Of a DNA stretch of 30,754 nt, positions 1-30,754 are shown one piece after another. Under the pieces are notes generated by a model that searched no databases, was not told where the DNA came from, and saw only the letters and a program-made list of their open reading frames with translations. The stretch spans positions 1 through 30,754 of the forward strand of contig CAMDMH010000001.1 of assembly GCA_945901835.1 (NCBI GenBank), in the 5' to 3' direction. The DNA is from Devosia equisanguinis. GTDB lineage: Bacteria; Pseudomonadota; Alphaproteobacteria; Rhizobiales; Hyphomicrobiaceae. Each line of letters starts with the position of its first letter. Position 1 is the stretch's first letter. The position numbers were made by a program, and so were the translations under genes.

Positions 1-70
1 CGGTTCCGTAACGCTGACAGAATTCGATGAAGCTCAGCCCCTTCTGGAACTGCACCTTGTTGCGTGGCAT
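1..70 (-). CDS. IS1595-family transposase, N-terminal fragment (runs off the window)
   Basis: Reverse complement of 1-70 translates MPRNKVQFQKGLSFIEFCQRYGT, the characteristic N-terminus preceding the Zn ribbon in IS1595 transposases. GGAGG lies 5 nt upstream of the ATG. Not in the ORF track. Confidence 0.8.
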   Translation of the reverse strand, partial: MPRNKVQFQKGLSFIEFCQRYGT

Positions 71-148
71 GTCGGCCTCCCGTCCGGCCTCGGAAGACCG
101 CGTAACAAGCGGATGTGGCGGCATAGAGGTCATGACGGGGTAATCAAG
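1..148 (-). mobile_element. Left end of an IS1595-family insertion sequence (partial; continues beyond the window start)
   Basis: The minus strand from 148 reads CTTGATTACCCC, matching the CcTGATT terminal consensus I recall for the IS1595 subgroup. 78 bp inside it a transposase-like ORF starts. Confidence 0.75.
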
Positions 149-149
149 A

Positions 150-1448
150 ATGTCCATGTCCGAATTGATCGGCGGCAACAAGCGTGGGCCGTCGCGCCGC
201 ACGATCGTGCGCACGGGTCTAGGGGCTGCGGTCTCGATGCCGGCGATCCTGAGCGTGATCCCAGTCAACGCGCAGAGCCGCGTCATCAAGATCGGGCACG
301 TCTCCCCGCGCACGGGACCGCTCGCGGCCTTCGGCGAGGCCGATCCGTTCGTGCTCGACGGCATCAACAAGCTGATCGGGCAAGGCATCCAGGTCGGCGG
401 GCGCACCTATCCGGTGCAGATCATCTCGAAGGACAGCCAGTCCAACGCCTCGCGCGCGGCGGAAGTCGCGGCGGAACTGATCCTGCGCGACAAGGTGGAC
501 CTGATCGTGGGCGCGTCGACGCCGGACACGACGAACCCGGTCGCCGACCAGGCCGAGGTCAACGAGGTGCCCTGCATCACCACGGACTGCCCTTGGCAGC
601 CGTACTTTTTCGGGCGCAAGGGCGATCCCAAGAAGGGCTTCAACTGGACCTATCATTTCTTCTGGGGCCTCGAAGACATTCTGGGCGCGTTCACGGCGCT
701 GTGGGATCAGGCCGGCACCAACAAGGTGGTCGGCGGCATGTTCTCCAACGACGCTGATAGCAACGCGTTCGGCGACAAGGAGCGGGGCTTCCCGCCGGCG
801 CTGGCGAAGGCCGGCTTCAAGCTGGTCGATCCCGGCCGGTTCCAGCTGCTGTCGAACGACTTCACGGCGCAGATCGCTGCATTCAAGGCGGCGAACGTGG
901 AGATCGTGACGGGCGTGTTCATTCCGCCTGATTTCTCGACGTTCTGGAGCCAAGCGGCCCAGCAGGGCTTCAAGCCGAAGGTCGTCACCGTCGCCAAGGC
1001 GTTGCTGTTCCCGACCACGGTCGGACCGTTGGGCGCGCGCGGCACGGGGCTCACAACGGAAGTGTGGTGGAGCCCGAGCCATCCCTACAAATCGAGCCTG
1101 ACGGGCGATAGCGCGAAGTCGCTGTGCGATGCCTACACCGCCTCGACCAAGCGGCCGTGGACGCAGCCGATAGGGTTCAAGCATGCGCTGTTCGAGGTCG
1201 CTATCGACGTGCTGAAGCGGGCGAAGAGCCTCGAAGCCAAGCCGATACTCGATTCGATCGTAGCGACCAACGCGCAGACGATCGTGGGGCCGGTCGCCTG
1301 GGGCAAGGGGCCGGTCAAGAACGTGACAAAGACGCCGCTGGTCGCCGGCCAGTGGAAGGGCGGGCCGAACGGTCCTGAGCTGGTGATCACCACGAACTCG
1401 ACCGCGCCGAACATCCCTGTTGGGGGCAAGCTGGATATTCTGGGTTGA
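150..1448 (+). CDS. ABC transporter substrate-binding protein, branched-chain amino acid/amide (LivK-like) family, Tat-type leader
   Basis: 432 aa; SRRTIV twin-Arg-like leader; IKIGHVSPRTGPLAAFG, DSQSNASRAAEVAAELI and NDFTAQIAAFKAANVEIV motifs. Alternative start at 156. Confidence 0.9.
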   Translation: MSMSELIGGNKRGPSRRTIVRTGLGAAVSMPAILSVIPVNAQSRVIKIGHVSPRTGPLAAFGEADPFVLDGINKLIGQGIQVGGRTYPVQIISKDSQSNASRAAEVAAELILRDKVDLIVGASTPDTTNPVADQAEVNEVPCITTDCPWQPYFFGRKGDPKKGFNWTYHFFWGLEDILGAFTALWDQAGTNKVVGGMFSNDADSNAFGDKERGFPPALAKAGFKLVDPGRFQLLSNDFTAQIAAFKAANVEIVTGVFIPPDFSTFWSQAAQQGFKPKVVTVAKALLFPTTVGPLGARGTGLTTEVWWSPSHPYKSSLTGDSAKSLCDAYTASTKRPWTQPIGFKHALFEVAIDVLKRAKSLEAKPILDSIVATNAQTIVGPVAWGKGPVKNVTKTPLVAGQWKGGPNGPELVITTNSTAPNIPVGGKLDILG

Positions 1449-1454
1449 ACGGTC

Positions 1455-1470
1455 TTGGGGTCAGACCCGC
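1455..1470. repeat. GGGGTCAGACCC-type short intergenic repeat, copy 1 (single arm)
   Basis: TTGGGGTCAGACCCGC matches TTGGGGTCAGTCCCGC at 25711-25726 at 15/16 positions; both follow a stop codon. Confidence 0.55.
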
Positions 1471-1533
1471 CAAGTCTTCGCGGGGATGTGATAAGGTTGA
1501 TCTCGTCGCGACGGGCAACAAAACGCGAGAAAA

Positions 1534-1956
1534 ATGACTACTATCGTAGCCAGAGCCCTCCCTGATGGCAGCCTCGTCGAGGTGTTGCCGGACGGTACGA
1601 CACGCCCGATGCACGATCCGATGGATTGGGCAACCGCAGAGGCCTTGACGGACGAAGAGATTATCGCAGCAGCACTGGCCGATCCCGATGCACAACCGCT
1701 GAGCGATGAAGCGCGCGCCCGCGCCCATCAAGGGCCACCACCACGCGTCGTGCGACACAAGCTGAAGCTATCGCAGGAAGAGTTCTGCGCGCGCTACCAT
1801 ATTCCGCTGGCTACACTCGTGGGATGGGAGACGCGCATGATAATGCCTGACGCCGTCGTGCTGGCGTACATGCAAGTCATCATGGCGGACCCGGAAGGCG
1901 TCGCGAAGGCGCTAAACCGCAATCCCGCTGCGCCCCAATCACGGGCAGCTGAATAG
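1534..1956 (+). CDS. XRE-family helix-turn-helix protein, antitoxin-like (HigA/MqsA-type C-terminus)
   Basis: 140 aa; C-terminal VRHKLKLSQEEFCARYHIPLATLVGWE HTH; N-terminal DWATAEALTDEEIIAAALADPDAQPL segment typical of alphaproteobacterial antitoxin-like regulators. Confidence 0.8.
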   Translation: MTTIVARALPDGSLVEVLPDGTTRPMHDPMDWATAEALTDEEIIAAALADPDAQPLSDEARARAHQGPPPRVVRHKLKLSQEEFCARYHIPLATLVGWETRMIMPDAVVLAYMQVIMADPEGVAKALNRNPAAPQSRAAE

Positions 1957-1966
1957 CTCCGTCTGT

Positions 1967-1987
1967 TCGACATTTCAGAGATGTCGA
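1967..1987. terminator. Possible bidirectional terminator hairpin between convergent genes
   Basis: TCGACAT-7 nt-ATGTCGA perfect 7-bp stem between stops at 1956 and 1991; no U-tract. Confidence 0.35.
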
Positions 1988-1990
1988 CGA

Positions 1991-2278
1991 TCACCGCCTT
2001 GGCCTGCGTGCCGCGGGGAACGGCGCCTGCAACACCTCGTCGATACGATCGCATTTGTCTTTGCCGAGCCCTGAATAGTATCGCGCAGCCGACAGACAGC
2101 GGCGGATACGATTGTTTCGTCTCGCCGCTTTCAGAACCTCATCAAGAAGATCCGGCGATGCATGAAACAAGAATGAGGCAAGCTCATTCCGGCCGAGCTC
2201 TTCCTCCTCCTCCTGGCTTTCCGCCGAAGCAAGGCGCGCCAGTATGTCAGCCAGCCGGCTCTCGTCGTCGATGCTCAT
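1991..2278 (-). CDS. Small helical hypothetical protein (95 aa), possibly DUF6869-like
   Basis: GGAGG 7 nt upstream of the ATG at 2278, so the start is moved from the track's 2347; MSIDDESRL...LLDEVLKAARRNNRIRRCL. Confidence 0.6.
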   Translation of the reverse strand: MSIDDESRLADILARLASAESQEEEEELGRNELASFLFHASPDLLDEVLKAARRNNRIRRCLSAARYYSGLGKDKCDRIDEVLQAPFPAARRPRR

Positions 2279-2333
2279 GACAACACCTCCGAACGGGCAT
2301 CGAGCCCCGTCCGCCGACAGACACGATCGAAGC

Positions 2334-3326
2334 TCATTCGCATCCACCTTGACCGATCGTTACCACCACGCTGCCGACCTTCCGCTGGGAATCGGCGCGG
2401 GCGTGCGCATCGGCAATTCGGTCGAGCGGGAAGTGGCTGTCGATCACCGGTTTGAATGCGCCGGCCTCACACAGGGCTTTGAGCGTCGCCAGATCCTGCG
2501 CTCGCTCCGGCGCGGGACCACCGGCCACCTTCAATCCACTTGCCCTGGATTGGAGCGGCGATTTGAGCAGTTCGCCCAGCCCGGCCACGAGAAGCAGCAA
2601 CCGGCCCTTCTCGGTCAGCGCGTTCCGACAGCGCGCAAACGAAGCGTTACCGACCGAATCCAAGATGATGTCCCATCGCGCACCGCTCGCAGCAAAGTCG
2701 GCCACGGCGTAATCGATCACCTCGTCGGCGCCGAGGGAGCGGGCGAGACCGGCATTGGCGGCCGAGCAGACGCCGGTGACATGGGCACCGAAATGTCGGG
2801 CCAACTGCACGGCCGCTGAACCGACCGCGCCCGAAGCGCCGTTGACCAGGACGCGTTCGCCGGGCTGGACGCCGGCGACATCGCGCAGGAAATAGAGCGC
2901 CGTCGTGCCTCCAAACGAGATGGAGGCGGCTTCCTCGAACGTGAAGCCGGCAGGCATGGGCGCAATCGGGCCGTCCTCGGGCATGGCCTTGAACTCGGCG
3001 TGACAGCCCATACCAACGCCGCTGAAGGCAAACACCTTGTCTCCAGGGCGATACCGTGTGACCTTCGTACCGACCGCTTCGACGACGCCTGCGAGTTCCG
3101 TGCCGAGGATCGGCGTGCGCGGCCGGGTCAGACCAAGAAACAGCCTGGCCGGCAACGCGAAGCCTGCAGGGAACCTCGCACCGCGCACGCGTGCGTCGGC
3201 AGAGGACACGGTCGTCGCGAGGACGCGGATGACAATCTCGCCGGGCTTGGCAAGCGGAGCCGGGATCTCACGCACCTGCACCACATCTGGCCCACCATAG
3301 GCTGCGCAAACGGCTGCTTTCATCAT
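2334..3326 (-). CDS. NAD(P)-dependent medium-chain dehydrogenase/reductase (quinone-oxidoreductase-like, Zn-independent type)
   Basis: MMKAAVCAAYGGPDV start; GTELAGVVEAVG (GHE Zn motif replaced by GTE); VLVNGASGAVGSAAVQLARHFGA nucleotide-binding motif. The track ORF's 145-aa N-terminal extension is not supported. Confidence 0.9.
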   Translation of the reverse strand: MMKAAVCAAYGGPDVVQVREIPAPLAKPGEIVIRVLATTVSSADARVRGARFPAGFALPARLFLGLTRPRTPILGTELAGVVEAVGTKVTRYRPGDKVFAFSGVGMGCHAEFKAMPEDGPIAPMPAGFTFEEAASISFGGTTALYFLRDVAGVQPGERVLVNGASGAVGSAAVQLARHFGAHVTGVCSAANAGLARSLGADEVIDYAVADFAASGARWDIILDSVGNASFARCRNALTEKGRLLLLVAGLGELLKSPLQSRASGLKVAGGPAPERAQDLATLKALCEAGAFKPVIDSHFPLDRIADAHARADSQRKVGSVVVTIGQGGCE

Positions 3327-3570
3327 GCTGTCCCGGATTTGCCCATTTTGGTACCGTCGAAAACCGGGCTGACCATTCCTTCGCGATACGACGAAACTAT
3401 GATCTTCAGACACAATGTTCAGCCCCTTGCGGCTGGATGGGAGCAGCGCAATATCCTGTTGGTCGGAACGGCGCGAAAGGGCTACACATCGGGCAGGGTG
3501 CGGACGGTCGTTACGATCAGCTTGCGCCAACCCGGGATGAGCCCCGGCACCACATATCCAGGAGCAGATC

Positions 3571-4749
3571 ATGGCCAGTGTCCCGGCGAAGACGCTAATG
3601 CAGTATCTCGACAAGGCCTCCGGCGCGCTGCGCGACATGGGGCTACTGCCGGACAAGATCGAGCCGTCACCGATCAATGCTCTGCTCGACAAGATCGCCG
3701 ATATCGACAAGGACAAGGCCGCGATGATCGCCCGCACGCTCGCGCAGGGCGAAGTATTCAACGAGGTCGTGCGCGAACAGACCTCGAAAATGGAGATCGG
3801 CGAGCGCTACCAGCTTATCACCAACGGGTTCAACTCGATCCGCGACGACAGCAAGCGGCTGGTCGATCAGGTGGCGGACGGCAAGATCGACATGCTGGAG
3901 CGCGGCACCAACATCTGGATGAAGCTGGCGCGCGGCGATATCGCGGACCGGTTCGACAAAATCCGCGGGGTGTATCTGGCCGTCACGAAAGAGACCAAGA
4001 ACCAGATCGAGCGCGAGGCGAAGATTCTCGACGCCTATCGCGATTATCGCGGCGCGCTGAAGCACGCCGAGGTGATGGCGCTCGAGATCCTGAAGAAGGC
4101 CGAAGGCAAGCTCGACGCCGCCAAGAAGCTGCTCGGGGAGGCCTCGACCGCCGTCGGCAGCTTCTCCGGCACGGAGCCGGCGGAACGCGCCAAGCTCGAA
4201 CTCGCGCGGGACGAGGAGCTGCGCCGGACGCAAGAGGAGGAGAAGCGCTACCAGATCGCCAAGGACCTCTCCGACAACATGACGATCGGATACAATACGT
4301 CAGAAGTCATCATGGCGCGGCTGATGCAGCTCACTTCGGCGAAGGAGCGAGTCTACAGTCAGGCGGTGTCGTTCTTCTCGACCAACGACAGCGTGCTGAC
4401 CGCGCTCAAGGCGTCGTTCACGGGCATGTTCGGGCTGCACGAGTCGACGAAGACGCTCGATGCCATGAAAGAAGGCATGTCGAAGAGCCTCGAGGATCTC
4501 GCCAAGATCGGCGACAAGGTTCAGGAGGCCGCGGTCCGCGCCGGCTACGGTCCGACGGTTCGTGCAGAGGCGGTCAAGATGCTCGTGGAGAGCGTCGTCG
4601 GCTTCCAGGAGCGCTCGCGCGAGATCATCGCGGAGGTGCGCAAGCTCTCGACGCAGAACTCTTCGGAAATCCGAGAGGCGGTTGAGGCCGGCAAGAAGCG
4701 CGTCGCCCGGTTGGCCGCTTCGATCGAGGCGCTCCCAGGACCGGGTTGA
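3571..4749 (+). CDS. Soluble all-helical coiled-coil protein, divergent TelA/KlaB (toxic anion resistance)-like
   Basis: 392 aa; GGAG upstream of the ATG; no signal peptide or TM segment; DIADRFDKI...IEREAKILDAY and GPTVRAEAVKMLVESV segments echo TelA blocks (by eye). Confidence 0.85.
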   Translation: MASVPAKTLMQYLDKASGALRDMGLLPDKIEPSPINALLDKIADIDKDKAAMIARTLAQGEVFNEVVREQTSKMEIGERYQLITNGFNSIRDDSKRLVDQVADGKIDMLERGTNIWMKLARGDIADRFDKIRGVYLAVTKETKNQIEREAKILDAYRDYRGALKHAEVMALEILKKAEGKLDAAKKLLGEASTAVGSFSGTEPAERAKLELARDEELRRTQEEEKRYQIAKDLSDNMTIGYNTSEVIMARLMQLTSAKERVYSQAVSFFSTNDSVLTALKASFTGMFGLHESTKTLDAMKEGMSKSLEDLAKIGDKVQEAAVRAGYGPTVRAEAVKMLVESVVGFQERSREIIAEVRKLSTQNSSEIREAVEAGKKRVARLAASIEALPGPG

Positions 4750-4767
4750 TCGTCCAATCCCCCTAAG

Positions 4768-4788
4768 CCCTCCCCCCACCGGGGAGGG
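4768..4788. repeat. REP-like hairpin (CCCTCCCC/GGGGAGGG family)
   Basis: CCCTCCCC-CCACC-GGGGAGGG perfect 8-bp stem in a CCCCCTAAGCCCTCCCC...GGGGAGGGGGAC context in the 4750-4815 gap. Confidence 0.65.
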
Positions 4789-4815
4789 GGACGCGTATTG
4801 CTTGGATGATCGCGA

Positions 4816-5789
<974 letters not shown>

Positions 5790-5835
5790 ACCAATCGCAC
5801 GACGCAGACGGCGCGCAACGGAAATCAAGCCAAGT

Positions 5836-7329
5836 ATGTGGACCGGACGGCAGACACTCGGCGAGATCGAGGGCACGCTTTCGAAGCTGCGCCGCGACGA
5901 AGGCCAACTCGACGGCGCGCTGGCGTCGGCGACGGGGCAGGCGGAGCAGCTGCGCGGCGAGCGCGCCAATGCGCTGCGGGAGATGGCGCGCATCAAGCTC
6001 GACGAGATGGCGGCCGGGCGGCTGGTGCGCAATCTGGACGCCGCGGAGCAGCGCGCCGGGCAGATCCTAGAAAACCGCCGGCTGCGCCTCGAAGCCCTCA
6101 ACGCGCAGCAGAAGACGCTCGGCGATGAGGTCGCGCAAGCGGAAGCAGAGCGCCACAGCGCGTCTGCGGCGGTCGAGGAGGCGCTGGAAGCCGTCGACGA
6201 AATCCGCGCGCGGGCGGAGGCCGACGTCAAGACTGTCGCTGCGTGGATAGACGCGAAGAAAGCGCACGAGTTTGCCGATCAGATTGCCGTCGAGGCCGAG
6301 AAAAAGGCCGCGCAGTCGGAAGCGGAACTCGGAGCAAAGAAGAAGCCCTACGATAACGATCCGTTGTTTGCCTACCTGTGGAACGCGAAGTTCGGCACGA
6401 GCCAGTATGCGGCGGGGAACCTCACACGCCTCGTCGACCGGATGGTGGCCGACTTCATCGGGTATCAGGACTCGCGTGCCAGCTACGCGATGCTGACCCA
6501 GATCCAGCTTCGGCTGCGGGAGCATGCCAATCGCCAACGCAACGCAGCCGACGACGTACGTATGACGATCGCTGCGCTCGAGCGTCAGGCGATGGTCGAA
6601 GCGGGCATCGAGCCGAAGGAGCGCGTGCTCGCCGAGGCACGGCACAAGCTCGCCGCGGCGGACGGCAATGCGGAACGGCGGCGGGGCCTGCTCAAAGACG
6701 TCGAGGCCAAGCGGACCGCGATGCTGGGTGGGGGCAACGATCCTGCATACTCGGAAGCAATGCAGACCATCGTCGAAGGGGATTCGCAGGACGACATCGG
6801 CACGCTCTACGAGGAAGCGAAACGTACGCGAACGCCGACCGACGACATGATCGTGCGGCGGATCGGCGGGCTCGACGAACGTCTGGCCGAGATCGACAAG
6901 GAAACCGCCGCGCTGCGCAAGGCGGCGCGCGAGATGGCCGGCCGCAGAACGGAAGTCGAGCAGGTTCGAGAGCGTTTCCGGAACTCCGGCTTCGATCATC
7001 CCAATGCGACGTTCCGCAACGAAAGCGAGATCGGCGCCGTGCTCGGGCAGATCCTGGAAGGCGCCGTCCGCAGCGGCATCCTATGGGACCTCCTCCGCGG
7101 GGGCTTCGGAACCCGGCCTGGGCGTGGACGGCCCGACTTCGGCGCGCCGACGTTCCCGTTTCCGTTCCCGATGCCGGGCGGGGGTGAAGGTGCGCGCGGT
7201 GGCGAATGGCGCCAACCCGGCACGCGCGGCGGGTGGACGCCGCCGTTCCCCTCGGGGGGCGGTGGTGGCGGTGGCGGAAACGACAACGACAGCGGCGGAG
7301 GCGGCTTTTCGACCGGCGGCTCTTTCTAG
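5836..7329 (+). CDS. Long coiled-coil hypothetical protein with Pro/Gly-rich C-terminal tail
   Basis: 497 aa; A/E/R/Q-rich heptads; central PYDNDPLFAYLWNAKFGT block; tail ends GGGFSTGGSF; no Walker A motif, no signal peptide. Confidence 0.85.
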   Translation: MWTGRQTLGEIEGTLSKLRRDEGQLDGALASATGQAEQLRGERANALREMARIKLDEMAAGRLVRNLDAAEQRAGQILENRRLRLEALNAQQKTLGDEVAQAEAERHSASAAVEEALEAVDEIRARAEADVKTVAAWIDAKKAHEFADQIAVEAEKKAAQSEAELGAKKKPYDNDPLFAYLWNAKFGTSQYAAGNLTRLVDRMVADFIGYQDSRASYAMLTQIQLRLREHANRQRNAADDVRMTIAALERQAMVEAGIEPKERVLAEARHKLAAADGNAERRRGLLKDVEAKRTAMLGGGNDPAYSEAMQTIVEGDSQDDIGTLYEEAKRTRTPTDDMIVRRIGGLDERLAEIDKETAALRKAAREMAGRRTEVEQVRERFRNSGFDHPNATFRNESEIGAVLGQILEGAVRSGILWDLLRGGFGTRPGRGRPDFGAPTFPFPFPMPGGGEGARGGEWRQPGTRGGWTPPFPSGGGGGGGGNDNDSGGGGFSTGGSF

Positions 7330-7440
7330 CCACCTGCGTGCTATGTCGGCCCGCGCACTTCCTGAGGGGCCGTCAAACGCGCTACTCTCTGGCAAGCGTT
7401 CATTCAGCCAAACCTCACTCGTTCAGGATTTCACGCTCCC

Positions 7441-8100
7441 ATGACCACGCCCGCCTATGAGCTTCGGCTCATCGAAGACAAGCTGCATTCGGGGACGGTT
7501 CTCGAATTGCCGGCCGACAACATCAACCGGGTCGTCTATGTGGCGCATGGCTCGATCAAGACGAGCGAAGGCCGCTTCGAGGACAACTCGGCGTGGTGCG
7601 GGCGAGGTGCTGCGCGCCTCGTCGCGGAAGCGAACGGTGCGGCGCTGTGGCGGTTCGAGGTCGTGCTGGCCGGTGCCGCCGTCACGTCGGCCTCCGTCAA
7701 AGCCGGAACGTCACGCGTCAAGCTGACGGCTCCGCTCAAGTGGCCGATCGCCGACGCGGTACTGCTGCGCGCCGACAGCGTCGCGTTTCCACCCGGCGGA
7801 TGCGCCTACCTGCATACGCACCAGGGGCCGGGCATCCGTTGCCTGATCGAAGGCGGCGTGCGGATCGACACCGACGGGCACTCGACCTGCTACGCACCCG
7901 GCGGCGCATGGTTCGAGGCAGGCCCCATTCCTGTTTTCGCGCAGGCGGCCGCGGACCGTCCGAGCCGCTTCATCCGCGTGATGGTGCTGCCAGTTCGTCT
8001 GAAAGGCCTAAGCTCGATCGCTTATGTCAACGCGGAGGATCGAGACAAACCGAAGTCACAAAGCTATAAGATTTTCGTCGATCAGCCGATCGACGTTTGA
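7441..8100 (+). CDS. Cupin-domain protein (probable bicupin)
   Basis: 219 aa; AFPPGGCAYLHTHQGPGIRCLIEGGVRI cupin motif 1 and YAPGGAWFEAG motif 2; degenerate N-terminal cupin. Confidence 0.75.
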   Translation: MTTPAYELRLIEDKLHSGTVLELPADNINRVVYVAHGSIKTSEGRFEDNSAWCGRGAARLVAEANGAALWRFEVVLAGAAVTSASVKAGTSRVKLTAPLKWPIADAVLLRADSVAFPPGGCAYLHTHQGPGIRCLIEGGVRIDTDGHSTCYAPGGAWFEAGPIPVFAQAAADRPSRFIRVMVLPVRLKGLSSIAYVNAEDRDKPKSQSYKIFVDQPIDV

Positions 8101-8125
8101 AGTCTTTCACCCTCCGGAGACGTCG

Positions 8126-9115
8126 ATGCGGAAGTTCGAGGCCAGCCTCGCTGCGCTGGTGTCAGTTGTCGTCGCGGTAGCATTCTGCGCATTGCCGGCT
8201 GCCGCACAAAGCTATCCCGACCGTCCGGTTCGCGTGAACGTCGGGTTTGCAGCAGGCAGCGCCTCGGACGTCGTCTACCGCATCGTGCTCGAGAAGGCGG
8301 CGACCGAACTCGGCAAACCGAACATCTTCGTGTTCGAGAACATGCCGGGCGCGGGCGGCAACAACGGTCTTGCCAGTGTGAAGCGGGCCGACCCGGACGG
8401 CTATACGTTAGCTGCAACCGCCGGCGGACCGCTGGCGGTGAACAAGTGGCTGTTCAAGAGCATCCCGTTCGACCCGGAAACGGACTTCGAGCCAGTCGCG
8501 ATGCTGACCGTCAATCCGCTCGTGGTGGCAGTAAGCGCGAAGGCGCCATTCAAGACGCTGGCGGATCTGACCGCCTACGCCAAAGCGAACCCCGACAAGA
8601 TCACGTACTCGTCGGTCGGCCCGGGCAGCGGTCAGCACTTGGGCGGCATCCAGTTCGAGCTTCTCAACGGCGTAAAGATGCGGCATCTGCCGTATCGCAT
8701 CACGGGCCAGCTGGTCACGGATCTGATCACCGGCGAGGTGCCGCTGAGCTTCCAGAACATCATCAACGTGCTCGAGCAGGCACGCGGCGGCCAAGTGAAC
8801 CTGTTGGCGCTGGCGGCGAAGACGCGTCATCCGTCGATACCGGACACGCCGACGACGGCAGAAGCGGGTATGCCCGCGTTCCTTTCCAATTCCTGGTTCG
8901 CCGTCGTGGCTCCCAAGGGAACGCCGCGCGCCATCATCGATACCTTGAACAAGGCTGCCGGCGCTGCCCTCACCGACGCCGCGACGATCAAGAGGCTGCA
9001 GGACATCGGGACAGAGCCGACACCGATGACGCCCGACCAGTTAAAGGCTTTCATCGCGGCGGAGAACGTGAGCTGGAAAGACATGATCGCCAAGTCCGGG
9101 TTGCCGCCGATGTAG
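8126..9115 (+). CDS. Bug/TctC tripartite tricarboxylate transporter substrate-binding protein
   Basis: 329 aa from MRKFEAS (GGAGA RBS); YPDRPVRVNVGFAAGSASD, ENMPGAGG, ADPDGYTL, PDTPTTAEAG. Confidence 0.92.
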   Translation: MRKFEASLAALVSVVVAVAFCALPAAAQSYPDRPVRVNVGFAAGSASDVVYRIVLEKAATELGKPNIFVFENMPGAGGNNGLASVKRADPDGYTLAATAGGPLAVNKWLFKSIPFDPETDFEPVAMLTVNPLVVAVSAKAPFKTLADLTAYAKANPDKITYSSVGPGSGQHLGGIQFELLNGVKMRHLPYRITGQLVTDLITGEVPLSFQNIINVLEQARGGQVNLLALAAKTRHPSIPDTPTTAEAGMPAFLSNSWFAVVAPKGTPRAIIDTLNKAAGAALTDAATIKRLQDIGTEPTPMTPDQLKAFIAAENVSWKDMIAKSGLPPM

Positions 9116-9235
9116 ACTGCCGATATAGACTCGAGGCTCGGGCTTCGGCGCTTCGGGCCAAGACAACGACGCACCTGCCACGACAGGATCGCGCGAACAA
9201 CCTGCTCGAAAAGCGGTCGAACAAGGGAGGACGGC

Positions 9236-10228
9236 TTGACCGGTACCAGAATTGGATGTGCGACGGCATTGGCCATCGCAGGAGCTATGACCGCGATATC
9301 CGGCGCCGCACTGGCGCAAGGCACTTATCCCGACAGGCCCATCCGCGTGATCAACTCGTTCGCGGCGGGAACCGCGAGCGACATCATTCCAAGGTTCGTG
9401 CTCGAAAAAGCCGGCACCTTCATAGGACCCAACACGTCGTTCGTGTTCGAGAACGTTCCCGGCGCCGGCGGCAATCCCGGCACCGCGATGCTGGCCCGTC
9501 AGGACGCGGACGGCTACAAGATCGGGGCAACCGCGATCGGTCCGATGGCGATCAACAAGTCGCTGTTCAAGAACCTCGGCTACGATCCGGAAACCGACTT
9601 CGAGCCGATCACCCCGACGGCGCAGCTCTCCAATGTCGCGACCGTATCCAACAAATCCGGGATCACCACGCTCAAGCAACTCGTCGACTTCGCGAAAGCG
9701 AACCCCGATGCGCTGACCTATTCCTCGGTCGGGCCTGGCAGCTCGCAGCATCTGGCCGGTGTTCTGTTCGAGCAGCTCACCGGTTCGAAGATGCGCCACT
9801 TGCCGTATCGCGTAACGGGGCAGCTCGTCACCGACCTCGTGACCGGCGAAGTGCCGCTGAGCTTCCAGAATATCGTCAACGTGCGCGAGCAGTTCGTCGG
9901 CGGCAATCTGAAGATCCTCGCCATCACGGCTTCGCTGCGGCATCCCTCGATCCCGGAAGTTCCGACCGCCGCGGAGGCTGGCCTGCCGGGGTTCGTGACG
10001 AGTGCGTGGTTCTGCATCGTCGCGCCGAAGGGGACGCCGAAGGCGATTGTCGATCGCTTGAACGGCGCGATCGTGAGGGCGCTCAACGAGCCGGACATCA
10101 GGAAGAAGCTCAACGATATCGGCGCAGAGCCGATGCCGATGGCGCCCGACGAGTTCAAGCGCTTCATTTCGGCCGAGGTCGTGCGCTGGCGCGAGATCGT
10201 GACGAAAGGCAATATTCCGCAATTGTGA
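9236..10228 (+). CDS. Bug/TctC substrate-binding protein (close paralog of 8126..9115)
   Basis: TTG start after GGAGG; YPDRPIRVINSFAAGTASD, ENVPGAGG, PEVPTAAEAG. Confidence 0.92.
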   Translation: MTGTRIGCATALAIAGAMTAISGAALAQGTYPDRPIRVINSFAAGTASDIIPRFVLEKAGTFIGPNTSFVFENVPGAGGNPGTAMLARQDADGYKIGATAIGPMAINKSLFKNLGYDPETDFEPITPTAQLSNVATVSNKSGITTLKQLVDFAKANPDALTYSSVGPGSSQHLAGVLFEQLTGSKMRHLPYRVTGQLVTDLVTGEVPLSFQNIVNVREQFVGGNLKILAITASLRHPSIPEVPTAAEAGLPGFVTSAWFCIVAPKGTPKAIVDRLNGAIVRALNEPDIRKKLNDIGAEPMPMAPDEFKRFISAEVVRWREIVTKGNIPQL

Positions 10229-10276
10229 GCGGCAAGAACGTGAGGATGTGGCTGGATTGAAACTGCTGGAGGATAC

Positions 10277-11245
10277 ATGCGATCGACGAAGCTCTTGGCG
10301 CTGGCCGCGGCTGCCACTGCGGTAGCATGGTCCGGCCTCGCACGTGCTCAAGCTTTCCCGAGCGGGCCCGTCACGATCATCATTCCGATCGGGGCCGGCG
10401 GATCCGATGCAATCGCGCGGATCATCGGCGAGCGCGTGTCGAAAACCTGGGGGCAGCCCGTCGTCGTGGTCAACAAGCCGGGCGCGGGCACGATGCTCGG
10501 CACCGAGGCCGTCGCGCGGGCCAAGCCCGACGGCCACACGCTGGGCATGGCGATTTCGGCACTGACCATCAATCCCGCCATCCGCGCCAGCATGTCCTAC
10601 GACACGTTGAAGGACATCCGCGGGGTGACGCTGCTCGCCAACGCGGCGATGGTAGGTGCCGTGCACGCCTCGGTGCCGGCGTCGAACGCCAAGGAATTCA
10701 TAGCCTGGGCGAAGACCAAGAAGCCCGACGAGATCGCGTACCTGACGCCGGGCATCGGCACGCTTGGGCATATCTCCGGCGAGCTTTTCCAGAACGCGGC
10801 CGGCATCAAGATGCTGCACGTGCCCTACCAGGAGAGCAATCGCGCGGTGACGGACTTCATCGCCGGGCAGGGACAGGCATTCTTCGGGCTGTGGCAGTCG
10901 GTCGAGGCGCTGGTCAGAGCCGATAAGGTCAAGGTGCTCGGCATCTTCAACAAGACGCGGATGGCCGACTATCCGAACGTGCCGACGATCGCGGAGACGC
11001 TGCCGGGTGTGGAGACGGTCTCGCGGCTCGGCGCGATTGCACCTGCGGGAACGCCGAAGGCGGTGCTCGACAAGATCTCGGCCGACTTCAACGCCATCAT
11101 CCGGATGGAGGACGTGAAGGAGCGGTTCCGGCCGTTCGGCATGGTGCCTGTCGGATCGACACCGGAGGAGTTCGACGCGGTGATCGCGAAGGAACTCGCC
11201 GAGTGGAAGGACGTGCTCGGGCGGGCGGGCGTGAAGCCGAATTGA
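10277..11245 (+). CDS. Bug/TctC substrate-binding protein
   Basis: 322 aa; GGAGG RBS; FPSGPVTIIIPIGAGGSD, NKPGAG, AKPDGHTL, PNVPTIAET. Confidence 0.92.
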   Translation: MRSTKLLALAAAATAVAWSGLARAQAFPSGPVTIIIPIGAGGSDAIARIIGERVSKTWGQPVVVVNKPGAGTMLGTEAVARAKPDGHTLGMAISALTINPAIRASMSYDTLKDIRGVTLLANAAMVGAVHASVPASNAKEFIAWAKTKKPDEIAYLTPGIGTLGHISGELFQNAAGIKMLHVPYQESNRAVTDFIAGQGQAFFGLWQSVEALVRADKVKVLGIFNKTRMADYPNVPTIAETLPGVETVSRLGAIAPAGTPKAVLDKISADFNAIIRMEDVKERFRPFGMVPVGSTPEEFDAVIAKELAEWKDVLGRAGVKPN

Positions 11246-11348
11246 GCTTGTGCGGAGTTGCATGAGCTCGATCGAAGCGTAGCCGTTGGCCTCGGCGGCA
11301 ATGTCTGCGAAGTAGAAGCTCTCATTCTACCGCGAACGGGTCAGGCCC

Positions 11349-12251
11349 ATGTCGATCGAACTCAGCCAGCGCATGAATTTCGAGTACGGGGTGCCGCGCG
11401 AACTCGTGCCGGGCGTGCAGCGCATCGTGGCGAAGAATCCGAGCCCGATGACATTCAAGGGCACCAACACCTACATCGTCGGCAACGGGACGCTCGCGGT
11501 GATCGATCCGGGGCCCGACGATGAGGAGCAGTGTGCAGCGATAGTGAAAGCGGTCGCCGGTCGGCCGGTGTCGCATATCGTGCTGACGCATGCACACGGC
11601 GATCACTCGGATGGTGTGCCGCGCCTGATCGATGCGCTGAAGGCGCCGCTTGCCGCCTATGGCTACGAGCCGCGCGCGGGCGGGGCATTGAAGATCACGC
11701 CCGACAGCCGGGAGGTCGGCGTCAAGACCATCCGGCCCGATATCATGCTGCGCGACCGGGACGCAATTCAGGGTGACGGCTGGCGGCTCGAGGCGCTGTT
11801 CACGCCGGGTCACGCCCCCGATCACCTGTGCTTCGAGCTGAGCGGAACCGGGATCCTGTTTTCCGGCGATCATGTGATGGGGTGGAACACCAGCGTCGTC
11901 GCGCCGCCGGAAGGAAAAATGAGCGACTATCTCGCCTCGCTCGACCGGCTGCGCGGACGTGGCGACAAGCTGTTCCTGCCGGGTCATGGCGGCAAGCTGG
12001 CCGAACCGGAGCGGATGGTGCGTGGATACCTGATCCATCGCCGCATGCGCGAAGACGCGATCCTGAACGCGATCCGCGAGCGGCCGAAGTCGATCGACGA
12101 AATCGTATCGCTGATCTATCCGACTATTGAGCAGAAGCTCGTCCGGGCTGCGTCGCTTTCTGTACAGGCGCACGTTGAGCACCTGATCGAGCGGCATCTT
12201 GTGAGCGCCGACGATCCGATAGCCTTTGATCGCCCGCTTTACCCTTCTTGA
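11349..12251 (+). CDS. MBL-fold metallo-hydrolase (LACTB2-like with C-terminal winged helix)
   Basis: THAHGDHSDG (HxHxDH), TPGHAPDH, FSGDHVM and LPGHG motifs. Confidence 0.92.
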   Translation: MSIELSQRMNFEYGVPRELVPGVQRIVAKNPSPMTFKGTNTYIVGNGTLAVIDPGPDDEEQCAAIVKAVAGRPVSHIVLTHAHGDHSDGVPRLIDALKAPLAAYGYEPRAGGALKITPDSREVGVKTIRPDIMLRDRDAIQGDGWRLEALFTPGHAPDHLCFELSGTGILFSGDHVMGWNTSVVAPPEGKMSDYLASLDRLRGRGDKLFLPGHGGKLAEPERMVRGYLIHRRMREDAILNAIRERPKSIDEIVSLIYPTIEQKLVRAASLSVQAHVEHLIERHLVSADDPIAFDRPLYPS

Positions 12252-13077
12252 ACTGCGACTTGCCCTTGTCGAGCCGGGACTTGATGCGCGCGAACCGTTG
12301 CCCCGGGGTGGCCACCGACGCGTCGATACGCGCCTGCAGCTCGGCCAGGACGCGGCGAACCCGGCTCGAGTTGCGACCGAGATCGTGCTGGCCGAACCGG
12401 GAGGCGCTGCGGACGTCGATGCGCGAGCGGCCAGCTTCACTGTCCACCCGGACGATCACGTCGTCGTAGAAGCCGATCACCGTCGTACGATCGACCGCCT
12501 CGATAAGCCCCGGCCGACGCTGCTGCGGCGGGCTCTCGGCCACGATCTGAAAGCGCAGCCTTTTCACCGTCTCGACCGCCAGATCGTAAGTCTCCTCCAG
12601 CGGTCGGCTCACATAGAGGGGGCGAAGATCGGGATAGGCCGCCTTCTGCAGCTCGGCGAAACGGCCGCCGGGGTACTGGGCCGGACTGGACGCTCCGGCC
12701 CGCTGCCGCTCAGCTACCAGTGCTGCAAAGACGGGCGGCGAGCCAAGATCCGTGCTAGCATCGTTGATCGACGGCAGATTGTAGTAGGCCGGCGCGAACG
12801 CCAAGGGCCAGCAGAATACACCGCCGGCCAGCAGCATACCGATCACCGCCCGAGCGCCGCCGTCCGCACCGCGCCGCCACACGTCGCCGATCGCGAAAAG
12901 GCCCAGCAACAAGGCGAGCGCCGCCAGGCCAAAAGCCACCAGGAAGAGATTGAGCGCCAATGCCGTCGGCATGCCCAGCAGCCGGTGCAACAGGATCGCC
13001 ATGACGATCAGCGCGCCGGAAAAGAGCGCCACGCGGGGCGTCCATGATGCGAACAGGGCTGGGGACGTGTCGTTCAT
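12124..13077 (-). CDS. DUF1499-domain membrane protein with basic C-terminal extension
   Basis: Three N-terminal TM helices; PSINDASTD, YPDLRP, IEAVDRT..IGFYDDVIVRV and RIDVRSASRFGQHDLGRNSSRV motifs. 3' end overlaps the convergent MBL gene. Confidence 0.85.
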   Translation of the reverse strand: MNDTSPALFASWTPRVALFSGALIVMAILLHRLLGMPTALALNLFLVAFGLAALALLLGLFAIGDVWRRGADGGARAVIGMLLAGGVFCWPLAFAPAYYNLPSINDASTDLGSPPVFAALVAERQRAGASSPAQYPGGRFAELQKAAYPDLRPLYVSRPLEETYDLAVETVKRLRFQIVAESPPQQRRPGLIEAVDRTTVIGFYDDVIVRVDSEAGRSRIDVRSASRFGQHDLGRNSSRVRRVLAELQARIDASVATPGQRFARIKSRLDKGKSQFKKGKAGDQRLSDRRRSQDAARSGAQRAPVQKATQPGRASAQ

Positions 13078-13341
13078 CCGATGTCTTTGCCTGATCCGAT
13101 CGAAGGCTATCGCTTGGAGTAACGCAATCGAAGGCGGGGCTACGATTTACCATACCCGCCAGATACGGTTTACTCCGGGCGTGGGGCGCCGCCAAGGCGA
13201 CAGCGACAACATGCGATCCTCATAAGCGATTTGGCCGAAGGATCGGCGGCCGCCTCGCAGAATACCGCTTTACGCCGCTCTGCCATGGGCTTAACCGTTC
13301 AGCCCGGATTGTGCATCGAGACCAAGCAGCAGGAGAACCAC

Positions 13342-14196
13342 ATGAAGCTCGTTCGTTTCGGCGCGGCCGGCCACGAGAAGCCCGGTATCGTGGATGCCCA
13401 GGGCGCGATCCGCGACCTGTCCGCCCACGTTAAGGACTTCACAGGCGAGGCGCTCGCGCCGGCTTCGATGGACAAGCTGCGCAAGGTCGATCCGGCGAGC
13501 CTGCCGCTCGCTCCCACCGGCGTGCGCATCGGCGCTCCTGTCGGCGACGTCCGGAACTTCATCGCTGTCGGCCTCAACTATGCGGACCACGCGAAGGAAT
13601 CGGGCATGCCGATCCCGAAAGAACCCATCCTGTTCAACAAGCTCGCCAACTGCATCATCGGCCCCAACGACGACATCATGATGCCGAAGGGCACGACCAA
13701 GCTCGATTGGGAACTCGAAATCGCGTTCGTCGTGAACCGCCGCGCCCGCTACGTCTCCGAAGCCGATGCCCCGAGCTACATCGCCGGCTACACGATCTGC
13801 AACGACGTGTCGGCGCGCGATTGGCAGATCGAGCGTTCGGGCGGGCAGTGGATGAAGGGCAAGTGCATGCAGGACTCTGGCCCGCTCGGTCCGTGGCTCG
13901 TGACGCCCGACGAGGTAGGCGATCCGCAGAGCTTGGATATGTTCCTCGACGTCGGCGGAACCCGCATGCAGAAGGGCAATACGAAAACGATGATCTTCGG
14001 CTGCCACTACCTGATGCACTACATCACGCAGTTCATGATGCTCGAGGCCGGCGACGTGGTGACCACGGGTACGCCTCCGGGAGTAGCACTCGGCCAGAAG
14101 CCGACGCCGACGTTCCTGAAGGTCGGCGACGTGATGCACCTCAACATCCAGAAGCTGGGCGAGCAGAAGAGCCGAATCGTCGAATTCAAGATGTAG
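13342..14196 (+). CDS. Fumarylacetoacetate hydrolase family protein
   Basis: MKLVRFG start after AGGAG; GLNYADHAKE, LDWELEIA, NDVSARDWQ, KGK..DSGPLGP, TGTPPGV. Confidence 0.93.
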   Translation: MKLVRFGAAGHEKPGIVDAQGAIRDLSAHVKDFTGEALAPASMDKLRKVDPASLPLAPTGVRIGAPVGDVRNFIAVGLNYADHAKESGMPIPKEPILFNKLANCIIGPNDDIMMPKGTTKLDWELEIAFVVNRRARYVSEADAPSYIAGYTICNDVSARDWQIERSGGQWMKGKCMQDSGPLGPWLVTPDEVGDPQSLDMFLDVGGTRMQKGNTKTMIFGCHYLMHYITQFMMLEAGDVVTTGTPPGVALGQKPTPTFLKVGDVMHLNIQKLGEQKSRIVEFKM

Positions 14197-14217
14197 AGAT
14201 GTAAGTGGAATGATCGA

Positions 14218-14299
14218 CGTAGGCTGGGTCAAGCAAAGAGCGACCCAGCTTAACGTGACGGATGCTGGGTCGCGGCCAGGGGCCTTGACCCAGCCTACG
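14218..14299. repeat. GTAG-type four-armed REP/REPIN-like element
   Basis: Perfect 16-bp terminal IR CGTAGGCTGGGTCAAG / CTTGACCCAGCCTACG; internal perfect 10-bp IR GCGACCCAGC / GCTGGGTCGC. Confidence 0.85.
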
Positions 14300-14393
14300 G
14301 GTTCCAACTTTTGACTGGCCGCAATATCGTTCCATGCCGTAGCGTGCCGAAGGTCTCCATCAGAGCGGCCTTTATGCTTTTCGGAGGTACGCC

Positions 14394-14882
14394 ATGAATT
14401 CGTTCTCGACCCGTATTGCGCTCGCAATTGTCGGTTGTGGCATCGCCGGCGGCGCAGAGGCGCAGATCGCTCGCAAAGACCTGTCGATCGACACCGCGCT
14501 CGTGATCGCGACGACGGCCATGGCGGACTGCAAGGCGAAGGGGTTCGCGGTGTCGGTGGCCGTCGTCGGTCGCAATGGCGAATTGCTGGTCCACTTGCGC
14601 GGCGACAACACCGGCCCGCACACGATGGAGAACAGCTTCAAGAAGGCGTTCACGTCGCGCACGTTCCGCATTCCGTCGGGCGAGATGGAAGACCGGCTGA
14701 AGAAGAACCCGGCCATGGGCGCGCAATATCTGACGGGGTTCACCACGGGACGCGGCGCGCTGCCGATCAAGATCGGTGAAGATACCGTTGGTGCTGCCGG
14801 CGTCAGCGGCGCTCCGGGCGGCGACAAGGACGAGGACTGCGTGAAGGTCGGAATCTCCAAGGTGGCGGATCAGTTGAAGTAG
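14394..14882 (+). CDS. Exported GlcG/HbpS family heme-binding protein (DUF336)
   Basis: GGAGG RBS; signal peptide ending AEA; VSVAVVGRNG, GPHT..NSFKKAFTS, GALPI, GAAGVSGAPGGDKDEDC. Confidence 0.9.
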   Translation: MNSFSTRIALAIVGCGIAGGAEAQIARKDLSIDTALVIATTAMADCKAKGFAVSVAVVGRNGELLVHLRGDNTGPHTMENSFKKAFTSRTFRIPSGEMEDRLKKNPAMGAQYLTGFTTGRGALPIKIGEDTVGAAGVSGAPGGDKDEDCVKVGISKVADQLK

Positions 14883-14927
14883 ATGAGGTAGCCTGACCAA
14901 CATGGCCTGGGACGACATCTCTCTCTT

Positions 14928-15044
14928 GCGTTCCCGGAAGCCGAGTGCAGCGAGGCTATCCGGGATCTTTCTCCTTCCGAGAGATGTAAAGACCCCGGTT
15001 CTTCACGCTCCGACCTTTCGGTCGGACCGCTCGTCCGGGGACGC
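14928..15044. repeat. Rhizobiales-type palindromic MITE/RIME-like element between convergent genes
   Basis: Terminal IR GCGTTCCCGGA / TCCGGGGACGC (1 mismatch); inner IR CCGGGATCTTT / AAAGACCCCGG (1 mismatch); perfect sub-hairpin TCCGACC-TTTC-GGTCGGA. Confidence 0.75.
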
Positions 15045-15070
15045 GAATCCTTGGGAGTGCTACCAAGAAT

Positions 15071-16387
15071 TCATGCTGCTTTCCAACCGGGCCTGGTCAA
15101 GCCGAGGTTAGCGCGCAGCATGGTGCCTTCGTAGCGGGTGCGGAAGAGGCCCCGCCGCTGCAGCTCCGGGATCACGAGTTCGATGAAGTCGACGAGGCTG
15201 CCGGGGAACACGGGCGGCATGATGTTGAAGCCGTCGCAGGCTTTCGTCTTGACCCACTCCTCCATCATGTCGGCGATATCCGACGGCGTGCCGACGATCT
15301 GGCAATGGCCGCGCGCACCTGCGATGTGGCGATAGAGATCCTTGATCGTATAGCCCTCGCGCACGGCGAGATCGTACATCAGCTTGGAACGACTGGAGTT
15401 GATCTTGTCGTGCGGCAGTTCGGGCAGCGGACCGTCGATGTCGCAGCCGGTCAGGTCCCATTCGAGGCGCTTCGACAACAACTGCAAGCCGACGACAGGA
15501 TCGATGAGGTCCTGCAGAACTTCGTACTTCGCGGCTGCTTCGTCGCGCGAGCGGCCGACGCACACGAACAGCCCCGGCATGATCTTGAGGCTGTCGGGAT
15601 CGCGGCCGAACTTCGCCATGCGTCCCTTGACGTCGGCGTAGAAGGCGCGGGCGGGCTCGATGTGCGTCTGAGCACCAAACACGACCTCGGCGGTTTCGGC
15701 GGCGAGATCCTTGCCGTCTTCCGATGCTCCGGCCTGCACCATCACCGGCTCGCCCTGCGGCGACGGGGGCACATTCAACGGCCCCTTCACGCGGAAGAAC
15801 TCACCGCGATGCTGCATGGCGTTGATCTTGGCGCGATCGAGATAGAGTCCCGACGCCTTGTTGCGCACGAATGCGCCCTCGTCCCACGAGTTCCACAAGC
15901 CGCGTACGACATGCGCGAACTCGCGACCGCGGCGATAGCGCGATGTTTTCTCCATGTGGGCTTCGAAGCCGAAGCTTTCGGCTTCGAGCGCATTGCCCGA
16001 AGTGACGAGGTTCCAGCCGGCGCGGCCGCCGCTGACGAGATCGAGCGACGCGAAATGGCGCGCGATCAGATAGGGCTGGTCGTAGGTCGTGGTCGCCGTG
16101 CAGACGAGCCCGAGGTGCCTGGTATGCTGGGACAGCGCGCCCATCAGCGTGAAGGGCTCGATCCACGTGCTGTAGCTGTCGCGTTCCATCGCTTCCAGCG
16201 AGCCACGCCACCACGTGACCGAGTCGGCCATGAAGAACATGTCGAACAGGCCACGCTCCGCGAGCTTGGCCAATTCGATCAGGTGGGGAAGGTTGTAGCC
16301 GGAGTCGGCGATGCCGTCGGGGTGCCGCCATGCCGCGAGATGGTGGCCACACTGCCAATAGAACATGCCGAGTTTCATCTGTGGCAT
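15071..16387 (-). CDS. LLM-class flavin-dependent monooxygenase (NtaA/SnaA/DszA family)
   Basis: GGAGG before the ATG at 16387; AERGLFDMFFMAD, SGGRAGWNLVTS, QAGASEDG..LAAETAE, CDGFNIMP. Confidence 0.93.
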   Translation of the reverse strand: MPQMKLGMFYWQCGHHLAAWRHPDGIADSGYNLPHLIELAKLAERGLFDMFFMADSVTWWRGSLEAMERDSYSTWIEPFTLMGALSQHTRHLGLVCTATTTYDQPYLIARHFASLDLVSGGRAGWNLVTSGNALEAESFGFEAHMEKTSRYRRGREFAHVVRGLWNSWDEGAFVRNKASGLYLDRAKINAMQHRGEFFRVKGPLNVPPSPQGEPVMVQAGASEDGKDLAAETAEVVFGAQTHIEPARAFYADVKGRMAKFGRDPDSLKIMPGLFVCVGRSRDEAAAKYEVLQDLIDPVVGLQLLSKRLEWDLTGCDIDGPLPELPHDKINSSRSKLMYDLAVREGYTIKDLYRHIAGARGHCQIVGTPSDIADMMEEWVKTKACDGFNIMPPVFPGSLVDFIELVIPELQRRGLFRTRYEGTMLRANLGLTRPGWKAA

Positions 16388-16453
16388 GCGTTCCTCCGAG
16401 GTCATCGATACGTGCCGGCAGACTAACATCCGTTCTCATCCCGCAAATGGTCA

Positions 16454-16463
16454 ATTGCGCAAT
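16454..16463. promoter_or_regulatory. Candidate operator palindrome in a divergent promoter region
   Basis: Perfect palindrome ATTGCGCAAT between the divergent LLM and TctC genes. Confidence 0.3.
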
Positions 16464-16515
16464 GAGTTCACTCGCGCGAAATTAGTCCGGTAGAAACGCG
16501 AGGGAGGAACAGGCA

Positions 16516-17496
16516 ATGCTCGACAGACGCGGCTTGCTCACCGGTTCGGCAGCCGGCGCGGCGATCTTCGGTTTCGATCCCGGGCTGGCGCTCGCGCAAG
16601 CAGGCGGCACGCCGGTCAAAATCGTGTTCCCATTCGGGGCCGGGGGCGGCGGAGATGCCATCAGCCGGCTCGTCGCCGAGTGGATCGCGCCCGAGTTGAA
16701 GCGATCCGTGATCGTCGAAAACCGGACGGGTGCGGACGGCCGGATCGGTATAGGATCGGTGAAATCGTCGCCGCCCGACGGCAATACGCTGCTGATCACA
16801 ACCGGTCCGACAATGAGGCTGATGCCGCTGGTGCACAAGGCTCCGGGCTATGACCCGTTCAACGATTTCGCGCCGATCTCTCTGTTGGCCCGCTTCGAGT
16901 TCTGCGTCGCCGCGGCGCTCAACACCGGCATCAACTCGATGAAGGAGATGGCAACGTGGGTGAAGGCCAATCCCGACAAAGCCACCTATGGGTTGCCCGG
17001 CGCCGGCACGATCCCGCATTTCACAGGCGTGGCGCTTTCCAAGTTGATCGGCGTCGACATGAGGCGGCTGCCCTATCGCGGCGGAGCGCCGGCAATGAAC
17101 GATCTCGTCGGTGGCCAGATCCCGCTCTCGGTCGGGACCGTAGCCGATGCCCTCCAGCAGCATCGCGCCGGTAAGGTTCGTATCCTCGCAGTGACGAGCA
17201 AGACACGCTCGCCGTTCCTGCCCGAGGTGCCCACGCTGACAGAGAGCGGCTTCAACCTCGAAAGCGAGGCCTGGTATGGCTTCTGGGCGCCCGCCGGGAC
17301 ACCCGAGGCGGTCGTCGCCACCCTCAATGCGGCCGTCACGGAGGCTCTGAAGGTCGAGGCAAACAGAAAGCGCCTCGAAGGGGTCGGACTCATTCCCGTT
17401 GGCACGACGCCTGCGCGCCTCGTCGAGATCATGCGCGAGAATACCGCGCAGTGGTCCGGCATCGTGAAGGAGAGCGGTTATACGATGGAGCAGTAG
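16516..17496 (+). CDS. Bug/TctC substrate-binding protein with Tat-type leader
   Basis: GGAGG RBS; MLDRRGLL; FPFGAGGGGD, ENRTGADG, PYRGGAPAMNDLVGGQIP, PEVPTLTESG. Confidence 0.92.
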   Translation: MLDRRGLLTGSAAGAAIFGFDPGLALAQAGGTPVKIVFPFGAGGGGDAISRLVAEWIAPELKRSVIVENRTGADGRIGIGSVKSSPPDGNTLLITTGPTMRLMPLVHKAPGYDPFNDFAPISLLARFEFCVAAALNTGINSMKEMATWVKANPDKATYGLPGAGTIPHFTGVALSKLIGVDMRRLPYRGGAPAMNDLVGGQIPLSVGTVADALQQHRAGKVRILAVTSKTRSPFLPEVPTLTESGFNLESEAWYGFWAPAGTPEAVVATLNAAVTEALKVEANRKRLEGVGLIPVGTTPARLVEIMRENTAQWSGIVKESGYTMEQ

Positions 17497-17503
17497 CTCC
17501 AGG

Positions 17504-17941
17504 TCAGGCAGTACGCGACCTCCGGCCGGTGATCCGACGCACGACCCAACTCGCGAACAGGTAGAACGCCATCAGAAGCAGCGGCACGGCGGCGACGACG
17601 ACGCCCCACAAGAATTTGAACCAGCCTTGCTCGTCATGATTGAAGCGGACCATCCTTACATGGCGCTTCGTGTCTTTCTTGAAATGCGGCAAGGCAACGT
17701 TGGAGACGACATAGGCGATGCCCTCCGGGGTCACTTGCGGCGTGGTGCCGGCATAGGCCCGAGACGCCTTCTCCCGTTCGTAGGTTCCGATCGGTGTGGC
17801 GCGGGCGCCGACGTCGTCGATGACATAGAGTTCGCCCGACTGGCGCCATGCGCCCAACCAAGCGAATGCGCCATAACCGACCGCCCACAGCAACGCCGAG
17901 ATCAGCAGCACTCGCTCAATTCGCCGCCGATCCCAGATCAT
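17504..17941 (-). CDS. Hypothetical two-TM membrane protein (145 aa)
   Basis: MIWDRRRIERVLLISALLWAVGYGAFAWLG and FLWGVVVAAVPLLLMAFYLFASWVV hydrophobic helices flank a polar loop; weak RBS, start uncertain. Confidence 0.55.
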   Translation of the reverse strand: MIWDRRRIERVLLISALLWAVGYGAFAWLGAWRQSGELYVIDDVGARATPIGTYEREKASRAYAGTTPQVTPEGIAYVVSNVALPHFKKDTKRHVRMVRFNHDEQGWFKFLWGVVVAAVPLLLMAFYLFASWVVRRITGRRSRTA

Positions 17942-18039
17942 TGCGCCGACTCGATCTGTTCGCCTTCGAGACACGCTTTGCTGAGCATTTCCATCCCGAG
18001 CTGGTGGTTGATCTTGCGAAGGTCGGCCGGACGGGGCGG

Positions 18040-18570
18040 CTACTTGTGCGATTTCATCATGCCGAGGGTGAACAGATAGTCGTCGCCATCCTTCGGCTTG
18101 TGGCACTCGAAGCAAGCCTTGAGGTTGGCCTTGTCGTTGACCGCCCTCGCCGTCGTGTACGCTTGGTATTCCCACTCGCCGTTGCGCAGGTTGTCCGGGT
18201 ACTCCTTGCCCCAGCCGGCGCGCTTCTCCATCACGGCGTAGGCGGCGAGCTCGTCCTTCACGAAATGACCATCGGGCCCCTTGAGATGTGCGCCGGTGGG
18301 ATCAGCCTTCGACTTGAAGCTCTTCATTACGATCCAGGTGCCGCTGGGGATCGGCTTGCCGGCCTTGGCTACGTCGACCGCATCCTTGGTCGTGTAGAAC
18401 TCGCGATACAGCTTGTTGTTGGGATTGCTCACGACGCCGTACTTCACGCCCTTCTCGTAGTCGGCAGGGAACTTGACGAGGTCCGGTCCGGCATTGACCT
18501 GGACGATGGCGGTCCCGGCGAGAAGGACACCTGCAAAGACGGCGGCGGAGGCAACTGCTAGGACTCTCAT
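18040..18570 (-). CDS. Cytochrome P460 / c'-beta family protein, exported
   Basis: Signal peptide MRVLAVASAAVFAG; VKFPADY, GKPIPSGTWIVM, VMEKRAGWG, RNGEWEY and C-terminal CFECH heme motif followed by DYLFT. Confidence 0.88.
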   Translation of the reverse strand: MRVLAVASAAVFAGVLLAGTAIVQVNAGPDLVKFPADYEKGVKYGVVSNPNNKLYREFYTTKDAVDVAKAGKPIPSGTWIVMKSFKSKADPTGAHLKGPDGHFVKDELAAYAVMEKRAGWGKEYPDNLRNGEWEYQAYTTARAVNDKANLKACFECHKPKDGDDYLFTLGMMKSHK

Positions 18571-18729
18571 GGCGATTCTCCCGATCAAAAAATGACACCT
18601 GAAGCAGTATCGCTGGACTTCACGTTTCCGAGGCTTCGCGAGAAGATATACGGGCGCGGCGCGGAAAGGTTTCAAATAATCGCGAGGCACCGGCTGTCGG
18701 GCGGCGGCGGGGCCATGTAAGCTGCTGCC

Positions 18730-19236
18730 ATGACATCAAAGAACATCCGTTCCGGATTCTATTCCGGCTCCTTCGATCCGGTGACGCTCGGCCACGCCGA
18801 CGTGATGGCGCGCGCCATGCAGCTCGTCGACCGGTTGGTGATCGGCATCGGCGTGCATCCGGGCAAGACGCCGCTGTTCACGGTCGACGAGCGGATCGAC
18901 ATGCTGAAGAGCGAGGGGGCCCGCGTTGCGCCTGCGGGCGTCACGGTCGAGGTCGTGACCTTCGCGGGCTTGACGGTCGATGCGGCGCGCGATGCCGGCT
19001 GCTCCGCCATCTTCCGTGGCCTGCGCGACGGCACGGATCTCGACTACGAGATGCAGATGTGCGGCATGAACGGCGCGATGGCGCCCGACATCGGCACCGT
19101 GTTCCTGCCGGCGAGCCCCGGCGTGCGTCACATCACGGCGACGCTGGTGCGCCAGATCGCGCAGATGGGCGGGAACGTGACATCTTTCGTCTCGGCCGAC
19201 GTGGCGAGGCGGCTTGCAGCGAAGTTGAAGAAGTAG
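18730..19236 (+). CDS. coaD: Pantetheine-phosphate adenylyltransferase
   Basis: [12 protein letters not shown] (HxGH-type), [35 protein letters not shown]. Confidence 0.96.
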
Positions 19237-19264
19237 GCCGGCGAACGGTCCATTGGGAGGGGAA

Positions 19265-20305
19265 ATGTCGGTTGCCCGGCGTGGCGTTCTGCGATCCGTG
19301 CTCGGCTCGCTGCTTCTTCTGACGGGATTGTCCGCAACGCATGCTCGCGCCGAAGATGTCGCGCAGTTCTACGTCGGCAAGACGGTCAGCATCGTTGTCA
19401 GCGTCGAGGTCGGCGGCCTCTATTCGACTTTCGCGACGATCCTCGCGCGGCACCTTCCACCGTTCATTCCCGGCCGGCCCACCGTCATCGTCCAGCACAT
19501 GCCGGGTGCCGGCGGGTCGATCGCAGTCAACTGGGGCTACAACGTCGCGCCCAAGGACGGCACGGTGATCATTTCGCCGAACACCGGGTTGCCGCTGCGG
19601 GTTCCCCTGGGTCTCGACAAGCCGACCTACGATGCGTCGAAAATGAACTGGCTCGGCGGCTGGAACGAGGGGATCAACACGGTCACTCTGCGGCGTGATC
19701 TGGCGCCGGCAACGACGATCGAAGCCGCGCGGGAACGCGAGGTGATCCTCGGCGCGATCGGCAAGTCGTCGAACACCTATACGGTGCCTGCGCTGATGAA
19801 CAACATGCTCGGGACGCGGTTCAAGCTGATCACCGGTTATCGCGGTGGTTCACCGATCCGGCTCGCGATGGAAAAAGGCGAAGTGCACGGCTGGGCTGGC
19901 CAATACGACGGGTGGAAGCTGATCGATCATCCGTGGGTCAGGGACGGCAACCTCGTGCATCTTGTGCAACTCGCGAGCAAGCCTTCGCCCGAACTAAAGG
20001 GCGTGCCCCTGTTGTCGTCGCTGTCGCGCAACGACGAGGAGCGTACGATCCTGAGGGCCATCGAGAGTGGGATCGCCGACAGGGCGCTGGTGGTAGCGCC
20101 GGGGGTGCCGGAAGCGCGCGTCAAGGCGCTCGCCAAGGCGTACAGCGAAGTTCTGCGCAATCCGCAATTCGTGAAGGATGCGGCCGCGGCGAAGTTCGAA
20201 ATCGATCCCATTCCTGGCGAGGTGATCGAAGCCTACGTGAAATCCGTCGCCGCCTTGCCGAAGGCGACGATCGCCAAGATGAAGCAGGCGATGGAGATCG
20301 AGTAG
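19265..20305 (+). CDS. Divergent Bug/TctC-type substrate-binding protein
   Basis: 346 aa; AQFYVGKTVSIVV..GGLYS, VQHMPGAGG, APKDGT, ITGYRGG..IRLAMEKGEVHG. Confidence 0.88.
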   Translation: MSVARRGVLRSVLGSLLLLTGLSATHARAEDVAQFYVGKTVSIVVSVEVGGLYSTFATILARHLPPFIPGRPTVIVQHMPGAGGSIAVNWGYNVAPKDGTVIISPNTGLPLRVPLGLDKPTYDASKMNWLGGWNEGINTVTLRRDLAPATTIEAAREREVILGAIGKSSNTYTVPALMNNMLGTRFKLITGYRGGSPIRLAMEKGEVHGWAGQYDGWKLIDHPWVRDGNLVHLVQLASKPSPELKGVPLLSSLSRNDEERTILRAIESGIADRALVVAPGVPEARVKALAKAYSEVLRNPQFVKDAAAAKFEIDPIPGEVIEAYVKSVAALPKATIAKMKQAMEIE

Positions 20306-20340
20306 GCCGCGCCGTGTGTGCCGGAGGATTGCGATCGCTT

Positions 20341-20368
20341 TTGCGCTGTCTCGTTTTGTTGGTATACG
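20341..20368 (+). promoter_or_regulatory. Possible sigma70-type promoter of the second paralog
   Basis: TTGCGC-16 nt-TATACG in an AT-richer intergenic gap. Confidence 0.3.
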
Positions 20369-20406
20369 TTCGATTGAATTGGCCGGCGCACCGAGGGGGA
20401 AGCTCG

Positions 20407-21475
20407 ATGCGGTCGAGGTGCCTGCCATCGAGGGGATCGAAGCCTGATCGCGAATTCAGCGGCGGCGAACCTCACCATCACCGCGGCCGCGGCCTTGCTC
20501 GCGGTGCAACCGGCGCGCGCCGGCGATGTCGCACAATTCTATGCCGGCAAGAATGTCAGCATCGTCGTCGGCTTCGAGGCCGGTGGTCTTTACTCGACAT
20601 TCTCGGCGATCCTGGCGCGCCATCTCGGCCGGCACATCCCCGGCCAGCCCAACGTGATCGTCCAGCACATGCCGGGTGCCGGCGGCATCGTCTCGGTCAA
20701 CTGGGGCTACAACGTCGCGCCGAAGGACGGCACGGTCATCTTCACGCCGCTGCCTGGACTGCCGCTGCGGGTGCCGCTCGGGCTCGACAAGCCGACCTAC
20801 GACGCCATGAAGCTGCAATGGCTCGGCGGGTGGGGCGAAGGCATCAACGCGGTGACGCTGCGCCGCGATACGGCGCCGGCCCTCACGATGGAGGAAGCAC
20901 AGCGGCGCGAGGTCATCGTCGGCGCGATCAGTAAGTCGTCGAACACCTAGACGGTGCCGGCGCTGATGAACAATCTGCTGGGCACGAAGTTCCGGATCAT
21001 CACGGGCTACCAGGGCGGCGCGCCGATCCGGCTCGCGATGGAGAAGGGCGAGATCCACGGCTGGTCGGGACAGGCCGACGGCTGGCGGATGATCGATCAC
21101 CCCTGGCTCAGGGACGGCAATCTCGTGCATCTGGCGCAGCTCGCCAGCAAGCCTGCGGCGGAACTGAAGGGCGTGCCGATGCTGTCTTCGTTCGCCCGCG
21201 AACCCGAAGAGCTTTCGATCCTCAAGACGATCGAGAGCGGTGTCGCCGATCGTGCCGTCGTGGTCGCGCCGGGCGTTCCCGCGGAACGCACGAAGGCGCT
21301 CGCGAAGGCCTTCCAGGATGCATTGCGCGATCCGCAGTTCAGGAAGGAGGCGTCGGCCGCCAAGTTCGAGATCGAGCCGATCGCCGGGGAGACGATCCAG
21401 GCGTTCGTCGCAAGCGTGGCCTCGCTGCCACCAGCTACTATCGCCCGGATGAAGAAGGCTATGGAGATCGACTGA
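20407..21475 (+). pseudogene. Interrupted tandem paralog of 19265..20305 (Bug/TctC-type)
   Basis: In-frame TAG at 20948-20950 where the paralog has TAT (SSNT-Y-TVPALMNN). The SD-preceded ATG at 20407 is out of frame with the gene body. Confidence 0.85.
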
Positions 21476-21573
21476 GGGGGCCTGGCCGGCGCTGCTACCG
21501 CTGTTTGCAGGGGGCGGCTGAACATGCTTATTGGGCTTCAAACAAGCAGCCGATAGCATCAACGGTACCCCCT

Positions 21574-23262
21574 ATGACCAAAATTTATGAAGCCCTCGCG
21601 GAAGCGTTCGTCGCGGAAGGGGTCGATACGCAATTCGCACTGATGGGCGACGGCAACATGCACTGGTCGACGGCCATGGCTGCCCTGCCCGGCATCCAGA
21701 CGATCCATGTCCGACACGAGCACTGCACCGTGGCTGCCGCGACTGCTTACACCGCTGCTACGGGCAAGATCGCGACTGCGTCCGTCACATGCGGGCCGGG
21801 CCTCACGCAGCTCATGACGGCGCTGCCGGCCGCCGTGCGCGCCCGCCTGCCGATGGTGGTGTTCGCGGGCGAGGCGCCGATCGGCGCCAAGTTCTACACC
21901 CAGCACATCGACCAGGCACCGCTGGTGACGGGGACCGGCGCGCACTACATCGCGGCCCACAGCGTGCCGCGCATGATGGACTACGTGCGCGAGGCTTTCC
22001 ACGTCGCGAAGTACGAGCGGCGCCCCGTGGTGCTCGGCATCCCCTACGACCTTCAGAAGGTCGAGCACACGTCCAACGAACCCTACCAGACGTCGGCGAT
22101 GTACTATCCCAAGTCCGGGCGGGCATATCCCGATCCCGCCATGGTCGCCGATGTCGTGGAGCGGCTCGCCAAAGCTAAGCGGCCGATCATCATCGGAGGC
22201 CGCGGCGTCGCCTATGCCGGCGCGCGCGAGGCCGTGATGAAGCTCGCTGACCGCAGCGGCGCGCTTCTCGCGAACACGCTGCCGATGCGCGGCCTGTTCC
22301 ACGATCACGAGTTCAACGTCGGCATCCCCGGCAGCTACTTCACGGCGCTCGGCAAGGAGATGTTCGAAGCCGCCGACGTCGTGGTCGCGGTCGGCTGCAG
22401 CCTGTCCTACTACGTCGGCGGCGGCCACTATTTCACCAAGGCCTGCACGATACAGTTGGACGATGCACCGCGGGGCCTGCGCGACGGGCAGAAGGCCGCC
22501 GACATCTACCTCAAATGCGACGCGCTGGTCGGCGTCGAAGCGCTGAGCGCCGGGCTCGACAAGAAGCTCGGCGCGGGCAAGCCCACGTCGGCTGCGATAC
22601 GCTCCAAGGAACTCGCGCATCGCATCGCGACCGAACCGGCCGATGCCATGCCGTTCGAGATCGAGCCCGGACTGCTCGATCCGCGCGATGCGATCAGCGC
22701 GCTCGACGCGGCGATCCCGAAAGATTGGGACATCGTCGGCGGCACGGGCCACCAGGCGTTCTGGCTGGCCCAGATGCGCGGCCGGCCCGCTGACCGCTTC
22801 ACGACGATTCGCGAGTTCGGCGCGGTCGGCAACGGGCTCTCGTATGCCATGGGCGTTGCCGCTGCACGGAGGCAGGGACGCGACGGCAAGCTCGTTCTGA
22901 TCGAGGGCGACGGCGGATTCCTGTTCCACATTCAGGAACTCGAGACGATCAAGCGGCACGGCCTGCGCATGTTGATCTGCGTGATGAACGATGCGGGCTA
23001 CGGCTCGGAGTTCCACAAGCTGCGCGCCGACAACGTCGACGACAGCCAGGCGATCTTCGGCCGACCGAAGTTCGAGGAGATCGCGAAGGGCTTCGGCCTG
23101 CGCGGGCATGAAATCCGCGAGGGAGACCTGGCCAAGATCCCCAAGCTGTTCGCCGATTTCTGCGCGCAGGGCGAAAGCGAGATCTGGAACATCCAGATCT
23201 CGGACAAGGTCACGGCACCGATCATCCGCCAGACGATCAAGCGCGGACACGGCAAAATGTGA
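21574..23262 (+). CDS. Thiamine pyrophosphate-dependent enzyme (acetolactate synthase-like superfamily)
   Basis: FALMGDGN, VRHEH catalytic Glu, TCGPGLT, EGDGGF...VMNDAGYG ThDP motif; start at MTKIYEAL inferred, no clear SD. Confidence 0.9.
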   Translation: MTKIYEALAEAFVAEGVDTQFALMGDGNMHWSTAMAALPGIQTIHVRHEHCTVAAATAYTAATGKIATASVTCGPGLTQLMTALPAAVRARLPMVVFAGEAPIGAKFYTQHIDQAPLVTGTGAHYIAAHSVPRMMDYVREAFHVAKYERRPVVLGIPYDLQKVEHTSNEPYQTSAMYYPKSGRAYPDPAMVADVVERLAKAKRPIIIGGRGVAYAGAREAVMKLADRSGALLANTLPMRGLFHDHEFNVGIPGSYFTALGKEMFEAADVVVAVGCSLSYYVGGGHYFTKACTIQLDDAPRGLRDGQKAADIYLKCDALVGVEALSAGLDKKLGAGKPTSAAIRSKELAHRIATEPADAMPFEIEPGLLDPRDAISALDAAIPKDWDIVGGTGHQAFWLAQMRGRPADRFTTIREFGAVGNGLSYAMGVAAARRQGRDGKLVLIEGDGGFLFHIQELETIKRHGLRMLICVMNDAGYGSEFHKLRADNVDDSQAIFGRPKFEEIAKGFGLRGHEIREGDLAKIPKLFADFCAQGESEIWNIQISDKVTAPIIRQTIKRGHGKM

Positions 23263-23305
23263 GCGTGGCTGAGCTTTTTGATCGCACAAATTCGAGTTGA
23301 ATTCC

Positions 23306-23339
23306 GGCCCACGCATCGCTTCCGGTGCGGGGCCTTTTT
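23306..23339 (+). terminator. Rho-independent terminator
   Basis: GGCCC-A-CGCATCG-CTTC-CGGTGCG-GGGCC stem-loop followed by TTTTT. Confidence 0.75.
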
Positions 23340-23612
23340 CTCGGTAGCGTGTTCAACTCTCATTTCGCGAGATTTCGTTTCATAACCGGCGATTATTTCG
23401 ACGCCGCGGAACGCCGAACGGCGAAGCGCATGTTTTCTCTGCGCAAAATCACTCTCCGACAAATCCTCTTATATAACTGCGACTTATAACTTTTAGCTCA
23501 TTTCGCAACGAGCATTACGGGCGTCGCATTCTCGCCCCACGCGGCACCTACGGCCCAGTTCGGGGCACGGGACGGAGGCAATACCGATCTCAACCGATCT
23601 GGGGGACCAGGA

Positions 23613-24338
23613 ATGTCAAAAGCCAAAAGTCTTCACGTCGTCGCTTTGCTTATAGCTGCTGCCGCGGGATCTGCCTCCGCGGCGGATCTCGGGGGGCCGC
23701 GGCGCTCCATGAAGGATGCGCCCGTCGTCGTCGAGCCGGCCTACGCCGCGCCCGTCTACAACTGGTCTGGCCTCTATGGCGGCGTCTTCCTCGGTGGCGC
23801 CAGCCAGGGCTGGATGGTCGACTTCTACCGCAACAACAACCACGGGCATGCGGATGTCGGTTCGACCGGCATCGCGTACGGCGCGATGCTCGGCTACAAC
23901 GTGTTGGTCAGTCCGAATTTCGTGCTCGGCGTCGAGGCCGACATCGGCTCCTCGAACGCCAGCCAAGCCAACAACATCTTCGACAACGACACGTCGTATT
24001 CGACGATCAGCTCGTTCGGCAGCCTAAGGGGACGCGCGGGCTATGCGATGGATCGCCTGCTGATCTATGCCACCGCCGGCTTCGCATTCGGCAAGGTCAC
24101 CAACGACATCCAGAAGGGCCGCAACGCCGGCGAAGAGATCGTCTACGACAACCAATGGCAGAACGGCTACGTGCTCGGCGGCGGTATGGAATATGCGTTC
24201 ACCGGCAACATTCTCGCCCGCGTCGAATATCTCTACTCGAACTACGGGACGGTGACGTTGTTCAACCGCGACAACAACCTGACCGAGATGACCAACGACA
24301 TGCATCAGGTGCGCGTCGGGTTGGCGTACAAGTTCTGA
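23613..24338 (+). CDS. Omp25/RopB-family outer membrane beta-barrel protein
   Basis: Signal ending ASA-ADLGG; YNWSGLYGG, VLGVEAD, SLRGRAGYAMDRLLIYATAG, GGGMEYA, RVEYLY; C-terminal Phe (LAYKF). Confidence 0.93.
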   Translation: MSKAKSLHVVALLIAAAAGSASAADLGGPRRSMKDAPVVVEPAYAAPVYNWSGLYGGVFLGGASQGWMVDFYRNNNHGHADVGSTGIAYGAMLGYNVLVSPNFVLGVEADIGSSNASQANNIFDNDTSYSTISSFGSLRGRAGYAMDRLLIYATAGFAFGKVTNDIQKGRNAGEEIVYDNQWQNGYVLGGGMEYAFTGNILARVEYLYSNYGTVTLFNRDNNLTEMTNDMHQVRVGLAYKF

Positions 24339-24361
24339 CGGACCGGAACTCGTCCAGATTT

Positions 24362-24389
24362 GGGCCCGCGCCGGCTTTCCGGAGTGGGC
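24362..24389 (+). terminator. Hairpin downstream of the porin gene (possible terminator)
   Basis: GGGCCC-GC-G-CCGG-CTTT-CCGG-A-GT-GGGCCC; no U-tract. Confidence 0.4.
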
Positions 24390-24526
24390 CCGAACTTCGA
24401 GCTGAGCGGAGAACCCCGCATGTCCGGCTCGTGTTGCACGTTGGCCCAAGAACCGCCATAAGGCGCTCGCACATCCAAGGAAGCGGGCTCAACCTTGTCC
24501 GCACACCATCCGACCAGGAGCTTCCC

Positions 24527-25084
24527 TTGACGCGTTCGACCCTTGCCGCGGCGTCCTTCGCCGCCATGATGCTGGCCACGCCTGTCGCCTTCGCCCAGAA
24601 GGCCGATCCGGCCAATACGCTCGTGATCGAGCTGAAGTCGGGGCCGGTGCAGATCCAGCTCATGCCAGACCTTGCGCCCAAGCACGTGGCGCGCGTGAAG
24701 CAGCTCGCCAATGAGGGCTTCTACAACGGCATCAAGTTCCATCGCGTGATCGACGGCTTCATGGCGCAGTCCGGCGATCCGACCGGCACCGGCAGCGGTG
24801 GCTCGAAGTACGGCAGCATTCCCGCAGAGTTCTCGAAGTACGTCTACAAGCGCGGCACGGTGGGTGCGGCGCGGACCAGCGATCCCAACAGCGCGAACAG
24901 CCAGTTCTACATCTGCTTCAACGATACGGGCTGCCAGGGCCTGACCGGCCAGTATACCGTGTGGGGCCAGGTGATCTCCGGCATGGAGAACGTCGACAAG
25001 ATCAAGCGCGGCGCGCCGGGCTCGGGCGCGGTGACGGACCCGGACGTGATGCAGAAGGTGTATCTACTGTCGAACAAGAAGTGA
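24527..25084 (+). CDS. Cyclophilin-type peptidylprolyl isomerase, exported
   Basis: TTG start after AGGAG; signal peptide ending AFA; FYNGIKFHRVIDGFMAQSGDP, ARTSDPNSANSQFYI, YTVWGQV. Confidence 0.92.
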   Translation: MTRSTLAAASFAAMMLATPVAFAQKADPANTLVIELKSGPVQIQLMPDLAPKHVARVKQLANEGFYNGIKFHRVIDGFMAQSGDPTGTGSGGSKYGSIPAEFSKYVYKRGTVGAARTSDPNSANSQFYICFNDTGCQGLTGQYTVWGQVISGMENVDKIKRGAPGSGAVTDPDVMQKVYLLSNKK

Positions 25085-25092
25085 GTGAACGC

Positions 25093-25201
25093 CGTAGGTC
25101 GGGTTAGCTCGGAATTGCCGAGCGTAACCCGACATCCAAGCGGCCTCGCGTCGAACAGACGTTGGGTTACGCGGCGCTCCGCACCGCTAACCCAACCTAC
25201 G
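25093..25201. repeat. GTAG-type four-armed REP/REPIN-like element
   Basis: Terminal IR CGTAGGTCGGGTTAGC / GCTAACCCAACCTACG (1 mismatch); inner IR GCGTAACCCGAC / GTTGGGTTACGC (1 mismatch). Confidence 0.85.
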
Positions 25202-25223
25202 AAGAGAAACAAAGGAGCCTGCC

Positions 25224-25697
25224 ATGGCCTACAAAGATCCAGAGAATACGATCGTGATGGAGACGACCAAGGGTAACGTCGTGATCCAGTTGCGGCCCGA
25301 TCTCGCGCCGAAGCATGCCGAGCGCATCAAGATGCTCGCGCGCGAAGGCTTCTATGACGGCATCGTGTTCCATCGCGTGATCGACGGCTTCATGGCGCAG
25401 GTCGGCTGCCCGCACGGCACCGGCACCGGCGGTTCGAAGCACCCGAACCTTCAGGCCGAGTTCAACGCCGAGCCGCATGTGCGCGGCGTGTGCTCGATGG
25501 CGCGGTCGTCCAGCCCGAACAGCGCCAACAGCCAGTTCTTCATCTGCTTCGACGACGCCAGCTTCCTCAACAAGCAGTACACTGTGTGGGGCCAGGTGAT
25601 CGAAGGCATGGACAACGTCGACAAGATCAAGAAGGGCGAGCCGGTGCAGAACCCGGACAAGATCGTGTCGATGAAGGTTGCCGCGGATATCAAGTAA
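25224..25697 (+). CDS. Cyclophilin-type peptidylprolyl isomerase, cytoplasmic
   Basis: AAGGAG RBS; FYDGIVFHRVIDGFMAQ, SMARSSSPNSANSQFFICF, YTVWGQV. Confidence 0.95.
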   Translation: MAYKDPENTIVMETTKGNVVIQLRPDLAPKHAERIKMLAREGFYDGIVFHRVIDGFMAQVGCPHGTGTGGSKHPNLQAEFNAEPHVRGVCSMARSSSPNSANSQFFICFDDASFLNKQYTVWGQVIEGMDNVDKIKKGEPVQNPDKIVSMKVAADIK

Positions 25698-25710
25698 CGG
25701 CATTTGGGCG

Positions 25711-25739
25711 TTGGGGTCAGTCCCGCGGGGTCTGCCCCC
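25711..25739. repeat. GGGGTCAGACCC-type short palindromic repeat, copy 2
   Basis: GGGGTCAGTCCC-GCG-GGGTCTGCCCCC imperfect hairpin; left arm matches 1455-1470. Confidence 0.55.
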
Positions 25740-25759
25740 GCCTGATCGCTGGTCGAAAC

Positions 25760-25788
25760 AAGGGGCGGCGCCGAAAGGCTCGCCCCTT
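25760..25788 (+). terminator. Probable terminator of the cyclophilin pair
   Basis: AAGGGGCG-GC-GCC-GAAA-GGC-T-CGCCCCTT stem with GNRA loop, followed by ACGTATTTT. Confidence 0.55.
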
Positions 25789-25868
25789 ACGTATTTTCCA
25801 CGTGTCGGCTTGACGCATATGGCCGCTCACCGGCATTGTCCCGGCGATTTCCAAAAGAGGCACCCGCA

Positions 25869-27134
25869 ATGCTCGCTCGCGCCCTTTCCCTGGCTGCACT
25901 TCTCGCTAGCACTTCGCTTGCTGGCCCCGCCTTCGCACAGGGCGCCCCGGCGGCGGCCGTTCCGCTGCCGGCCGGTCAAGGCAAGGAACTGGTCGAGGGG
26001 GTGTGCACGGCCTGTCATCAGGTGCGTGAGATCCAGCGCAGCATGGGTTACTCGAAGGAGGGCTGGAAGGAGCTGGCGGCGACGATGATCGACCTGTCGA
26101 AGACGCCGGACCAGCGCGAGGAGATCATCTCCTACCTCGCCACGCATTTCCCCGAGGGGAAGAACCCGCGGCCGGCGAAGCAAGTCGACGGCGACCAGCA
26201 GATCGCCTTCAAGCAGTGGACGATGCCGTCGCTGGGCCAGCGCTCGCGCGATCCCGTGCAGGGGAAGGACGGCAAGATCTGGTACGTCGGCCAGTTCGGC
26301 AACGTGATCGGCTGGATCAATCCCGACACAAACGAGATCCGCGAATATCCATTGCCGTCCGGCTCTTATCCGCACAACGTGACACTGGACAAAGATGGCA
26401 ATGCCTGGTGGACGGGCAACAAGAACGGCACCATCGGCAAGTTCGATCCGAAGACGGAGAAGAACACCGTTTACAAGATGCCCGATCCGAAGGTGAAGGA
26501 CCCGCACACGGCAGAGTTCGACCAGAAGGGCATTCTCTGGTTCTCGGCACAGCACAGCCAGCACGTCGGCCGCCTCGATCCTGCCACCGGTGACATCAAG
26601 GTATGGCCGCTGCAGACGCCCAAAGCGCAGCCCTACAGCGTGAAGATCGACTCGAAGGGCAACGTCTGGGTGTCGTGTAACGGCGCGCCGTGCCTGATCA
26701 AGATCGATCCCGTCACGTTCGAGATCTCGGAGTTCTCGCTGCCGCTCGCCGGCACCACGGTCCGGCGCATCGACATCGGGCCGGATGATCGGGTGTGGTA
26801 CGTCAACTCGGGCCGCGGGCGGCTCGGCGTCTACGATCCCGCGACGGGCCTTGCCAAGGAATGGGACAGCCCGAGCGGGCGCACCTCGCACCCCTACGGC
26901 ATCGCCGTGATCGACGGCATCGTCTGGTACAACGAGTCCAACGTGCGGCCGGACATGCTGGTGCGGTTCGATCCCAAGACCGAGAAATTCCAGAGCTGGC
27001 CGATCCCTTCAGGCGGCATTCATGCGGGCATCGTCCGGCACATGCGCCCGACCAAGGAAGGCAACCTGCTGATCCATCAGAGCAGCACCAACCGCATCAC
27101 GCTGGTCACGCCGCGGCCGCCGCTCACAAGGTAG
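25869..27134 (+). CDS. Exported fusion: N-terminal monoheme cytochrome c plus Vgb (streptogramin lyase)-like beta-propeller
   Basis: AAGAGG RBS; signal ending AFA; LPAGQGKELVEGVCTACH heme motif; repeated blades (PH/PY...D..G..W...IG.FDP.T....Y..P). Confidence 0.88.
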   Translation: MLARALSLAALLASTSLAGPAFAQGAPAAAVPLPAGQGKELVEGVCTACHQVREIQRSMGYSKEGWKELAATMIDLSKTPDQREEIISYLATHFPEGKNPRPAKQVDGDQQIAFKQWTMPSLGQRSRDPVQGKDGKIWYVGQFGNVIGWINPDTNEIREYPLPSGSYPHNVTLDKDGNAWWTGNKNGTIGKFDPKTEKNTVYKMPDPKVKDPHTAEFDQKGILWFSAQHSQHVGRLDPATGDIKVWPLQTPKAQPYSVKIDSKGNVWVSCNGAPCLIKIDPVTFEISEFSLPLAGTTVRRIDIGPDDRVWYVNSGRGRLGVYDPATGLAKEWDSPSGRTSHPYGIAVIDGIVWYNESNVRPDMLVRFDPKTEKFQSWPIPSGGIHAGIVRHMRPTKEGNLLIHQSSTNRITLVTPRPPLTR

Positions 27135-27174
27135 TCGATCGGCTGCAAACAATCGCGCCGCTGGAGACACGTCC

Positions 27175-27405
27175 TTGCGGCTCTTCACACGCGCATTGTT
27201 TGCATTCGTTGCCACTTCCCTGATGATCGCCGCACACATGACCAGTGCCTACGCGCAGAGCGCGTCGGCCGTCCACGTCGTCAGGTACCTCGATATCGCG
27301 CCGGAAAGCGTGGCGAAGGCGAAACCGCTGCTGCGGCTCCATCGCGACGCGGCCTTGGCGCAATTCGTCCTGCCAATGCCTCACGTTGCCGCCACAATGC
27401 GCTGA
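27175..27405 (+). pseudogene. Truncated exported protein, likely 5' remnant of an ABM (antibiotic biosynthesis monooxygenase)-fold gene
   Basis: GGAG plus TTG start; signal peptide ending AYA; VHVVRYLDIAPESVAKAKPLLRLHRDA resembles the first strand and helix of ABM domains; the frame then ends in unrelated sequence. Confidence 0.5.
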
Positions 27406-27513
27406 CATACATAGATTAATTAACCCGACGCACCTGATCCTCCGCTAGTGATTCGAAGGTGATCGAGCGCCGTCGTGCGCTGTTCTGGCCAAGTCATGTT
27501 CGGAGCGACGTTC

Positions 27514-30315
27514 ATGGACGTGCTTGCACTAATCGTCGTCTGTGCGCTGACCTATTGGCTGCGGGACATCGTCCGGGACCTGAAGCGCCGGGCGCTGTCG
27601 GCCGAGATGGGGCTCGCCGATCTGCGAAGCCAGATCGCGGCTTTGCATCGCCGTCTGGACGCGCCGCCGGGCTCACAGCCCCAAGAACAAGCGGCCCCAC
27701 GGCAGACAACGCCGTTGCCAGCGAGCGAGACGCCCCCGCCACCGGACGAAGCACCGGGTACGACCGAGTCAGCCGTCAACCGCCCCTGGCGCGCGCCAGG
27801 GATTTTCCCGCCGGATTCGGTTCCGCCAGTTTCGGTTCCGCCTGTGGCAGCATCCCCACCACCGCCCGAGAACAGCGCCACTGCAACCGACGGCGTCGGC
27901 CTCGAAGAACGCTTGGGTACGCGGTGGGCGGTATGGGTTGGCGCACTTGCGCTCGCGCTCGGCGGGCTTCTACTGGTGCGCTACTCGATCGAGGCCGGGC
28001 TGATCGGGCCGGGCATGCGGATCGCCCTGGGGTATCTGCTGGCGGCGGCGCTGGCTTTCGCGGGCGAACACATGCGCCGCCGTGAGCGGCTGTTCGATCT
28101 CCCCGTGCTGCCGGCGGCTCACATTCCAAGCGCGTTGACGAGTGCGGCCACCGTGGTCGCGCTCGGCACGACCCATGCCGCGCATGCGCTGTACGGGTTT
28201 CTCGATTCTGGGCCGGCGTTCGTTCTGCTCGGCGCGATCGCGTTGAGCGCACTGGCAGCTGCAGCCCTGCATGGTCCCGCGCTTGCAGGCGTGGGCCTGC
28301 TGGGTGCGTTCGCGGTGCCGGCGCTCGTCTCTTCGGATATGCCCAATCCGTGGCCGGTGGTGGTCTATCTTGGCGTGGTCGGCGCCGCGGCCTTCGGTCT
28401 TGCGCGGCTGCGCGAATGGCTGTGGCTCGCAGTCGGCGCGGTTGTCGGTGCGCTGATTTGGACGGGTCTGCTGATGGCGCTCGACGACCGCGTCGCGCAG
28501 GATCTGCTGACGGCCGTGATGGCGCACGTTCTCGTTCAGCTTGGTCTGGCTGCCTATTTCATGGGGATCGAGCCGCATTCCGAGACGGCAGACGGGGACG
28601 CCGCGCCCGATATGATCGGCCATGCCGCATTGATGCTGCTGACGTTCGTGGGCATCGTCGTGATGTTCACCGACGGTGCTGATCCGGCACGCGCACAGGC
28701 CTTCGCGCTCGTCTCGATCCTGATTCTGGCAACCGCGCGCTTTGCTGCAGCGCCAGTCGCGGGTGCGATGCTCATGGCAGGGCTCGTCGCAGTCGCCTTC
28801 ATGCTGCTGTGGAAGGGCTTGAAAGTTCCACCTTCTGAAATGCCCTACTATCTGCGGCAATTCCAACAGATGGTGCAGTTGCCCGAGCGTATCGAAGCAT
28901 TCATCTCGTTCGCGACGTTCGTTCCTGCGGCGATTGCGGTTGCGGCGGCCCGGCGTCTCTTGCGAGGGGCCGGACTGCCGATCTCGACGGCATCGATGCT
29001 GGCAGCTGCCGCGACGTTGCCGCCACTGGTGGCGCTGGTGATCGCCTACCTGCGCGTCACGCAGTTCGACCAATCGATCCGCTTCGCGGCCGCTGGCGTG
29101 ATGCTTTCGGCCTTGTTTGCGATCGGCGCGGAGATGTTCCTGCGTGCCGAAGCACGCGCGGCGACACCTGCTTTGCGGCTCGGCACGGGTGCGCTCGCTG
29201 CGGCGTCGATCGCGGCTTTCGCGCTGGCGATGACGTGCGGGCTGGAGCGCGGCTATCTGACGGTGGCGTTTGCGCTTGCCGCACTCGGCACTTCGTTCGT
29301 GGCGGTGCGTCGTGACATTCCGGTGTTGCGCTATGCTGTCGTCGCACTCGGCGTGATCGTGTTAGCGCGCGTCGCGTGGGATCCGCGGATCATGGGGGCG
29401 TCGGCCGGGGCCACGCCGATCTTCAACTGGCTACTGTTCGGCTATGGCGTTCCCGCACTTTCGTTCGCGCTCGCCGCGCGACTGCTGGGCACGCGTACCG
29501 ACGACATCTCTGTCCGGCTCTGCGATGGCCTCGCGGTGTTGTTCTCGGCATTGCTCGTCGGCTACGAAATCCGCCACCTGCTGCACGGCGGCGATCCGTT
29601 GCACGAGGGGTCGAGCCACGTCGAGATGGGCTTGCAGACGACGGCGAGCCTCGGTCTTTCCTACGTGCTGGCGCGGCTTGATCTCGCGCGGGGCAATCCG
29701 GTGTTCCGGTGGGGATCGATCGTGCTGGGCTGCATCGCGGCGACGGTCGCGTTCATCGGCCTGGGCTTCGACCAGAACCCGCTGTTCTCGCGGCAGGCCA
29801 TCCAAGGCGCGCCGTGGCTCAGTTCTCTGTCGATCGCCTATCTGCTGCCCGGCGCGATGGCGGTGCTGGCGGCGCGAGCTGCGCGCGATGTGCGGCCCGT
29901 TTGGTACGTCAACCTTCTTGCGATGCTGGCCGTGGCGCTGTTGCTGGCGTTCGTGACGCTGGAAGTGCGCCACATGTTCCAGGGGCCCGTCATCCACTGG
30001 TTGCGGCGCACGGGCGGTGCGGAACAGTGGGCCTACTCGATCGCGTGGCTGACGCTCGGCCTCGCGTTCCTCGCCTACGGCGTGGTGTTCCGATCGAAGC
30101 CGGCGCGGCTCGCGTCTGCGGGGCTCGTGGTGCTGTCGGTGCTGAAAGTGTTCCTGCTCGATCTGCAGGGGCTGACGGGGCTGTGGCGCGCGCTATCGTT
30201 CATCTCGCTCGGCGTCGTGCTGATCGGCATCGGCCTCGTGTATCAGCGGCTGCTGTTCCAGCACGGGGCCACAGCGCGACGGCAAGACGGCGCGTCGCCA
30301 CCACCGTCCGCATAG
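27514..30315 (+). CDS. DUF2339-family large polytopic membrane protein
   Basis: GGAG 8 nt before ATG 27514 (alternative 27496); N-terminal TM, coiled coil and Pro-rich linker; LEERLGTRWAVWVG; C-terminal LSVLKVFLLDL.GLTGLWRALSFI.LG.VLIGIG.VYQR. Confidence 0.9.
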   Translation: MDVLALIVVCALTYWLRDIVRDLKRRALSAEMGLADLRSQIAALHRRLDAPPGSQPQEQAAPRQTTPLPASETPPPPDEAPGTTESAVNRPWRAPGIFPPDSVPPVSVPPVAASPPPPENSATATDGVGLEERLGTRWAVWVGALALALGGLLLVRYSIEAGLIGPGMRIALGYLLAAALAFAGEHMRRRERLFDLPVLPAAHIPSALTSAATVVALGTTHAAHALYGFLDSGPAFVLLGAIALSALAAAALHGPALAGVGLLGAFAVPALVSSDMPNPWPVVVYLGVVGAAAFGLARLREWLWLAVGAVVGALIWTGLLMALDDRVAQDLLTAVMAHVLVQLGLAAYFMGIEPHSETADGDAAPDMIGHAALMLLTFVGIVVMFTDGADPARAQAFALVSILILATARFAAAPVAGAMLMAGLVAVAFMLLWKGLKVPPSEMPYYLRQFQQMVQLPERIEAFISFATFVPAAIAVAAARRLLRGAGLPISTASMLAAAATLPPLVALVIAYLRVTQFDQSIRFAAAGVMLSALFAIGAEMFLRAEARAATPALRLGTGALAAASIAAFALAMTCGLERGYLTVAFALAALGTSFVAVRRDIPVLRYAVVALGVIVLARVAWDPRIMGASAGATPIFNWLLFGYGVPALSFALAARLLGTRTDDISVRLCDGLAVLFSALLVGYEIRHLLHGGDPLHEGSSHVEMGLQTTASLGLSYVLARLDLARGNPVFRWGSIVLGCIAATVAFIGLGFDQNPLFSRQAIQGAPWLSSLSIAYLLPGAMAVLAARAARDVRPVWYVNLLAMLAVALLLAFVTLEVRHMFQGPVIHWLRRTGGAEQWAYSIAWLTLGLAFLAYGVVFRSKPARLASAGLVVLSVLKVFLLDLQGLTGLWRALSFISLGVVLIGIGLVYQRLLFQHGATARRQDGASPPPSA

Positions 30316-30320
30316 GGATG

Positions 30321-30710
30321 TCATATATCGTTCAGGTCGACGCCGCGATCTTTCAGTGCCTTCTCTGCCGTGCGAAAGGCGTCGAGGCCGGCGGGGACGC
30401 CGCAATAGGTCGCGGCGTGCATCAGCACCTCCTGCACCTCGGAGACTGTGCAGCCGTTGTCGAGGGCTGCGGCGACGTGCATGCCGAGTTCGTGCTGCCG
30501 ATTGAGCGCGGTCAGAAGCGCGATGCACAGCATGCTGCGGGTTTTCATCGGCAGGCCCGGACGCGACCACCCCGTGCCCCAACAGGACTCCGTGGTGAAC
30601 TCCTGCATCGGCATCATGAATTTGTTCGTGTTGGCCATCGAGCGCTCGACGTGCGCCTCGCCGAGCACCTTCTTGCGCAGCTCGAGGCCCTTCGGGAAGC
30701 GGTCGGTCAT
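30321..30710 (-). CDS. Carboxymuconolactone decarboxylase family protein (PcaC-like)
   Basis: GLELRKKVLGEAHVERS, CWGTGWSRPGL..KTRSML, EVLMHAATYCGVPAG; GGAG RBS. Confidence 0.9.
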   Translation of the reverse strand: MTDRFPKGLELRKKVLGEAHVERSMANTNKFMMPMQEFTTESCWGTGWSRPGLPMKTRSMLCIALLTALNRQHELGMHVAAALDNGCTVSEVQEVLMHAATYCGVPAGLDAFRTAEKALKDRGVDLNDI

Positions 30711-30754
30711 ATCGCAATCTCCATCGACGTGTCGTGAATGGTCCGCCGGAGTTT

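Follow-up and report, generated by a model that had tools for sequence, protein, structure and literature searches.

Gene, predicted product and family distribution

The gene examined here occupies positions 25869-27134 on the forward strand of the window, that is, of the whole 30,754-nucleotide stretch of DNA that was analyzed. Translation gives an uninterrupted open reading frame of 421 amino acids with no internal stop. The ATG at 25869 was preferred as the start codon over an upstream TTG at 25836 because the Shine-Dalgarno-like sequence in Table 1 lies at a suitable distance before this ATG. An original prediction, made from the DNA sequence alone, had described an exported cytochrome c fused to a beta-propeller resembling the streptogramin lyase Vgb. 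The signal peptide that it proposed is evident in the translation as one of the Sec type, and no twin-arginine motif is present in it. The aligned homologues all have a variable, hydrophobic N-terminus, and this part has low pLDDT in the AlphaFold2 model described below. In the window, two cyclophilin genes and a gene for an outer-membrane barrel precede the gene, a gene for a DUF2339 membrane protein follows it and a CMD-family gene is found nearby.

Table 1. Features of the gene at 25869-27134 and of its predicted product, with positions in the window.
Feature	Position	Strand	Basis or remark
Shine-Dalgarno-like AAGAGG	25855..25860	+	Read from sequence; 8 nt before the ATG at 25869
Sec-type signal peptide, residues 1-23	25869..25937	+	Translation; predicted cleavage between AFA and QG
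Mono-haem cytochrome c domain, approximately residues 33-94, four helices, closest to SorB	25965..26150	+	Model and profile matches
CTACH haem-c attachment motif (C46, C49, H50)	26004..26018	+	Kept in 203/203 fused homologues
Met73, candidate sixth haem ligand	26085..26087	+	Kept in 203/203; on helix 63-73
Ordered linker from cytochrome domain to propeller, residues 95-110	26151..26198	+	pLDDT 93-95, no regular secondary structure
Seven-bladed Vgb-fold beta-propeller, residues 111-416	26199..27116	+	VIA-align, Foldseek, Pfam
YPH169 (blade 2) and D211-P-H213 (blade 3), candidate His/Asp/His metal site	26367..26507	+	Conservation and Vgb pattern
Remaining ring: Y256 (blade 4), R299-R300 (blade 5), H341/Y343 (blade 6), R390-H391 (blade 7)	26634..27041	+	Conservation
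C270-x4-C275 pair, top-face loop of blade 4	26676..26693	+	Kept in 191/203 fused homologues

The gene is a real and intact member of a widespread, unstudied family. A word-indexed search for homologues returned at least 3,587 matches, and the best 120 of these are all 389-426 residues long and 60-92% identical to the protein. Relatives are encoded in the genomes of at least 554 species, with carriers among the Alpha-, Beta- and Gammaproteobacteria, the Binatia, the Entotheonellaceae and others; the family is also present in cultured bacteria such as Halomonas litopenaei, Zhongshania borealis, Oceanibacterium hippocampi, Pelagibius and Granulosicoccus, and a copy with 66% identity resides on a megaplasmid of Microvirga ossetica. 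The original prediction had presented the protein as a candidate new redox enzyme; with more than 3,500 homologues, it is not a singular case but an ordinary family member. The wider Vgb-like superfamily numbered 7,684 proteins at E ≤ 1e-10 in an exhaustive search of representatives at 50% identity, and these include several clusters in which the propeller is fused to a haem domain and many in which it is not. The spread is patchy: 4 of 41 genomes around the source genome have full-length copies, and a phylum-wide sample of 401 genomes contains 12 with relatives of any kind. A search of the ESM Atlas returned only the family's own clusters, and no paper on a haem-c/Vgb-propeller architecture came up in full-text searches of the literature that paired Vgb or streptogramin lyase with cytochrome.

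A homologue with 32% identity is present on the megaplasmid of Ralstonia solanacearum, where its neighbors are uninformative. It was considered as a proxy in a model organism and rejected, since the DPH motif described below is absent from it.

The propeller has the fold of Vgb and differs at its catalytic positions

An AlphaFold2 model was built on an alignment of 42 sequences, with a mean pLDDT of 92 and a pTM of 0.88. It arranges 28 strands into seven four-stranded blades over residues 111-416, and blade 7 is closed by the strand formed by residues 111-118. The Vgb-like propeller of the original prediction was confirmed by both sequence and structure comparisons. The protein matches the Pfam family PF24684 (Vgb_lyase) at an E value of 6e-32, with 111 bits against a cut-off of 50, and a sequence search of the PDB returned three Vgb entries at E ~1e-28. 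When the model was compared with 48,161 PDB representatives using VIA-align, the top match was Vgb (2z2n_A) with a Z score of 39.4 and an rmsd of 1.8 Å over 291 of 293 residues at 21% identity. The superposition runs blade to blade, placing residues 111-416 of the model on residues 2-294 of the 2z2n_A chain. The matches after Vgb are generic seven-bladed propellers with Z scores of 32 or less, WD40 and integrin propellers among them. Foldseek agreed on the Vgb fold with a TM score of 0.93, and Pfam SGL/SMP-30 lactonase matches were obtained at E 5e-8. The propeller shares with the Vgb proteins of S. aureus and S. cohnii (2z2n, 2z2o, 2z2p and 2qc5; PF24684) both the seven-bladed fold and the repeat signature, and in both proteins the first residues of the innermost strands are the functional positions.

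Since the superposition runs blade to blade, the catalytic positions of Vgb can be read across to the product of 25869-27134. H228, E268 and E284 of Vgb are residues that we take to be Mg2+-binding or catalytic positions in its blades 6 and 7. H270 is given as the catalytic residue in the title of PDB entry 2z2p. From the superposition and the Vgb sequence, the position of H228 is occupied here by Tyr343, that of E268 by Ile388/Val389, that of H270 by Arg390/His391 and that of E284 by Gln404. In Vgb, it is the polar residues of blades 6 and 7 that bind Mg2+ and the substrate (PMC8916777). The absence of an EPH motif from the last blade, to which the original prediction had drawn attention, is therefore borne out, and a PH/(D/E)PH pair is found instead in blades 2 and 3.

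These replacements bear on the annotation of the whole family. The Vgb fold, the match to PF24684 and the name 'virginiamycin B lyase' given to relatives by JGI would favor a true streptogramin B lyase, as in automatic annotation. Vgb is a cytoplasmic, haem-free, single-domain lyase of ~300 residues that depends on Mg2+, whereas a signal peptide and a haem-c domain of ~90 residues precede the propeller here. Moreover, the NCBIfam models for Vgb(A) and Vgb(B) score only 86.4 and 70.9 bits, respectively, against cut-offs of 600 bits. Because the catalytic positions are replaced, the Vgb(A) and Vgb(B) scores are low and the protein is exported with a haem motif, the database name is unsafe for these relatives. 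We consider it almost certainly wrong for the haem-fused family, and the chance that the present protein linearizes streptogramin B as Vgb does is negligible. Proteobacteria from soil and sea, Binatia and members of other phyla carry thousands of genes with this label, and it inflates the counts of antibiotic-resistance genes in environmental surveys.

There is precedent for a Vgb-fold propeller that has gained a new function along with an added N-terminal domain. In the alkylating enzymes CylK and BrtB, such a propeller carries an extra domain at its N-terminus and the catalytic residues of Vgb are replaced (PMC8916777). The added domain of CylK binds Ca2+ and the chemistry of the enzyme is non-redox, whereas the domain added here is of the haem-c type.

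A conserved ring of residues at the blade tips

Conservation was examined by aligning 203 fused homologues, all of them distinct, with 27 unfused relatives. In each blade, we defined a ring position by the Pro with which the innermost strand begins, taking the residue that follows this Pro together with the one that precedes it; the catalytic residues of Vgb are carried at this same position. The ring so defined consists of D128, H169, D211, H213, Y256, R299, R300, Y343 and R390, each of which is kept in 195-200 of the 203 fused homologues and in 19-25 of the 27 unfused ones. By residue, the counts among fused homologues are 196 for H169, 198 for D211, 198 for H213, 199 for Y256, 199 for R299, 198 for R300, 195 for Y343 and 196 for R390, and H169, D211 and H213 are each kept in 25 of the 27 unfused relatives. 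The ring is still found in relatives down to ~31% identity and is absent, together with its His pair, from a few distant fused clusters (P0123, P0140 and P0149). A second ring, formed at the ends of the second strands by Q142, N184, Q228, N271, N313, E356 and Q404, shows the same degree of conservation among the fused homologues. All the blade-tip motifs named in the original prediction are present, namely YPHN at residues 167-170, DPHT at 211-214, QPYS at 254-257, HPYG at 341-344 and VRHM at 389-392. The features that it listed are not a matter of chance, since C46, C49, H50 and M73 are invariant in the 203 fused homologues and the blade-tip residues are nearly so.

The arrangement YPH169/D211-P-H213 repeats the RPH228/E268-P-H270 pattern of Vgb four blades earlier, in blades 2-3 rather than 6-7. 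This resemblance to the Mg2+ pair of Vgb suggests a His/Asp/His metal site formed by H169, D211 and H213, in which case a substrate pocket could be lined by the Arg and Tyr side chains of blades 4-7. As the ring residues occupy the blade position of the Vgb active site in the superposition, we infer from the model that the His, Tyr and Arg side chains converge.

The ring is also informative with regard to a different possibility, in which the protein would be an electron carrier or docking protein, with haem c as its sole redox center and the propeller as a non-catalytic module that anchors the cytochrome to another protein, to a polymer or to a surface. Propellers often serve as binding scaffolds, and the WD40 and integrin propellers are the next-best structural matches after Vgb. 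Likewise, there is no conserved partner gene (see below) and no cofactor motif recognizable with Pfam or NCBIfam. Against this stand the position of the His/Asp/Tyr/Arg ring, which is that of the Vgb catalytic residues, and its retention both at low identity and in unfused relatives that lack haem. Such a pattern of conservation is typical of an active site and not of a docking surface. It weakens the case for a docking protein, which we regard as unlikely although worth keeping in mind.

The cytochrome c domain

The N-terminal domain comprises helices at residues 39-48, 52-56, 63-73 and 80-93 in the AlphaFold2 model. The CTACH motif noted in the original prediction lies at residues 46-50, and exactly one CxxCH is encoded by the fused gene at each of 81 loci out of 81. 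The downstream Met of an ATMI sequence, which had been put forward as a possible distal ligand, was likewise verified as the invariant Met73. When a profile of the domain was searched, SorB came out as the best match (2blf_B, E 0.0026), and both the CxxCH motifs and the Met-Ile pairs of the two proteins line up. Met73 falls on the Met of this 'MI' pair and is a candidate sixth ligand of the haem.

SorB is the cytochrome subunit of sulfite dehydrogenase and accepts electrons from its catalytic partner. The N-terminal domain here resembles SorB of the sulfite:cytochrome c oxidoreductase SorAB of Starkeya novella in its size, in the placement of CxxCH and in the position of Met-Ile. The two differ in that SorB forms a subunit of its own and has a molybdenum enzyme as its partner, whereas the present domain is fused to a propeller. 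The NCBIfam model for SorB (NF052246) matches residues 27-93 at E 0.0026, with 17.8 bits against a cut-off of 93, and the match to Pfam cytochrome c (PF00034) is also sub-threshold at 14.7 bits against 21.3. Because both scores are below the cut-offs, we call the domain SorB-like and do not file it as a member of either family. Judged by these profiles, it is only a distant relative of SorB and of class I-type c cytochromes.

Gene neighborhood and evidence for a redox role

No neighboring gene family is conserved across the 81 loci with fused genes, beyond synteny within one clade. The 119 immediate neighbors of fused genes fall into 128 Pfam families, the commonest of which, ABC_tran, occurs 6 times, and no conserved neighbor among the 81 loci indicates a substrate or a pathway. 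The original prediction had pointed to ABM and cytochrome partners in the neighborhood. This part of it did not hold, since the open reading frame at 27175-27405 (76 residues), which had been proposed to encode the ABM protein, matches no Pfam family and, in a relative with 96% identity (L014), is missing its 5' half; nor do the 81 loci have any conserved partner. The gene stands alone. For this reason, an enzyme with the proposed relay would feed the general periplasmic electron pool and not a dedicated pathway.

The unfused relatives provide a useful comparison. Exported propellers without a fused haem domain, such as P0137 and P0144, are 42-45% identical to the propeller here and carry the same D/H/D/H/Y/R/R/Y/R ring; they too are uncharacterized. 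In five loci (L102, L107, L111, L114 and L125), an unfused exported propeller with this ring adjoins a gene for a separate CxxCH protein with a signal peptide, which belongs to another family than the cytochrome domain here. In L102, L111 and L114, the neighbor matches the 'choice-of-anchor V' family (NF041895; cut-off 42) with 87-99 bits, and L104 has another CxxCH protein as a neighbor. CxxCH proteins account for 5-6 of 91 immediate neighbors of unfused genes and 0 of 174 for fused genes, compared with 12 of 1,173 background genes of the same loci, an enrichment that rests on few and possibly related loci. This split between unfused and fused genes is expected if the fusion replaces a separate partner. 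In addition, two cytochrome c domains precede the same propeller in an independent architecture, the di-haem variant P0142.

Taken together, the invariant haem site, the SorB-like domain, the di-haem variant and the CxxCH neighbors of unfused propellers support a redox role. The original prediction had envisaged a periplasmic oxidoreductase dependent on a metal or another cofactor, with a built-in electron relay, and as far as sequence can tell, the invariant haem site and Met73 are in favor of it. We propose that the protein is a periplasmic metal-dependent oxidoreductase with a haem-c relay of its own, a reading to which we assign a probability of about 55%.

A non-redox enzyme was weighed against this proposal. 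Here, the protein would be a hydrolase or lyase of the lactonase or Vgb type and the haem domain would be structural or serve as a sensor of redox state or gas. The known functions of Vgb-fold propellers, those of Vgb and CylK, are non-redox (PMC8916777). The SGL/SMP-30 lactonase matches, the likeness of the PH/DPH pair to the Mg2+ site of Vgb and the existence of close unfused relatives are compatible with such an enzyme as well. On the other hand, the haem site is strictly invariant, the propeller recurs with two haem domains in P0142 and some of the unfused relatives are paired with CxxCH proteins. Moreover, SorB-type haem c domains with His/Met ligation serve as electron carriers. We consider a hydrolase or lyase to be distinctly unlikely.

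Cofactors considered for the propeller

A class I-type cytochrome c joined covalently to a catalytic periplasmic propeller is a design principle that the protein shares with cytochrome cd1 nitrite reductase and the quinohaemoprotein alcohol dehydrogenases. The propellers of those enzymes are eight-bladed and hold haem d1 or PQQ, whereas seven blades of the Vgb type are found here, with no detectable sequence relation and no evidence of either cofactor. As a PQQ-dependent quinohaemoprotein, the protein would bind PQQ in its Arg/His/Tyr pocket and pass electrons to haem c. There is precedent for combining PQQ and haem c with a propeller, the carboxylates of PQQ could be bound by several Arg residues, and 3 of the 119 immediate neighbors are PQQ-type GSDH genes. 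However, known PQQ propellers have eight or six blades and not seven, and the match to TIGR03866 is weak, at 23.7 bits against a cut-off of 287. The biosynthetic marker pqqC (TIGR02111) was detected in 3 of 9 genomes with the family. Searches of the other six, namely G003 (100% complete), G007, G012, the source genome (70% complete), Oceanibacterium hippocampi and the closed genome of Halomonas litopenaei, did not find it. PQQ dependence is not supported by these results and we deem it improbable; scavenging of PQQ would be a possible route to it.

An enzyme resembling cytochrome cd1 is more doubtful still. Its pocket would hold a second, non-covalent tetrapyrrole with His or Tyr as ligands and Arg on the propionates. 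The order of cytochrome c followed by propeller and the His/Tyr/Arg pocket do recall cd1 nitrite reductase, but the blades number seven instead of eight. No cd1 protein is among the Pfam, NCBIfam, PDB sequence or top fold matches, and no genes for haem d1 biosynthesis or insertion were found nearby, either in the window or among the 119 immediate neighbors. The lactonase-type N2O reductase (L-NosZ, NF052460) was also tried as a candidate and rejected, with 20.3 bits against an equivalog cut-off of 700 and a match to model positions 52-150 only.

In view of the Sec signal peptide and the attachment of haem in the periplasm, the realistic options for a second center of the proposed oxidoreductase are three, namely a metal ion, a cofactor loaded in the periplasm or a cofactor derived from the protein itself.

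Proposed mechanism and significance

We propose the following course of events for the metal-dependent oxidoreductase. The protein would be exported by the Sec pathway, and haem would then be attached in the periplasm. A substrate would bind in the central pocket on the top face of the propeller, lined by the nearly invariant ring. There, H169, D211 and H213 would probably hold a divalent metal as the PH/EPH pair of Vgb holds Mg2+, and a substrate of anionic or polar character could be held by R299, R300, R390, Y256 and Y343. The Arg-rich pocket and the SorB-like haem domain would suit either a small anion or an organic molecule bearing a carboxylate. The His/Met haem c might take up electrons from the reaction and deliver them to a soluble cytochrome or a terminal oxidase; the reverse direction is equally possible. 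In the model, the linker joins the propeller on its bottom side, at blade 7, so that within a monomer a considerable distance may separate the haem from the top-face pocket.

In its most specific form, the proposal is that of a new class of periplasmic dehydrogenase or reductase, with a metal center at His169/Asp211/His213 and an Arg/Tyr pocket, which acts on a common anionic substrate and is connected to the respiratory chain by its own haem c. We advance this version tentatively. If it is true, cd1 nitrite reductase, the quinohaemoproteins and the cytochrome-fused N2O reductase would be joined by a fourth kind of haem-c/propeller redox enzyme. A redox enzyme of this family would constitute an uncharted and widespread point of electron entry or exit in the periplasm of aerobic heterotrophs. 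As a compact single polypeptide with a haem relay, it would be convenient for enzymology and for biosensors based on direct electron transfer. This analysis contributes a definition of the pocket at the level of residues and the recognition of a rotated PH/DPH pair; it also assigns the haem domain as SorB-like, tests for pqqC and contrasts the neighbors of fused and unfused genes. The conserved ring and the candidate His/Asp/His site are concrete targets for mutagenesis.

The top face of the propeller has one other feature, the C270-C275 pair in the loop of blade 4, which is conserved in the fused homologues and probably forms a disulfide. In unfused relatives, these two positions are taken by Leu/Glu and Lys.

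CxxCH proteins beside unfused propellers

Next to propellers of the same clade that lack the haem domain, we found exported proteins of the 'choice-of-anchor V' type (NCBIfam NF041895), encoded by directly adjoining genes that are either divergent or downstream. These neighbours share the conserved motif GGFGE-x-TC-x-x-CH, and these uncharacterised proteins are candidate haem partners of the unfused propellers. Loci L107 and L125 also have such a neighbour directly beside the unfused propeller. In locus L104, the 179-aa CxxCH protein that follows two propeller genes had no Pfam match.

Features of the window and the compared loci
Feature	Location	Strand	Remarks
Cyclophilin-type peptidyl-prolyl isomerase gene, first of tandem pair	window 24539-25084	+	N-terminus exported-looking
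Cyclophilin-type peptidyl-prolyl isomerase gene, second of pair	window 25224-25697	+	
GC-rich inverted repeat	window 25762-25790		GGGGCGgcgccgaaaggcTCGCCCC; between cyclophilin and cytochrome-propeller genes
C-x4-C pair	P0001 (cytochrome-propeller protein) 270-275; window 26676-26693		top-face loop of blade 4, adjoining ring residue N271
76-aa ORF	window 27175-27405	+	start resembles signal peptide
'Choice-of-anchor V' gene	L102:2463-2975		
'Choice-of-anchor V' gene	L111:101-718	-	
'Choice-of-anchor V' gene	L114:3351-3911	-	
Genes in tandem for two exported Vgb-like propellers of 355 and 330 aa, then for an exported CxxCH protein	L104 (G336:C2:40261-43992)		
Exported unfused propeller, then CoxS-type 2Fe-2S (Pfam Fer2_2) and CoxM-like genes	L005 (G015:C36)		
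Cytoplasmic 296-aa Vgb-like paralogue	L013 (G000:C117:611-4276)		window's own genome; ~27% identical

A cysteine pair in blade 4

The cysteine pair of blade 4 is present in 191 of the 203 fused homologues and is missing in the unfused relatives. It could form a disulfide, either structural or redox-active.

Flanking sequences

The inverted repeat upstream of the cytochrome-propeller gene resembles a terminator hairpin that lacks a T-run, which fits separate transcription of this gene. The tandem cyclophilin-type genes lie immediately upstream; the true start of the long ORF listed from 24155 is probably much further downstream. The small downstream ORF, for which there was no Pfam match, is probably not a gene, or else a remnant, because the DNA of its first half is missing in L014, a relative with 96% identity.

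Propellers beside molybdenum-hydroxylase-type genes

Judged by eye, the paralogue in L013 lies downstream of genes resembling CoxM and CoxS. Taken with the arrangement in L005, two different Vgb-like propellers therefore adjoin molybdenum-hydroxylase-type subunits.
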